A stretch of DNA of 63,985 nt, filler included, from an uncultured Methanosarcinales archaeon (GCA_964550945.1; 4 parts of 4 records of this genome joined end to end with filler, not necessarily neighbours in it), one strand, 5' to 3'. Positions 1 to 63,985 are shown, counted from the first letter of the whole stretch. The notes: a model not told the origin generated them from the letters alone. Made by a program: numbers and translations.

Positions 1-2
1 CA

Positions 3-2567
3 AGACCAAGAAAAAACAAAATTCCAATTAAAGAACGTTCAAGTGCTCAAGAATTTACTGATCAAGTTAAACAATATACTTATGAAGAACAAAAAAGAGC
101 AAATAATCCTCCTGTTGGATTAGTTACTGCTGAAACAGACCATTTAAACGGAATAAAAAAATATGAATATGATCCTCATTTAGACCCCCAACTTCAATGG
201 GCAGGTAAGAAAGAAGGAATGAGTTTTGATGTTGATACTGTTTCCTTACACGTTCACGAAAGAATAGATCCATTAACCATAATTGAAAATGCAAAAAAGA
301 AAGAAGAAACTGCACAACTTCAGCTTTTCCATTATTTTGAATCATCTGGCAGTAATTTACCAATAAGAGAAGCGATTGAATTCTATAAGCATAGCCAGAA
401 TTGGTCAAATCGTTTAATCGCAGGAGATTCTTTGATTATCATGAACTCTCTTTTGGAAAAAGAAGGAATGTCTGGAAAGGTCCAGATGATTTACATTGAT
501 CCACCTTATGGAATAAAATATGGTTCAAACTTTCAGCCCTTTGTTAATAAAAGAGATGTCAAAGACGGAAAGGATGAAGATTTGTCGCAAGAACCAGAAA
601 TGATTAAAGCATTTAGGGATACTTGGGAGTTAGGAATTCATTCTTATCTCTCCTATTTGAGAGACCGATTAAAACTGGCAAGAGAATTATTAACAGAAAG
701 CGGAAGCTGTTTTGTTCAGATTTCAGATGAGAACGTTCATCATGTCAGAGAAATAATGGAAGAAATATTTGGTCCCAAAAATTTTGTTAGTTTAATTAGT
801 TATGCTTCTACTATAGGTTTTGAAGGAAAAACTCTTAGTAGAGTTGGAGATTACATTATTTGGTATAGTAAAGATATTAGTCAATTGAAATACCACCCAC
901 TATTTATTAAAAAAGAATATGGACAACCTGGAGCGACAGGTTATAATCGGATTGAATTAGCTGATGGAAATAGAATGTCTATCGCTGAATGGGAAAAAAA
1001 GAATAATAAAAAGTTTGATTATGAAAATAGACCTAAAGATTCCAAAATTTACCTTTTGGGTGATTTAACAAATCAACAACCTCCAAAAGAGTCACAACCT
1101 TATAAATTTCAAGGAAATATATTTTATCCTAAGAATAATCGACACTGGGCTGCAAAATATCCAGAAGGAATGGATAGATTAGTAAAATTAAAAAGAATTG
1201 ATTCAACTGACAATAATTTAGGATTTGTACGATATTTTGAAGATTTCCCTATTAATCCACTTAACAATATCTGGACTGATACACTTGGTCAAAATCAATA
1301 CGGTTCAGATGGAAAAAGATATGTTGTTCAAACAGGTTTAACAATAATCCAAAGATGTTTATTAATGTCAACAGACCCAGGGGATTTAGTACTAGATCCT
1401 ACCTGTGGTAGTGGTACTACTGCTTATTTAGCTGAACAATGGGGCAGAAGATGGATAACTTGTGATACTTCGAGGGTTGCAATTACTCTTGCAAAACAAA
1501 GAGTAATGACTGCTCTATTTGATTATTATGAATTATCGCACCCTGCAGAAGGAGTATCTTCTGGCTTTAAATACCAAAAATTACCCCATATTAAAATTAG
1601 TACTCTTGCAAATAATGAATTAGAACCTGAAGAAATTTTATACGACCAACCGTTAATCGACAAAAAGCGAAAAAGAGTTACTGGTCCTTTCACTCTAGAA
1701 GCTGTTCCATCTCAGAGAGTTACAACTTTTGAAGAAGTTGAAAAAACAGTTCAAGAGCCAGATATGACAATTGCTCGTTCTGGAGAAACATTAAAACAAA
1801 ATGACTGGATTGATGAGATGTTAGCAACAGGAATAAGAGGGAAAGCGGGGCAAAAAATAGAGTTTACAAGAATTGAAACTGTTGGTGGAACAAGATATGT
1901 CCAAGCTGAAGCAGAAACTAAAGACCGACAAAAAGCAGTCATCTCTTTTGGTCCTCAATATGCTCCTTTAGAGCAGAGACAGATTGAATTAGCAATTGAC
2001 GAAGCCCAAACATTAGTCCCAAAACCTAAAATAGTTATCTTTGCTTCATTCCAATTTGACCCAGAAGCAGCCAAAGATATTGACGAATTGAAATGGCCAG
2101 GAGTAAATATTCTAAAAGTTCAGATGAATACTGATTTGCTTACAAATGACTTAAAGAAAAAGCGTTCAAGCAGTGAATCTTTCTGGTTGATGGGACAGCC
2201 AGATATAGAATTGAAAAAACAAGGAGAGAAATATATTGTACAGGTAAATGGTTTTGATTATTACAACACGAAAACGGGAGAAATTGAATCTGGAGATTCT
2301 TCAAAAATTGCTATGTGGGAATTAGATACTAATTATGATGGGAGAAGCTTATATCCAAGACAAGTATTTTTTCCAATGGCTGGAAATGGAGAAGGATGGG
2401 ATAAACTCGCAAAAAGCGTCAAAGCAGTTATTGACGAAGATTTAATTGAACAATACAAGGGTAATATTTCCATCCCATTTAAGTTAGGCAATAATAAACA
2501 AATCGCAGTTAAAATTATTGATGATAGAGGTATTGAATCATTAAAAATCATTAAGGTAGAAGAATGA
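3..2567 (+). CDS. Adenine-specific DNA methyltransferase (type III Mod-like), 5'-partial; frame is open to the window start
   Basis: IDPPY catalytic motif and PTCGSGT SAM-binding motif. Upstream of the ORF-track start the frame reads ...RANNPPVGLV...YDPHLDPQLQWAGK with no stop. Confidence 0.9.
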   Translation, partial: RPRKNKIPIKERSSAQEFTDQVKQYTYEEQKRANNPPVGLVTAETDHLNGIKKYEYDPHLDPQLQWAGKKEGMSFDVDTVSLHVHERIDPLTIIENAKKKEETAQLQLFHYFESSGSNLPIREAIEFYKHSQNWSNRLIAGDSLIIMNSLLEKEGMSGKVQMIYIDPPYGIKYGSNFQPFVNKRDVKDGKDEDLSQEPEMIKAFRDTWELGIHSYLSYLRDRLKLARELLTESGSCFVQISDENVHHVREIMEEIFGPKNFVSLISYASTIGFEGKTLSRVGDYIIWYSKDISQLKYHPLFIKKEYGQPGATGYNRIELADGNRMSIAEWEKKNNKKFDYENRPKDSKIYLLGDLTNQQPPKESQPYKFQGNIFYPKNNRHWAAKYPEGMDRLVKLKRIDSTDNNLGFVRYFEDFPINPLNNIWTDTLGQNQYGSDGKRYVVQTGLTIIQRCLLMSTDPGDLVLDPTCGSGTTAYLAEQWGRRWITCDTSRVAITLAKQRVMTALFDYYELSHPAEGVSSGFKYQKLPHIKISTLANNELEPEEILYDQPLIDKKRKRVTGPFTLEAVPSQRVTTFEEVEKTVQEPDMTIARSGETLKQNDWIDEMLATGIRGKAGQKIEFTRIETVGGTRYVQAEAETKDRQKAVISFGPQYAPLEQRQIELAIDEAQTLVPKPKIVIFASFQFDPEAAKDIDELKWPGVNILKVQMNTDLLTNDLKKKRSSSESFWLMGQPDIELKKQGEKYIVQVNGFDYYNTKTGEIESGDSSKIAMWELDTNYDGRSLYPRQVFFPMAGNGEGWDKLAKSVKAVIDEDLIEQYKGNISIPFKLGNNKQIAVKIIDDRGIESLKIIKVEE

Positions 2568-5365
2568 CAACTACAACTCATTTAATTATAAATAACCCCT
2601 ATGAAAAACCAAAACTTCATCTAAAATACAATAGGGAAATAAGAAAGTTTGAGTTAGTTGATGGAAGAAGAAATGCAGGTTATGTTGTCGCTTCTGAGCA
2701 TTCTGAAAGTTTTGATGATCCGGGTATCTTTGTTGAATTAGAATTAGCGAATAGAATAAGAGAAAGAGTTGATAAATGGAAGGAAAATGGATATCCTGGC
2801 ATTTCTTCAATAACTAAAGACCTTTTAGAACACTGGAAAAATCCAGAAAGAGAAACAAAATTTTTCTTTTGTCAAATAGAGGCGATTGAAACCCTAATCT
2901 GGTTGCTTGAAGCTCCAGATAGTGAAAAACGAGGTATAGAGATTCCTCTTGATGGCGGAGAAATTCAAAGAATATGTTCCAAAATGGCAACAGGAGCAGG
3001 AAAAACGATAGTTATGGCTATGCTGATTGCATGGCAAATCATAAACAAAGTAACTTATGCAAAAGACCAAAGATTCACAAAAAATGTTTTAATTGTTGCT
3101 CCAGGATTAACTGTTAAAAGTCGATTACAGGTTTTAATCCCAGATTCTCCAGGAAACTACTTTGATGCATTTGATATAATTCCTCAAGATTTTTATGACA
3201 AGTTAAGGCAAGGAAGAGTAAAAATAATCAATTGGCACACACTGGATTGGGATACTCAAGACAGAATAAACAAAAAAATAGAAAAGGGAACTTTAAGGAC
3301 AGTTGATAGAAGAAAAAGGATTGAAATAAGTGATGAAGCATACATAAAACAAGTATTAGAGGAATTTTCAGAAGCAAAAAATATGCTTGTTATTAACGAT
3401 GAAGCACACCATGCTTGGAGAATAAATCCAGAAGCAAAAGGAAAATACCAAAGAATTGGAGAAGAAAAAGATAGCGCCGAAGAAGCTACAATATGGATTA
3501 GCGGATTAGATAAAATTAACAAATCAAGAGGAATTTTAAGATGCCATGATTTTTCTGCAACACCATTTTATCCTTCAGGGAAAAAAGTAGGGGAAGACCA
3601 ATTATTTACCTGGATTGTAAGCGATTTTGGTTTAAATGATGCAATTGAATCAGGTTTGGTCAAAACTCCGAGAGTAGTTATCAGGGATGATGGAAAACTT
3701 GACAAGAAAATGAAGTCTAAGTTTTATCATATTTATAATGATCCAACTGTAAAAAGTGATTTAAACAGAAGTGTTGAAGCAGAAGTTCCTCTTCCTGATT
3801 TAATTGTTCAGGCATATTATCATTTAGGTAAGGATTGGCTTGAAACATTGAAACTTTGGAAAAGCTCAAATCCTCCTTCTGAAGTTCCGCCTGTCATGAT
3901 TACAGTATGTAATAGGACAGAAACAGCCGCAAGAGTAGAAAACGCTTTCTTAAAAGGAAAAATTAAGATTGATGAATTGAAAGATATTGAAAAAACTTTA
4001 AGAATAGACTCAAGAATTCTTTCTGAAGCTGAAAGTAAAGAATCAGAAGTTGTAATTGAGGGAGAAACTGGGCTTTCTAAAAAAGACCAAGCAGAAGTAT
4101 TAAGGCAAAAAGTTGATACTATTGGAAAGAAAGACAAACCAGGAGAGCAAATTCAGAATATTATCTCTGTTGGAATGTTATCAGAAGGGTGGGACGCTAA
4201 AACAGTAACTCATATTATGGGTTTAAGGGCATTTTCAAGTCAGTTATTGTGTGAACAAGTTGTTGGAAGAGGGTTAAGAAGAGTTTCTTATGAAGTTGAT
4301 GAAGAAACAGGATTATTTAGGGCGGAATATGTTAATATTTTTGGAGTGCCATTTACATTCTTACCTCATGAAGGTGGAGAAGATACTCCTCCAGAGCCAC
4401 CAAAACCAAGAACAAGAATATTCGTTGATGATACCAAAAAAGAACACGAAATAAGATGGCCTAATATTATTAGAATTAACCATGTTTATTCATCTAAATT
4501 AAATTTAGACATGAAAGAAGTAAAAAGAATCGAGTTAAGGCCAGAAGATACGCCTTTTAGATCTGAACTTGCTCCGTTTTTGGAGGGAAAACCAGATAAT
4601 ACAAAATTAACTGAAATTAATCTTAGCGATGAAAAAGTTGAAGAAATGTTGAAAGTTTTAAGAAAACAAAGACTCATTTTTGAAATTGCGAGAGATATTT
4701 TTGACCAAGTAAAACCAACATGGCCCGGAAAGAAAGAATTTTTGCTTATCCAGATTGTGAAGATTGTTGAAGATTTTATTAATTCAAATAAATTAGTAAT
4801 TAAAGGAGAAACTTATAATGAGGATTTAAAGAAACGTCTATTGATTCTTTTGAATATGAACAAAATTGTCCAGCATTTATTCAACGCGATTAGATTTGAA
4901 AACACAGAAGAATTGATCCCAATTTTTGATAAGGAAAAGCCAATTAAATCAACTGCCAACATGATGACATGGTACACTAGCAAACCATGTGAATTAAACA
5001 AAAGATCACATATTAGCCATACTATTTTTGATAGCACTTGGGAAGCAACAGAATCTTTTGAATTAGATAAGAATGAAAATATTGAATCATGGGCTAAAAA
5101 TGACCATCTGAACTTTTTTGTGCATTATGTTTTTGGTGGGGTGATTCATAAATATTATCCTGATTTCTTAATCCAACTAAAGAATGGAAAAATGCTTGTT
5201 TTGGAAGTTAAAGGAAAAGACGACCAAAAAAACAAGACTAAAAGAGAGTACTTCAAAGAGTGGATTGATGCAGTAAACAATGATAAAAGATTCGGAACTT
5301 GGGAATTTGATGTTTCATTTAGAACAGCAGATATTAAAGATATTCTTAAAAAACACTCCAAATAG
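2564..5365 (+). CDS. Type III-like restriction endonuclease/helicase subunit (BPTD_3080-like family)
   Basis: MATGAGKT Walker A, DEAHH, QVVGRGLR helicase motif VI, C-terminal YPDF...LEVKG PD-(D/E)XK nuclease. Overlaps the MTase stop (ATGA). Confidence 0.88.
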   Translation: MTTTTHLIINNPYEKPKLHLKYNREIRKFELVDGRRNAGYVVASEHSESFDDPGIFVELELANRIRERVDKWKENGYPGISSITKDLLEHWKNPERETKFFFCQIEAIETLIWLLEAPDSEKRGIEIPLDGGEIQRICSKMATGAGKTIVMAMLIAWQIINKVTYAKDQRFTKNVLIVAPGLTVKSRLQVLIPDSPGNYFDAFDIIPQDFYDKLRQGRVKIINWHTLDWDTQDRINKKIEKGTLRTVDRRKRIEISDEAYIKQVLEEFSEAKNMLVINDEAHHAWRINPEAKGKYQRIGEEKDSAEEATIWISGLDKINKSRGILRCHDFSATPFYPSGKKVGEDQLFTWIVSDFGLNDAIESGLVKTPRVVIRDDGKLDKKMKSKFYHIYNDPTVKSDLNRSVEAEVPLPDLIVQAYYHLGKDWLETLKLWKSSNPPSEVPPVMITVCNRTETAARVENAFLKGKIKIDELKDIEKTLRIDSRILSEAESKESEVVIEGETGLSKKDQAEVLRQKVDTIGKKDKPGEQIQNIISVGMLSEGWDAKTVTHIMGLRAFSSQLLCEQVVGRGLRRVSYEVDEETGLFRAEYVNIFGVPFTFLPHEGGEDTPPEPPKPRTRIFVDDTKKEHEIRWPNIIRINHVYSSKLNLDMKEVKRIELRPEDTPFRSELAPFLEGKPDNTKLTEINLSDEKVEEMLKVLRKQRLIFEIARDIFDQVKPTWPGKKEFLLIQIVKIVEDFINSNKLVIKGETYNEDLKKRLLILLNMNKIVQHLFNAIRFENTEELIPIFDKEKPIKSTANMMTWYTSKPCELNKRSHISHTIFDSTWEATESFELDKNENIESWAKNDHLNFFVHYVFGGVIHKYYPDFLIQLKNGKMLVLEVKGKDDQKNKTKREYFKEWIDAVNNDKRFGTWEFDVSFRTADIKDILKKHSK

Positions 5366-5794
5366 ATATCTTCTTTTTCAGAAAAAGAAGCAAAAACTAC
5401 GGAATTCCCCCTACGACGAAATTAAAATTGTCCCTTTGATACTTGTTCGCGATTGCTCTAATGAGCTAGAACGAACAGAAATGCCTATTGAATGTTTTTA
5501 CTGCTTCTGCCTCTTGCACAAATACTAGAAAGAGGCACGGCATTCATCCCACAAATAAATTTGTGGGTATTCTGCCTACGATTTTATAAAAATAGCTATA
5601 TTCGTAGTATTTACGGGGTGTATAATGGCTAAGAAAATAAATGGGGAGTGGGTTATTGAGGAAGGAGAGCATATATATGGGGAATATATGGATACTGTAG
5701 ACAAGAAAGAGGAATAGGATCAATATGAACAAAAGTAACAATCTAAAGACCATCAATCTATTGGATCCTCTAGAGGAGTTCAGCGATAAATAGG

Positions 5795-7225
5795 TCAGTT
5801 TGCATATTTCTTTAGGGTTTGCATTATCTTTTGCCCATCAACCTTGCCGCGGTATTTTGCCATAACTATCCCCATATAGGCGCCTGTTGTAAGGCCTGGC
5901 TTTTCCTTGATTATCTTTTTTATCTCATCTTCCAGTTGGTCTTCGGCTACTGACTCAAATTTGGATATGTCTATATTTTCTTTTTTAACCCTTTTTATTA
6001 AGATGTCTATTACAGCTTCCTTGGCTATCTTTCCGTTAGCCAATAGGCCAAGAACAAAATCAAAATCCTCTTTAGTAAGTTTTGATGAGTCTAGGTCAAA
6101 CCTTGTTTTGATCTCCTTAGGGGTATTTATCAGGATTTGAGCTATTATCTCTGGCTTTAGGTCTTTAGATTTGTTGACATATGCCTCAAAATCTATCTTT
6201 TGCTTGATTATTTCTGCTGCAAGGATGTCTGAAATGCCATACTGCTTTTCTAATTTTATAGATTTTTCTGTTAATAGCTCAGGCAGTTTTACCTGATTGA
6301 TAAGCTCTTTAGCTATCTTGATTGTTGGCACGTCTGTCTCAGGGTACATTCTTGCTGCTCCAGGCATGGGCCTAAGATAAGAGGTTGTAAAATCAGGATC
6401 TGCTTTTCTCACATGAGGCTCTAAGCGTTTTCCTGATTTTATATCCTTGAGCTGCCTTTGCACTTCATTCTCGATTGTTTTTGGGATTGACCTTAGATCC
6501 TGAAATCCTTTGATCTCTATTCTAGGATGGCCTTTTATTGAAATGTTTAAGTCCTGCCTTATAGTGCCAAGGCCCCTTTTAACGCGCTCAGTTGACCTTA
6601 GGATCATGCCAAGCTGGGCAGCTACTTCTTTTGCGTGCTCTGGATTTTTTATGCCTGCTGATGTTCCCAGCTCAATAAGTGGTATGCCTAACCTGTCCAA
6701 CCTGTAGGTTACGCTTTTTGAATCTTCTTTCATTCTTTGAGCAGCCTCTTCTTCCAGGCAGATCACTGATATGCTTATTTTCCCTAGTGATGTTTCTATA
6801 TAGCCGTCTTGCGCGACCAATGCTGTCCTTTGAAACCCTGAAGTGTTAGAGCCGTCAACAACAGTCTTTCTCATAACCTGCATCTCATCAACAATCTTTG
6901 CATTTAGGAGCATAGAAACCATTAATGCAGTATCAAGAGCGGTTTTATTTATTTCTTGGGGAGGCTCATCATCATATTCAACATTACAAGTATCCTCTGA
7001 ATTAGAGAGGTAGACGAATTCCTTGTCTTTGGCCATCTCATATTCTGCAGCAATATCGACTTTTCCAGTCTCGCCAGCCACTGCCCTCAACTTTCTAACC
7101 ACTTTAATATCAGGCTCTTTGTCAGAATTACTAGTTGGGCAATTACAGAATAGCTTTCTGCCTTCTAATTGCTGATGGATTTCTATACCGCATTTAAAAC
7201 CTAATTTTTCGTAATCTAATTCCAT
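5795..7225 (-). CDS. gatE: Glu-tRNA(Gln) amidotransferase subunit E (short form)
   Basis: GIEIHQQL, RKTVVDGSNTSGFQRT, LDRLGIPLIE, RPMPGAARMYPETD; adjacent to gatD. Confidence 0.95.
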   Translation of the reverse strand: MELDYEKLGFKCGIEIHQQLEGRKLFCNCPTSNSDKEPDIKVVRKLRAVAGETGKVDIAAEYEMAKDKEFVYLSNSEDTCNVEYDDEPPQEINKTALDTALMVSMLLNAKIVDEMQVMRKTVVDGSNTSGFQRTALVAQDGYIETSLGKISISVICLEEEAAQRMKEDSKSVTYRLDRLGIPLIELGTSAGIKNPEHAKEVAAQLGMILRSTERVKRGLGTIRQDLNISIKGHPRIEIKGFQDLRSIPKTIENEVQRQLKDIKSGKRLEPHVRKADPDFTTSYLRPMPGAARMYPETDVPTIKIAKELINQVKLPELLTEKSIKLEKQYGISDILAAEIIKQKIDFEAYVNKSKDLKPEIIAQILINTPKEIKTRFDLDSSKLTKEDFDFVLGLLANGKIAKEAVIDILIKRVKKENIDISKFESVAEDQLEDEIKKIIKEKPGLTTGAYMGIVMAKYRGKVDGQKIMQTLKKYAN

Positions 7226-7369
7226 TTTAGATTTGAATATCTTATATAGGTATATTAAATTTGCTATAATCTGGCTCAATAAAAAATAATATCCACGCAG
7301 AATGTTGAGAACTCTTCTGGCTTTAATAGTTATACCATCTTATTCTGTTGATAATCTCCTTTGTATTAA

Positions 7370-8668
7370 TCATTCAAGATAATCATCAGGCATTATTCTC
7401 TTGTTTATCTCTCCCCTTAGATTCTCTGTCATTAGCTTTTTGGCTTCGTCTTTCTTGTAATTGCCAAGAAGCCATGCCAGCTTGATAAATGCTGTTTCAG
7501 TTAATAGGTCTTCTGCGTATAGTGCACCCATCCCCCCTATATCGATTGCTGTTGAATAGACATGGGGATGAACCCTGCCAAAGATGCATTGAGAGGTTAT
7601 AACTACGATACATCCTGAGTCAATCAGATCTTTAAGCGCTTTCCTGTTTTTAAGATTAGGTGTAGATGCTTCGTTTGGCGCATTAATAGGCAACTGTCCC
7701 AATGCCAGCGCTTCTATAACCAACCCCTTGTACCCATTATAGAATTCAAACTGCTCTGGCACCATATTTGGATGAGCTTTTAATATGCCTGTTTTTTCTT
7801 CGAATTTGTCTTTTATCACTAATTTTCTTTTGCTGTCTTTCTTATCATACTGCTTTCTGAGGAATCCTATCTTTTTTGTATTATAGCTAACTATCGCTAT
7901 GGGCTTATCGTTTATTGCCTTAAAAGCGTCTCTTCTGCTTGTGTGCATCTTTCTTGTTTTTGTTGCAGGCAAGATAAGGCAAGTATCATCATCCATTGAC
8001 TCATGCATGCAGATTGCAACACCAGAGAAATCTGTTTTTGCTATAAACTCTGCTGCACATATCAGATTAACAGCTGAATCGCTGCTTCCCCTGTCAGAGC
8101 TTCTCTGAGAGCCCACTAAGATAACTGGAACAGGCAAGCCTTCAAGTATAAATGAAAGTGCTGCAGCTGAATACCCCATTGTATCTGTTCCATGGGTTAA
8201 GATTATGCCATCACATCCTTTGTCAATCTCCTCTTGTATTGCTTTGGCCATTATCTTGTAATGGGCAAATCTCATGTCTTCAGAAAACATATTGCTGATA
8301 AGCCTGCTCCTTATATTAGCAATTGACCTTAGCTCTGGGAACATAGCTAATAATTCTTCTGGATCAAACCTTGCTATAACTCCGCCAGTCCTATAATCAA
8401 CCTTAGAAGCGATTGTTCCTCCTGTATGTAAAATAGAAATTGTCGGCAATTTCTTATCAACCTTGATGTTAGTTGTTTTTTTCTCAGTTTCCTTGAACTT
8501 CTCAATCAGCTCTATCTTTTTTATCTTTTTGCTCTCAATTCCAATATTGTAGCCATTATCTAGCTTAACAAATACGCTCTCTTTGCTCTCTGTAGGCATT
8601 AGAATCCCCTCTACAGTTTCTTTTGCAGTAACCACTTTAACCTTATCTCCAAGCTTGGGATTTGTCAT
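7370..8668 (-). CDS. gatD: Glu-tRNA(Gln) amidotransferase subunit D
   Basis: KLDNGYNIG N-domain, TGGTIAS, HGTDT, QRSSDRGSSD, KMHTSRRDAF asparaginase-like motifs. Confidence 0.96.
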   Translation of the reverse strand: MTNPKLGDKVKVVTAKETVEGILMPTESKESVFVKLDNGYNIGIESKKIKKIELIEKFKETEKKTTNIKVDKKLPTISILHTGGTIASKVDYRTGGVIARFDPEELLAMFPELRSIANIRSRLISNMFSEDMRFAHYKIMAKAIQEEIDKGCDGIILTHGTDTMGYSAAALSFILEGLPVPVILVGSQRSSDRGSSDSAVNLICAAEFIAKTDFSGVAICMHESMDDDTCLILPATKTRKMHTSRRDAFKAINDKPIAIVSYNTKKIGFLRKQYDKKDSKRKLVIKDKFEEKTGILKAHPNMVPEQFEFYNGYKGLVIEALALGQLPINAPNEASTPNLKNRKALKDLIDSGCIVVITSQCIFGRVHPHVYSTAIDIGGMGALYAEDLLTETAFIKLAWLLGNYKKDEAKKLMTENLRGEINKRIMPDDYLE

Positions 8669-8712
8669 TAAGAATTAAATATGAGGACTATTTAATAAGT
8701 TTTTCTATTAAA

Positions 8713-11253
8713 TTACCCCATATAGCTAGGCCTTTCTTCCTTCATCTGCTTTCCTTTTGCAGATGTAAAGAAGTCGCCTATCTCTTCATAAGACTTTTCA
8801 ACCTCTTTTGTCACAGAGGCTCTAACCTTTTTCATAGATTCATCAAAATGTTTGCTAGTAACCTCTTTTGCGTTTATATCCTTTCTCAAAGCAAGTATAG
8901 CAGCTTCTCTGCATATTGCCTCAATGTCAGCTCCAACATAACCTTCTGTTTTCTCTGCCAGTTTCTTGATATCCACAATATCTTCTTTTTTAAATTCCTT
9001 ACCAGCTTTCACTTTTTTTTCATCAACAAGAGGCATACCATTTGTATGAACCTTAAATATTTCTAATCTAGTTTTCTCATCAGGCACCGGCACTAATATC
9101 ATCCTGTCAAATCTTCCTGGCCTCAATAAAGCAGCATCAATCATATCAGGCCTGTTGGAAGCAGCAATAACAACAACATCATGCAATTCTTCTAATCCAT
9201 CAATTTCAGTCAATAATTGGTTAACAACCCTTTCAGTAACATGGCTGTCAAAAGAAGCCCCTCTTCTTGGAGCTAAACTATCAAACTCATCAAAGAATAT
9301 TATTGTAGGGCTTGTTTGTCTTGCTTTTTTAAATATCTCTCTAACCGCTTTCTCACTTTCACCAACCCATTTGCTTAATAGCTCAGGCCCTTTAACCAGA
9401 ATAAAATTAGCCTCGCTTTCTTTAGCAACTGCTTTCGCTAATAAAGTTTTTCCTGTTCCAGGCGCCCCATATAATAATATTCCTCTTGGAGCTCTGACAC
9501 CAAGCCTTGTGAATGCCTCAGGATATTTTAAAGGCCATTCAACTGCTTCCTTTAACTCCTGCTTAACATCCTCTAATCCGCCAATATCAGTCCACCTAAT
9601 ATTAGGAATTTCTATTAATACTTCTCTTAATGCAGATGGCCTTACAAATTTTAAGGCTTCTTTAAAATCATCTTGGGTTATCTTGAGCTGCTCCAGCATT
9701 TCCTTTGGAATAGGCTCTTCTTCTTTCAGCTTTAAATCAGGCAATAACTTCCTTAGCACAATCATTGCAGCTTCTTTTGCTAATGAAGCCAGATCAGCGC
9801 CAACAAAACCATGGGTGATATTAGCAATATCCTCTAAGTTTATCACCTTGGGGTTGCTGTTAACCCTATCCATATACTCTTTTAGGTTCTTTATGTCAAG
9901 CTTCTTGAATAAATTATTTTTATCGGGATTCTCGCTCAAGTACTTGTTCAATGTTTTTTCAAGGCTAGCTGATAAAATGCCTTTCTTATACCTCAACAAG
10001 CTTAAAATCGCATTTTTATATTCATCTTCAATATCCGTAAGCTCATTCAAATACTGCTCGCTTGTGTACAAAGGCATATTTCTTGTGTGGATCTTTAAGA
10101 TATTCAGCCTTCCTTTTTTTCCAGGAACACCTATCTCAATCTCTCTGTCAAACCTTCCAGGCCTTCTCAAAGCAGGATCTAATATATTAGGCACATTAGT
10201 GGCTGCTATCACAACAACCCTGCCCCTGCTTTGCAACCCATCCATTATAGCAAGCAATTGAGCAACAACCCTTCGTTCAACTTCTCCTCTAGTTTCCTCT
10301 CTTTTGCTTGCAATAGCATCAATCTCATCAATAAAAATAATAGACGGAGCATTTTTTTCAGCTTCCTGGAATTTCTTGCGAATATTTTCCTCAGACTGTC
10401 CATAATATTTTGACATAATCTCAGGGCCATTAATCAATATAAAATGAGAGTTAGTTTCATTTGCAACTGCTTTCGCTAATAACGTTTTTCCGCAGCCAGG
10501 AGGCCCATGAAGTAAAACTCCTTTTGGCGGCTCAATCCCTAATCTTTCAAATATCTCAGGATGCTTTAATGGCAGCTCAACCATCTCTCTGACTTTTTTA
10601 ATTTCATCCTCTAAGCCGCCAATATCCTCATAAGTAACCTCAGGCAATACCTCTTCCTCAACTTCAACTGCTTCTGGATTGAATACAACCTCTGTTGATT
10701 CAGATATTATAACTGCCTGCTTGGGATTAGTGTCTGCAACCACAAATTTAAGGTCTCCAAAGCCAAATCCTCCCATTATGCTTTCATCTAAAATATTAAA
10801 AACATCATCAAAGAAAGGGCTTTCAGACATTGCTGTCCTTCTTCTTCTTGTGCCTCCAATAGAGATTATATCTCCCTTAACTACAGCCCTTCCTAAAAGG
10901 CCTTGCTTGAAAATCTCAGGATTAGCCCTTATCATAACCCCTTTTCTTGCAGGAGCAATTATGACCTTTTTAGCTTCTTTTACATCTGCTTTTCTTACTT
11001 TAATTAGCTCTCCAATCCCAGTTTTAGCATTTTTCCTGGCTAAACCATCCATCCTTATTATATTAAGGCCCAAATCGCCAGGATAAGCCCTGTCAACAAT
11101 CGCAGCAGTCTTCTTTTCTCCCTCAAGCTCAACAATATCCCCCACTTTTATGCCAATTTCCTGCATAAAGCTGGTGTCTATTCTTACCACTCCTTTATTT
11201 ACATCATCCTGTATAGCTTCTGCAACCTTTAGCTTAATCTCTTTGGCAGCCAT
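8713..11253 (-). CDS. cdc48: CDC48/VCP family AAA+ ATPase
   Basis: N-domain plus two AAA modules ([16 protein letters not shown], two RPGRFDR fingers) and a C-terminal tail ending YMG. Confidence 0.96.
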
Positions 11254-11287
11254 TTTTCCTCTTTCATGAATAAGCGCCTTTTTATAA

Positions 11288-11404
11288 ATGTTTTGAAAAT
11301 GATTAACATTTTCAAAGCCAAAAAATGTTACTAAACATTTTTTATGTTTCTGAAAACAAAAGTTTTCAGAAGCTAAAAAATCATTCAGATTTTTTATGTT
11401 TTGA
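11288..11404. repeat. Tandem array of four AT-rich hairpins (two ~52-56 nt double-hairpin units)
   Basis: TTTGAAAATG..CATTTTCAAA, AAAAAATGTT..AACATTTTTT, TTCTGAAAAC..GTTTTCAGAA, TAAAAAATC..GATTTTTTA, with alternating ATG/AGC junctions. Confidence 0.7.
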
Positions 11405-11485
11405 TTGGGTTTTGCATCAATATTTTTACTATTAAGTAGTTAAAAAAGAAAGGTTTATAAATGGAATATAATTATTAATCTTAAA

Positions 11486-12802
11486 ATGCCAGACGTGGAT
11501 GTAAGAGAACTCTTTAGGTCATTAATAAGCAGGTCAACTTTAGATGGACCACCAGTTTATAGAGTGGATATTTTATACCAACCATCGTTCTTCTTTTCTC
11601 CTGTTGATAATTCTGGTGTTAATTTAAGAGCAACTACGCCCAAAGAATTAGAAACTGCTCCTGAACTAAATCCCACACATTTATCTCCTGATCAGAGCGT
11701 TGAAAGCAGAATTGACGGAACTACAAGAAATGTAGTGTACCATCTTCCAGGCGGAGATGTTAGGATTGGTTTTTACAATAGAAATGATGTAGAAAAGGCA
11801 AATGCAGCATCATCCCATGATTTGGGTGAGTTATTACATCTTATAGATGGAACTGACACTTACTGTCCAAAATTAGATATTATTGAAAGACAAGATACCT
11901 CAGCGACATTATTAGGTGAAAATTTCCCGCAGATGTTTGGTCTAAGAAGTGTAGTGTTTCAAGAAGATACGCGTTATGGAGTTGTGGTTGCAGTCGACAG
12001 ATCACTAGTTGGAGGCCCAGAAGAGTTTACCCGTGTCCTTCTTGATAAGGAATTTATTACTCAACACCCTCACGACATGAACTATTTATTTCCTTTAATT
12101 ATTGAATCTGCGAAACAAGAGGGGTTAGACGTTGATCATAATTTGTTATTAAGCGATTCAATTCAACAAGGTGATAAACTAACCTATATTTTGGCAGTAA
12201 ATGATAGGTATTCTGCAACAGTAAGCTACAGGAGAACACCTGTAATATCAGTTGTTGGAAGATTAAATGCAATCCCTATCTGTTTATCAGCAAAAGTGAA
12301 AGATCGCCACTTTGTAGCAGCTGAAATCAGTTATGGTGGCATGGAAATTGGCGACTGTCATCTTACGTTATTAAAACAAGCCACGATCCAAGATCCAGAG
12401 CATCCAGACCAAAGTTACTCAGGCGATATTTGGTATAAATTGATTAGTAGAACAGAAAGCGCAGGATTAGCTAAAGGGGACCCAAGCTTTGGATTGTTTG
12501 AGATTCAAGTCGCTAAGTGTTACCAAATTGATGATTTTCAAATTGAATTCAACTTAGTTGAAAAAGCTAAAGAATTACCTCTCTCTTTTGAGAGGGGATT
12601 TAAAGATGAACTAGTTTTAACAAGGAGTCTAGGTGCTTTTGAACCTAAGGGAATAAGATATACTGCAGGGCTATCGGAGGTTAGAGCTCTAAGACAAACA
12701 ACAATTAACACCACAAGCATTGGTTTTGAAAGAGTTCTATTAAGAGATGCTTTTTGCTTAGTTCATCGTGAACAAGGGGACATGCCTCCTGACTACGGTT
12801 AG
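11486..12802 (+). CDS. Orphan hypothetical protein (438 aa, Lys-poor composition)
   Basis: Long ORF with BRE/TATA about 30 nt upstream; no recognisable motif. Confidence 0.75.
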   Translation: MPDVDVRELFRSLISRSTLDGPPVYRVDILYQPSFFFSPVDNSGVNLRATTPKELETAPELNPTHLSPDQSVESRIDGTTRNVVYHLPGGDVRIGFYNRNDVEKANAASSHDLGELLHLIDGTDTYCPKLDIIERQDTSATLLGENFPQMFGLRSVVFQEDTRYGVVVAVDRSLVGGPEEFTRVLLDKEFITQHPHDMNYLFPLIIESAKQEGLDVDHNLLLSDSIQQGDKLTYILAVNDRYSATVSYRRTPVISVVGRLNAIPICLSAKVKDRHFVAAEISYGGMEIGDCHLTLLKQATIQDPEHPDQSYSGDIWYKLISRTESAGLAKGDPSFGLFEIQVAKCYQIDDFQIEFNLVEKAKELPLSFERGFKDELVLTRSLGAFEPKGIRYTAGLSEVRALRQTTINTTSIGFERVLLRDAFCLVHREQGDMPPDYG

Positions 12803-12818
12803 TTCTTACACTATCTCA

Positions 12819-13340
12819 CTACACCCCAAAAAACCTCTTATAATACTCCACAAAAACTTCTTCAGGAACTTTAAGCCCAGCCTCAACAAAGGCATTTGCC
12901 AGATTAAATCCTTCCCTTTCTTCATCACCTGGCTTGAAATTAAGAATATCTGTAATAGTCTCTTTGCAAAGAAAGCCTTCATTCATCTCAATGACAGCTT
13001 TTATCATTTTACCTTCTTGGTAAAAAGTGAGTGTTTCCATATTAAACTGCAAACCATTATTTACAAGAACTTTGTCTTCTTCTTTAAAGCCCATATTCAA
13101 AAGCTCTAGCTTTATCAAATCTTTAACAACACCTTTTCTTCCTTTTGTTCTAATATAATCAGCTAATTTATCTATCTTATAAAATTCAATAAACATATTA
13201 GAAACTATATTTTCAAATCTATATATTTTACCTAGATATTTACTAACCTTCTGCCTGGATTCTTTTTTTCTTTTTCTCCATACATTCCTTACAAGATAAG
13301 CATAGAAATTTCCCTTTATCCTCTTTTTTCTGATGAACAT
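12819..13340 (-). CDS. Hypothetical protein with basic N-terminal domain resembling the IS1634-transposase N-terminus
   Basis: MFIRKKRIKGNFYAYLV..W...SRQKVSKYLG pattern; too short for a DDE domain. Confidence 0.6.
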   Translation of the reverse strand: MFIRKKRIKGNFYAYLVRNVWRKRKKESRQKVSKYLGKIYRFENIVSNMFIEFYKIDKLADYIRTKGRKGVVKDLIKLELLNMGFKEEDKVLVNNGLQFNMETLTFYQEGKMIKAVIEMNEGFLCKETITDILNFKPGDEEREGFNLANAFVEAGLKVPEEVFVEYYKRFFGV

Positions 13341-13443
13341 CAACTGGGTTAGGCACTAGCATATATATAAACTTTTCTCTCGTCAGAAGTCCTATAACAT
13401 TAAAATTTTAGCGTCTGGGAGTTTAGCAATTGCTATACTGATA

Positions 13444-13656
13444 TGTCAAAAACCACATCCTTAGATTGATGTCATAATCTTAGCATAGCCAACATAATTC
13501 AGGTGGTTTTTGAGCATGAACTGAGAAATTTGCCAAGCAAATTTCTGGTTTGTTAAAAATCCCAAAAGGATTTTAAACACTCAGAAATATACCATAACCG
13601 CAAACGGTGTTAGGTTTTATCCATCAGTCAAACAGACTGATGGTATATTTCTGACA
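13444..13656 (-). repeat. Modular hairpin repeat element, copy 1 (MITE/REP-like)
   Basis: Minus strand TGTCAGAAATATACC...GGTATATTTCTGAG + two extra hairpins + GCTCAAAAACCACC...GTGGTTTTTGACA; flanked by TA on both sides; homologous to 23675 and 40001. Confidence 0.85.
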
Positions 13657-13663
13657 TAGCCAA

Positions 13664-14251
13664 TCACATCTTTTGGACAACCTGTCCTTCAGGCGTTTGT
13701 TCAGCAAAAACCTGGCTCTGGAAACTATAAATACGGGATTTATCAAAATCCTGCCAAGAATCAGGCTCTAAACCAGCCTTAACACATGTCTGGCTTAAGA
13801 AAGTCTGTACATCCCATTTGTACTCAACTGCTACTTGAGGCAATAACAATCCAGAGCTGAAAACACCTTTTACAATTAAGCCATCCCTTCCAATCTGGAT
13901 CTTGCTCAAATATTCTTCTGGATTTCTAACTTCAATCACGCTAGGCACAGTCAATACACTTACTTCAACATTTAATCCAGGAAGTTCCTTCTTATCCAAA
14001 GGAGGAAATCTTGGATCAGAAAAAGCAGCTGATTTGGCAGCGCTTATAACCCCTTCATACAAGGTATAGATAGGCTCAACAAATCCAATACAGCCTCTAA
14101 GATAGCCATTTTTTTGAAGGGTTACAAAAACACCTTGTTTTTGTGAGAACTCTCGCTTTATAGCAGGGCTTACTCTTAAATTCTTTGAACCAGCTTTTAT
14201 GGAATCTCGAGCAAGCCTTATTAACTTGGCGCCTTGCTCCAAACTAAGCAT
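13664..14251 (-). CDS. AMMECR1-domain protein
   Basis: GVFVTL, LRGCIG, DPRFPP, GLLLPQV motifs. Confidence 0.93.
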   Translation of the reverse strand: MLSLEQGAKLIRLARDSIKAGSKNLRVSPAIKREFSQKQGVFVTLQKNGYLRGCIGFVEPIYTLYEGVISAAKSAAFSDPRFPPLDKKELPGLNVEVSVLTVPSVIEVRNPEEYLSKIQIGRDGLIVKGVFSSGLLLPQVAVEYKWDVQTFLSQTCVKAGLEPDSWQDFDKSRIYSFQSQVFAEQTPEGQVVQKM

Positions 14252-14530
14252 CTATTTTACCTCTTTTTGAAATTCCTTGTTGAACTTATCCACTTCTTTT
14301 TTAAGCCTTTGGGCAGCATCTATCAATGCCTGTTGAGGTGTCTTTTTACCGTCGGTACTAACTAACATCTCAGGCGTGCTTACTAATGGATGTTTTATGC
14401 TGTATCCAGCAGCTTTTATATGCTCGTCATTCCACAATTCACTCTTTAAAGCATTGCCTAAGCTGAATGTAGTTCCTTTCAGCTCAAAAACAACCTCATT
14501 TTTTTTATCTTTTAGAATGTTTATCTCCAT
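14252..14530 (-). CDS. rpoL: DNA-directed RNA polymerase subunit L (Rpo11)
   Basis: 92 aa, LGNALKSEL...AGYSIKHPL pattern. Confidence 0.9.
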   Translation of the reverse strand: MEINILKDKKNEVVFELKGTTFSLGNALKSELWNDEHIKAAGYSIKHPLVSTPEMLVSTDGKKTPQQALIDAAQRLKKEVDKFNKEFQKEVK

Positions 14531-14555
14531 TTTAAAGCTAGAAGCAAGCGCTTAT

Positions 14556-15188
14556 TTAAAAAGCTTTTTGTTTCAGCCTGAAACAACTGACCGCTATCCT
14601 CATTATTCGTCGACGATGAAAATCATAACTGGATTTCAAGGGAAATTTGAAATCATAGCAATGGCTCACAATATACCCATTGTCCTTGGCAAAAGCCTCC
14701 ACAAACCTTTTAGTCTCACTTTTGTGGAAAGAATACACTATATCAGCAACCCTAAAAGCCTTAGCCAAGAAGGCCCTATCATGATGCCTCACTTTTGTGC
14801 CAAAAGGAGGGTTCATCAACACAACATCAGCTTGCTCATTAAACTCAGCAATATCCTGGCATAGAAAAACAGCTTCACCTGATATATCAGCCTCACTTTT
14901 TGCCTGTTTCAGGTTATTTTCTGCTATCTCCAGCGCTTCCTTATCATTATCAACAAAATACACCTTTTTTGCCCCCAAGATCAAAGCCCCAATGCCAAGA
15001 ATCCCTGTTCCACAGCCCAAGTCAACACTCACTTTTTCCAAAATATCACCATTTATGAAAGCATTCCAAAGCACTTCAGCTCCAATCTCGCTATCCATAG
15101 CATACTGCTCAGCCTTGATCTTCGGCTTATCAAAAACCCCTAGTTTTGACAGCATGATTGCAAGCCTTGATTTGCTTATTTTACCCAT
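14556..15188 (-). CDS. METTL5-family N6-adenine RNA methyltransferase
   Basis: [19 protein letters not shown] motifs. Confidence 0.9.
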
Positions 15189-15590
15189 TTTGAACTCTCA
15201 CTTTTGCCTAAAAATATGCGTTTTGTTCCGCTTTTCTAGCCATTAGATTGACTCTCTTTTATTTAAATTTAATCAATTTAAATCCTTAATTTAGTGGCTA
15301 GGATATGCATGTTTGAGTATATGCTAACCCAGTTATCATTCAAAATCCCATCTGTTTATGATCCAATCTAATTTCAGATTATCAACCAAAATCAAACAAA
15401 AATTTCAATGTTTTAACAAAATATTTTATCATTTTTTATTTTACCAACTTTAGTTTTGCTTCGCTTTTTTTATTGTTTATAAAGTATGAAATACTTTTAA
15501 ACTAGAGAAAATTTTTTAATTTTCTCGTTTACGCCTTTGCTCAATTTTATCTAATCTTTTTCCCTTTCCATGCCTAATCAACAACATCAT

Positions 15591-15759
15591 TCCCAGTCCC
15601 AATCCCTTATTTTATCGTCGATGACCTAAAGTCCCAGTCCCAATCCCAGCATAGTCCCAAAACTGTCCCATCTCAGTCCCAATATTTAAACATTTCTATT
15701 CTAATTTCATTCCCAATTAAGTTCCAACATAGTCCCAACAAGATCCCAACACAATCCAA
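15591..15759 (+). repeat. Array of about 13 (G)TCCCA(A) direct repeats, mostly 11 bp apart
   Basis: TCCCA cores at 15591, 15597, 15632, 15638, 15644, 15655, 15666, 15677, 15711, 15733, 15744, plus variants at 15722 and 15755. Confidence 0.85.
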
Positions 15760-15803
15760 AAATAGCGAAAGATTTAAATAAATCAGTTTACATTTATATT
15801 GCC

Positions 15804-16586
15804 ATGGCATTGTTTAGCAGAAAATCAAACGCAGAAAAAGAGGTGGAGCAGCTAAAGCAAATCCTGGCAACCTCTTTTAGCAATGTCAAAAGAGACTCGC
15901 AAAACATCTTTGAATGGCTAAACTTTCTCTACAAAAAAAACCAGCACCAGGAGCAGATTATAACGGAGCTCAAGCAGCAGCTTGACCATATGCCAAAAAC
16001 AAGGCAGGAGTTAAAGCAGATAATAGATTATTATTACTCCCATGACCATTTGCTTAAAAAGATACATGAGCTTAACGAAAGGGTAGACTCCTTGATACAC
16101 CTAAAGAACATGCCTTTTGAGTTAGACCAGATAAGGGCCCAATTAGACAATTTGGCAAAAATACCTAGGCCAATTCCAGCGCATGTTGAGCAGAATATTG
16201 CTCATATACGCGCTAGGTTAGATAAGGTTGAATCAGCAACGCCTATCCATCCAATTGTGCCTCATCACATTGAAGAAAAGTTATCCCAAATGCATAGCCG
16301 CCTGGAAAAAGTGGAAGCAAAAAAGCAAAGCTTTAAGGAAAAGTTAGTTCAAAAAATAGCAAAGCGGTCAAAAGAATATGTAAAAAGCGTGATAATCTCT
16401 TACATAAGGAAGTATGGCAAAATATCGGGCTTGCAGCTAAAAGAGATGGTAGTGGATGAGCAGGCATTATGCTCAAAAAGCTCATTTTATCGGCTATTAA
16501 ATGAAATTGAAAGCCTTGGAGAAATTTCTGTGATCCAGCAGGGAAAAGAGAAGCAGTACCTCTTTAAAATTACTAAACTACACTAA
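15804..16586 (+). CDS. Hypothetical coiled-coil protein with probable C-terminal winged helix
   Basis: Heptad-rich N/middle part; C-terminal LKEMVV...SKSSFYRLLNEIE..G.I wHTH-like pattern. Confidence 0.75.
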   Translation: MALFSRKSNAEKEVEQLKQILATSFSNVKRDSQNIFEWLNFLYKKNQHQEQIITELKQQLDHMPKTRQELKQIIDYYYSHDHLLKKIHELNERVDSLIHLKNMPFELDQIRAQLDNLAKIPRPIPAHVEQNIAHIRARLDKVESATPIHPIVPHHIEEKLSQMHSRLEKVEAKKQSFKEKLVQKIAKRSKEYVKSVIISYIRKYGKISGLQLKEMVVDEQALCSKSSFYRLLNEIESLGEISVIQQGKEKQYLFKITKLH

Positions 16587-16655
16587 AAATATAGCTGTTT
16601 CAAAACAGAAATCTATTTAAATAACCTATCACTAAATTTTTTTGGGGGTGTTTGA

Positions 16656-17216
16656 ATGTTTGTAGATTTTAACAAAAAGAGGGATACATTTACTGATACC
16701 GATATAATATCAACAAATGACATCAAGGAGATATTCACAGAAATAAGGGGCGAATTTGATGATCATCTGACAGCAATCAATGAAAATACCAGCGAGATCC
16801 AGGCAAATTATGAGGACTTATGCGAGCTTGGTTCTAAAATGGATAAGTTTGGTGAGAGATTAGACAGGATTGAGCTGTTTCTCAAGGGTCAGGGCTTTAA
16901 AGTTGAGGAAGAACCTGTTTATAATGTTCAAGCCCTTACAAAAAAAGAGCAGGAAGTGTTCTTGATCCTTTATACTCATGAAGAAAAGGGCCCAATTAAC
17001 TATGATCAGATAGCCAGAAATCTTGGCTTGACAGAGGAATTGGCAGCTTCTTATATCCAAAGTTTGATCGCAAAAGGAATTCCAATCTACAAGCGCTACA
17101 TAAACAATAAGCCTTTTATAAGGCTAGACAAAAAATTTAAGGATTGGCAGACAAAGAAAAACCTTTTGCACATTTCGCAAACAATAATCCCCAACATACT
17201 GGCTGGTGTTGTCTAA
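16656..17216 (+). CDS. Hypothetical coiled-coil plus winged-HTH protein
   Basis: Acidic coiled coil followed by LTKKEQEVFLILY...YDQIARNLGLTEELAASYIQSLIAKG wHTH; GGGGTG RBS. Confidence 0.8.
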   Translation: MFVDFNKKRDTFTDTDIISTNDIKEIFTEIRGEFDDHLTAINENTSEIQANYEDLCELGSKMDKFGERLDRIELFLKGQGFKVEEEPVYNVQALTKKEQEVFLILYTHEEKGPINYDQIARNLGLTEELAASYIQSLIAKGIPIYKRYINNKPFIRLDKKFKDWQTKKNLLHISQTIIPNILAGVV

Positions 17217-17476
17217 TCAAGATTAAAAGTTTTTAGCATTGATTATATTTTTTGTTCTACACATTATGTTATCATTGATTAAAAGTTTTAGTCGCAAACA
17301 AACCGCAATTTATACAAATAATCCTACATTTTTCTTAAAACTAACCCATTTTAGTAAAAAACTATCAAAACGCAACATTTCTACTACTTCTGTATCATTT
17401 TTGACCTACTTTTGAACAAAAACACAACATTTAAATACAAGTGTTGCATTTATTTTAGATAAAAAGAGGTAATTTA

Positions 17477-18124
17477 ATGGCAAAAAGATTTAATGAATAT
17501 TATCTTAATTGGAACGAAATTAATCAAATAATTGCTGCAGCCAAAAATCTAAAAGAAAGTACTGTTCTAAAAATTCTAGCAAGAACTGGCATGAGAAGAT
17601 TTGAACTTGTCAATCTTAAAGTTAAGGATGTTGATTTTGAAAGAAAAAGGATCTATATTGCAAAAGGCAAAGGAGGAAATGAAAAAGATCCAAAATCAAG
17701 GGCAGTTCCTATTGACGATGACACTCTACAGACCATAAAATTCTACTTAGGAAGCCGAAAATCAGGCTTTTTAATCCAAAGTAATAATAAATCCTATGAA
17801 GGCATATCCTTAAGCCAAATTAACCGAATTGTGACGAAGTGTGCTAACAGGGCAAACATCAAAAATCCCAATCCCAAGCTGAAAAACATGAATCCTCACA
17901 TATTTAGACATAGCTTTTCCAGGCTTAGTTTGGCAGCAGGAATCCCTTTTAATATGGTTCAGAAGATAGCTGGGCACGCTGATGCGAGAACAACGCTCCA
18001 AATGTACGGGATACCTTCAATAACAGACACACAGCAGTTATACGAAGAAAAACTCATTGAAAAGTTCAAAGAAAAACCCAAAGATAAAGGTAATGAAAAA
18101 TTAACCAAATTTGCTGATAAATAG
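17477..18124 (+). CDS. Tyrosine recombinase/integrase, catalytic domain only (215 aa)
   Basis: TGMR (R), KGKG (K), HIFRH (HxxR), AGH...TT..Y complete catalytic set; GAGGT RBS. Confidence 0.93.
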   Translation: MAKRFNEYYLNWNEINQIIAAAKNLKESTVLKILARTGMRRFELVNLKVKDVDFERKRIYIAKGKGGNEKDPKSRAVPIDDDTLQTIKFYLGSRKSGFLIQSNNKSYEGISLSQINRIVTKCANRANIKNPNPKLKNMNPHIFRHSFSRLSLAAGIPFNMVQKIAGHADARTTLQMYGIPSITDTQQLYEEKLIEKFKEKPKDKGNEKLTKFADK

Positions 18125-18125
18125 G

Positions 18126-18209
18126 TAAAAAGAGCACGCAAAACTCCTAAATAATGATTTTAGATTTCATCAAAAATCAATTATGGAGTTTCGCTCAACG
18201 CTCTTTTTA
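18126..18209. other. 84-nt imperfect hairpin directly after the recombinase stop
   Basis: TAAAAAGAGC..GCAAAACTCC..TGATTTT pairs with AAAATCA..GGAGTTTCGC..GCTCTTTTTA. Confidence 0.7.
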
Positions 18210-18278
18210 TAGTCTAGATTTCCTTATTGTTAATGTAAGGAAATCTCACAGTTAGATGAGAATTCCCATGGTGTAAAA

Positions 18279-18827
18279 ATGGTTAAACCATCCCAAAAAA
18301 GCATTGATCTAATAAATGACATATTCGTGCAAGGCGACACAAGATATGGGGATTATTGGAATGCCCATATGGTTGCTAGCTTTCTTGATAATAAAGGTAT
18401 TGAAATCGAAAAAATACTGATTACTAACAAGGAGGAACCTTCCAAAGAAGAATTACGTCGCATTGGTGGTCCCCAAAAGTATTACAAATTTATTGGAAAA
18501 CAACTGCTCGAAGCAAAAGGATATCAGATTACTGGCTTTGAAATCCCATTTAGGGGAGGAAGAGCAGATATACTAGCCGAAAACCCATCAAAAAGAGATA
18601 TAATCGCAGTAGAGTGCTGTTCTTGCAGAATCACAAAGGCAATAGATTACTTAGGGTGGAAAAATACAACATTATGGATACTTTCATTGGGAGAAACTTG
18701 CTTAGATGAGGAACCACTTCCTCTTTATGTCATCAAAAGAGGTCCAAAATGGGATATTTGTCTTGAAATGTATGAAAAAGCAATTAGACAATTATTTAAA
18801 AAAGTTGAAAAAGTTACGAATATATAA
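18279..18827 (+). CDS. Hypothetical protein, possible PD-(D/E)XK nuclease fold
   Basis: FE...GRADILA...IIAVEC pattern typical of restriction-endonuclease-like folds. Confidence 0.55.
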   Translation: MVKPSQKSIDLINDIFVQGDTRYGDYWNAHMVASFLDNKGIEIEKILITNKEEPSKEELRRIGGPQKYYKFIGKQLLEAKGYQITGFEIPFRGGRADILAENPSKRDIIAVECCSCRITKAIDYLGWKNTTLWILSLGETCLDEEPLPLYVIKRGPKWDICLEMYEKAIRQLFKKVEKVTNI

Positions 18828-19162
18828 TATCATTTTCTCGTCGATAAAAATAAATTAATCACTAAAAATTTTGGTTATAATTCTATTTTATAATATATAT
18901 TTTATAAGTCAATCACCATTTATAACATAACCATCATAACAATATAGATATAATAAATATTATAAGAAACTTATAATACCATATACATTTTATATAATCC
19001 ACATTTTATTATTTACAATATTGAAAATAATGAACTATTAACCCTCACTTTTTTAAGAAAAGTGAGAGTTGCAATAGGTATAAGATTAAATGAACTCTAA
19101 TCAAAGAAATAACAAACACTCACTTTTTAAGAAAACTTGTTCAAATAGAGTTTTAGCTGTAA

Positions 19163-19317
19163 AAATTTTAACAACAATGGCACAGGCGAGGCGGGGGTTG
19201 CCCCGTGACATGCGAGTGAGCTCGTTCGAGAGCGAACTCGCTCACAAATCACTGGGTGCCGAGCAGGGCATTTGCGTAGCAAATGACCGTCTGTTGCCAT
19301 TATTGTTGTTAAAATTT
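19163..19317. repeat. GC-rich structured element closed by a perfect 16-bp inverted repeat
   Basis: AAATTTTAACAACAAT / ATTGTTGTTAAAATTT termini; internal hairpins GTTCG-AGAG-CGAAC and CATTTGC-GTA-GCAAATG. Confidence 0.75.
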
Positions 19318-19451
19318 AAAGAAAAATCATTTATTAGGATGAATCTTACAAATATTTTTCCAAAATCAGAAAAAAGTGAGCTTAAAATAATCTATTAGGC
19401 ACTATAAAATAAGAAAAAAGGTTTAAGTTATACAGCTTTAAACCTAAAAAT

Positions 19452-20174
19452 TTAAGCGATATAGCTTAATTTCTTCTTCTCAGAAAGCTCCTTAACCTTC
19501 TGCCCTTGCTGCAATATCCCTTTTAACTTCTCCTCAAACTTCTGGGCTTGCTCTAACAACGGCTTATAATCCACTTCTAAGCCAAGATATTTGTCTAAAG
19601 CCTCTATAATCTTTGCAGCTGCTTTGCTGTCAGGCAAATTTGTATGAGTTTCAGAAAATATGCACGATACAGCTATTTCGTCTGCTCTAAGCAATAAAGC
19701 TCCTGTAACTCCCATTATTATGCCCTCATTTAAAGATTTAATTCCTGTCTTCTTCAATTTCTCAGCTTTTTTTGGGTCGCTGGCATGGAAAAAAGCCTGA
19801 GTTTTTCCTTCTTCTGTCTGAGAAGATCCCACTCCTTCTAAACAAATAACCTCTTTTGCATTCAATTGCTTTGCCATCTTTACTATTGCATCTGCTAATT
19901 TCCATTCCAAACCCTGGCTTGCAGTAATTGCATGCAGAATAACTATATTACACCCCTTGTCATAGAATATTCCTAGCGGCTCTACAACCTTACCCTGGTG
20001 TATAGCAACCATTGCAGGCAGTTCTTCAAAGCTTATCCTTCCTATTTGCTCTGTTTTTAGATGGTCTATCAAAAACTCAGAAGCAATTGTTCCAACTAAT
20101 CCAAACCCCGGAAATCCCTCTATAATAATGGGGTTTTTTGGTTTTTTATTTAATTTTATTTCCATTGATATCAC
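19452..20174 (-). CDS. PAC2-family proteasome assembly chaperone
   Basis: IIEGFPGFGLVGTIA, PDSKAAA motifs; C-terminal SYIA. Confidence 0.9.
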   Translation of the reverse strand: MISMEIKLNKKPKNPIIIEGFPGFGLVGTIASEFLIDHLKTEQIGRISFEELPAMVAIHQGKVVEPLGIFYDKGCNIVILHAITASQGLEWKLADAIVKMAKQLNAKEVICLEGVGSSQTEEGKTQAFFHASDPKKAEKLKKTGIKSLNEGIIMGVTGALLLRADEIAVSCIFSETHTNLPDSKAAAKIIEALDKYLGLEVDYKPLLEQAQKFEEKLKGILQQGQKVKELSEKKKLSYIA

Positions 20175-20176
20175 CT

Positions 20177-20926
20177 TTAAGCGGCTTGTTGCCTGATTTT
20201 GGCTCTTCCAGCAGCCCTTCTTTGGGCATCCTGAATATTTTTGATCATAGCACTTCTTTGATTCCTTATATCTCTATCTACTCTCTTAAAATGTCTTCTT
20301 AAACTTTTGCCAGCGTCCTGCAAACTTAAAGAAACATATTTGCTTGTTTTTTCAGAATTAGAAAAACTTTCTGCAAGCTTTTTATAAAACTCAATCAAAG
20401 CTTTGGCTTCTTTATATGCAGCATCAGGGCCTATTCTTTGCGCTCTTGCTCTGAAATTTCCTTTCACTCTTTCAGCTTTTGCAGTCCACTCAGTGAGCAA
20501 AGCAGAGCCCAGATTATGGCACCATGTGTTTAAAATATCATAATACTCTAAAGCCCCTCTGTCATTATTGCTGTTTTTTGCGCTTCCAAGATTTCTAAGA
20601 GCCCTGTCAGCAGAATTAATGCACTCTCCCACAGATCTTGTTGTAACAACTCTTTCAAATACCACTTCTAAACACCTATTAGAAATTTTATCCCCTACAT
20701 ATTTAAATCTTTCTAATCTGAATTTATATTCTAAAACCATGCGCTTGGCCTAAACTAGTCCTTTCTCTTTTTTTGTAAGTTTGTTTAAATTGTTGATTAA
20801 TCCTCTATTTATTCTTACTTTTCAATCTCTCTTTTTCTTCTTTACTTTCTCTATACTCTTGATTGTTGATAAATTGTCAAGTTTATCAACCTTAAGAAAG
20901 TCTTTTACTTTCTTTTTGTCAGCCAT
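20177..20926 (-). pseudogene. Helical hypothetical protein; the 5' part (20926-20741) is in frame but carries two stops
   Basis: ATG at 20926 is in frame with the 187-aa ORF; TGA at 20822-20824 and TAG at 20750-20752. Confidence 0.5.
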
Positions 20927-21405
20927 TTCTTACTCTCCTCTTTACTTTGCATTCTAAAAGTATGCCCATTAATTTCTTGGATAACAGCAGCGTTAATCCT
21001 TTTTAGTGTAGTTCTTTTGAAGATAATAGTAGTGCCAAGATATTTCTTTATTCCCTGCCTTTTTGTTGTGAATACCTCTATCTTCATAGGAATTTGTTCA
21101 GTAAGCTTCCAATAATTTGCTGAAGCCCATCCTCCTATAAAATAATCTTTTCCATTCATCACTTCATCAATAAGAATGAAAGGATCCTCACTCCATTTTC
21201 CAGACTTAGCCTTTATTGGAACAAGATAATACTTATTTCTATTAAGGCTAATCCCCCTGCCTTTCTTAATAAGCTTATGAAGCGTATGCCTCATCTGATT
21301 GTAAGAAGGAAGAAAACTAGCAATATCTTCTCGAGTAAAGAAGTATCTCTTCTCAAACTCAAGATAAGATACAATTTCCATTTCCTTGTCTGAAAGCCCT
21401 TTCAT
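20905..21405 (-). CDS. Type IV TA AbiEi-family antitoxin
   Basis: N-terminal wHTH, YFIGGWASANYWKLTEQIP AbiEi motif. Confidence 0.8.
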   Translation of the reverse strand: MKGLSDKEMEIVSYLEFEKRYFFTREDIASFLPSYNQMRHTLHKLIKKGRGISLNRNKYYLVPIKAKSGKWSEDPFILIDEVMNGKDYFIGGWASANYWKLTEQIPMKIEVFTTKRQGIKKYLGTTIIFKRTTLKRINAAVIQEINGHTFRMQSKEESKKWLTKRK

Positions 21406-21530
21406 ATTAACACCAAATACAGCATTATACTGTAATAAATGTTACAAGTATATAAATCTTCGCATTTTCTCAGGCAAACTGTTCAATTTGATAATTAGTT
21501 TACACATTTAATAATCAGCCAAAATTCCCT

Positions 21531-21630
21531 NNNNNNNNNNNNNNNNNNNNNNNNNNNNNNNNNNNNNNNNNNNNTTAATTAATTAANNNNNNNNNNNNNN
21601 NNNNNNNNNNNNNNNNNNNNNNNNNNNNNN
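21531..21630. other. Artificial contig linker
   Basis: Ns around TTAATTAATTAA (stops in all frames). Confidence 0.98.
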
Positions 21631-21652
21631 CGTCAAGGTTCACAATTCTCAT

Positions 21653-21678
21653 CTTAAGTTATCTATAGATAACTTAAG
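21653..21678. promoter_or_regulatory. Perfect 26-bp palindrome, probable operator of a gene lost in the gap
   Basis: CTTAAGTTATCTATAGATAACTTAAG lies between a minus-strand BRE/TATA (CGAAAAATATATAAA) and an ATG at 21652. Confidence 0.65.
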
Positions 21679-21842
21679 TTTATATATTTTTCGGTGCTAC
21701 AGAATATACATCAAAAATCAGGGGGTGCTCATAGATGAGAAACGCAAAAGTTTACTGCTGGCAATTAAGAATTTCCATGAAAAAACCCAAAAAGAAAGTT
21801 ATTTATATTAGTAAACTAAAAATTTAATAAAGAGGTGGTCAT

Positions 21843-22127
21843 TTGCAATATCTCGAAGGAATGCTTAAAATCGCGAATGTGTTTCTTGCGATAGTTGCTG
21901 GATTCATAGCAATAAGCCTATTTAAGGTATCGCATGAAAGAGATCACTTAAAGCCATGGAAGCTTCTGATAATTGCCTTGATGTTATTTGCTGTACAGGA
22001 GATTTTAGGCGCATTAAGGGCTTTTGATATATTCTCAACACCCTATTTAACACATATTGTCCCAACAGCCATATTGGGATTAGTGATATGCGCTTTAGTA
22101 TTGCAAATAGGCATAATAAAAAAATGA
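21843..22127 (+). CDS. Small 3-TM membrane protein
   Basis: Three hydrophobic segments; GAGGTGG RBS. Confidence 0.7.
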   Translation: MQYLEGMLKIANVFLAIVAGFIAISLFKVSHERDHLKPWKLLIIALMLFAVQEILGALRAFDIFSTPYLTHIVPTAILGLVICALVLQIGIIKK

Positions 22128-22441
22128 CATATTTTTACAATTGCTTGGGATTAGTAGCGCCATATTACAATATGGTTTTGGTTGTAATAGTGGTAATCTT
22201 GTTCATTAATCTGTTTAGGAGATCAGATAAGAAAACCTTCATAATGCCATGGAAATTTTTATTCTTTGCAATCTGCGTTTATGTTGTGGAGGAAGTAGCA
22301 ACTATCATGGCAAGTGCAAATTTAATAACCTTGCCTAGTATAATAAATGTGATTTTGGAAACGATAATTGTCACATTATTTATCTATATGATACTAATCC
22401 AGAGAGAGTACGTCAAAAATGAAAAAACTGCTAAGCGATAA
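22124..22441 (+). CDS. Small 3-TM membrane protein, apparent paralog of the upstream gene
   Basis: Shared LF..S.....PWK.L..A......E pattern. Confidence 0.7.
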   Translation: MTYFYNCLGLVAPYYNMVLVVIVVILFINLFRRSDKKTFIMPWKFLFFAICVYVVEEVATIMASANLITLPSIINVILETIIVTLFIYMILIQREYVKNEKTAKR

Positions 22442-22703
22442 TAAAGCGCTTTCTCCATTAGTAGCCACTTTGCTCTTATTAGCTTTTGCATTGGTTGTTG
22501 GCACAGTTACCATGAACTGGGGTAAATCATATATTGAAAATATTGGGGAAACCCCTAAAGAATACGAGCCAATGAAATCCTCGATTGTAGTGAACATAGA
22601 GGATATTGATACGCCATTAAAAAAACTACAGATAGAACATATAACCGGCCAGATTTCAGAGCAGGAATATATCGCAAGAGAAAACCAAATAATCAATCCT
22701 TAA
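22419..22703 (+). CDS. Archaeal type IV pilin-like protein (class III signal peptide)
   Basis: NKA/LSPLVATLLLLAFALVVG prepilin N-terminus. Confidence 0.75.
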   Translation: MKKLLSDNKALSPLVATLLLLAFALVVGTVTMNWGKSYIENIGETPKEYEPMKSSIVVNIEDIDTPLKKLQIEHITGQISEQEYIARENQIINP

Positions 22704-22947
22704 CTTTTTCTAACAAAGAAACAACACCATAAAGCTGGGTTCTTGTATATGGCTGGACATTGGTGTCATCAGCAATCTCATCTAGGTCATTTAATGCTTC
22801 GTTAACCTTTATAGAAGATTCCTTATCTTCTTTTAGTGTTTTGATAACCTCTCTAACCTTGAGCTTTACATTTTTTGGGACAGTAGCGTCATCTTCTAAT
22901 TCAGCAAGCATACTGATTATCTCATCAATTTTATCTTTAGAGGCCAT
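22693..22947 (-). CDS. UPF0147 family protein
   Basis: DATVPKNVK...LDEIADD.NV.PYTRTQ pattern. Confidence 0.85.
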   Translation of the reverse strand: MASKDKIDEIISMLAELEDDATVPKNVKLKVREVIKTLKEDKESSIKVNEALNDLDEIADDTNVQPYTRTQLYGVVSLLEKVKD

Positions 22948-22948
22948 T

Positions 22949-23275
22949 TTATTTAATATCTTCCATAACTTCTGACTGCATTTTTGTGGTCTTTTCTTTT
23001 ATGCGCGTTTCCTGCTTTTCCAAATTCTTTACCCTTAGCTCAGTTATATCCTTCTTATCAGTCAATTCTTTTTTAAGCCCCTCTTTTTCAGATAGCACCA
23101 TAACATTGCCTACTATCTTATAGGCCGTGTCAGTCTTTTCCAATTCGCTCAGTGCAGACTCAATTTCAACAATCTGCATCTGAAATTGCTGTTTCTGCGC
23201 AACCAATGTACTGATACTTTGCTCAAGAATTTGCAACTGGTTTATCTTTTGCTCGACTTCTTTTGTTATAGCCAT
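22949..23275 (-). CDS. pfdB: Prefoldin beta subunit
   Basis: Coiled coils flanking YKIVGNVMV hairpin. Confidence 0.92.
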   Translation of the reverse strand: MAITKEVEQKINQLQILEQSISTLVAQKQQFQMQIVEIESALSELEKTDTAYKIVGNVMVLSEKEGLKKELTDKKDITELRVKNLEKQETRIKEKTTKMQSEVMEDIK

Positions 23276-23276
23276 T

Positions 23277-23414
23277 TTATCTTGCTTTTACTTTTGTATT
23301 AACACTTCTCGGTTTGAATAAAATCTTGCTTCCACAATAAGGGCATCTGACCCTTTTTTTTAAGTAGTCTAATGACACTTTTTTATTACATTCAAAACAT
23401 TTATACTCGACCAT
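23277..23414 (-). CDS. rpoP: DNA-directed RNA polymerase subunit P (Rpo12), 45 aa, not in the ORF track
   Basis: MVEYKCFEC...VRCPYCGSKILFKPR...KVKAR zinc ribbon, in the usual position after rpl37ae. Confidence 0.93.
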   Translation of the reverse strand: MVEYKCFECNKKVSLDYLKKRVRCPYCGSKILFKPRSVNTKVKAR

Positions 23415-23658
23415 TTTGAATAACCTCTTTTGTTTCCTTGCCTTTTTCCTCAAGCACTATCTTTTCCTTTACGCTATAAGCTTTGCCTGCAAACTTTTTG
23501 TTGCATTTGTTGCAGTGCCATATACCATAAGAAAGCCTTTTGACAGCTAGCTTATTGCAGTAAGGGCATTTATGCTTTTTCCTCTGCTCAGCCTCTATTT
23601 TAGCTAGCTTCTTCTTTACTTTTGTACCGTATCTTGCTCCAAATCTTTTTACTGTCAT
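23401..23658 (-). CDS. rpl37ae: 50S ribosomal protein L37ae (eL43)
   Basis: RFGARYG, CPYC, GIWHCNKC, FAGKAY. Confidence 0.96.
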   Translation of the reverse strand: MTVKRFGARYGTKVKKKLAKIEAEQRKKHKCPYCNKLAVKRLSYGIWHCNKCNKKFAGKAYSVKEKIVLEEKGKETKEVIQNGRV

Positions 23659-23674
23659 GTTTATCCCTTTTATA

Positions 23675-23824
23675 TGTCAGAAATATACCGTCACTCTATC
23701 TGACTGATGGACAAAGTCCAACACCATTTGTGGTCATGGTATATTTCTGAGCATGCTCAAAAACCACCATAACATCGAGGTGGCTTCAAACATGCCACCC
23801 ATCTATGATGGGTGGTTTTTGACA
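23675..23824 (+). repeat. Modular hairpin repeat element, copy 2
   Basis: TGTCAGAAATATACC...GGTATATTTCTGAGCATGCTCAAAAACCACC...GGTGGTTTTTGACA. Confidence 0.88.
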
Positions 23825-23827
23825 AAA

Positions 23828-23966
23828 TGGGGCTGCCCGGATTTGAAATTCCCCAATCGTTGTATTTTGGCAACAGATTGTCCGGAATCGTCCGCTCCCA
23901 AAGCGGAAAGGATGAGTTCCTCCTAACAATCTCGCGATTGATTAGTCCAAGTTACCCCACAGCCCC
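23828..23966 (-). tRNA. tRNA-Pro(UGG) with two non-canonical introns (D-loop ~23917-23946; T-arm 23848-23881)
   Basis: Acceptor GGGGCTG/CAGCCCC, anticodon arm TCCGC-TTTGGGA-GCGGA, T arm TCCGG-TTCAAAT-CCGGG restored after removing the inserts; no encoded CCA. Confidence 0.92.
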
Positions 23967-24115
23967 ATGAGGCTTGTTTCTCTAAGGAGGATAGCTATTG
24001 ATTTTTAAATCTATCGGTGAAACTGGGTTTGAATTGCCATAAAAAAATAAACCCATAAACCCAAATTATCGAGAATAAACATTTTCAAAAACGATAGGTT
24101 TATATATAAGTGATT

Positions 24116-24163
24116 CCACAACAGGTTGTGCTCGAATATGCACCAATACACAACCCATTGTTA
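24116..24163 (+). promoter_or_regulatory. Tandem NrdR boxes downstream of a TATA box
   Basis: CCACAACAGGTTGTGC (24116) and ACACAACCCATTGTTA (24148), 32 bp apart; TTTATATA at 24099. Confidence 0.75.
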
Positions 24164-24175
24164 TTTTTACTCAAA

Positions 24176-24631
24176 ATGATATGCCCTTTTTGCTCCTCAA
24201 CAGAAACAAAAGTTAATGATAAAAGAGAATCAGAAAACCTGTTTGCTACCAGAAGGAGAAGAGAATGCCTTAAATGCAAGAAGCGCTTCACAACATATGA
24301 ACGGATAGAGACACAGGAAATCACAATTGTAAAAAAAGATGGCAGAAGGGAGCTTTACAACAGGCAAAAACTAACTGCAGGCGTATTGAAAGCCTGCGAG
24401 AAAAGGCCTATAGAAAGAGCACAGATAGAAAACATCGTTGATGAAATTGATATAGAGATAAGAAACCTGCCAACCACCGAAATACCAAGCAAAAAGATAG
24501 GGGAGCTTGTAATGAGCAAGCTAAGGCAGCTGGATAAGGTGGCATATATAAGGTTTGCATCAGTTTATCGGGAATTTACTGATTTGAAGTCTTTTGAGAA
24601 GGAATTAATCCTGTTAAGAAAAAAAAGGTAA
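24176..24631 (+). CDS. nrdR: Transcriptional repressor NrdR
   Basis: CPFC..TKVND.R..RRRRECLKC..RFTTYE zinc ribbon, ATP cone, VAYIRFASVYREF. Confidence 0.96.
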   Translation: MICPFCSSTETKVNDKRESENLFATRRRRECLKCKKRFTTYERIETQEITIVKKDGRRELYNRQKLTAGVLKACEKRPIERAQIENIVDEIDIEIRNLPTTEIPSKKIGELVMSKLRQLDKVAYIRFASVYREFTDLKSFEKELILLRKKR

Positions 24632-24635
24632 AACC

Positions 24636-27098
24636 ATGGAAGAAAAACACAAAATAATAAAAATAAGGAAAAGAGACGGGAGAATTGTTGAGTTTGCTCC
24701 TGAAAAAATTACTAACGCCCTTTATAATGCAGCGCAATCAGTTGCTGCTTCTGAGGGCAAGACAGCAGACAGGAAAACAGCAGAGGAATTGACTCAGAAA
24801 GTTACCACTATCCTTGATTACCAGTTTAGCTCCAAAGAGATTCCTACTGTTGAAGAAGTCCAGGATATTATCGAGAAAGTTCTCATAAAAAGCGGGCACG
24901 CAAAAACAGCAAAAGCTTACATCTTGTACCGGCAGCAGCACGCAAAAATAAGGGAAACAAAGGATATGTTTATTGATGTCCACAACACAATAAGCAGCTA
25001 TCTTGACAGGATGGACTGGAGAGTCAAGGAAAACAGCAATGAGGACTATTCATTTTCTGGCTTATTGCTTTATACAGCTGGCAAGGTTATTGCTAACTAC
25101 GCTTTGAATGAGATTTATACTCCGGATATCAAAGACGCGCACTTAAAAGGCTATTATCATATACATGACCTGAGCCATGGTTTTATAGGATATTGTGCTG
25201 GCTGGTCACTGCAAAAATTATTGAAAAACGGTTTTGGAGGGGTTGCGAATAAGGTGGATGCAAAGCCTGCAAAACACATGGATGTTGTTGTTCACCAGAT
25301 GGTCAATTATATAGGATGTTTGCAGATGGAATTTGCAGGAGCGCAGGCATTCAGCTCTGTTGACACTTTGTTAGCGCCATTTGTCAAAACAGACAATATG
25401 TCATACAACCAAGTTAAGCAATGCATGCAAGAGCTTGTTTACTCTTTAAACATCCCTTCAAGATGGGGATCACAATATCCTTTTTCGAATCTGACATTTG
25501 ACTGGGTTGTTCCTTCTGATTTAAAAGACAAGCCAGCGATTGCAGGAGGCAAGGCTCAAAATTTTACCTACGGAGATTGCCAAAAAGAATTAGATATGAT
25601 CAACAAGGCCTTCTTGGAAGTTATGAAAGAAGGCGATGCTAATGGCAGAATATTCACATTCCCTATCCCCACATATAACCTTACAAAGAGTTTTGACTGG
25701 GGAAGCGAGAACGCAAACCTATTATTTGAGGTTACTGCAAAGTATGGAACTCCCTATTTCCAGAACTATATTGGCTCTAATCTTGATCCAAGAAGCATTC
25801 GCGCAATGTGTTGCCGCCTTAACTTAAACCAACTCGAACTAATAAACCGGCCAGGCAATATGTGGGGGCCAGGTGATAATACTGGGTCAATTGGTGTAGT
25901 TACTATAAATCTGAACAGGCTGGGCTATGAGGCAAAGGGCAACAAAGAGAAGTTTTTTGAATTATTAAGCTATTATATGACTCTGTCAAAGAACTCATTA
26001 GAAATCAAAAGAAAGATTGTCGAAAAAAACCTTGAAAATGGGTTAATGCCTTATACTAAGGTGTATTTAGGGACTTTCAATAACCATTTCTCAACAATTG
26101 GGCTATGCGGGATGAATGAATGCTGCCTAAATTTCCTTGGAAAAGACATAAGCACAGAAGAAGGCAAAGAGTTTACAGTTGAAACACTAAATTTTATGAG
26201 AGAAAAACTAAAGAAATTCCAGGAAGAAACAGGCAGTTTGTATAATCTGGAAGCAACACCAGCAGAATCTGCTGCATACAGGTTAGCAAGATTGGATAAA
26301 AAAATGTATAACGACATAATCACTGCAGGCCATGACGAGCCTTATCTGACTAATTCAACACAATTACCTGTTGATAAGACAGATGATGCTATAGAAGCTA
26401 TTGAGCACCAAGATGCTATACAGCCATTGTACACAGGAGGAACGATATTCCATACATTCTTAGGAGAAAGGATGTCAAGCGGCGAATCCTGCAAAATGCT
26501 TGTTAAAAAAATTGCAGAAAACACAAGATTGCCGTATTTTTCGATAACGCCAACATTCAGCATCTGCAAAACACATGGCTATATCCAAGGCGAACATTTT
26601 GAATGCCCTGAATGCGGCTCTGTAACAGAGGTTTACTCTAGAATTGTAGGTTATTTCAGGCCAATAAGGCAATGGAATAACGGAAAAAGAGAAGAGTTCA
26701 AGGACAGGCTGGAGTACAGCGAAAATAAAAGCTTAGCTTCAAAATTCAGGATAAAAGCTGTTGCTTCAATAAATGGAAGCGTTCAGCATGAAGAAGAACC
26801 AAGGAGCTTTTCTGATATGGCTGTTCATTCATACAGAATATTTACGATGCCTGGCTGCGATAAGTGCGCTGATGCAAAGAAATATCTTGGAGATATGGAT
26901 ATGGAAGGGATTATACACGATTTAGCCTCAAGGGAAGGGTTAGAAGAGTTTAGGTCTTATTACAAAAATTTAAAAGGAAAACTAAAGAGAAATGAGGATG
27001 GAAGCTTGCCTGTCCCGACAATTTTATTCTTGGATAAAGAGGAAAATGTGGCCTCGATAGCCCATAGTGTTGAACAACTAAAGGACATTTTACAGTAG
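24636..27098 (+). CDS. nrdD: Class III anaerobic ribonucleoside-triphosphate reductase with ATP cone and C-terminal glutaredoxin-like domain
   Basis: ATP cone, HIHDL, GYCAG, AMCCRL, EATPAES, CxxH/CxxC, glycyl radical RIVGY, then CDKC...VPTI. Confidence 0.95.
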   Translation: MEEKHKIIKIRKRDGRIVEFAPEKITNALYNAAQSVAASEGKTADRKTAEELTQKVTTILDYQFSSKEIPTVEEVQDIIEKVLIKSGHAKTAKAYILYRQQHAKIRETKDMFIDVHNTISSYLDRMDWRVKENSNEDYSFSGLLLYTAGKVIANYALNEIYTPDIKDAHLKGYYHIHDLSHGFIGYCAGWSLQKLLKNGFGGVANKVDAKPAKHMDVVVHQMVNYIGCLQMEFAGAQAFSSVDTLLAPFVKTDNMSYNQVKQCMQELVYSLNIPSRWGSQYPFSNLTFDWVVPSDLKDKPAIAGGKAQNFTYGDCQKELDMINKAFLEVMKEGDANGRIFTFPIPTYNLTKSFDWGSENANLLFEVTAKYGTPYFQNYIGSNLDPRSIRAMCCRLNLNQLELINRPGNMWGPGDNTGSIGVVTINLNRLGYEAKGNKEKFFELLSYYMTLSKNSLEIKRKIVEKNLENGLMPYTKVYLGTFNNHFSTIGLCGMNECCLNFLGKDISTEEGKEFTVETLNFMREKLKKFQEETGSLYNLEATPAESAAYRLARLDKKMYNDIITAGHDEPYLTNSTQLPVDKTDDAIEAIEHQDAIQPLYTGGTIFHTFLGERMSSGESCKMLVKKIAENTRLPYFSITPTFSICKTHGYIQGEHFECPECGSVTEVYSRIVGYFRPIRQWNNGKREEFKDRLEYSENKSLASKFRIKAVASINGSVQHEEEPRSFSDMAVHSYRIFTMPGCDKCADAKKYLGDMDMEGIIHDLASREGLEEFRSYYKNLKGKLKRNEDGSLPVPTILFLDKEENVASIAHSVEQLKDILQ

Positions 27099-27788
27099 AT
27101 GAAACTAGAAATAAAAGGCTTACAGAAAACATCTTTGATAGACTATTCTCCTTACACAAGCTGCGTTGTTTTTCTGGCTGGATGTGATTTTAGATGCCCT
27201 TTTTGCCAGAATCCTGATCTGGTTTTGAATCCTGAAAAATTGGATACTATAAAAAAGGAAGATTTCTTTGAATTCTTAAAAAAAAGAAAGAAATGGCTTG
27301 ATGGAGCCTGCATTACAGGAGGCGAGCCAACACTTTACAAAGAGCTGCCTGAATTTATTAAACAAATCAAAGATTTAGGGTATAAATTAAAGTTAGATAC
27401 AAATGGAAACAATCCGGATATGCTTAAAGAATTGGTAAAATTAGCTGATTATGTCGCAATGGACATAAAGAGTTCGTTAGAAAAATATGATGAATCAGCT
27501 GGTGTTAAAGTGGATATTGAAAAAATAAAAAAGTCTGTTGAAATCATCAAAAATTCTGGAATTGATTGGGAGTTTAGAATGACTGTTGTTCCTGCATTGC
27601 ATTCACAAGAGGATTTTGAAAAAATAGGCAAATGGCTAAAAGGAGCAAAAAGGTTCTTTTTGCAGCAGTTTAGCAATAAGATATGTTTGGACAAGAGTTT
27701 TGAGAAAATAACTCCTTTTTCTAAGGAAGATATGGAAGAGTTTAAGGTAATATTGAGCAAATATATCTCTAAGGTGGAAGTAAGATAA
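27099..27788 (+). CDS. nrdG: Anaerobic RNR activating radical SAM protein
   Basis: GCDFRCPFCQN, ITGGEPT, LDTNG; follows nrdD. Confidence 0.93.
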   Translation: MKLEIKGLQKTSLIDYSPYTSCVVFLAGCDFRCPFCQNPDLVLNPEKLDTIKKEDFFEFLKKRKKWLDGACITGGEPTLYKELPEFIKQIKDLGYKLKLDTNGNNPDMLKELVKLADYVAMDIKSSLEKYDESAGVKVDIEKIKKSVEIIKNSGIDWEFRMTVVPALHSQEDFEKIGKWLKGAKRFFLQQFSNKICLDKSFEKITPFSKEDMEEFKVILSKYISKVEVR

Positions 27789-27834
27789 AAACCTTTAAAA
27801 ATAAAGGAATCTTCTCTTAGTAATGGGGGTTTTA

Positions 27835-28026
27835 ATGGAGTGCAAACAAAAACAAAACCTAAAACACTGCAACTGCACTTATGAGCCATGCTCAAGAAAA
27901 GGGCAATGCTGTGAATGCATCCAGTATCATTTAAGAAGCAGGGAACTTCCGGCATGCTTCTTTCCAAATAATGTCGAAAAGACATTTGACAGAAGCATAC
28001 AAAAATTTGTTGGGATAAATCATTAA
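27835..28026 (+). CDS. Small Cys-rich protein (DUF6485-like)
   Basis: [21 protein letters not shown]...LPACFF. Confidence 0.75.
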
Positions 28027-28104
28027 AGTTGCGCAATTGTGATTTTCAGTAAACAATTTGATTTTCAGTAAATAATAAAAATGAATTATTAACAACCACT
28101 AAAA

Positions 28105-28578
28105 ATGAAAAGGCCAGCTTGGGACGAATATTTCATGAAGATAGCTTATTTAGTTGCAGAGCGCTCTACTTGCGTAAGGCATCATGTTGGCGCCGTTATT
28201 GTAAAAGACAAAAGGATATTAACAACTGGCTACAATGGGGCGGCATCAGGCCAAAAAGATTGCCTTGAGCTTGGATGTCTGCGGGAAAAAAATAATATCC
28301 CTAGCGGAGAAAGACATGAAATTTGCAGAGCAATCCATGCAGAGCAGAATGCGATAATCCAAGCTGGATTGCATGGGGTGGTTATCAAAGAAGCCACAAT
28401 CTACTGCACTCATTCTCCTTGCATCCTATGCGCAAAAATGCTGGCAAATGCTAGAATAAAACGTTTTGTAACATCTGGCGATTATCCAGATGAGGCTGCT
28501 AAACAATTGCTGAAAGAAACAGGCATAGAATTTATAAAAATGCAAAAACCAGATACTAAAATAAATATCCTAGACTGA
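28105..28578 (+). CDS. dCMP deaminase (ComEB family)
   Basis: RP.WDEYFM, RSTC, TGYNG, HAEQNA, PCILC. Confidence 0.93.
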
Positions 28579-28587
28579 GGTGGGATA

Positions 28588-28779
28588 ATGGCAAAATACA
28601 AAATAGAGATAGATGAAGACGCATGCATTAGCTGTGGCGCATGTGTAGGGGCATGCGACAATTTTGAGCTTCAGGACAAAGCAAAAGTAAAACAAGCAGA
28701 GGTTGATGACATTGGCTGCAATCAAGATGCAGCAGATGCTTGTCCAGTAAGCTGTATCAAGATAAAAAAACTAAGGTGA
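28588..28779 (+). CDS. Single-cluster ferredoxin
   Basis: CISCGAC...ACPVSCI. Confidence 0.9.
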   Translation: MAKYKIEIDEDACISCGACVGACDNFELQDKAKVKQAEVDDIGCNQDAADACPVSCIKIKKLR

Positions 28780-28783
28780 TTTG

Positions 28784-28999
28784 ATGGCAAAAGAAGAAAT
28801 TACAAAAGACATGACATTCCAGGAAGCGTTAGAAAAGTCCCCAAAATCAGCTGAAATAATGATGAAATATGGATTGCATTGCATTGGCTGCCATATAGCT
28901 CCATTTGAAACAATAGAGCAAGGCTCTTTGGCTCATGGATTGGAGAAGAAAGACATTGACAAGATGATCAAGGAGATTAATAATATTGAGAAGAAATGA
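28784..28999 (+). CDS. DUF1858-family (hybrid-cluster/disulfide-associated) protein
   Basis: ITKDMT...GLHCIGC...ETIEQG..AHG. Confidence 0.85.
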   Translation: MAKEEITKDMTFQEALEKSPKSAEIMMKYGLHCIGCHIAPFETIEQGSLAHGLEKKDIDKMIKEINNIEKK

Positions 29000-29002
29000 T
29001 AC

Positions 29003-29587
29003 TTAAGTTAAAGCTCTCCTTACTTTTGTTCTAATCCTTTCTGGATACTTTTTAAGATACTCATTTATTTTTTTAATATTTATCTTTTTCTTAAATTCTC
29101 TGATAATTTCAGGTGAAAGCCTATTCCTAAACACCACAAAATCAATAAATGTTTTTTCAATGTCTGAATAAGGAAGGTAAAATCCTGAGTCATCAAAATA
29201 TTCATATCCAAACATATACTCTTTTTTGGCTCTTCTTATAAGAATATTCATGCCAATGCTTTTTCTAATAGACGGCCTAATGAACTTTGAGGTTATAATC
29301 ACGGGAATAGTCTCCTGCTCCCACAATTTATGAAAGCTTAATGCAGACTGTAACCCTAAATACGCTGGCTTAAAGCAAAGTACACTTAATCCAGCTTCAT
29401 CAAACTTTGTGTAGCATCCTTTTGTTAACCTTTTAATTTTTCCTCTGAATATTAACTTATTAACTATCTGCTTGGCATAGTCGGTATCTTTTTTGTGTCT
29501 GACAATCCTATCTATATCTGAAAAAGAGACAACAGGGCTTTTCTCAAAAAGTTCCTCAATCTTTGTCAAATACTTTTGTTTTGCCAT
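29003..29587 (-). CDS. Type IV TA AbiEi-like antitoxin
   Basis: wHTH plus AYLGLQSALSFHKLWEQ and SDIEKTFID motifs. Confidence 0.8.
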   Translation of the reverse strand: MAKQKYLTKIEELFEKSPVVSFSDIDRIVRHKKDTDYAKQIVNKLIFRGKIKRLTKGCYTKFDEAGLSVLCFKPAYLGLQSALSFHKLWEQETIPVIITSKFIRPSIRKSIGMNILIRRAKKEYMFGYEYFDDSGFYLPYSDIEKTFIDFVVFRNRLSPEIIREFKKKINIKKINEYLKKYPERIRTKVRRALT

Positions 29588-30222
29588 GTTAAATATTCTA
29601 TCATGTCCTTTGATGAAGGCACGATTCCATCTAAGATTATTGTTTTAAGGTCTTGCTCATCAATAGGGCTTTTATAATTATTAATCAGCAGTTTCAATTC
29701 GCTGCTTATATCATTAAGATTTGTTACCAATTTAATTAAGAAATAGATATCATATAAATCCCTTATTTTCAGCCTTTTTAGATATGCATTAATCTTCTCT
29801 TTAATAAATTCCTCAGGTGTCAGAGAATAAATACTTGTAAATGTTCCATCTAAATTCTCGTAATCAACCAGATGCCCTTTAACTTTTTGGAATGTAGCTT
29901 CAAATCTTACATTTATCCTGTCAACCTCAAATTCAGAGTAAACACTATTCTCAGACACCTTCTTTTTTAATGTGTTAAACCCTCTTTTTTCTAAATTTTT
30001 AAAAATTTGATTTATTTTAGCTTCATCTTTTGGAATGTAAAAATCAACATCTTCAGAAAACCTTTTTCCAGAATAACATCTCCATATCGCAGTTCCCCCA
30101 TGGAGCACAGCACTATTGAATTGGTTATAGATTTCCTTTACAACCCAATCCTGTGCTGCAGAGATCTTTCTATAAGACTCTCTCTTTATCCTTAATGCCA
30201 GAGGGATATTTTTAGCTGCCAT
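29566..30222 (-). CDS. AbiEii/AbiGii-family nucleotidyltransferase toxin
   Basis: HGGTAI, RFSEDVDF, EKI.A...R.KIRDLYD. Confidence 0.9.
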   Translation of the reverse strand: MAAKNIPLALRIKRESYRKISAAQDWVVKEIYNQFNSAVLHGGTAIWRCYSGKRFSEDVDFYIPKDEAKINQIFKNLEKRGFNTLKKKVSENSVYSEFEVDRINVRFEATFQKVKGHLVDYENLDGTFTSIYSLTPEEFIKEKINAYLKRLKIRDLYDIYFLIKLVTNLNDISSELKLLINNYKSPIDEQDLKTIILDGIVPSSKDMIEYLTWQNKSI

Positions 30223-30231
30223 TTTATAATC

Positions 30232-30263
30232 AACCAAAGTTAGCTATTTGTATAACTTTAGTT
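30232..30263. promoter_or_regulatory. Inverted-repeat operator of the AbiE-like operon
   Basis: AACCAAAGTTA-N10-TAACTTTAGTT between TATA and start. Confidence 0.6.
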
Positions 30264-30415
30264 AATCATATATTTAAGCTTTTCGGTTTGATTATGGGGT
30301 AAGTGAGTTCTATCAATAATTTATTCTCAAGAACAAGAAGAAAGGGGCAGAAATATTTAAAATAGTTCTTACATTTAATTTAGTGGAAGATAATATTGGC
30401 AATTCGTGTAGTTTA

Positions 30416-30979
30416 TCACTGCACCATCCCAAACTTTTTGTTTTTTGCAGTCATCTTTACAAAATGTTGCAGACTTTTTTGAAACATCTCATCATTATGG
30501 TGCCTTTGACTTTCAAGGTAGCCTATACGAACTTTTTTATATCCTTCTGAAAATTTTTGAAAATTTTTCCATGTTTGCCTATCAGCCTTTAATGCCTTGA
30601 GTATATCTAAGGCGATGAAAAATTTATCTTTTCTATCTTTATCAAAGACATGCGAAATAGCTTTAAGCCCAGTAGAGGTCATCTTTTTTTCTTTAATGAG
30701 TCTGTGAATGCGTTCTTTGTTCATTTCCGACAGCACACTTGTCGGCTTTCTTGGAGTGAATCTTTGAGCAAATTTTTCCTCATCTATCTTCTTGACGGTG
30801 CTGTCTATCCAACCATAACAGAGCGCTTCTTCAACTGAATCGTTATACGGTATTCTTGGTTTACCAGATGATTTTCTATAATAAACCAGCCAGATTTCTT
30901 TTTCTTTATTATAATTTTTGGTGAGCCATGAACGCCATTGTTTTCTATCAGTTACATAAAGTGTTTTTCCTAAATTCAT
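30416..30979 (-). CDS. YdeI/OmpD-associated family protein
   Basis: WRSWL, VEEALCYGWIDS, FTPRK...S..NK. Confidence 0.9.
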   Translation of the reverse strand: MNLGKTLYVTDRKQWRSWLTKNYNKEKEIWLVYYRKSSGKPRIPYNDSVEEALCYGWIDSTVKKIDEEKFAQRFTPRKPTSVLSEMNKERIHRLIKEKKMTSTGLKAISHVFDKDRKDKFFIALDILKALKADRQTWKNFQKFSEGYKKVRIGYLESQRHHNDEMFQKSLQHFVKMTAKNKKFGMVQ

Positions 30980-31386
30980 ATTTTTTTAGATAACAATTAT
31001 AATTTATAAAACATTCTAAAGGTGCACCGACCACCTACGAAGCGGGTGAGGGAAGTATGACACAGATGGAAACATATAAATTAGGGATTATAAACCTTTT
31101 TAATAATCGACATTTCCATTAAGTAATATTTTGGCTAACGACTATCAAGCTAACCCGCCTAGATTATAATGTCCACCAAAATGCACTAATTATTGGACAA
31201 TGTCCAAGATTTATTGAAAAATATGGACAAAATTGGTGTTTTATCCAGAAATAGCCCAAAAAACTATATAAATTCCTTTGATTCTATGATAATAAATTAC
31301 TTTAATAATAATACCTATAACTAATTATTCCAATAGGAATACAGTCAACAAGAATGTATTTAAACTAAGCTAATTAATAACCCGCT

Positions 31387-33702
31387 ATGGAAAGAGAAAA
31401 ACTGTTGAATTTACTGAAAAATAAAATCATTATTCTAGATGGGGCTATGGGGACTCAATTAATGGAAATGGGATTTACAAAAGGATGTGGTGAAGAGCTT
31501 AACATAAAGAATCCTGAAATTGTAAAATCAGTGCATAAAAGTTATGCTGATGCTGGCTGCGATATAATAATAACAAATACATTCGGAGCTAATAGACTGA
31601 AGCTGGAGCAGTATGGGCTAAAAAACAAGGTTAAGGAAATAAATGAAGCAGCTGTAAAACTAGCAAGAGAAGCTGCTCCAAACTGCCTTATTGCTGGTGA
31701 TATCGGGCCATTAGGGAAATATGTTGAGCCTTTGGATTCATTGACATTTGAAGAGGCTTATGGGCTCTATAAAGAGCAAATTTTAGCTTTAAATAAATCA
31801 GATATTTTAATCATAGAAACAGTGTCAGATATTAAAACATTAAAAGCAGCAATCATAGCAGCAAAAGAAAACTCAAACCTCCCAATTATTGCTCAAATGA
31901 CATTTGAAGATGAGCATAGGACAGCTACAGGAACCGATGTTGAGACATTTACTGCAATTGTGGATGCATTAGGGGCTGATGTTATTGGAGCAAACTGCTC
32001 AGAAGGGCCTGAGGGGCTTTTGGAAGTGGCAAAAATAATCACAAAAATCACGAATAAGCCAATAATAATCCAGCCAAATGCCGGATTGCCAAAAATAATA
32101 GATGGCAAAACAGTTTACACAAAAACCCCAGAAGAGTTTGCAAGGCAATTAAAGGAGATTGCTAAGTTGGGAGTTAATCTTTTGGGAGGATGCTGCGGAA
32201 CAACACCAGCGCATTTAAAAGCGGTTGTAAATGAAATTAAAAACCTAACACCAATAACTAGGAATAATAAACTAGCTACAAAACTTTGTTCCAGAACAAG
32301 GACATTAGAGATTAAAGATAAAACGCTAATTGTTGGCGAAAGAATTAATCCCACTTCAAAACCATTATTCCAGGAAGAACTGAAACAAGGTAAAACCACA
32401 ACAATAAGAAATGAAGCCTTAAGCCAGGCAAAAGAAGGAGCTTCTTTATTAGATATCAATGTTGGAGTCCCGGGCATTGACGAATCCAAAACACTGAAAA
32501 AAGCAGTGGCCATAGTCCAAACTATAGTTGATGTTCCCTTAGTTATTGATACCTCAGACCCAAGAGCTTTAGAAGAAGCTTTAAAGCAAAGCGATGGCAA
32601 GCCATTGATAAATTCAGTCAATGGCTCTGAAAAAAGTTTAACAATTATCCTTCCATTAGCAAAAAAATACGGAGCAGCAATAATCGCATTAACATTAGAT
32701 AAAAAGGTGCCAAAAACAAAACAAGAAAGGATAGATGCAGCAAAAAAGATAATTGCAGAAGCAGAAAAAATTGGAATAAACAAAGAAGATATAATCATAG
32801 ATTGTGTTACAACTACAATAGCCACAAATCCAGAGAATGAGCAGATAATCCTGGACTCAGTCAGGGAAATAAAAAAACTGGGCTATAAAACCATATTGGG
32901 CGTAAGCAATATATCCCATGGAATGCCTAATAGATCAAAAATAAACTCTGTTTTCTTAAACAAAGCATCAAAAGCAGGCTTAAATCTGGCAATCTTAAAT
33001 CCATTGGATAATGTAATTTTGGATGAAAATGAGCTTGGCTTTTTAAAAGAGAAAAAGCCAGAAATAGATTATAACAAGCTTCCAATAGAAAAACAGCTAT
33101 ATGATACAATCCTTTATGGAGATGAAGAGAATGTCCTAGAGATAGTCGACAAATCCTTAAAACAACTAGAAGCATTGAAAATAAACGATATCCTGATTAA
33201 AGCACTGGAAGAAGTAGGCATTAAATTCAAGAAAAAAGAATTTTATCTTCCCCAGGTATTAAGCAGCGCAAAATCAATGAGTATCGCATTTAAAAGACTA
33301 AAAAAAGAGCTGAAAAGCGCAGGAAAGAAACCAAAAGGAACATTATTGTTTGCGACTGTTGAAAATGACATCCATGATATTGGGAAAAATATTGTGGTTG
33401 CATTATTGGAAAGCTATAATTATAAGATAATAGACCTGGGAAAAGACGTAAAAAAAGAAAAAATCATTGAGGAAGCGATAAAACACAAAGCTGACCTTAT
33501 TGGCTTAAGCGCTTTGATGACAACAACTGCGCCAGAAATGGAAGAAATCATAAAGGAAATAAAGAAAAGAAATTTAAATATCCCTGTATTAGTTGGTGGT
33601 GCAGTCATCACAGAAGATTATGCGGATGTGATCCATGCAGATTATGCAAAAGACGCTTTGGGAGCGGTAAAGAAGGTTGAGGAGATATTATGCCAAAAAT
33701 AA
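31387..33702 (+). CDS. metH: Cobalamin-dependent methionine synthase lacking the C-terminal reactivation domain
   Basis: LDGAMGT, GANC and GGCCG Zn ligands, GERIN pterin domain, DIHDIGKN B12 motif; 771 aa. Confidence 0.93.
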   Translation: MEREKLLNLLKNKIIILDGAMGTQLMEMGFTKGCGEELNIKNPEIVKSVHKSYADAGCDIIITNTFGANRLKLEQYGLKNKVKEINEAAVKLAREAAPNCLIAGDIGPLGKYVEPLDSLTFEEAYGLYKEQILALNKSDILIIETVSDIKTLKAAIIAAKENSNLPIIAQMTFEDEHRTATGTDVETFTAIVDALGADVIGANCSEGPEGLLEVAKIITKITNKPIIIQPNAGLPKIIDGKTVYTKTPEEFARQLKEIAKLGVNLLGGCCGTTPAHLKAVVNEIKNLTPITRNNKLATKLCSRTRTLEIKDKTLIVGERINPTSKPLFQEELKQGKTTTIRNEALSQAKEGASLLDINVGVPGIDESKTLKKAVAIVQTIVDVPLVIDTSDPRALEEALKQSDGKPLINSVNGSEKSLTIILPLAKKYGAAIIALTLDKKVPKTKQERIDAAKKIIAEAEKIGINKEDIIIDCVTTTIATNPENEQIILDSVREIKKLGYKTILGVSNISHGMPNRSKINSVFLNKASKAGLNLAILNPLDNVILDENELGFLKEKKPEIDYNKLPIEKQLYDTILYGDEENVLEIVDKSLKQLEALKINDILIKALEEVGIKFKKKEFYLPQVLSSAKSMSIAFKRLKKELKSAGKKPKGTLLFATVENDIHDIGKNIVVALLESYNYKIIDLGKDVKKEKIIEEAIKHKADLIGLSALMTTTAPEMEEIIKEIKKRNLNIPVLVGGAVITEDYADVIHADYAKDALGAVKKVEEILCQK

Positions 33703-34589
33703 CTGAACTACTGAAAAACAAGAAATTTACAATCTCAGTAGAGATAGTTCCGCCAAGAAACGGAACAGGCACAAAAGAAATATTGTCAAATATAGAAAAT
33801 CTCAGGAATAAAATAGACTTCATAAGCATAACAAAAGGCGCAGGAGGAAGCTTAAGAGGAGGAACATTGCCAATATCCTATCTGGCATATGAAAAATTTG
33901 GTATCCTGCCTGTCTCTCATTTTGTATGCAGGGAAAGGACAAAAGCAGAGATAGAAAACGATATACTGGACTTATATTATTTTAATGTTAACAACATATT
34001 GGCTTTAAGAGGCGATCCGCCAGCAGGATCAAAAGATGAAGACTGGGATGGAGATTATAAATATGCATACCAACTAGTTGAACAAATAAACAACCTCAAC
34101 AAAGGAAGGTATATCCAAAGAAAAAATATTGATAAAGGGGACCATAGGGAAGGAATAAAAACAGACTTCTGCATCTTGGTAGCCGGCCATCCAGAGGACC
34201 AGATAGAAAAAGAAGTAGAGCATATGAACCTTAAAGTTAGCGCAGGCGCAGAAATTATTATCACGCAAATGATATTCTCATTTGAAGAGTATAAGGGCTA
34301 TGTTGAAAGCCTTAGAAAAGCAGGAATAAAACTGCCAGTAATCCCAGGAATAAGGCCTTTAGTTTCAATAAACCAGGCAGAATCAGTTGAAAACTTTTTT
34401 GGGTTGAAAGTTAACGCTAAACTAAAGAATATCCTAACATCTGCCAAATCGCCCCAAGAATCAAGAAAAAATGGGCTAAAATACACGGCTGAAATGATAA
34501 AAAAGCTAAAAGAGTATGGAGCGCCGGGTGTGCATTTATTTATTTTAGATGATTTTAGGTTGGTAGATGATTTATTAAATCTGATATGA
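33690..34589 (+). CDS. metF: Methylenetetrahydrofolate reductase
   Basis: SVEIVPP, NILALRGDPP, AGHPE, ITQM, GVHLF. Confidence 0.92.
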   Translation: MPKITELLKNKKFTISVEIVPPRNGTGTKEILSNIENLRNKIDFISITKGAGGSLRGGTLPISYLAYEKFGILPVSHFVCRERTKAEIENDILDLYYFNVNNILALRGDPPAGSKDEDWDGDYKYAYQLVEQINNLNKGRYIQRKNIDKGDHREGIKTDFCILVAGHPEDQIEKEVEHMNLKVSAGAEIIITQMIFSFEEYKGYVESLRKAGIKLPVIPGIRPLVSINQAESVENFFGLKVNAKLKNILTSAKSPQESRKNGLKYTAEMIKKLKEYGAPGVHLFILDDFRLVDDLLNLI

Positions 34590-34591
34590 AT

Positions 34592-35212
34592 CTACTTCAA
34601 TACTTTTCCTGTCTTGATATACCACATATACAAGTCAAGTTCAGCGCAACTCATGTTCAATTCTTTTGCAATCTCTTTGAATTTGATTTCAATGACTAAA
34701 TAACTATCTTTTGATAAGCTTTTAGGCATTTGGTTGATATAGCCTTGCTCGTGCATTAATCTAATGATATGCCTGTCAAGAATAGCATAATCTATGCATC
34801 CAACATTTCTTAAGAAATGGCTGCTCTCTTTCCAGCCAAGGCCTTTAATGTTTTTGACTAACCATTCTCTTTGGTTTTTTTCTTTCTTTAAGATATCTTT
34901 GATATTTCTAAACCTTCTTGCTTCGACAATGTATCTGGCTTTGTTGTTATGAAAGCGATGCTTGTTCTTTTTTATGCAATCGCAGATACCCTCTTTTGAT
35001 TTGCGCAAGAACCCATCAATGCCCAGCTCATCTTGAATTGCTAGCGCAGTGCTCGCTCTTGAATTTGCTGTTAGAATGCAAAAACCTAGCTCACAAAACC
35101 AGTCGTCGTTTCCTTTTTTACCAAGCTCTTTAAACTCCTTCAGCCTTTGGTCTACAGTTTTAGAAATAGGCAATCTTTTTAATTTTTTTATTTTCTCAAT
35201 TAACTGGTTCAT
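34592..35212 (-). CDS. ogg: 8-oxoguanine DNA glycosylase/AP lyase
   Basis: ELGFCILTAN, KGLGWKESSHFLRNVG, AILDRH, LDLYMWY..TGKVLK. Confidence 0.93.
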   Translation of the reverse strand: MNQLIEKIKKLKRLPISKTVDQRLKEFKELGKKGNDDWFCELGFCILTANSRASTALAIQDELGIDGFLRKSKEGICDCIKKNKHRFHNNKARYIVEARRFRNIKDILKKEKNQREWLVKNIKGLGWKESSHFLRNVGCIDYAILDRHIIRLMHEQGYINQMPKSLSKDSYLVIEIKFKEIAKELNMSCAELDLYMWYIKTGKVLK

Positions 35213-35230
35213 ATAAACGAAAAAGAAAAG

Positions 35231-35617
35231 TTAATTTTTCCACAGCCCATGTATGTTGCATAGCTCCCTGGCTTTTAATCCCTTGACATTTGCAAGGCAG
35301 CAAAACTCAGCTACTGGCTCTTCACCAGGCTTAAGCCTCTTGCCAATCACGACATCATCATCATTCACTAGCTGAATAAGCTCAATATAATGCTTCTCTT
35401 CCATTGGATGTGGAATAGCGCCAACCTTAACCCTTACTCCTCCTTTGATAGTTTCTATTACAGGAACATGTTTTTCTTTCCCTTCCTCTTTTGCAGTTTT
35501 CTCTTCAAGCAGTTTCATTGGTTGACCGCAACAAATCAGTTCACCTTCACCTGCCTCAATTACCGAAACCACATTACTGCACATTTCGCATTTGTATATC
35601 CCGTTTTGTTTTGCCAT
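35231..35617 (-). CDS. dfx: Desulfoferrodoxin (2Fe superoxide reductase)
   Basis: CEMC...CCG centre I; EKHVP, HPM..KHYI, CNIHGLW centre II. Confidence 0.95.
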   Translation of the reverse strand: MAKQNGIYKCEMCSNVVSVIEAGEGELICCGQPMKLLEEKTAKEEGKEKHVPVIETIKGGVRVKVGAIPHPMEEKHYIELIQLVNDDDVVIGKRLKPGEEPVAEFCCLANVKGLKARELCNIHGLWKN

Positions 35618-35696
35618 TTTTCACCCCAGTTATATCTTTTGGCTAAGTTTGCCTAAATCAATATTCTCAATTTTGTTTTCTTCCAAGCCAATCCTT

Positions 35697-36875
35697 TTAG
35701 CCGGTTTTTATTTTCTTTGCAAGCTTTTTTCCTAATTCAATCACATTCTTAATATCTTCTTCTTTTGGCGTTCCATTAATTTCAATAGCGCCGACTGGCT
35801 CAATATGCTTTGGCAATGCATCAATAATATTCTTTACAGCTGCGCTGCCCCATCCGTATGAGTTTAAGATGACGCCGTATTTTAATGGAGGATTCAGGAT
35901 TTTTACTAGATGGAAAGCATATACTGCTAAAGGATGCAATGAGCCAAGAACAGTCGGAGCTCCAAGAATAATTGCCCTTGAATCAACCAAATCTTTAGCA
36001 ATATCACCGATATCTGCGTTAGCTAGATTATACCTCACTATCTCAATTCCTTCTTCCATCAATGGCTGCATAATCGCATCTACCATCTTTTCTGTTGATT
36101 TCCACATCGTAGCATAAACAATAATCGCTTTTTCTTTTGTTTCTCCTGCAGTCCATTTTTTGTAAGCGTCAATGATATTTTTAGGTGTTTTGTGTATTGG
36201 GCCATGGCTTGGCGCAATCATTTTTATATCCAAGTTTTGCAGCTTATCAATTGCTTTCTTTCCCATAGCCTTAAATGGCATCATAATCTCTCCAAAATAC
36301 CTTTTTGAATTGATGATTAAATCTTCTGCTTCGCTGTCATAAATGCCAAATGATGTGTGGCTTCCAAAGAAATCGCACGGAAACAATATACTATCCTCTA
36401 AAAGATAGGTGAACATTGTTTCAGGCCAATGAAGGAAGGGGGCATCAATGAATTTTAAGGTTTTTCCGCCAAGATTTATCGAATCTCCTTCCTTGATTGT
36501 TTGTATTCTTTCATGGGGAATGTTGTAATACAATTTTGCAGCTTCTGCTCCTTTCTGCGTTGTTACTAATTTTGCTTTTGTGAGCTGCATGATAACTGGA
36601 AGTGCTCCAGCATGGTCTGGCTCTGCATGATTCATCACAACATAATCCAGCTTGCTTAAATCAATTAATTTTGAGATCTTGTCAACTAATTCTTTTTCAA
36701 ATCCAGGCCTTACTGTATCAATCAGGGCATTTTTCTCATTTCCTCTGATTAAATAGGAGTTATAGCTTGTTCCATGAGGTAACGGAATCAATGAATCAAA
36801 TAGCCTCGTGTTCCAGTCTTTAACTCCAACTAAAAATACATTTTTTGCTAGTTCAGGTATACTATGCTCGCTCAT
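35697..36875 (-). CDS. fprA: Flavodiiron protein (FprA)
   Basis: NHAEPDH, HWPE, CDFFGSH, PSHG; C-terminal flavodoxin. Confidence 0.95.
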   Translation of the reverse strand: MSEHSIPELAKNVFLVGVKDWNTRLFDSLIPLPHGTSYNSYLIRGNEKNALIDTVRPGFEKELVDKISKLIDLSKLDYVVMNHAEPDHAGALPVIMQLTKAKLVTTQKGAEAAKLYYNIPHERIQTIKEGDSINLGGKTLKFIDAPFLHWPETMFTYLLEDSILFPCDFFGSHTSFGIYDSEAEDLIINSKRYFGEIMMPFKAMGKKAIDKLQNLDIKMIAPSHGPIHKTPKNIIDAYKKWTAGETKEKAIIVYATMWKSTEKMVDAIMQPLMEEGIEIVRYNLANADIGDIAKDLVDSRAIILGAPTVLGSLHPLAVYAFHLVKILNPPLKYGVILNSYGWGSAAVKNIIDALPKHIEPVGAIEINGTPKEEDIKNVIELGKKLAKKIKTG

Positions 36876-36885
36876 TTTACCACCC

Positions 36886-37722
36886 CTATATCACCTTATG
36901 GATTTTTTCTATATTTATCCATAATATCAGTACAACCACTATATAAACAGCATAACCTATCAGTTGAGTTAAAGAAGGGCTTGCATTATACCCGACTAAA
37001 TCTTTCAGAATGCTGCCTACCACGCCCTTCTGATGCAAAAGCGGAAAGCTTCCATCTTCATTTAGGTCTGGGTTTGAATCCCAAACATGCTCGATGTAGC
37101 CAGGTAAAATCTCAGCTTCTTCAAACTCGTGAATCCCATTAGCTACTAATCCAGCTGCAAATAATACCAACACTACAGAGGTTACATTGAAGAAACTCTT
37201 TACATTTATCCTCTTTCCAATCACAAATATCAGGTATCCTATGAGGATTGCTAATACCACTCCCAGCAAAGCGCCTGTAAGGTTATTGCTCGTTTCTGAA
37301 ACAAACGAAGCTGCTCCCAAAAAAATAACTGTTTCAATGCCTTCTCTTAGCACAGATACAAAAACCAACATAAACAATCCGATTTTTTGTCGGTTTTTAA
37401 TCCCAGTATCCACTTTTTTTTGAAGCTCTGACATAATATGCTTCTGTTTCATCATCCATAATACCATAAATGTGATTAAAAATGCTCCAACAATCATAGA
37501 TATCCCTTCGAATATCTGCTCAGCTTTGCCTTCAAAACCGCCTGCCAAGGCATTAAAAAGAAATGCCCCTATTATGCTTGCTATAATCGCAGAACCAACT
37601 CCCAAGTAAACTACATTATTATGCTCCTCTCTTTTTGTTTTAATGAGGTATGCTAATATTATGCCTACTATCAAAGCAGCTTCCAAAGTTTCCCTGAATG
37701 TTATAATAAAGCTTGATATCAT
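36886..37722 (-). CDS. FTR1-family iron permease
   Basis: Two RExxE motifs (FRETLE, LREGIE); 7 TM segments. Confidence 0.93.
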   Translation of the reverse strand: MISSFIITFRETLEAALIVGIILAYLIKTKREEHNNVVYLGVGSAIIASIIGAFLFNALAGGFEGKAEQIFEGISMIVGAFLITFMVLWMMKQKHIMSELQKKVDTGIKNRQKIGLFMLVFVSVLREGIETVIFLGAASFVSETSNNLTGALLGVVLAILIGYLIFVIGKRINVKSFFNVTSVVLVLFAAGLVANGIHEFEEAEILPGYIEHVWDSNPDLNEDGSFPLLHQKGVVGSILKDLVGYNASPSLTQLIGYAVYIVVVLILWINIEKIHKVI

Positions 37723-37724
37723 TT

Positions 37725-37789
37725 TGCCCAGTTTTTCAGCACGCTCAGAAACTGCAGCTATCGATAATAAATAGTTGCGATTTCTGGCA
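37725..37789 (+). repeat. Degenerate partial copy of the modular hairpin element
   Basis: TTTTTCAGCACGCTCAGAAA...TTTCTGGCA reproduces the GCAYGCTCA junction and terminus. Confidence 0.5.
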
Positions 37790-37821
37790 TATCTGAGATG
37801 AATTAGATATTGTTATTTTAA

Positions 37822-38988
37822 TCACCCAAACATTAGCAGATCCGGCTTGAATATAATCAATAAGCCCAAGGCCAGCATCATAAAGCCAGCGATAAACTTC
37901 ATCCATTTTCCTTGCTTTTCTGTTAATTTTTTTGAGCTTAAGGTTACTACAGCTATAGTAAATATAATCATATCATCAAGCATATACATTGCAACATACA
38001 GGAGTAAGTAAGCATAATAAGATAAATTGGATAGGTTATTTAAAATTAAGACCTTAGTGAATATCATTGGAAATCCGGCTGTGCATAACAATTCAATGAA
38101 GTTAACAGTGAATGCTAACACAGTAACGCCAACTAATGAGATAAGCAGTACATCTTCTTGAACAATCTTCCTCATTCGCTCAAATAATTTAGGCTTTGCA
38201 GCTTCAGGGATTGTCAAAGAAGCGCCTTTCTTAAAAAAGAATAGCTCCTTAACATTAATCAAGCCCATAACAACTGCAGACAATCCAACAACAGCCCTTA
38301 GATAAGGAAGAAATCCTACCATCAAAAAAAAATTCAGCCATGCTGCTATAAACAAAAAATAAACAATTCCTGAAACTAAAATAAATGTTCCACCTATGAT
38401 AAACATCCTTTTTCTTGATCTTGTGTAAACTAACAAAGCCAGTAAGAACATTAACACCCACATTGCGCAAGGATTAAAACCATCTGCCAATCCAAGTATT
38501 ATGGTGAATAATGGCAGAGAGATTTTAGAAGTATCAATTTGGCCAAATAATGGTAGATTTACAACCCTTTCTTCTTCCTGCTTTGCTGGACAGCTTGTTA
38601 TATTTTCCCCTATCTGCTCCATTAAGTCTACGCCGCCTTTGTTAATATACTCAACAACAGCTTCTTCAATCTCTTTTCCTTTTCCTTCTTGGCTATCAAA
38701 CCCAATGATGGGCTTATGGCCGATAAATACAGTAGGAACACCAACTACTTTTGTTCCACAGGCCGCGCTCATTGCTACAAAAAGCTTAGAATTGGACTCA
38801 TTATGCCATGTTTCATACGCTTCAACAGTAAGCTCAGGATATTTGTTTTCAAGTTCTTTAAGGAATGGCTTTGCCTGAGTGCAATGAGGGCATCCGTCAC
38901 CATAGAAATAATAGATAGTAACATTATTAGCATAAACTAAACTACTTAAAACTATTAAAAGAAATGGAATTATGAATAGTTTTTTCAT
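37822..38988 (-). CDS. Membrane protein: extracytoplasmic thioredoxin/glutaredoxin fused to a CcdA/DsbD-like TM domain
   Basis: Signal peptide, GCPHC, GVPT, DGFNPCA, ELLCTAG. Confidence 0.85.
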   Translation of the reverse strand: MKKLFIIPFLLIVLSSLVYANNVTIYYFYGDGCPHCTQAKPFLKELENKYPELTVEAYETWHNESNSKLFVAMSAACGTKVVGVPTVFIGHKPIIGFDSQEGKGKEIEEAVVEYINKGGVDLMEQIGENITSCPAKQEEERVVNLPLFGQIDTSKISLPLFTIILGLADGFNPCAMWVLMFLLALLVYTRSRKRMFIIGGTFILVSGIVYFLFIAAWLNFFLMVGFLPYLRAVVGLSAVVMGLINVKELFFFKKGASLTIPEAAKPKLFERMRKIVQEDVLLISLVGVTVLAFTVNFIELLCTAGFPMIFTKVLILNNLSNLSYYAYLLLYVAMYMLDDMIIFTIAVVTLSSKKLTEKQGKWMKFIAGFMMLALGLLIIFKPDLLMFG

Positions 38989-39153
38989 TCTTGATGGGAG
39001 TTCATATTTGTTATATAAATTTTGCTCAATGCAGCTAAATCCAATCAGTAACAAAAAAGGCTCAACAGCTATTGTAAATTGAAGAGACCACATAAAATGC
39101 AGGCTTTATGCGGCTTCTTGTCCAAAAAAATACTTGGAATTTTAAACTTAAGA

Positions 39154-39906
39154 TTACCTTTTCAATTCTTCTTCAATTACAGCCTTAAAGGATTCAAACG
39201 GTTGCGCTCCTGAAACGAGCTTTCCATTTATAACAAACCCTGGCGTGCCTCTGATTCCTGCCTTTGTGCCATCATCCAAATCTTTTTTGACCTCTGATGC
39301 CATTGCTCCATTATCCAAGCAATCATTGAATTTTGTAGCATCCAATCCTAAATCAGCTGCAAACTGCTTGAAAGAGTCAACTCCTCCGCTAACGCCGTCT
39401 TCAAATAATTTGTCATGCATCTCCCAGAATTTTCCCTGCTCTCCTGCGCATTCTGCAGATTCAGCAGCTTTTTGGGCGTTTTCATGAAATCCTAAAGGAT
39501 AGTCTCTATAAATAAATTTTACCTTGCCGGTTTTAATATACGCATCTTCAATCTGCCCCAAAGTTTGTTGGTAAAACCTTACACAGAAGGGGCATTGGAA
39601 ATCGCTCCACTCCACTATTGTTACAGGCGCTTTGGAGTCTCCTTTAACTGCATCGTCATCAGTTAAATCTTTCATATCTAATACCTGAGCAGCAGGTTGA
39701 TTAGCTGATGGCAGATTTTGAGGCTGAACTTGCTGTTGGCCCTGAGCAATCTGCGAAGGCTGATTTTTTGAGCTGCCAGTTCCAAAACCTCCAGTAAATA
39801 CCGAGATGATCAATAAACTAGCTAATACACCAGATATTATCCTCCATACCATAAGTTTGCTGATAGATATATTTATTACGTCTTTCTTTTTGTGTTCTTC
39901 GTGCAT
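39154..39906 (-). CDS. DsbA-family thiol-disulfide oxidoreductase
   Basis: N-terminal TM, SDFQCPFC, GTPGF, GAQP. Confidence 0.93.
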   Translation of the reverse strand: MHEEHKKKDVINISISKLMVWRIISGVLASLLIISVFTGGFGTGSSKNQPSQIAQGQQQVQPQNLPSANQPAAQVLDMKDLTDDDAVKGDSKAPVTIVEWSDFQCPFCVRFYQQTLGQIEDAYIKTGKVKFIYRDYPLGFHENAQKAAESAECAGEQGKFWEMHDKLFEDGVSGGVDSFKQFAADLGLDATKFNDCLDNGAMASEVKKDLDDGTKAGIRGTPGFVINGKLVSGAQPFESFKAVIEEELKR

Positions 39907-40000
39907 TCTTAACCGCCTCCATTTATTTATTGTGTTTAGTCATCATCCTATTTAAAAATTTCTATTCTGGCCTTATCTGTTCTTATTAGCATTCTTTATG

Positions 40001-40207
40001 TGTCAGAAATATACCGTCACTCTATTTGACTGATGGACAAAGTCCAATAATCTTTTGTGTTTGAGTATATTTCTGAGCACGCTCAAAAACCACCTAGCTA
40101 AGGTTAGCTATGCTACAATCACGCCACCACCAACGGAAACTAACATTTCCTAGTGCAGTAAATGACTAGGTCATTTATGCACCATCTATGGTGGGTGGTT
40201 TTTGACG
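40001..40207 (+). repeat. Modular hairpin repeat element, copy 3
   Basis: TGTCAGAAATATAC...GTATATTTCTGAGCACGCTCAAAAACCACC...GGTGGTTTTTGACG with extra nested hairpins. Confidence 0.88.
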
Positions 40208-40410
40208 AACCAGTAAATTGCCGAAACAATCAGGGCAATTATTAACAAATTAAAAATCCATCCAACAGCCATCATGCCTGCACCATAACCCCCAAATAAG
40301 ACCCCGCCCATCGGGCAGTTGTATTGCTGTGCATTGGCAAAAGCTGACGAGATTAAAAATAACATCAATCCCAACATTGATAACTTTCTAATTTTTTCCA
40401 TATCCATCAT
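40186..40410 (-). CDS. Small 2-TM membrane protein downstream of copA
   Basis: Signal/TM, CPMGG..GYG.GMM linker, second TM; stop lies inside the repeat. Confidence 0.7.
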   Translation of the reverse strand: MMDMEKIRKLSMLGLMLFLISSAFANAQQYNCPMGGVLFGGYGAGMMAVGWIFNLLIIALIVSAIYWFVKNHPP

Positions 40411-40414
40411 CTTT

Positions 40415-42015
40415 TTAGATATTATATCTCTTCATCAATAAAGTATTGGTAACAACACTAACAGAGCTTAATGCCATTGCTGCTCCTGCAATCACTGGGT
40501 TGAGCAGCCATCCTGTAAATGGATACAACAACCCTGCAGCTATAGGTATGCCTAAAATGTTATAGAACAATGCCCAAAACATGTTCTGCTTTATTTTTTT
40601 GATTGTAAGCTTACTTAAGCTTATTGCCCTTACTACATCATAAGTATTATTATTCATCAAAACAATATTTCCTGTTTCCATTGCAACATCTGTGCCAGAT
40701 CCAATTGCTATACCTATGTCTGCCTGAGCAAGCGCAGGAGCATCATTAATGCCATCGCCTACCATTGCAACCTTATTTCTTCCATTTTGCTGCAATTCAG
40801 CAACCTTGCCTGCCTTATCCTGAGGCAATACCTCTGCCATAACATTAGTGATGCCAAGCTGTTTTGCAATCGCGTTTGCTGTTCTTTTATTATCGCCTGT
40901 TATCATATACACATTGATACCCAACATTTTTAGGCCCTCTACTGCCTTTATGGAGTCCTCTCGAATAGTGTCTGCAATTCCTATCAATCCAACAATATTT
41001 TTATCAAAAACGGCAACAACAACGGTTTTTCCATCTTTTTCAAGATCAGTTATTTTGGCTTCATATTTTTTTAGGCTCACTATCCTTTTGATATACTCTG
41101 GCTTTCCTACAATAAGCTTTTTATTCTTATAAATCCCTTCAACACCATGGCCCGGAATCGCTTTAAAGCTTTTTATGTTCTCAAGATTAAGTTTTTTCTC
41201 TTTTGCGCTATTAACCACTGCTTGAGCCAATGGATGTTCGCTGTATTGCTCTAAGCTTGCAGAAAGCTTGATTAATGACGATTCGCTATATTTCTTATCA
41301 AGAATAACAATATCAGTAACAGCGGGTTTTCCTTGCGTTAAGGTTCCAGTCTTGTCAAAAACAATTGAATTTAGCTTATGGGCAGTTTCCAGAGCATCCC
41401 CTCCCTTAATTAATATCCCTTTCTGCGCCCCTTTTCCTGTTCCGACCATTATTGCTGTTGGCGTTGCCAAGCCAAGAGCGCATGGGCATGCTATGACCAA
41501 CACTGAAACTGCAGTGATCAATGAAAATGAAAAATCTTTGCCGACTATAAAAAACCAGATAGAAAAAGAGATTGCTGCAATTAGGATCACAATAGGGACA
41601 AAATAGGCAGAGACCATATCAGCAAATCTTTGGATTGGCGCCTTTCTACCTTGTGCATCTTCTATGAGCTTGATGATATGCGATAAGGTTGTGTTAGCAC
41701 CAACTTTTTTTGTAATGAACCTAAAAGCCCCTTCTTTATTAATAGTGCCTCCAATGACATTATCTCCTTTCTTTTTCTCAACAGGCATGCTTTCTCCAGT
41801 GATCATTGATTCATCAACAGAAGAGTTTCCTTCTATGACAACACCATCAACAGGTATTTTCTCGCCAGGCCTGACAATTACAATATCATTAATAACAACA
41901 TCATCAACAGGAATCTGAATCTCTTTTTTATTTCTCAGCACAGTAGCAATCTTTGGAGAAAGATTAATCAGTTTCTTGATTGCCTCGCTGGTTTTTCCCT
42001 TTGCAATAGCCTCAA
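40415..42015 (-). CDS. copA: Cu(I)-translocating P1B-ATPase, 5'-partial (cut by gap)
   Basis: TGES, CPC, DKTGT, SEHP, GDGIND, YN and MALSS. Confidence 0.94.
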
Positions 42016-42115
42016 NNNNNNNNNNNNNNNNNNNNNNNNNNNNNNNNNNNNNNNNNNNNTTAATTAATTAANNNNNNNNNNNNNNNNNNNNNNNNNNNNN
42101 NNNNNNNNNNNNNNN
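42016..42115. other. Artificial contig linker
   Basis: Ns around TTAATTAATTAA. Confidence 0.98.
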
Positions 42116-42276
42116 AAATATAACCGCAACCCCTAATTTGGTTGAGAGTATATTTGAATATATAAATATTTGTCTTATTGTTTCTGAAAAACTTCTTTTT
42201 TGGAAAGATAGGGGTGCTCCAAATATACAAATTTTAAACTATTCTCGGCAGAAGCATTCCTAATCTTAAAGAGTTA

Positions 42277-42699
42277 TTAATCTAGTTTTTCTTCTAATAA
42301 CTTTTTTATGCTTGATATTATCTTCTCTGCAAAAACAAGAGCAGATTTAGCTTCTGAATCATCGCAACTTTTGCCATAATATTTAATCCCATTCCTGATC
42401 TTCCTATATCTGTTGAATTCTGATAGGTCATTTTCACTAAAACCTTTTTTTGCGAGATACACTATTGAAGCCTCATGAGAGTAAGATTTAAATCCTTCCA
42501 AATGAAGCAAAGAATCTGCAGCTTCCCTTGCTGATTCATATGCATTCTCAAGTACGAATTTTGGCTTAGACTTATGCATTATACTTTTTGTGAACTCTAT
42601 CCGCTCAAGACTATCTTTGAATGTAGATTTAGAAAGGTTTTTGTCAACACTTTGTTTCTTAACATCTCCGTTATTTACAAAGAATTCAAACTCTTTCAC
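42277..42699 (-). CDS. HEPN-domain protein (MNT-HEPN TA toxin)
   Basis: AYES...SHE...RKIRNGIKYYG; coupled to upstream MNT. Confidence 0.8.
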   Translation of the reverse strand: MKEFEFFVNNGDVKKQSVDKNLSKSTFKDSLERIEFTKSIMHKSKPKFVLENAYESAREAADSLLHLEGFKSYSHEASIVYLAKKGFSENDLSEFNRYRKIRNGIKYYGKSCDDSEAKSALVFAEKIISSIKKLLEEKLD

Positions 42700-43214
42700 C
42701 AGGATCCCTCCAACACAACACCATTGGTAAGGTTTGCTTTAAACTCAGAAGACAAATCCTCGACATTGATTTCATGCATTGTAATTGTTCTTCCTAAATA
42801 TTTCTCGAACTTTGCCAAGTCTAGATCTAGCTTTTTGTTGGTAATGACAGCAATGTCAATGTCTGATCTTTCAATATCTTCCCCTCTGGAATAACTCCCA
42901 AATAATATTACAAGTCTAGGATGGTTGTAACTGGATGAAATGTAGTCTACTATTCCTGAGAGATAGACACTTTCCAGATTATGAAGCCGCTTGCACCTAA
43001 TAAAATTAATATTTTCTCTGTTTGCCTTTACTGTGGTAAGCACTTTTCCTTTTGTTTTGACCAACAGTTTTTCCTTTGCTAGACTATCTGTGGTTGAAAC
43101 TATAGTTGGCATTGAAAATTTCACAAGTCTGGAAAGCTCTCTGAGATGAAACACTTTTGATGGATTTTCCATAAATGTACCAAAGACTTGTTCAATAGTA
43201 GATTTTTCTATCAT
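42696..43214 (-). CDS. wHTH-minimal nucleotidyltransferase (MNT antitoxin)
   Basis: HLRELSR wHTH; LFGSYSRGED...SDIDIAV; ATACCA-AG-TGGTAT palindrome upstream. Confidence 0.88.
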   Translation of the reverse strand: MIEKSTIEQVFGTFMENPSKVFHLRELSRLVKFSMPTIVSTTDSLAKEKLLVKTKGKVLTTVKANRENINFIRCKRLHNLESVYLSGIVDYISSSYNHPRLVILFGSYSRGEDIERSDIDIAVITNKKLDLDLAKFEKYLGRTITMHEINVEDLSSEFKANLTNGVVLEGSW

Positions 43215-43311
43215 TTGATAGATAAAAATACCAAGTGGTATATAAATCTTACGGTTAAAACATATGTTAGAGAACACAAATGAATAATGAATTACTCTAA
43301 AACAGGAGCAT

Positions 43312-44136
43312 TTATTTTTTTATATTCTTCATCACTAATGTTAAATTATTCCTGTATCTCGATGGCTCATTGAGTTTAGCTGATAGTTCTAAATACTCGT
43401 CTAAGATATTTTTAAGAGAGGGAGAAGAAATCCCTTTTAAATTATTGAATATAAAAGGATCTAAAACAGCTGCCCTTCCAACCATAGCTCCTTGTACACC
43501 CACTGATTTTAAGTAATCTACCTGTTCTCTTGTTTTTATGTCTCCATTTGCGATTATCTTTTTGCCTGTATTAACACATTCAGCATAAACACTAAAATCA
43601 GAAGGCTCATCATAGCTTTGCATGCCATGTCTGGCATGCACTACAAAAAACTCCGCATCAATAGCGTCTATTAAGTGGATATAGACTTTATTCTCTTTGT
43701 CCTTTTTGTTTATGCCTAACCTCATTTTTATTGATGCCTTATAACCATTGTCCTTGAATATGTTAATTATCCTCCTTGTTTTGCTAATCCTTCTTACCAT
43801 TGCACAGCCATGGCCTTGTTTTATAGCCTTTGGATCAGAGCACCCTAAATTAAGGTTAAATCCTTTAAATCCGTTAGATGGCTCAAACTTATGAAGGAAT
43901 TTCTTGAATTGCTGCTCGTTTGAGCCAAGAATCTGAATAACCGTAGGAGTATCATCTCTCAATTCAAGCCTGGACCATGAGATCTTGTTATTTCTTGCAA
44001 GGCCACCTATCCTTGTCATCTCTGTGAATGTCAGGTCGGCGCCGTATTTATAGCAAATAGCCCTAAATGAGCTGATTGTCACACCTTCAATAGGAGCCAG
44101 CATATAGCTAAAATCTACCATTTTACAGAGATACAT
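43312..44136 (-). CDS. tRNA-dihydrouridine synthase family protein
   Basis: LAPIEGVT, NLNLGC, VHAR, IANGDI, MVGRAA. Confidence 0.88.
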   Translation of the reverse strand: MYLCKMVDFSYMLAPIEGVTISSFRAICYKYGADLTFTEMTRIGGLARNNKISWSRLELRDDTPTVIQILGSNEQQFKKFLHKFEPSNGFKGFNLNLGCSDPKAIKQGHGCAMVRRISKTRRIINIFKDNGYKASIKMRLGINKKDKENKVYIHLIDAIDAEFFVVHARHGMQSYDEPSDFSVYAECVNTGKKIIANGDIKTREQVDYLKSVGVQGAMVGRAAVLDPFIFNNLKGISSPSLKNILDEYLELSAKLNEPSRYRNNLTLVMKNIKK

Positions 44137-44237
44137 ACTTGAAATAGAGATATAGTTTTAAATATTGCCAAATTATAATGGGGTTAACATCTAAAATTAG
44201 CGCATGTCTTTTTTAAAGCGAAGTTTAAATAGCTATT

Positions 44238-44579
44238 CTAAACCATCTTCAAGTTGCCTGAGATTTTGTCAATCTTGTCTTCTTTGTCGGGACCAATGCC
44301 TAAGCATGTTATTGTGCCTGGCTCGACCACTGTTCTTCCAGCGTCTGTAATTAGCGCAGTTACAAGGCCATTATCTTCTGCGATATTCTTGAATTTCAAC
44401 AACTCTTTATCGTCTTGCACTTTGAGAACTACTTTTTTCATCCCTTCAGAGCGCCATTTTGTTATATCATCCTTGTGGCTTCTTAAAAGGGATTCTGTGG
44501 AAGCGTGGGCTACCTGAGCAGCCAATTTTCCCTTCGGCAGCTTCAAATCCTGCCTTACTAGGATAACCTGTTTATACAT
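44238..44579 (-). CDS. pth2: Peptidyl-tRNA hydrolase Pth2
   Basis: KQVILVR.DL...GKLAAQVAHA, DAGRT, GIGP. Confidence 0.96.
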   Translation of the reverse strand: MYKQVILVRQDLKLPKGKLAAQVAHASTESLLRSHKDDITKWRSEGMKKVVLKVQDDKELLKFKNIAEDNGLVTALITDAGRTVVEPGTITCLGIGPDKEDKIDKISGNLKMV

Positions 44580-44684
44580 AAAAGCCTCTTACGCAACCTC
44601 CTATAAATACCTTTCTAATGTAATTTACTCCTTTTAAGTGACAATAAAATCGAAAAGTTTATATATTAGTTATTATTACTTAAT

Positions 44685-44750
44685 GGTAGTGAGAAATTCT
44701 CACCCAGGACTAATCCCCCCAAAAGATTTCTCCCTGGGTTTTTTTATTTT
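44685..44750 (+). ncRNA. Candidate small RNA with its own promoter and a U-tract end
   Basis: BRE/TATA CGAAAAGTTTATATA at 44651; hairpins GTGAGA/TCTCAC and ACCCAGG/CCTGGGT followed by a T-tract. Confidence 0.4.
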
Positions 44751-44804
44751 TTGTATTTCTGATGGTTTCTAGAGGCTTTAAAAACGTAATATTTATATAT
44801 CAGT

Positions 44805-44822
44805 TGTAATAATATTATTACA
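44805..44822. promoter_or_regulatory. Perfect 18-bp palindromic operator before the MNT start
   Basis: TGTAATAATATTATTACA between TATA and ATG 44824. Confidence 0.65.
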
Positions 44823-44823
44823 T

Positions 44824-45383
44824 ATGTTGAAAAAAGATAACATTTACAGGGTTTTAGAAGTGTTGTTTGACGATCCTCTGCCCGAAGGTATTGGGTTTCA
44901 GCTTAGGGAGATCAGCAGAAAGATAAAGTTAGCGCCAAAATCCGTTAAACTGTACCTAGAAGAACTTGAAAAAGAAAGCCTAATAATCAAGAAAGAGCAT
45001 AGAATCCATAGATATCCAGTTTATTATGCTAATAGGGACAATAGTTATTTTAAATTTTTAAAAAGATAGATATAATACGAAGAATAAAAGAATCCGGGCT
45101 TTTGGATTATCTCGATGAAAAATGTATGCCTGAGGTGGTTATTTTGTTTGGCTCTGCTTCAAGAGGCGAGGATGTTAAAAGCAGTGATATTGATATATAT
45201 CTACAATGTGATGCAAAGGGATTAGATTTAAGCAAGTATGAGAAAGAACTAAACAGGAAGATAAACTTATTTTTTGAGAAGAACTTTGATAAATTAAGTG
45301 AAGAATTAAGGAGCAATATTATCAATGGAGATAAGCTTAAAGGATATTTAAGGATGTCATTCTTAAAATGGAAGAAGGCTTAA
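44824..45383 (+). pseudogene. wHTH-MNT antitoxin split by a -1 frameshift at ~45060
   Basis: wHTH in frame 0; the -1 frame continues KIDIIRRIKESGLLDYL...LFGSASRGED..SDIDI, collinear with the paralog at 42696. Confidence 0.8.
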
Positions 45384-46015
45384 TCAAGGTAACTCCCAAC
45401 AAGGAAAAAGCAAGATCTATCTTAAAAATGGTAGATTCGACAATCGAGATGGTTAAGGGTATTGATGTTGCTAAGTTTAGCTCTAATGTCACAAAAGAAT
45501 ATTATGATGTAATCAGAGAGTTGATGAGCGTTGTTCTTTTGCTTGATGGATATAAGACTTATGGCGAAGGAGCGCATAAAAAATTAGTTGAGTATATTCA
45601 ATCCAATTACAAAGAATTTAACGAGTATGAAATATCATTGATTGATGATTTAAGGATAACAAGGAATAGGATTGCCTATGATGGATTTTTTGTTGATAAA
45701 GATTACATCAGGAGGAAGATTAAGGATATCCAAGAGGTTATTGAAAAATTAGAAGGAATTAGTGAGAAAAAGATTGAGAGCAATAATACCGTTAGATGCG
45801 AAGAATGTGATAAAAATTATGAGTTCAGTGACCTAAAATTTAAAAATGGTAAGTATTCTAAAGATTGTAGGGAGTTTTTCTGCCCAAATGAGCATCTTTT
45901 AGGCACAATGCATGTGCAATGTAGAACGCCTTTAAGAAGTATAGGCGAGTCTGGCAAAAATAAATATATCTGCGACAAATGTAAAAAGTTGTTTTTGATC
46001 AAAACAGGGAAGTAA
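45368..46015 (+). CDS. HEPN-domain protein with a C-terminal Cys-rich extension
   Basis: YYD...HKKL...LRITRNRIAYDG; then CEEC, CPNEH, CDKC. Confidence 0.75.
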   Translation: MEEGLIKVTPNKEKARSILKMVDSTIEMVKGIDVAKFSSNVTKEYYDVIRELMSVVLLLDGYKTYGEGAHKKLVEYIQSNYKEFNEYEISLIDDLRITRNRIAYDGFFVDKDYIRRKIKDIQEVIEKLEGISEKKIESNNTVRCEECDKNYEFSDLKFKNGKYSKDCREFFCPNEHLLGTMHVQCRTPLRSIGESGKNKYICDKCKKLFLIKTGK

Positions 46016-46559
46016 TTTAGTTAATATAATTTTGCATTGTCTATCTGCTGATTTATTGGATGTTATCCTAATTGATAATCCTTGCACATTTTCAGGCATT
46101 TGCTATATGTTTTATTGTGTTTTGAGGAAATATTGGTGTTTCATATAATTCTAAGTGACAAATAGGATTAAAGAAATTGTGTAACGTGCCCGATGACTTA
46201 ATGACTGTTTTATATGATGTTGGAATAGAGTTTATCTCGTATAGAACCATTTAATTGGTTTCCAATTAAACGAAAGAAATGAGGATAACTTTCTCGGTTT
46301 AGAAGTGTGTTTTAGTATGTTATTTTAAAGAAAAATTGGGCTTAGTAAAGTTATCTTTATCATTTTAGAGTAGTTGTAACAGAAAGGTTTAAAAAGTCAA
46401 ACAAATTAGTTTCTAGTTATTATGTCATATATTTTTTCAAAAGAAAGAACCAAATAAACGGAAAATACTCTAGGGGTCAAAGATAAATTATACAATCTCA
46501 ATGAGGTCGTTACTAGATGTATAACAAAATAAATTGAAAAAATGCAATGATGTATAAAA

Positions 46560-47367
46560 ATGGTTAAACCTATTGAAGAGATTTTGGAGTATGTGGACAA
46601 AAAAGTTACTGAGGAACTCCAATCAAGCTTACCAGAAGTTTCTAGAGGATTGGAACTCAGATGGCGGGCAAATTTTGGAGTAGATCTTGAAAATGAACTA
46701 GATAAGCTCTATGAAAGGATTAATCATAAATCTTCTGGCTTTTTCAGAAGTTTGTGGCACAGTTTTATCTCAGACAGAACTGCAAGGAAGCTACCCCAGG
46801 TCCCACTGGTTACATGTCCTGTCATCCCAGATGCTATTTACACTATTAACGATTTGATTAATGGAAGCATAGATCCCACCGAAATAAATAAGGATTCTTA
46901 TGGCTATAACTTTAGTTTTGCAGAAATGGCAGTACAGGCAAAATTATCTCGCTATTATATTGAAAATGGCAAAGTCCAATTTTCTGTTGCAACTATTGTT
47001 CAACAAGACCAAATTGTTCTTATGCTTAGACAGGGACTAGGCGGGTATATTGCGTATAAACTGTTTGGGGATGAAATCCCAAATGACAGTTTGAAAAGGA
47101 ATTTAAAAAGTCTTTCANNNNNNNNNNGTAAAACCTGAAGCTATACTTGATCCGATGGGTATTCCATTTGTGATGTTTAATTTTTATGCGAGATTGGCAA
47201 CATCTCTTCCTAATTCACAACTTATTCAATTAGCATTGAATCCCTTTAAGGATAGTTTTCAGTTGGAAGGAACCTCGCCAAAAGTAGTTATGGATCAATT
47301 AAGGAGTGGAACTATGCACCAGGTATCGATGTATGATCTTGCTCATCCAAGAGATGATAAGTTGTAG
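46560..47367 (+). CDS. Orphan hypothetical protein, probably one gene spanning the 10-N scaffold gap (47118-47127)
   Basis: ORFs of similar composition on both sides of the gap. Confidence 0.55.
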
Positions 47368-47651
47368 TTGTGTAATTTCTGTAATTAGAAATGAGTAAGG
47401 TTGTCTAGTCCAAAGGTATCAGGTACAAGCATATACGCCTAATTTTTCTATATGGTATTTTAAAAACGCACTACTAAACCCTTGCTTTATTCAGAAAGTT
47501 TCTACAGCAGGTAGAAAGGGGACTCGAAAATCGTATATAACAGTTTATATACGTCAAATGCGATATTTTAAGTTTTAAGGTTTCTAAATTCTAAAACTCA
47601 CAATCCAATTTCTTCTATCTATATATAAACCCATTTCAAGGAGGTATCAAA

Positions 47652-47756
47652 ATGCCATACGAAATACCTAAAAAACTGCAATACGAAGAAAAGATGATAT
47701 TTAACCTGACATTCAGGCAATTAATATCATTAGGCATAGCCACTATCTTTGTCTAA
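47652..47756 (+). pseudogene. Truncated PrgI-like (conjugation-associated) gene remnant, 34 aa
   Basis: GGAGGT RBS; MPYEIPKKLQYEEKMIFNLTFRQL matches the PrgI-type N-terminus; ends at the neighbouring gene's stop. Confidence 0.55.
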
Positions 47757-47757
47757 G

Positions 47758-48828
47758 TTATATCTTCAGAATTTCACCATCAACTTTGATTATAGGATCC
47801 CTGAATATCTGGTCTAGGTGGATTATTGTATAAATATCGCCTCCAAACCAGTAGTTTGAGCCAATGGCAATATGGGCTGTCCCTAAGGATTTCTCGTCTA
47901 TGATTGTTGCTCCGATAATCCTGGCATTTGGGTTAATGCCAATGCCTAACTCGCCTATGCGCCTGACTGATGAAGGATGCTTTGCTCTTGTGGCAGCCAT
48001 TTCGAGAGATTTTTCCAGCAATTGAGCTTCTTTTCCGCCTTCAATATTAATGATGGAGCCATCTTTTATGGTCAGGACAATAGGATCTTTTATCTGGACA
48101 GTTCCTGCATGGTTTCTTGAGCTGCCGTCAATAACAACCTTGCCTTCAACCCTTTTCCCATTAGGAGGGATATACACTTCTCCTGCAGGCAGGTTTCCGC
48201 CTTTTCCAGGCAGGCAGTAATTGCCGTCAGCAGAAACAGCTTTCATTCCCTTGATGTTATAGTGAAGGTCTGTTCCTGCTTTTGTCTCAACATGGACCTC
48301 ATTTCCGTTGTCAAACATACTTTTGATTATTTCGTGCCTAAGCTGCAATGTCTTATAGGAAACGTCAATTGCCGGCAGGATTAAGTTAAGGTTATCATTC
48401 GGGATATCTCCAAGGCCCGTGGATGATATGAACCTATGATTCCTTTTTTGGCATAATTTTCTGAAGCTTTTTCCCAAACCACCCAGGCTGCCTAATTTGT
48501 TAGACAAAGTAATGATCACAATGCCCTGATCTTTTAATTCATCCAGCGATGCCACAACATCTTCATCTGCTGTGCTTGTGCTGCGCTTAGGAGATTGTAA
48601 CACTAACTTTGCGTTAAACTTAAGATCTTCAGCAGCCAGATAATAAGCTCCTGAAAGCAAGGAAGAGATGTTCTTATTTTCAAAGCCGGTATCTCCAACT
48701 ATAAGGACTTTTTCGTCCCTTACAGCCAAGCATGATGAGAATACTTTCTTCAAAATTGGAGCAATATCCCTTGCAATTTCATAAAGATTATTGGTTTTTA
48801 GCCAACTGATAGATTCACCTGTCTGCAT
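47758..48828 (-). CDS. M29-family (thermophilic) aminopeptidase
   Basis: GNLPAGEVY, IGELGIG.N, DEK..GTAHIAIG, HLD. Confidence 0.85.
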   Translation of the reverse strand: MQTGESISWLKTNNLYEIARDIAPILKKVFSSCLAVRDEKVLIVGDTGFENKNISSLLSGAYYLAAEDLKFNAKLVLQSPKRSTSTADEDVVASLDELKDQGIVIITLSNKLGSLGGLGKSFRKLCQKRNHRFISSTGLGDIPNDNLNLILPAIDVSYKTLQLRHEIIKSMFDNGNEVHVETKAGTDLHYNIKGMKAVSADGNYCLPGKGGNLPAGEVYIPPNGKRVEGKVVIDGSSRNHAGTVQIKDPIVLTIKDGSIINIEGGKEAQLLEKSLEMAATRAKHPSSVRRIGELGIGINPNARIIGATIIDEKSLGTAHIAIGSNYWFGGDIYTIIHLDQIFRDPIIKVDGEILKI

Positions 48829-48853
48829 AGAAAGAGTATTTCTTAGTTTGTTT

Positions 48854-49915
48854 TTAAAAGTTGTGGTTTATCTTATCTGGCTCGAAAATTCCTTTTTCTG
48901 TTATTATGCCCTTGATGTATTTTGCAGGGGTTACATCAAAAGCAGGATTCTTTGCTGTGCTGTGCTTTGGCGCAATCCTTACTTTTTCAGGTTTGCCTTT
49001 GCCAGACCATCCCCATACATATAACACTTCATCCTGGCTTCTTTCTTCAATAGGGATATCATCTCCTGACGGGCATTTAAGGTCTATTGTAGAGCTTGGA
49101 GCTGCTATATAGAAAGGAATATTGTTTTCTTTGGCTAAAACAGCCTTTTCATAGGTTCCAATCTTGTTAGCTGCATCGCCATTTGCTGCAATCCTATCTG
49201 CTCCTGTTATCACTAGATCAATCTCCCCTTTTTTCATGTAAAATCCAGCTGCGTTATCTGCTATTATTGCATGGGGGATATTTTCTTCTCCTAATTCAAA
49301 TGCTGTCAAGCTTGCTCCCTGGCACCTTGGCCTTGTCTCATCCACATAAACAAATACCTTTTTTCCTTTTCTGTTTGCCAAATATATGGGGCTTAGTGCA
49401 GAGCCATAGTCAACAAACGCAAGCCAACCAGCATTGCAATGAGTCAAAATATTTGAATTATTTTTTATTATCTTTTCACCATATTCTCCGATCTTTTTGC
49501 AGTTATCAGCGCTCCAATCAGCATAGTCATTAGCGGTTTTTGCTGCGTTCTTTTTTGCTTCTTCGATTGTTTTTGAGTGTTGTATTGATTTATTCACTTT
49601 TGCCAATCCATGGGATAAGTCATGGGCAGTCGGCCTTGTTGACTGAAGCAGATTTAACGCTATCTCTATATGGGCTTTGAATTCGTTCTGATCTTTTCCT
49701 TTAAACTGCAAAGCAGCCTGGGCTAATCCATACGCTCCAGTTGCTCCGATTGCGCCTGCTCCCCTGACAATCATTGTTTTTATTGCATTAGCCACATCCT
49801 GGTAATCCTTTGCTGAGTATATCTCGAAAGAATGAGGCAATAAAGGCTGGTTTATCATCTTAACAATATCATGTTCCATCCACACTGTCCTGTAATGCTT
49901 GTTGTTGATGTTCAT
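48854..49915 (-). CDS. mtnA: Methylthioribose-1-phosphate isomerase
   Basis: MIVRGAGAIG, TRPTA, LTHCNAG, ETRPRCQG, GADRIAANGD.ANKIGT, NPAFDVTP. Confidence 0.93.
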   Translation of the reverse strand: MNINNKHYRTVWMEHDIVKMINQPLLPHSFEIYSAKDYQDVANAIKTMIVRGAGAIGATGAYGLAQAALQFKGKDQNEFKAHIEIALNLLQSTRPTAHDLSHGLAKVNKSIQHSKTIEEAKKNAAKTANDYADWSADNCKKIGEYGEKIIKNNSNILTHCNAGWLAFVDYGSALSPIYLANRKGKKVFVYVDETRPRCQGASLTAFELGEENIPHAIIADNAAGFYMKKGEIDLVITGADRIAANGDAANKIGTYEKAVLAKENNIPFYIAAPSSTIDLKCPSGDDIPIEERSQDEVLYVWGWSGKGKPEKVRIAPKHSTAKNPAFDVTPAKYIKGIITEKGIFEPDKINHNF

Positions 49916-50121
49916 TTTTTCTCAAAAAGATTAACCAATTCGGTGAGTAATCTTATATGTTTATCCTCATCTTTAATAATATCGCTTATGGTTCTAGTAA
50001 TCTCGCTGTTCTTGAATATAACTGTATCCTCTGCATACCTTCTCCTGGCTAGCATTTCAACTGCCCTGACATCTTTAATCCTTTCCAGCAGCTCTGTTTT
50101 AGAAGTTATCTTCTCCATCAT
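49912..50121 (-). CDS. Small half-ferritin-like helical hairpin protein
   Basis: E-x6-Y...DEDKH pattern. Confidence 0.6.
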   Translation of the reverse strand: MMEKITSKTELLERIKDVRAVEMLARRRYAEDTVIFKNSEITRTISDIIKDEDKHIRLLTELVNLFEKK

Positions 50122-50341
50122 AGGTCACCATCTGAATAAGCTGATTAAATAAATAGCTATGCTTGTTAGAATCACGGATTATGATTGTGAGGCTTTTCCT
50201 TATTGTCTCTTTTTGCTCTTTTGTTAATTCTTCAATATAATCTAGGCATATTATAAAATAGCTTTCTAAATCGCTAGCTAGCTTCTCCTCATAATCCCGC
50301 TCATTGTTTAATATGTCCAGCGCTTTTAGTTTATCCACCAT
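50099..50341 (-). CDS. Small half-ferritin-like helical hairpin protein
   Basis: YEEKLA...L..I.RDSNKH pattern. Confidence 0.6.
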   Translation of the reverse strand: MVDKLKALDILNNERDYEEKLASDLESYFIICLDYIEELTKEQKETIRKSLTIIIRDSNKHSYLFNQLIQMVTYDGEDNF

Positions 50342-50442
50342 AAAAATTCAAATAACTCTTGATACTATTTATAACTTATGGAAAAAAGATTACAAAAAAT
50401 ATTTAAATCAACTCGGTTTCTTTGGATTAGAGGTGGGTATTC

Positions 50443-50964
50443 ATGGATATAAAATCAAAGATAAGGACAGTTCCGCATTGGCCTATCGAAGGCGTTATGT
50501 TTAGGGATATCACTACCTTATTGCAGGATGGAGAGGCTTTTAAGCATGTTTGCGATAAGCTTTATGACAGATATAAAAACAGGAATATAAAAAAGGTTGT
50601 AGCTATTGATGCTCGCGGCTTCATATTTGGCGCTGTTTTGGCTTATAAATTGGGCATTGGATTTGTGCCTGTGAGAAAAAAAGGAAAACTGCCTCATAAA
50701 ACAATATCTGAGGAATATACATTGGAATATGGAAAAAATACTGTTGAGATGCATGAAGATGCTGTTTCAAAAGGAGAGAAATGTGTGATTATAGACGATC
50801 TGATTGCGACTGGTGGCACAATATCTGCTGCAATAAAACTTGTAGAAAGGCTTGGTGGCATTGTTGAAGAGGTTGCATTCATAATAGACCTTCCAGACTT
50901 GAAAGGCAAGGAGAAATTAAAAGGGTATAAAGTGTTCACAATGGTTGAGTTTGAGGGAGAATAG
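50443..50964 (+). CDS. apt: Adenine phosphoribosyltransferase
   Basis: FRDITTLL, ARGF, RKKGKLP, LEYG, IIDDLIATGGT. Confidence 0.96.
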   Translation: MDIKSKIRTVPHWPIEGVMFRDITTLLQDGEAFKHVCDKLYDRYKNRNIKKVVAIDARGFIFGAVLAYKLGIGFVPVRKKGKLPHKTISEEYTLEYGKNTVEMHEDAVSKGEKCVIIDDLIATGGTISAAIKLVERLGGIVEEVAFIIDLPDLKGKEKLKGYKVFTMVEFEGE

Positions 50965-51162
50965 ATGGCGAGAGAATATAAAAGGAGGGAATATTGCAAT
51001 GATGTCAAATGCGAGATACAGATGCTCATGACCTCTGAGAAAGAGGGAAGCAAGGTATATGAGCAATTAAGGGATATCTGCAAAGCAAAGTGCATTCATT
51101 CAACTTACGATTTTCATCATTGGCTGATTGATAAGGGATTTTTAATTGTTAAAAAAGAATAA
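50965..51162 (+). CDS. Small Cys/His protein of unknown function
   Basis: C-x4-C...C-x3-C-x-H...FHHWL; tightly coupled in the operon. Confidence 0.7.
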   Translation: MAREYKRREYCNDVKCEIQMLMTSEKEGSKVYEQLRDICKAKCIHSTYDFHHWLIDKGFLIVKKE

Positions 51163-51177
51163 TTGGAGGCTATAAAA

Positions 51178-51951
51178 ATGAACTGGGGAATGAAAAACAG
51201 GATATCAAGGATAATCAATCCTAAGACAGGGCATTGTGTTATGTTAGCGGTAGATCACGGCTATTTCCAAGGCCCAACAACAGGGCTTAGAAATTTAGGC
51301 AAGACAGTAAATCCATTATTGCCTTATGCAGATGCTTTGATGATCACTAGAGGAGCTTTAAAGAACTGGATTCCTCCTCAGATGGACAAGCCGGTTGTTT
51401 TAAGAATGTCGGGCGGCCAAAGCATTTTGAAGGAATTATCAAATGAGGTAATAACCAATTCTATCCAAGACGCTATAAGGATAAATGCCTCTGCAATTAC
51501 CTGCTCGGTTTATGTCGGCGGGGAATATGAAAAAGAGAGCATAGCAAATCTAGCAAAGCTAGTTAATGAGGGAGAAGAGTACGGGATTCCTGTTTTAGCT
51601 GTTACAGCAGTTGGAAAGGATATGGCCAGGGATGCAAGGTATTTAGGATTAGCGAGCAGGATATGTGTTGAGATTGGAGCGCACATTATCAAGACCTATT
51701 ATTGCGATAATTTTAATGAGGTTGTTGAGGCTTGCGGGAATGTTCCTGTTGTGATTGCAGGCGGCAAGAAGGTTGAGGAGAAAGCTGCTTTGCAGATGGC
51801 TGCTGATGCAATAAAGGATGGAGCTGTTGGAGTTGATATGGGCAGGAACATATTCCAAAGCGATAATCCAATAGGGATGATCAAGGCAGTTAGAGCGATT
51901 GTTCATGACGGCAAAAGTGTTGAGGAAGGGTTTAAGATCTATAAGAAATGA
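51178..51951 (+). CDS. lsrF: LsrF-type 3-hydroxy-5-phosphonooxypentane-2,4-dione thiolase (class I aldolase fold)
   Basis: WGMKNRISRI.NPKTG..VMLAVDHGYFQGPTTGL, KTYY, GVDMGRNIFQ. Confidence 0.88.
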   Translation: MNWGMKNRISRIINPKTGHCVMLAVDHGYFQGPTTGLRNLGKTVNPLLPYADALMITRGALKNWIPPQMDKPVVLRMSGGQSILKELSNEVITNSIQDAIRINASAITCSVYVGGEYEKESIANLAKLVNEGEEYGIPVLAVTAVGKDMARDARYLGLASRICVEIGAHIIKTYYCDNFNEVVEACGNVPVVIAGGKKVEEKAALQMAADAIKDGAVGVDMGRNIFQSDNPIGMIKAVRAIVHDGKSVEEGFKIYKK

Positions 51952-52928
51952 AAGTTGGCATTTATTACAATAATAAAGATGTTAGGATAGAAGAAAGGCC
52001 AAAGCCTGAGATAAAAGAAGGCGAGATATTAGTTAAGGTCAAAGCATCTGGAATATGCGGCACAGATGTCATGGAGTGGTATAGGATAAAGAAAGCGCCA
52101 AGAGTTCTAGGCCATGAAATCTCTGGAGAGGTTGTTGAGTCTAAATCAAGCAGATATAAAATTAAGGATAGGATTTTTGTTTCTCACCATGTTCCTTGTA
52201 ATAAATGCAAATATTGCTTAGAAGGAAATCATACTGCCTGTGAAACATTGCATAAAGGGAATTATGATCCTGGAGGCTTCAGCGAGTTTATCAGAGTTCC
52301 AAAAATAAATGTTGATAATGGAACTTATTTGTTGCCATCAGATGTAAGCTATGAAGAAGCAACGATGATAGAGCCATTAGCTTGCTGTGTAAGAGGACAA
52401 AGGGTTATTAATGTTAAGAAAAATCATACTGTTTTAGTGCTTGGCTCTGGTGTTTCTGGGTTATTAAATATCGCTTTAGCTAGATTAAAAGGAGCAAAGG
52501 TTATTGCAACTGATATTAGCGAATATAGATTAAAAAAAGCAAAAGAGTTTGGAGCTGATAAAGTGATTGATGTTTCAAAAGATAAACTAGATGTTAAAGC
52601 AGACAGAGTGATTGTATGCACAGGCGCTATTCAAGCGGTTGAGCAGGCTTTTAATTGCATTGATAGGAAAGGAACGATACTGTTTTTTGCCATTCCTAAT
52701 AAAAATATTGATGTTCCAACAGCAGATTTCTGGAGAAATGAGATAACTGTAACTTCAAGTTATGGCGCTGCGCCTGTTGATTTGAAGGAGAGTTTAGAGT
52801 TGATTAAAAATAAAAAAATTAATGTTAAGGATATGATCACTGATAAATTGCCTTTGGAAGAAATCCAGAAAGGTTTTGAGATTGTTGCAAAAGCAAAGGA
52901 TTCTTTGAAGGTTGTTTTAGTTATGTGA
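51948..52928 (+). CDS. Zn-dependent medium-chain (polyol/threonine-type) dehydrogenase
   Basis: GICGTD, GHE, C-x2-C-x2-C-x7-C, EPLAC, GSGVSG. Confidence 0.92.
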   Translation: MKVGIYYNNKDVRIEERPKPEIKEGEILVKVKASGICGTDVMEWYRIKKAPRVLGHEISGEVVESKSSRYKIKDRIFVSHHVPCNKCKYCLEGNHTACETLHKGNYDPGGFSEFIRVPKINVDNGTYLLPSDVSYEEATMIEPLACCVRGQRVINVKKNHTVLVLGSGVSGLLNIALARLKGAKVIATDISEYRLKKAKEFGADKVIDVSKDKLDVKADRVIVCTGAIQAVEQAFNCIDRKGTILFFAIPNKNIDVPTADFWRNEITVTSSYGAAPVDLKESLELIKNKKINVKDMITDKLPLEEIQKGFEIVAKAKDSLKVVLVM

Positions 52929-53127
52929 ATTGGTCTGTTTTGGATATGTTAATCATTGAAAAGGGGCAAAAGGTTTAAAAATAGAGTTGCATTCTTATAG
53001 GTGTTAGGGGTGAGGAGGACATAAAATGTATGAAGCTAATGATGATGATGGTGCTGGATTTAGATATAGGCTTAAGTTTAGTAGTCCAGTTAGAGTGAGT
53101 GATGTTATAACTTAATTGTACGCAAAA

Positions 53128-53382
53128 ATGGGCATAAACGATGTAGAAATCGTACCAACAACAATGGATGGAGCTCCTGGAGTGATTGTTCATGATGGGA
53201 ACCCCCCACATCCTGATTTAGATGATGGAGGATTTGGCAAAGAGTATTTTAGCATAAGATATCAACCAGGATATATGGATCATCCAGATGGTTCACCTAC
53301 AAGTAAGGGATTCCAATTAGATGGTGAGGGAGTAACTCCGGAAATTGTTGAAGAGATTCAGAAAGAGTTATCTGGAAGATAA
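53128..53382 (+). CDS. Acidic hypothetical protein
   Basis: ORF only. Confidence 0.5.
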   Translation: MGINDVEIVPTTMDGAPGVIVHDGNPPHPDLDDGGFGKEYFSIRYQPGYMDHPDGSPTSKGFQLDGEGVTPEIVEEIQKELSGR

Positions 53383-53515
53383 AACATTACCTGGTTTAAT
53401 AGGTAAATGTATCGGTTGGATGGTACTAATCCATCATATATTTTCTATTACAATAACACTTATAAATAAGTTAGCATTCTATAATAGTAAAAATAAAACA
53501 TTGGGGGGATTTATT

Positions 53516-53926
53516 ATGGAGATAAAAGCGTTGTTTAGCAGCATTCTTGTTTGTTTCTTAGTTCTAGGGCTGACTGGATTCAATCCTTTGGGTTTTATCA
53601 GAAGCGATGAGCCTGTTAGAGCAGGCCAGGAACTAGAGATGCATGTGAATCTTAATAATGATTTAGAGGAATATGCAGAAGAACATCCAGATAGAAATGT
53701 AGATATGGATCTGGATAATGTCAGAGTACATGCTTATATCATTGATTCTTTTGATGATGTTGTGCTGTACAGCAATAACATTGAGATTGACAAAGGAGAA
53801 AAATCCAGCGCATGGCTTTTCTGGGAGATTCCAGAGGATGTTCCAGAAGGAGATTATTTAGTCAGAGTTGTTGCGAATGGCGATGGATTCAAGGATGTTG
53901 ATTACACTTGGGTAAGTGTTTATTGA
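53516..53926 (+). CDS. Secreted/anchored Ig-like beta-sandwich protein
   Basis: Signal peptide; IP.DV.EGDYLVRV pattern. Confidence 0.65.
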   Translation: MEIKALFSSILVCFLVLGLTGFNPLGFIRSDEPVRAGQELEMHVNLNNDLEEYAEEHPDRNVDMDLDNVRVHAYIIDSFDDVVLYSNNIEIDKGEKSSAWLFWEIPEDVPEGDYLVRVVANGDGFKDVDYTWVSVY

Positions 53927-53951
53927 TTTAATAATCAAGGTGAATCAAAAA

Positions 53952-54362
53952 ATGTCAGGAGATGATGGGGTTTATAGATTATTGCTTGGAGTAGTTGGCG
54001 CTAATTTAGAAGCTATGGTTGGAATTGCTCATAACCGACCTGTAGGTGAAGCACCTCTTGCATTATATCAAACAGTTGAACGTGGTGTCAGTGGAGGTTT
54101 AAGAACCCTAGATGGTTATCTTGCGGAGCATCATAAAGAAGAACCAACACCTCATTATGATGTTGATAGGACTATTGTGTCAATTCTTATAGGATCAAAG
54201 TATGCTTTAAGGAGTTTGGGTGCAGTTAATGCATCTAGAAGAGACTCAATCAACACAATGAATCCGGATCAATACCGGCAGTATGTTAGTGATGTAAAGG
54301 CAGTTATTGAAGACCTTAAGGTGATGGTGGACTCTGTTCGTCCGGAAAATCCAAGAAATTAA
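53952..54362 (+). CDS. Orphan hypothetical protein
   Basis: ORF with GGTGA RBS. Confidence 0.6.
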   Translation: MSGDDGVYRLLLGVVGANLEAMVGIAHNRPVGEAPLALYQTVERGVSGGLRTLDGYLAEHHKEEPTPHYDVDRTIVSILIGSKYALRSLGAVNASRRDSINTMNPDQYRQYVSDVKAVIEDLKVMVDSVRPENPRN

Positions 54363-54424
54363 TGACCATATTTTTCTAATTTTTTAACTAACATTTAAAT
54401 AATCAAGATGATTTCAAAATTCTT

Positions 54425-55480
54425 ATGCACCAGATTACAGAAGGCAAAGCTAAAATATCCATTCCTGCTGCTGAGAAAATAAGCAAGCAGATGCCTGTAT
54501 TTTATAACCCAGTCATGAAGCACAACAGGGACATCTCTATTTTGCTGCTGAACTCCTTGGATAAAAAAGATATGCAGATTGCTGATCCATTGGCTGCTTC
54601 TGGGATCAGGGCGATAAGGTTTATTCTTGAATTAGATAAAAAAATAGTAGAAAACATATCAATAAATGACAATAACAAGAATTTTAAAAAAATTATCAAT
54701 AATAATCTGAAAGCCAATAAAATAAAAATCACTAACAAATTAATAATAAAAAACGAAGACGCTAACCTTTTCCTTGTTAATTCTACTGGATTTGATTATA
54801 TTGACATTGATCCTTTTGGAACTCCAAACCCTTTTCTTGACAATGCGGTAAAAAGGCTTTCAAGAGAGGGTATTTTAGCGATAACTGCAACTGACTTAAG
54901 CAGCCTGGCTGGAACTTACCCAGATGTATGCAAGAGAAGGTATTGGGCTGTTCCTATGCGGAATGAGCTGATGCATGAGATAGGGCTTAGGATCCTAATC
55001 AGGAAAATACAGCTTATCGGCGCCCAATATGAAAAATCATTAATTCCTATATTCTCCTACTTCAAAGACCATTACTTCAGGATATTCTTCCAGTGCAGCA
55101 AAGGAAAAAAGGATGTTGATAAAATAATAGAAGAGCATGGCTTTTTTGAAGGTGCTGGGCCAATGTGGCTTGGCAGGTTATGGGATAAAAATCTAGTCGA
55201 TAAGATATATAGCAATTTTTTAAGAAATAACAATGATAAAGAGCTGGATAGCTTTTTAAAAACTATAAAAGAGGAATCTCCAATAAATAATGTGGGATTT
55301 TATGATGTCCATAAGATAATCAAAAGAAACAAAATCAAAAAAATTCCAAAAAAAGAGCTGTTGATAGAAAAAATTAAAGGATTGGGTTATATGGCAGCAG
55401 GCACACATTTCAATGTCCAGGGGATTAGGAGCGATATATCCTTAGAGAAGATAACAAACATAATCAAAAAATTTAAATAA
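54425..55480 (+). CDS. trm1: tRNA (guanine26-N2)-dimethyltransferase
   Basis: VFYNP.M..NRD, AASGIRAIR, IDIDPFG, TATD, GPMWLG. Confidence 0.94.
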   Translation: MHQITEGKAKISIPAAEKISKQMPVFYNPVMKHNRDISILLLNSLDKKDMQIADPLAASGIRAIRFILELDKKIVENISINDNNKNFKKIINNNLKANKIKITNKLIIKNEDANLFLVNSTGFDYIDIDPFGTPNPFLDNAVKRLSREGILAITATDLSSLAGTYPDVCKRRYWAVPMRNELMHEIGLRILIRKIQLIGAQYEKSLIPIFSYFKDHYFRIFFQCSKGKKDVDKIIEEHGFFEGAGPMWLGRLWDKNLVDKIYSNFLRNNNDKELDSFLKTIKEESPINNVGFYDVHKIIKRNKIKKIPKKELLIEKIKGLGYMAAGTHFNVQGIRSDISLEKITNIIKKFK

Positions 55481-55503
55481 TTGGTATTATAGACAATTAT
55501 AAA

Positions 55504-55749
55504 ATGGAAACAAGCAAGATTTTGGTTTTGGTTGGATCTATAGCTGCTTTTGCCGGATTGATGGGCTATGCAGCATATCTTATATTCTTTAAGAAAGCTG
55601 GCGGTGCAGCTAATCCCCAGCTTGTGGATTATATAAAGAGCTATTCAAGCCAGGGCTATGATATGAACTCTTTAAAACAAGGATTATTGAACCAAGGCTA
55701 TGCTGAGAAGGATATTGATGCTGCGATTAATGCTGTTCAGAGAGGTTAG
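55504..55749 (+). CDS. Small membrane-anchored protein
   Basis: TM followed by LVDYI....QGY....K..LL.QGY...DID.A helical motif. Confidence 0.7.
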   Translation: METSKILVLVGSIAAFAGLMGYAAYLIFFKKAGGAANPQLVDYIKSYSSQGYDMNSLKQGLLNQGYAEKDIDAAINAVQRG

Positions 55750-56024
55750 CCAATAGCCCTTCTAACATCAGTGCATTCGACAGAATTAACGCCATCAATA
55801 TTATTGATTTTCTTTTCAAGCTCGTCTGTTGAGCCTTTCTGCTCTGGCATGACAAACATAATATTTAATGCCTTAAGGCCGAATGCTATTGGTTCCTGGA
55901 CTGCCTTGATTTCATGGCTTCCAGAAAATTTCTTTATTTCAGCTTGAGCCAAATTAGAAATGTTATCCAAATCACTGTCTGGAGATTCAGGCATTATCTT
56001 TAGCGTTACAATCACACTGGCCAT
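55746..56024 (-). CDS. ef1b: Translation elongation factor aEF-1beta
   Basis: KIMPESP, EPIAFGLKAL. Confidence 0.95.
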   Translation of the reverse strand: MASVIVTLKIMPESPDSDLDNISNLAQAEIKKFSGSHEIKAVQEPIAFGLKALNIMFVMPEQKGSTDELEKKINNIDGVNSVECTDVRRAIG

Positions 56025-56025
56025 T

Positions 56026-56199
56026 TTAGTTTGGACCTGTAAATCCGCATTCATCACAGGCGTATTTAGCCACTATCTCTCTACAATGCTTGCAGCGGAT
56101 AATTTCTGTCTTCTCGCATTTAGGGCACTTGAATCTCGTGCTTCCTTCTACATTAGTTATCCTTCTCTTACAGGATGAGCATACTGGTTCGTTTGCCAT
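56026..56199 (-). CDS. Zn-ribbon protein (DUF1610/HVO_2753-like), 57 aa, not in the ORF track
   Basis: Four CxxC motifs ending CGFTGPN; usual position upstream of aEF-1beta. Confidence 0.9.
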   Translation of the reverse strand: MANEPVCSSCKRRITNVEGSTRFKCPKCEKTEIIRCKHCREIVAKYACDECGFTGPN

Positions 56200-56288
56200 A
56201 GCTATCAGAATTTGGACTTTATTTATAAAGGTTTTGTTCAGTTTAATTATAATTAACTTTAAATAATTTAATTGATTCCTTGTTCATA

Positions 56289-57032
56289 ATGAAGCTGATA
56301 AAGGTAGGTTATTCGAAAGAACCTGGAGCTGAACTCGCGCCTGATGTTGTTGTAAAGGAATTGCATGATCTGCTTTCAAACGAAACTGGAAGGAAATGCG
56401 GCTATCTGATTGAGGAAGCCAGGATTCAGGAAAAAGAGCCCCTCAATAACGTCTACAACAAGATTAAAGAAGAAAAAGAAGGCTGCATAATAATAGGGGG
56501 GGATCATTCAATCACTCTTACTTGCTTTAAGGCTTTTTCAGAAACACACGAAAATAGCGGGATAATAATATTTGATGCGCATCCTGACTGCGATTTAATG
56601 CCCGAAGACCTTGTGGATGGGATCATTAACCAAAAATTGGCTGATTCGAAGAACATAATACTGATTGGAACAAGGAAATGGAGCAGTGACGAGATAGAAT
56701 TCCTAAAAAAACATAATATAAGGGTGTTTAGCATGAGGCAGATATTTGAGACAGGCGTTAAGGAGATTTGCGATACAGTAATGGAAAACTCAAGGCAGTG
56801 GTCTAATCTGTACATCTCAATAGACATTGATGTTGTTGATCCTGCTTATGCGCCAGGAACTAGCTGTATTGAGGCTGGCGGCTTAAGCTCTCGCGAGTTG
56901 ATCTATTTTGTGCAAAGATTAAAGCTATTGAAGAACTTCAAGATGGCTGATATTACAGAGATAAACCCTAAAAAGGACATAAACAATATGACTTCTAAGT
57001 TAGGAGCAAAGATAATCGCTGAGTTTTGTTAA
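56289..57032 (+). CDS. Arginase/agmatinase family ureohydrolase
   Basis: GGDHS, DAHPD, SIDIDVVDP..APG, EINP. Confidence 0.88.
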   Translation: MKLIKVGYSKEPGAELAPDVVVKELHDLLSNETGRKCGYLIEEARIQEKEPLNNVYNKIKEEKEGCIIIGGDHSITLTCFKAFSETHENSGIIIFDAHPDCDLMPEDLVDGIINQKLADSKNIILIGTRKWSSDEIEFLKKHNIRVFSMRQIFETGVKEICDTVMENSRQWSNLYISIDIDVVDPAYAPGTSCIEAGGLSSRELIYFVQRLKLLKNFKMADITEINPKKDINNMTSKLGAKIIAEFC

Positions 57033-57065
57033 CAAAAAGATTTATATAACCAGCTTATTTTTATT

Positions 57066-58424
57066 ATGCTTATGATTAGATATCACAGCACAAACAAAAA
57101 GGCTGGAAAAGTGAGGTTTAGCGAGGCCTTGCTAAAAGGATTAGCGCCTGATAAAGGGCTGTTTATGCTAGACAAGATTCCATCAATCAGCGAAAAGGAT
57201 ATCAAGGAATTAAAAAATAAAAAATATCATGAGATTGCGTTTATTGTCCTAAGAAAATTCTTGAAAGGGGATATTCCAGAAGAAGATCTTAAGAGATTAT
57301 GCAGAGATGCCTATAATTTTGAGGTTCCTGTTGAGAAGGTTAATGATAAAGATTTCATTGTTAGATTAGACCATGGCCCAACTGCTTCTTTTAAGGATTT
57401 TGCAGCCAGAATGATGGCAAGGTGGATGCAGTATTTCATGGCAAAGGAAAAAGAAAAGCTAGTTATCCTGGTTGCCACATCAGGAGATACTGGCGGAGCT
57501 GTTGCAAACGCATTTTATGGAATGAAAAATATTGATGTTGTCATTTTAATGCCTTGCGATGAGATTAGCGACAGGCAGAGAAAACAGATGACTACACTAG
57601 GAAAGAATATACATCCAATTGTTTTGAAGGCAAAATTTGATGACTGCCAGGCGTTGGTGAAGGAAGCGTTTGTAGATCCTGAATTAAGCAGCATAAATCT
57701 AAGCAGCGCAAACTCTATCAATATTGGACGGCTATTGCCCCAGTCTGTTTATTATTTTTATGGCTATTCTAAGATTGCTGAGGATAAGGAAAAGATAGTG
57801 TTTAGCGTTCCATCAGGCAATTTTGGGAATCTTATGGGTGGCTTATTAGCTAAGAAGATGGGCTTGCCAATAGACAAATTTGTTGTGGCTGTAAATGAAA
57901 ATGATGAAGTTCCTATATTTTTTGAAAAAAAACAATACAAGCCAATAAAACCATCTAGGAATTGCTTAAGCAATGCGATGAATGTTGGCCATCCGAGCAA
58001 TCTGGCTAGATTGGTCGATTTGTATAATGGCCAGATGGATGAAAAAGGCAATATTGTAAAGATGCCTGACATGAAAAGAATACATGAGGATATGTTTGCA
58101 ATTAGCGTTAATGATAAAGATACTGTTGATGGCATCAAGGATGCTAATAAAAAAGGGATAATACTAGAGCCGCATGGCGCAGTCGGATGGATGGCTTTAA
58201 AAAGGTATGATGGCGAGTATGATAAATCTGTCTTATTAGAGACAGCACACCCTTCAAAGTTTCCTGAAGAGCTAAAGAAATTAGGCATTAAAACGGAAAT
58301 TACAGAGTCATTGAAAGGGCTTGATAACAAGAAAGAGGATTATGTTGAGATAAAGTTAGATTATAAGCAATTCAAGGAATTTTTGATAGAAAAATTTGTA
58401 AGGCGAAAGGATGAAAGGAAATAG
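57066..58424 (+). CDS. thrC: Threonine synthase (bacterial/fungal long type)
   Basis: GLAPD.GL, HGPTASFKD, ATSGDTG, SANSINIGRL, VPSGNFGN, TAHP.KF. Confidence 0.95.
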   Translation: MLMIRYHSTNKKAGKVRFSEALLKGLAPDKGLFMLDKIPSISEKDIKELKNKKYHEIAFIVLRKFLKGDIPEEDLKRLCRDAYNFEVPVEKVNDKDFIVRLDHGPTASFKDFAARMMARWMQYFMAKEKEKLVILVATSGDTGGAVANAFYGMKNIDVVILMPCDEISDRQRKQMTTLGKNIHPIVLKAKFDDCQALVKEAFVDPELSSINLSSANSINIGRLLPQSVYYFYGYSKIAEDKEKIVFSVPSGNFGNLMGGLLAKKMGLPIDKFVVAVNENDEVPIFFEKKQYKPIKPSRNCLSNAMNVGHPSNLARLVDLYNGQMDEKGNIVKMPDMKRIHEDMFAISVNDKDTVDGIKDANKKGIILEPHGAVGWMALKRYDGEYDKSVLLETAHPSKFPEELKKLGIKTEITESLKGLDNKKEDYVEIKLDYKQFKEFLIEKFVRRKDERK

Positions 58425-58611
58425 ATGTGATTGTGGTGGGGAGGTTACCAATAAAAAGGTAAATTTTGATCTCTATGGGATTAACTTAGGTAAGTTTGAA
58501 GCTGAAATATGTAAAAAATGTGGAGAAGAATTGTTTAGCGAAGAAGTTAGCAAAGAAATAGATAAATCAGCTAAGAAAAGGGGATTGTGGGGACTAAAAC
58601 TTACAATATGA
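58411..58611 (+). CDS. YgiT-type zinc finger protein
   Basis: CDCGG...AEICKKCGEELF. Confidence 0.75.
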   Translation: MKGNRCDCGGEVTNKKVNFDLYGINLGKFEAEICKKCGEELFSEEVSKEIDKSAKKRGLWGLKLTI

Positions 58612-59807
58612 AACACCTTGTATTGATCGGAGATGGAATGGCTGACCATAAGCTGAAAGAGTTAGATGGCAAAACCCCCTTGCAAGCTGCTAAAATTCCT
58701 AATATGGATAAGCTTGCTAAGAAAGGAAGGTGCGGGAAGTTGGTTACAATACCTGAAAACATACCTCCGGGTTCAGATGTAGCTAATCTATCTATCTTCG
58801 GGTATAATCCAAAGGATTGCTATTGTGGAAGAGGGCCTGTTGAAGCAGCTGCAATGGGCATTAAACTAGGGAAAAATGATTATGCGTTCAGATGCAACTT
58901 GATAACAGAGGATCATGGAATCTTAAAGGATTATTCCTCTGGACATATATCCAATGATGAAGCTAAAGAACTCATCAAATTGATTAGTGAAAATTTTGGA
59001 AAAAAAGATATTGAATTTTTTAATGGTGTCAGCTATAGGCATATATTATTATTGAAAAATATTGATTTTGATCTTGATTTAGATTGCACACCCCCTCATG
59101 ATGTGACTGGCGCCAAGATTTCTGATGTGATGATCAAGCCAAAAAATAAAGAATCAAAAAGAATAGCAGATATGCTGAATAAGATGATATTAGACTCAAA
59201 GATTATATTAGAGAGGCACCCTATAAACATCAATAGGATTAAAGCTGGAAAAAATCCAGCTAACATGATCTGGCCGTGGTCGCCTGGGAAAAGGTCAAAT
59301 ATGAAAAGTTATAAAGAATTGTTTGGCTTGAAAGGCGCTGTTATTTCTGCTGTTGATGTGATATTTGGTGTAGGTGCATTGGCTGGTTTAGAGCCAATAA
59401 AAGTCAAAGGAGCAACAGGGCTTTATGACACAAATTATGAAGCAAAGGCAGATGCTGCAATCAATGCGCTTAATAAATATGATATTGTCTTTGTCCATGT
59501 TGAAGCGCCGGATGAAGCAAGCCATGCAGGAGATTTGAAGTTAAAGATCAAGACACTAGAAGATTTTGATAGAAGATTAGTTGGAAGGGTTTTGGAGAAA
59601 GTAGATGATGATGTGGCTATTGCTGTGCTGACAGACCATCCAACACCAGTAAAAACAAAGGCGCATGTTGCAGAGCCTGTTCCTTTTGTGATCTACAAGC
59701 CAGGAGAGAAAGCTGATAATGTTGCTGGTTTTGATGAGTTTTCTTGTGAAAAAGGAAGTTATGGGACTGTAAAAGGAGAGAAGTTTATTAGGCTGTTGTT
59801 AGAATGA
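58608..59807 (+). CDS. apgM: ApgM-family cofactor-independent phosphoglycerate mutase-like protein (possible homoserine kinase subfamily)
   Basis: GDGMAD, PGSD.AN, DYSSGHI, EAPDEASH, DHPTP. Confidence 0.85.
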   Translation: MKHLVLIGDGMADHKLKELDGKTPLQAAKIPNMDKLAKKGRCGKLVTIPENIPPGSDVANLSIFGYNPKDCYCGRGPVEAAAMGIKLGKNDYAFRCNLITEDHGILKDYSSGHISNDEAKELIKLISENFGKKDIEFFNGVSYRHILLLKNIDFDLDLDCTPPHDVTGAKISDVMIKPKNKESKRIADMLNKMILDSKIILERHPININRIKAGKNPANMIWPWSPGKRSNMKSYKELFGLKGAVISAVDVIFGVGALAGLEPIKVKGATGLYDTNYEAKADAAINALNKYDIVFVHVEAPDEASHAGDLKLKIKTLEDFDRRLVGRVLEKVDDDVAIAVLTDHPTPVKTKAHVAEPVPFVIYKPGEKADNVAGFDEFSCEKGSYGTVKGEKFIRLLLE

Positions 59808-59888
59808 GGTTTACCACCGAGTAGATTTACAATTAATAAGTAGTTAAAATAGAAAGATATTTAAATGATTTCTGGTTTACAATTCTTT

Positions 59889-60653
59889 ATGGCAAGCGAA
59901 GAACCTACAAGGTATGTTTATATCGGTAACCCTGAACAAATGTTCTCTTTAATTCCAGCTGGTCAAGAACAAAATACTGTTTCTCTTGAGAGATTTCCAA
60001 CAGCAGACTCAATAGATGAAGCATTAGGCCATACACCAAGCGTCATTATAGTAGAACCATTCAGACATGTTAGAAGAGAGTTTGATGAGTTTTATAGGGC
60101 TTTAAGAGAAATTCATCAAAACATACCTTTGATTGTTTTGTCGGGGCTTTATACGCTCCATAATGGATTAGACGCACATGTATTAAAAGACCAATCAGTT
60201 AGCTACCAGCTACCACCTAAATGTAGCTTTGAGGCTGTAGAGTATAGTTATTCTCTCCCTGGAGGAATTGTTGGTTTAAGAGAAGGAGTTTATTTTGTTG
60301 ATAAGATGAGGGAATATGGCCTAAGTCTTGGTGATGTAAAGTTAATCTCAGGAGGCTATCCTTTAGAGGGGTTGGTCCTATTTGAACGGAAAGAAATACA
60401 ACCCCTAGCTAATATGTTTCCACAGATTCTACAAATGGGGCATGAAAAATATGACGATCTGGTTGCAAAAATGGGCTTGGCAGCTGCAACCTTGCCTGAC
60501 GTAACCCTGGCAGGGGATAAGTTAGTAGCTGGCCATGTAGAAACTCCCACTCAATTAACTACTACCTCTCTTTTTAGATTATTAGCAAGCGATATCATGG
60601 CTAGTTATAGGGCAATAGACAGAGCAAAAAAAAAGCACCGATGTGGTTATTAA
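59889..60653 (+). CDS. Orphan hypothetical protein, possible degenerate receiver-like N-terminus
   Basis: ORF with TATA ~30 nt upstream; PSVIIVE...LREIHQNIPLIVLSG. Confidence 0.6.
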   Translation: MASEEPTRYVYIGNPEQMFSLIPAGQEQNTVSLERFPTADSIDEALGHTPSVIIVEPFRHVRREFDEFYRALREIHQNIPLIVLSGLYTLHNGLDAHVLKDQSVSYQLPPKCSFEAVEYSYSLPGGIVGLREGVYFVDKMREYGLSLGDVKLISGGYPLEGLVLFERKEIQPLANMFPQILQMGHEKYDDLVAKMGLAAATLPDVTLAGDKLVAGHVETPTQLTTTSLFRLLASDIMASYRAIDRAKKKHRCGY

Positions 60654-60725
60654 TCAGAATTTGTTTCTGCTCATCATAAAAAAAGATACTAAATCTCTCG
60701 CAACCAATTTTTGAGAATGTTCTAC

Positions 60726-61682
60726 TTAAACAAATACCACCTGCAAAATATTAAACAAATAGCCTGTGAAGATTATTCCCAGTGCTACAATACCAAAGAA
60801 TATTGCTATTAACTTTAATTTCATTGCTCTTCTAAGTATTATTGCTTCTGGCAGGCTTAATGCAGACACTGCCATCATGAATGCTAAAGCAGTGCCTAAT
60901 GGAACTCCCTTTTGGAACAAAACAACTGCAATTGGAACTATTGCTGCGCAACTGCCATATATTGGAATGCCTATCAAAACTGCAATTGGAACTGCGAATG
61001 GCCCTACATTGGTTATTGCCTTATGGATAACCTCTTCTGGAATATAGTTATGGACTAAAGCACCAATTGCCACTCCAAATAACACCCAGAACCATAATTT
61101 ATTTACCATCTCTTTTGATTCATTGATTCCAAATGTTATCCTGTCTTTGATGTTGCTGTATTTAGCCTCTTTTATCTGTGAGTTAGAAGTTACGTCTTTA
61201 ACAAGATGCTTCTCAAGTTTCATCTTACCTAAAATAATGCCTGATAAAACACCTATGAAAATGCCGCTTAGAATATATGCTAAAGTGATTTTCCATCCAA
61301 AGAAGCCCAGCATCAATACAACAAGATACTCATTGATTATAGGTGAGGTTATCAAAAATGAGAAGGTTATGCCTAAAGGTATGCCTGCTTTTAAAAAGCT
61401 AAGGAATAATGGGATAGAAGAGCATGAACAGAAGGGAGTTATGGCTCCGAATAATGAAGCTGCTAGATTGCCCATGCCTAACTTTGTTCTTGATAGCCAT
61501 TTTTTGATCTTATCCTGGGAGATATAGGTCCTTAGAAACCCTATTATTGCTATCATCACGAATAGTAACAGGATTATTTTTATAGCATCATAAATAAAAA
61601 AGTTAAGGGACTGTGCTATCTTTGAGTTTACACTTAGCCCTAGAACTTTGTACACGATCCAGTCTACAATTACTTGCAGCAT
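60726..61682 (-). CDS. arsP: ArsP-family permease
   Basis: TPFCSCSSIP, SP..NE, GIPIY, ALSLPE; in an arsR operon. Confidence 0.88.
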   Translation of the reverse strand: MLQVIVDWIVYKVLGLSVNSKIAQSLNFFIYDAIKIILLLFVMIAIIGFLRTYISQDKIKKWLSRTKLGMGNLAASLFGAITPFCSCSSIPLFLSFLKAGIPLGITFSFLITSPIINEYLVVLMLGFFGWKITLAYILSGIFIGVLSGIILGKMKLEKHLVKDVTSNSQIKEAKYSNIKDRITFGINESKEMVNKLWFWVLFGVAIGALVHNYIPEEVIHKAITNVGPFAVPIAVLIGIPIYGSCAAIVPIAVVLFQKGVPLGTALAFMMAVSALSLPEAIILRRAMKLKLIAIFFGIVALGIIFTGYLFNILQVVFV

Positions 61683-61789
61683 GTATCTTCTTCCTGGCTG
61701 CCGCAACAGCAGCATTTATTGCTCTTCTCTTTCATCTTCTTGTCTATCTTTTCAGTTATTTTCTTAAAAATTCCTTTTTTCTTTGCCAT
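61670..61789 (-). CDS. 39-aa Cys-rich microprotein, not in the ORF track
   Basis: GGAGG RBS; MAKKKGIFKKITEKIDKKMKEKSNKCCCCGSQEEDTCCK; fills the arsR-arsP gap. Confidence 0.8.
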   Translation of the reverse strand: MAKKKGIFKKITEKIDKKMKEKSNKCCCCGSQEEDTCCK

Positions 61790-61790
61790 T

Positions 61791-62051
61791 TTATTCCTCC
61801 AGATATTTCTTTATTTTTTCTTTGTCCTTTATGCAGCAGATAAGGAAATTAGCCTGTTTTTTTGTTTCCACAATACCTGCGTTTTCCAGGATTTGGATAT
61901 GCCTGAATACAACTGACTGGTCTCTTTTTATCGATTTTGTCAGCTCACAGATACAGGCGCAGTGATTTTTTATGAGGCAATCTATGATCTGCAGCCTAAT
62001 TGGCTCGCTTAATGCCTTGTAAAACATTGATTTTTCCTTTAGGTTTACCAT
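61791..62051 (-). CDS. arsR: ArsR/SmtB-family regulator
   Basis: YKALSEPIRLQI, CACICEL, QSVVFRHI..LE.AG; imperfect palindrome TTGCGTATTTG-TG-CAAACGTGCAA at 62052-62075. Confidence 0.9.
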   Translation of the reverse strand: MVNLKEKSMFYKALSEPIRLQIIDCLIKNHCACICELTKSIKRDQSVVFRHIQILENAGIVETKKQANFLICCIKDKEKIKKYLEE

Positions 62052-62206
62052 TTGCGTATTTGTGCAAACGTGCAAGTATATAAATGTTTCTGTTTTTGAC
62101 TGAGTTAAATAATTTTATGTTGTTCTTGTTCTCGGCAACAACAATAATGGTACCAAGAAAGGAAAAATTAATTCTTAATTTTTCCAATTCTTAAATAGTT
62201 CTAACT

Positions 62207-62306
62207 NNNNNNNNNNNNNNNNNNNNNNNNNNNNNNNNNNNNNNNNNNNNTTAATTAATTAANNNNNNNNNNNNNNNNNNNNNNNNNNNNNNNNNNNNNN
62301 NNNNNN
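62207..62306. other. Artificial contig linker
   Basis: Ns around TTAATTAATTAA. Confidence 0.98.
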
Positions 62307-63985
62307 CATTCCATTTATCCATGTTATCCCATCAGTTGTTGAAGAGCCTTCTTCGCTGAAATCATCATAGAAATAGGCATAAGTTGTTAACAGCTTCAAA
62401 ATTCCGTTTTCATCAACATAATAGAGTTCGTTTATTACATCATTGTTTATTGTTTTATTAACAGCATAATAACCTTGGTTAAAGTCTAAATCGTCTACTG
62501 TACCAAAACCACTAATCCAGAAAACCCTTGTTTCATCTTTGTTCCTGAAATTAGTTATATTGAATATTTCATAATAATAGCTCAGATTTTGTATTGTGTA
62601 ATTTTGGCTTTCTAAATTAATCTGCACTAACCCAAAGCCGTAATAATCATCCTTTCCTTGCTCTCCTAAATCAAGAGCATCGTTTCTTAGTTTTGCTCTT
62701 ATCTGGGAATTTGTTAAGCTTTGATTATATGACTTTATTAAAGCAGCAACTCCGGCAACATGCGGAGCTGCAAAAGAAGTTCCGCTAGTAACTATATAAC
62801 CCTCACCTAAATAAGTGGTGTTAATATCAACCCCGGGAGCGACTAATTCCAGCTCAAAGCCATAATTTGAGAAAAGTGCTTTTTCATTATTTTCGTTTAT
62901 AGCGCCAACTGCAATAACATCAGAATAAGCAGCAGGATATAAAATATTATTCTCTCCATTATTGCCTGTTGCAGCTATTAATAAAATATTATTGTTATAA
63001 GCTTCTTCTATAACTTCTTTGAATATTTGAGAATAGCTTTCCATACCAAAGCTCATGGAAATGATGTCCATATTGTTTTCAATAGCCCATTCAACGCCAG
63101 CAATTGCATCAGATAGATATCCAGAGGAATCTTCCATTATTTTAACAGCGTAAATATCAGCTTCTGGAGCGATGCCTGCTAATCCTTCATTATTTAATAA
63201 AGCAGAAACAACTCCTGAAACAGCAGTTCCGTGGCCATTGTTATCATTGTAATCTTCAGTTATAACAGAATACCCTCCTGCAATAGCCAAATCAAGGTGC
63301 TGGCTAACACCAGTATCTAAAATTGCTACTTTAACATTATTTCCTTTTGTTAAATTCCAAGCAGAGGGGGCTTTTGTTTTTTCTATATTATATGGGATGT
63401 TATCCCCTAATGATTCTATCCCCTGGTCAAGCTCCATATATTCTATGTTAAAGTCTTCTATTAAGTTTTCTATATCTGTTATGTTGCTATCTATTTTTAG
63501 AATGTCAAATTTGGAGTATACTTTTTTAATATCCTTTATTTTGTTTTTATCGAATGCTTCTTTATAACTTACTAAATATTCATTTCTTTCTTCTTTATTT
63601 TCAATATTTTCGAGATATTCTTCTGTTTTTTTGTTTAATTTGCTTTTGTGCGGGTTTATTAGTTCTTTTATATTTTTTGATATGTTCTCTTGAGACAATG
63701 TAAGATTAGTCATATTCTCAGAAGGAATACTCTCATTTAAGATAAGTCCACTTTGATTAAGCTCGCTCTCGCTGCCTTCGGTGATAACAGAGCCCGTTAT
63801 AGCATCTAAACTCTCATTAGTGCTATTATTTTCTGGGAGATTAGTAACATCAACAGGCGCATTAGAGGTATCGTTCTCAACAATAAGACCAATATCAGGA
63901 GTTATATCCAAATCAGAAGCTACATTCAAACCATCCTCTTCTAAAGAGCTGTTTGTTTCGTTTTGGTTTATACCAAAAACAGCAA
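62307..63985 (-). CDS. Secreted S8 subtilisin-like protease, partial at both ends
   Basis: LDTG, HGT, GTSFAAPHVAG catalytic triad; many NxS/T sequons; frame open to the window end. Confidence 0.92.

Follow-up and report, generated by a model that had tools for sequence, protein, structure and literature searches.

What does a gene for LsrF, an enzyme otherwise read as degrading AI-2, do beside the salvage genes mtnA and apt in an uncultured Methanosarcinales archaeon (GCA_964550945.1)? The window, meaning the whole stretch of DNA analysed (63,985 nucleotides, filler included), consists of four contigs joined by runs of N, and the whole locus lies inside a single one of them, C26. Its features are as follows:

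48854..49915, minus strand: mtnA, 5-methylthio/5-deoxy-ribose-1-phosphate isomerase, 353 aa (TIGR00512)
49912-50121, minus strand: small ORF without a Pfam family, in an overlapping run with mtnA
50099-50341, minus strand: small ORF without a Pfam family, in the same overlapping run
50443..50964, plus strand: apt, adenine phosphoribosyltransferase, 173 aa (NF002634)
50965..51162, plus strand: 65-aa protein with invariant Cys/His, of no known family, likely metal-binding
51178..51951, plus strand: short-form LsrF, predicted CoA-dependent thiolase, 257 aa (NF006081)
51948..52928, plus strand: Zn-dependent medium-chain dehydrogenase, polyol-dehydrogenase-like, 326 aa (PF08240 and PF00107), predicted 5-deoxyribulose-1-phosphate 4-dehydrogenase

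The sequence-only reading had described the four plus-strand genes as a tight operon, which was confirmed by their abutting or overlapping reading frames: apt ends directly before the ATG of the 65-aa ORF, and lsrF and the dehydrogenase gene overlap as ATGA. For lsrF, the ORF caller proposed a TTG at 51163; the likely start is the ATG at 51178, with GGAGG ahead of it (51165-51169). The divergence of mtnA from apt was correct as to strand but not as to direct neighbourhood, since two small ORFs intervene and mtnA comes third in its run. A sigma-70 scan, a model that leaves archaeal promoters uncovered, found no more matches than chance.

The lsrF product reached 404 bits on NF006081 (cut-off 297) but only 193-205 on the ADH-synthase and 129 on the class I FBP-aldolase models, under the cut-off of each, and it matched E. 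coli LsrF (3GKF) with an E value of 3e-92, against 8e-41 for MJ0400. With the lsr-operon LsrF of E. coli and Salmonella (PDB 3GKF, 3GLC, 4P2V) it shares the family cut-off, the catalytic and phosphate-binding residues and, for one such protein, about 54% identity (138/256). Equivalents of E. coli D57, H58, K203, Y205, G226, G227, D251, G253 and R254 are all retained, including K177 (Schiff-base Lys203), D31 (Asp57), D225 (Asp251) and the phosphate site H32, G200, G201, G227 and R228 (His58, Gly226, Gly227, Gly253 and Arg254). Moreover, D225, Y34/F35, R81, a TAVG stretch and Y179 set the protein apart from ADH synthases and occur in lsr-operon LsrF as well; among short-form LsrF, 103 of 109 have D225. 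The E. coli enzyme catalyses CoA-dependent thiolysis of 3-hydroxy-5-phosphonooxypentane-2,4-dione, and by analogy the short form is predicted to be a CoA-dependent thiolase. It begins at an MxWG motif corresponding to residue 34 of E. coli LsrF and lacks the swapped N-terminal arm of about 30 residues found in the E. coli decamer, an arm that is a structural feature and not part of the NF006081 HMM definition. The sampled long forms group together as one clade (SH-aLRT 99), which the trees, quick searches of a sample biased to the query, place within the short forms; as the AU test did not reject the short forms as sister group of the long ones (p 0.18), no direction is claimed for the origin of quorum-sensing LsrF. 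Three apparent LsrF-dehydrogenase fusions (P0023, P0027, P0028) were single records missing the barrel end with D251/R254 and were treated as assembly artefacts; the remaining long matches had low-complexity tails or were read-throughs.

Such resemblance, together with the reading of lsrF as AI-2 processing in ammonia-oxidising archaea (PMC11442133, where neither lsrK nor lsrG is mentioned), would favour degradation of AI-2, or of an identical RubisCO misfire product, as in enterics, with incidental neighbours. This is extremely improbable. No FGGY kinase (lsrK), LsrG or RubisCO was found in the host genome, whose assembly is 92.5% complete and to which, as searched, the absences reported for the host apply; the absence of lsrK and lsrG first noticed in the window thus extends to the genome. 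LsrK passed its cut-off in none of 50 diverse lsrF carriers, whereas an lsr-type lsrF locus used as positive control gave 811 bits. Unlike in the lsr operon, no LsrACDB transporter or LsrR gene lies beside lsrF at the locus, a dehydrogenase is its partner instead, and the long forms are a clade of their own. Since the strict link with the dehydrogenase and mtnA would also be left unexplained, AI-2 degradation as the role of this LsrF is largely refuted.

The conserved core of the locus is lsrF with the dehydrogenase gene. A dehydrogenase relative was present in 70 of 80 GTDB lsrF loci, from archaea and many bacterial phyla, and in 19/20 Omnitrophota lsrF regions. By contrast, apt (near lsrF in 4/80 GTDB loci) and the 65-aa protein are optional neighbours. 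The latter is a frequent companion all the same, lsrF starting at most 350 nt downstream of a homologue in 54/80 metagenome loci, as against only 5/80 GTDB loci with the protein. It had no Pfam or NCBIfam match, and an ESM Atlas search returned hypothetical proteins only; C11, C16, C39, C43 and H51 are invariant in 42 homologues, which suggests that it is likely to bind metal.

Phylogenetic profiling and gene-neighbourhood analysis, proposed with the original idea, strongly support its pathway context, and none of the genomic outcomes named as refuting it was observed. Among 251 genomes of the host's order, a dehydrogenase orthologue (at least 59% identity) occurred in exactly the same 15 as lsrF, and mtnA in 14 of these 15 against 25 of the 236 others. 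In 10 of 14 relatives mtnA and lsrF share a contig and lie no more than 5 kb apart; an MTAP match was found in 14/14 lsrF relatives versus 11/26 controls. Beyond the order, mtnA was present in 45/50 and MTAP in 36/40 diverse carriers. About a third of the sampled Omnitrophota (64/181) carry lsrF, and mtnA was found in 63 of these 64 versus 93/117 others. Adjacency of the pair to mtnA is rare outside the host's order (7/80 loci), and none of 30 mtnA loci of diverse carriers had lsrF or the dehydrogenase gene within 1.5 kb. In all these counts Fisher P values overstate, because related genomes are not independent cases, assemblies are incomplete and some loci recur between the sets.

The genes that would feed such a module are present in the host. 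MtnA scored 403 bits on TIGR00512 (cut-off 279) versus 224 on the ribose-1,5-bisphosphate isomerase model TIGR00511 (cut-off 314), and MTR-1-P isomerases were its best PDB matches (E 1e-78), ahead of R15P isomerases (3e-39). Apt passed four Apt models (NF002634, 258 bits > 170). The MTA phosphorylase that was to be looked for elsewhere in the genome is indeed there (MtnP, G000:C13:9894-10643; TIGR01694, 305 > 275). The genome holds 39 radical-SAM family matches and no match to spermidine synthase, which makes 5'-deoxyadenosine the waste to be expected in larger amount. For canonical methionine salvage, neither the MtnB dehydratase (PF00596 family) nor a RubisCO-like protein was found in this genome.

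Likewise, the class II aldolase family PF00596 (Ald2/DrdA), already noted as absent from the window, had no match across the host genome. Complementarity between the lsrF module and PF00596, a family that also covers epimerases, dehydratases and fusions, so that a match is not a proven Ald2, is large but incomplete. The 156 mtnA-bearing Omnitrophota comprised 46 genomes with lsrF only, 87 with PF00596 only, 17 with both and 6 with neither; the corresponding figures for the 39 mtnA-bearing genomes of the order were 11, 14, 3 and 11, and 26 of 45 mtnA-bearing diverse carriers lacked PF00596. In one pair within a genus, the lsrF module takes the very place of the DHAP-shunt aldolase gene (mtnA-lsrF-dehydrogenase-X in G046, mtnA-class II aldolase-X in G149), with both flanks at about 74-75% DNA identity. 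Several genomes carry aldolase, lsrF, dehydrogenase and aldehyde dehydrogenase in one operon, and such coexistence suggests different substrates or redundancy. Because of the co-occurrence with mtnA, the aldolase swap, this complementarity and the lack of LsrK, the lsrF-dehydrogenase pair very likely serves to remove the MtnA product, and because it is found mostly in genomes without the usual aldolase, it is likely an alternative route from SAM waste.

The dehydrogenase has PF08240 and PF00107 but passes no NCBIfam cut-off. By sequence, profile and fold alike, its top match is the ketose reductase/sorbitol dehydrogenase 1E3J, and it shares its fold (TM 0.89) with 1E3J, 1PL6 and the threonine and galactitol-1-P dehydrogenases; its structure model is of high confidence (pLDDT 95), and the fold search names no substrate. 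Polyol dehydrogenases scored 232 bits against 210 for true alcohol dehydrogenases (TM 0.89 versus 0.87-0.89). Residues C37, H56, E57, E142, four structural Cys, GxGxxG and D189 are invariant in 43 orthologues, so that the Cys-His-Glu-Glu catalytic set, four-Cys structural site and NAD-type Asp of sorbitol/ketose-reductase-type MDRs are all present. With Glu, rather than Cys, at the EP position (E142), as in polyol dehydrogenases, and with ADHs scoring close, the protein may belong to the polyol-dehydrogenase branch of Zn-MDRs. The protein differs from these enzymes in its low identity (about 30% at most to solved ones), in belonging to no curated family and in its own motifs WYRxKK, HHVPC and NxDPGGF. 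The basic WYRxKK loop, which might hold phosphate, is missing from 13 Nitrososphaerota-type partners. A plasmid search yielded no orthologue (best 36%).

A coherent pathway can be proposed from these elements. Turnover of radical-SAM enzymes releases 5'-deoxyadenosine in every case; MtnP would split it into adenine, to be recycled by Apt, and 5-deoxyribose-1-P, which MtnA would convert to 5-deoxyribulose-1-P (P-O-CH2-CO-CHOH-CHOH-CH3), these genes being present and their family activities established. The dehydrogenase would then oxidise C4 with NAD+, yielding P-O-CH2-CO-CHOH-CO-CH3, that is 3-hydroxy-5-phosphonooxypentane-2,4-dione, which LsrF, by analogy with the E. coli enzyme, would cleave with CoA through a Lys177 Schiff base to DHAP and acetyl-CoA. 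MTA might follow the same steps to methylthioacetyl-CoA. No description of an enzyme oxidising 5-deoxyribulose-1-P at C4 was found. The predicted product matches the named substrate of LsrF exactly, and we regard C4 oxidation followed by thiolysis as rather probable. A similar degree of belief, somewhat better than even, attaches to the wider proposal that lsrF and the dehydrogenase gene form a conserved two-gene module which accompanies mtnA and MTA phosphorylase and probably stands in for the DHAP-shunt class II aldolase. The suggested energetic benefit for a fermenter is weakened, as searches of the host genome revealed no acetate kinase and no ADP-forming acetyl-CoA synthetase domain.

The same pathway slot might be filled otherwise. 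One alternative is a short LsrF acting as class I retro-aldolase that releases DHAP and acetaldehyde, the dehydrogenase reducing the aldehyde to ethanol (or methylthioethanol). Stereochemistry speaks against it, 5-deoxyribulose-1-P being erythro and the ketoses used by DhnA-type aldolases threo (3S,4R). Such a function would explain the co-occurrence and the swap equally well, and the class I aldolase fold of LsrF with its Lys and Asp general base (PMC2728841), the reduction of known DHAP-shunt aldehydes by ADH (PMC10986504) and the close ADH scores agree with it. It is nevertheless unlikely: the LsrF-specific active site is kept, D251 included, the catalytic Tyr/Glu of true aldolases is missing, aldolase genomes of the same order have no such dehydrogenase, and a partner so specific and so nearly constant makes more sense if the intermediate is an unstable diketone than if it is acetaldehyde.

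Oxidation and thiolysis may also be right with another main substrate, methylthioribulose-1-P (giving methylthioacetyl-CoA) or nucleoside-derived ribulose-1-P (giving glycolyl-CoA), in line with the several 5'-groups accepted by the MtnP and MtnA families (PMC10986504) and with operons holding both class II aldolase and module, one type also encoding another, divergent MtnA along with a phosphorylase of a different sort. This is quite unlikely, given the radical-SAM and spermidine-synthase counts of the host and the fact that only the 5-deoxy substrate gives rise exactly to the named LsrF substrate. A biosynthetic or isomerising role is very unlikely. The diketone is chemically one reduction, of its other carbonyl, from 1-deoxyxylulose-5-P, ADH synthase and DHQ synthase II are both encoded in the host, and an archaeal route from 5-deoxyribulose-1-P to DKFP, with the same phosphorylase and isomerase entry, has been proposed for Methanocaldococcus jannaschii (as cited in PMC6079011). 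But a search of the order's 15 lsrF genomes turned up DHQ synthase II in just 3, leaving 12 without a match, the host has two class II FBP-aldolase matches, and the exclusion with PF00596 is left unexplained. Supply of DKFP for aromatic amino acids and a glycolytic aldolase role are thereby weakened, as is RubisCO misfire by the lack of RubisCO.

Compared with the DHAP shunt and 5-deoxyribose salvage (MtnP or MtnK-MtnA-Ald2; DrdK-DrdI-DrdA; PMC6079011, PMC10986504), the oxidative-thiolytic route would share the entry genes, the predicted intermediate and the DHAP product; it differs in that no class II aldolase was found here and in its predicted NAD+/CoA exit, directly to acetyl-CoA with no free aldehyde. 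As PMC6079011 points out, the known disposal clusters for 5'-deoxyadenosine occur in by no means all organisms, so that there must be further routes; an LsrF-dehydrogenase exit is not among the four possibilities listed there. The impression that the pathway was undescribed held in the open literature, most subscription papers lying outside the search: among the matches listed, none described an LsrF-dehydrogenase or lsrF-mtnA salvage route. We give an even chance to the broadest view, a widespread salvage of SAM by-products by a new 5-deoxyribulose-1-phosphate 4-dehydrogenase and short LsrF, turning radical-SAM waste into DHAP and acetyl-CoA in DPANN and Asgard archaea, ammonia-oxidising archaea, Methanoperedens, Nitrospirota, Omnitrophota and others. 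Most "orphan" lsrF genes, at present interpreted in terms of quorum sensing, would then chiefly serve this salvage, from which AI-2 catabolism may have recruited its LsrF. If true, the module would close the disposal gap for many archaea and bacteria that are uncultured, add a new activity to the dehydrogenases and dispense with a free aldehyde. It would then also overturn the practice, followed in PMC11442133, of taking lsrF in environmental genomes for evidence of AI-2 signalling.

The cluster proposed from the sequence alone, namely mtnA, apt, a small Cys/His ORF, lsrF and a dehydrogenase gene, was confirmed at its coordinates, with family cut-offs passed or failed as that reading had implied, and it lies entirely within one of the four joined contigs of the window. 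MtnA scored 403 on TIGR00512 (cut-off 279), and the curated-model scores led to the rejection of its identification as an R15P isomerase. LsrF scored 404 on NF006081 (cut-off 297), the identity of Apt agreed with the family models, and the dehydrogenase is of the Zn medium-chain type (MDR) and a member of no curated family. The tight operon was also found, its four genes (apt, 65-aa ORF, lsrF, dehydrogenase) abutting or overlapping. Divergence of mtnA from this operon was upheld, but it is not direct: mtnA is third in the divergent run, after two small ORFs of no known family, which had no counterpart among 80 related loci. The surrounding features are as follows.

50965-51162, plus strand: 65-aa ORF between apt and lsrF
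50099-50341 and 49912-50121, minus strand: pair of small ORFs that overlap each other, upstream of mtnA; both carry an ExxH-like motif
47758-48828, minus strand: M29 aminopeptidase-like gene, 26 nt downstream of mtnA
42277-43277, minus strand: nucleotidyltransferase and HEPN-like gene pair
44824-46015, plus strand: second nucleotidyltransferase and HEPN-like gene pair

The two ExxH ORFs may be the halves of a ferritin-like bundle; the 69-aa one gave a weak rubrerythrin match, under the cut-off (E 0.014). The aminopeptidase-like gene, unmatched in the 80 related loci, is probably co-transcribed with mtnA. The two gene pairs resemble, by eye, MNT-HEPN toxin-antitoxin modules, and the nucleotidyltransferase of the plus-strand pair is apparently broken into two ORFs.

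The MTA phosphorylase sought elsewhere in this genome (G000; 1.97 Mb, 92.5% complete) is present on contig C13 (TIGR01694, 305 > 275), adjoining a gene that resembles the phosphorylase's flanking gene in three relatives (L051, L072, L075) in which apt, mtnA, lsrF, dehydrogenase and phosphorylase form one cluster. Metabolism is unusually rich for the lineage, with 39 radical-SAM matches (38 above cut-off) in a 2 Mb archaeal genome. Searches of the same genome found two class II FBP-aldolase matches and no class II aldolase/MtnB family (PF00596), RubisCO family, bifunctional FBP aldolase/phosphatase, spermidine synthase, acetate kinase or ADP-forming acetyl-CoA synthetase domain; the expected lack of lsrK and lsrG was borne out, no FGGY kinase or LsrG being found. 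The 39 radical-SAM matches, the phosphorylase and MtnA, in the absence of the searched exits, thus indicate that much 5'-deoxyadenosine is made and can be converted to 5-deoxyribulose-1-P, without the known exits searched for. The radical-SAM genes are partly clustered (e.g., contigs C18, C22 and C112), and the genome also carries DKFP-route genes for aromatic amino acids.

The pairing of lsrF with the dehydrogenase extends far beyond this genome. Among the best 80 of 597 lsrF relatives in a GTDB scan (from 7 of 64 parts), which span archaea and many bacterial phyla, a dehydrogenase relative was a neighbour in 70 loci, mtnA in 7, the 65-aa ORF in 5 and apt in 4. Within the order of the window, lsrF occurs in 15 of 251 genomes, and the dehydrogenase query matched 17: 15 orthologues (at least 59% identity), whose genomes are exactly those with lsrF, and 2 distant proteins (31-34%). 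The mtnA gene, present in 39/251, accompanies lsrF in 14/15 genomes, vs. 25/236 without lsrF, and an MTAP match was obtained in 14/14 lsrF relatives vs. 11/26 controls lacking both lsrF and mtnA. Co-clustering in other genomes, a further expectation, was observed: 10/14 order relatives have mtnA no more than 5 kb from lsrF, with variable gene order and orientation, and in an eleventh it adjoins the dehydrogenase. From the 80 loci, 50 non-Woesearchaeota genomes carrying both lsrF and the dehydrogenase were picked as a diverse set; 45 have mtnA, 19 have a PF00596 match, and none has LsrK above cut-off, 8 having other FGGY kinases under it (positive control, 811 bits in a genome with an lsr-type locus). 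Order and diverse-carrier counts partly rest on unpublished genomes (G123, G190 and G192 of the 14 relatives; G104 and G168, mtnA-only; G262 and G298 of the 50).

Variant settings were also observed. In L054 (4870-9788), L057 and L058, no MDR gene accompanies lsrF; what follows it is a YciI-like gene, a class II aldolase/SDR fusion, or both, and the SDR may replace the MDR; in L054, lsrF is flanked by apt and MTA phosphorylase. Short-form LsrF proteins P0001-P0013 and P0015 end in long low-complexity C-terminal tails. Long-form LsrF occurs on plasmid records (L364-L368) in other uncharacterised settings, either behind dhaKL (two Bacteroidota), with an SDR and a sugar ABC transporter, or with a glycerol-3-P-dehydrogenase-like gene, an FGGY kinase and a class II aldolase, and this points to additional sugar pathways of the "oxidise then thiolyse" kind.

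Within one genus code, the module and the class II aldolase are exchanged in place: G046 carries mtnA-lsrF-dehydrogenase-X and G149 mtnA-class II aldolase-X. The flanking DNA on either side is homologous, and the swap holds independently of the unpublished genomes; in a second genus pair, G098 has the module without PF00596 and G175 an aldolase adjoining mtnA without the module. As counter-examples, G022 and G245 carry both in one cluster. The 39 mtnA-bearing order genomes divide into module only (11), PF00596 only (14), both (3) and neither (11), and the 156 mtnA-bearing Omnitrophota, an independent lineage, into lsrF only (46), PF00596 only (87), both (17) and neither (6), counts to be read as a pattern and not as a probability because kin are non-independent and PF00596 is broader than Ald2. 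The 181 Omnitrophota genomes sampled comprised 64 with lsrF, 156 with mtnA and 110 with PF00596; mtnA was present in 63 of the 64, and the dehydrogenase in 19 of a sample of 20 lsrF regions. Several Omnitrophota with both have a separate operon including a divergent MtnA.

L342:2901-8890 (similarly L340, L341, L343-L345): nucleoside phosphorylase, MtnA paralogue, longer class II aldolase (333 aa, extra C-terminal domain), lsrF, MDR, aldehyde dehydrogenase

Here the module again stands behind an MtnA, yet it is no simple aldolase substitute.

The 65-aa protein, for which family searches gave no family, has five invariant Cys/His across 42 homologues. In 80 metagenome loci of its family, lsrF is present in 57 and immediately follows the ORF in 54. 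Of the 65 loci long enough on that side to show a downstream gene, 16 are without lsrF, and in 8 of these the ORF precedes an nrdR-nrdD(-nrdG)-like run.

L250:4956-8691: 65-aa family gene upstream of nrdR-nrdD-nrdG, without lsrF (families confirmed for this locus only)
L252, L254, L272, L289, L290, L299, L307: similar nrd-like loci

The protein is an optional companion of lsrF. In L249, L276 and L301, a member of its family faces a threonine-dehydrogenase-like gene.

The NCBIfam family name assigns LsrF a thiolase reaction. The LsrF studied here keeps all catalytic and phosphate-binding residues named in the E. coli structure paper (PMC2728841), including the LsrF-specific Asp251, and departs from ADH synthases at LsrF signature positions. 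In the dehydrogenase, Cys37-His56-Glu57/Glu142, four structural Cys and the NAD-type Asp189 are kept in 43/43 aligned relatives; a sorbitol dehydrogenase ranks first among its matches by sequence, profile and fold, with ADHs close behind. Conversion of 5'-deoxyadenosine to 5-deoxyribulose-1-P by MtnP/MtnA is established, according to PMC6079011 and PMC10986504. From there, the dehydrogenase would oxidise C4 (P-O-CH2-CO-CHOH-CHOH-CH3 to P-O-CH2-CO-CHOH-CO-CH3), giving what is by name the substrate of LsrF, so that its role in salvage would match that of LsrK plus LsrG for AI-2.

Very probably the module disposes of an MtnA product, and we moderately favour C4 oxidation followed by LsrF cleavage, with the 5-deoxy compound as main substrate. 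The chief rival, in which LsrF acts as an aldolase and the dehydrogenase as an aldehyde reductase, fits the genomic data equally well and is considered unlikely. As far as the isomerase, the predicted route coincides with the DHAP shunt; it differs at the aldolase step. LsrF is a member of its family in a locus which is itself not lsr. PMC11442133 interprets lsrF in archaea as processing AI-2, with neither lsrK nor lsrG. No description of an lsrF-dehydrogenase salvage route was found in searches of the open literature. Judged from gene content and neighbourhood, which support it strongly, the module appears to be a real and widespread way of salvaging SAM by-products, a variant that is apparently undescribed.
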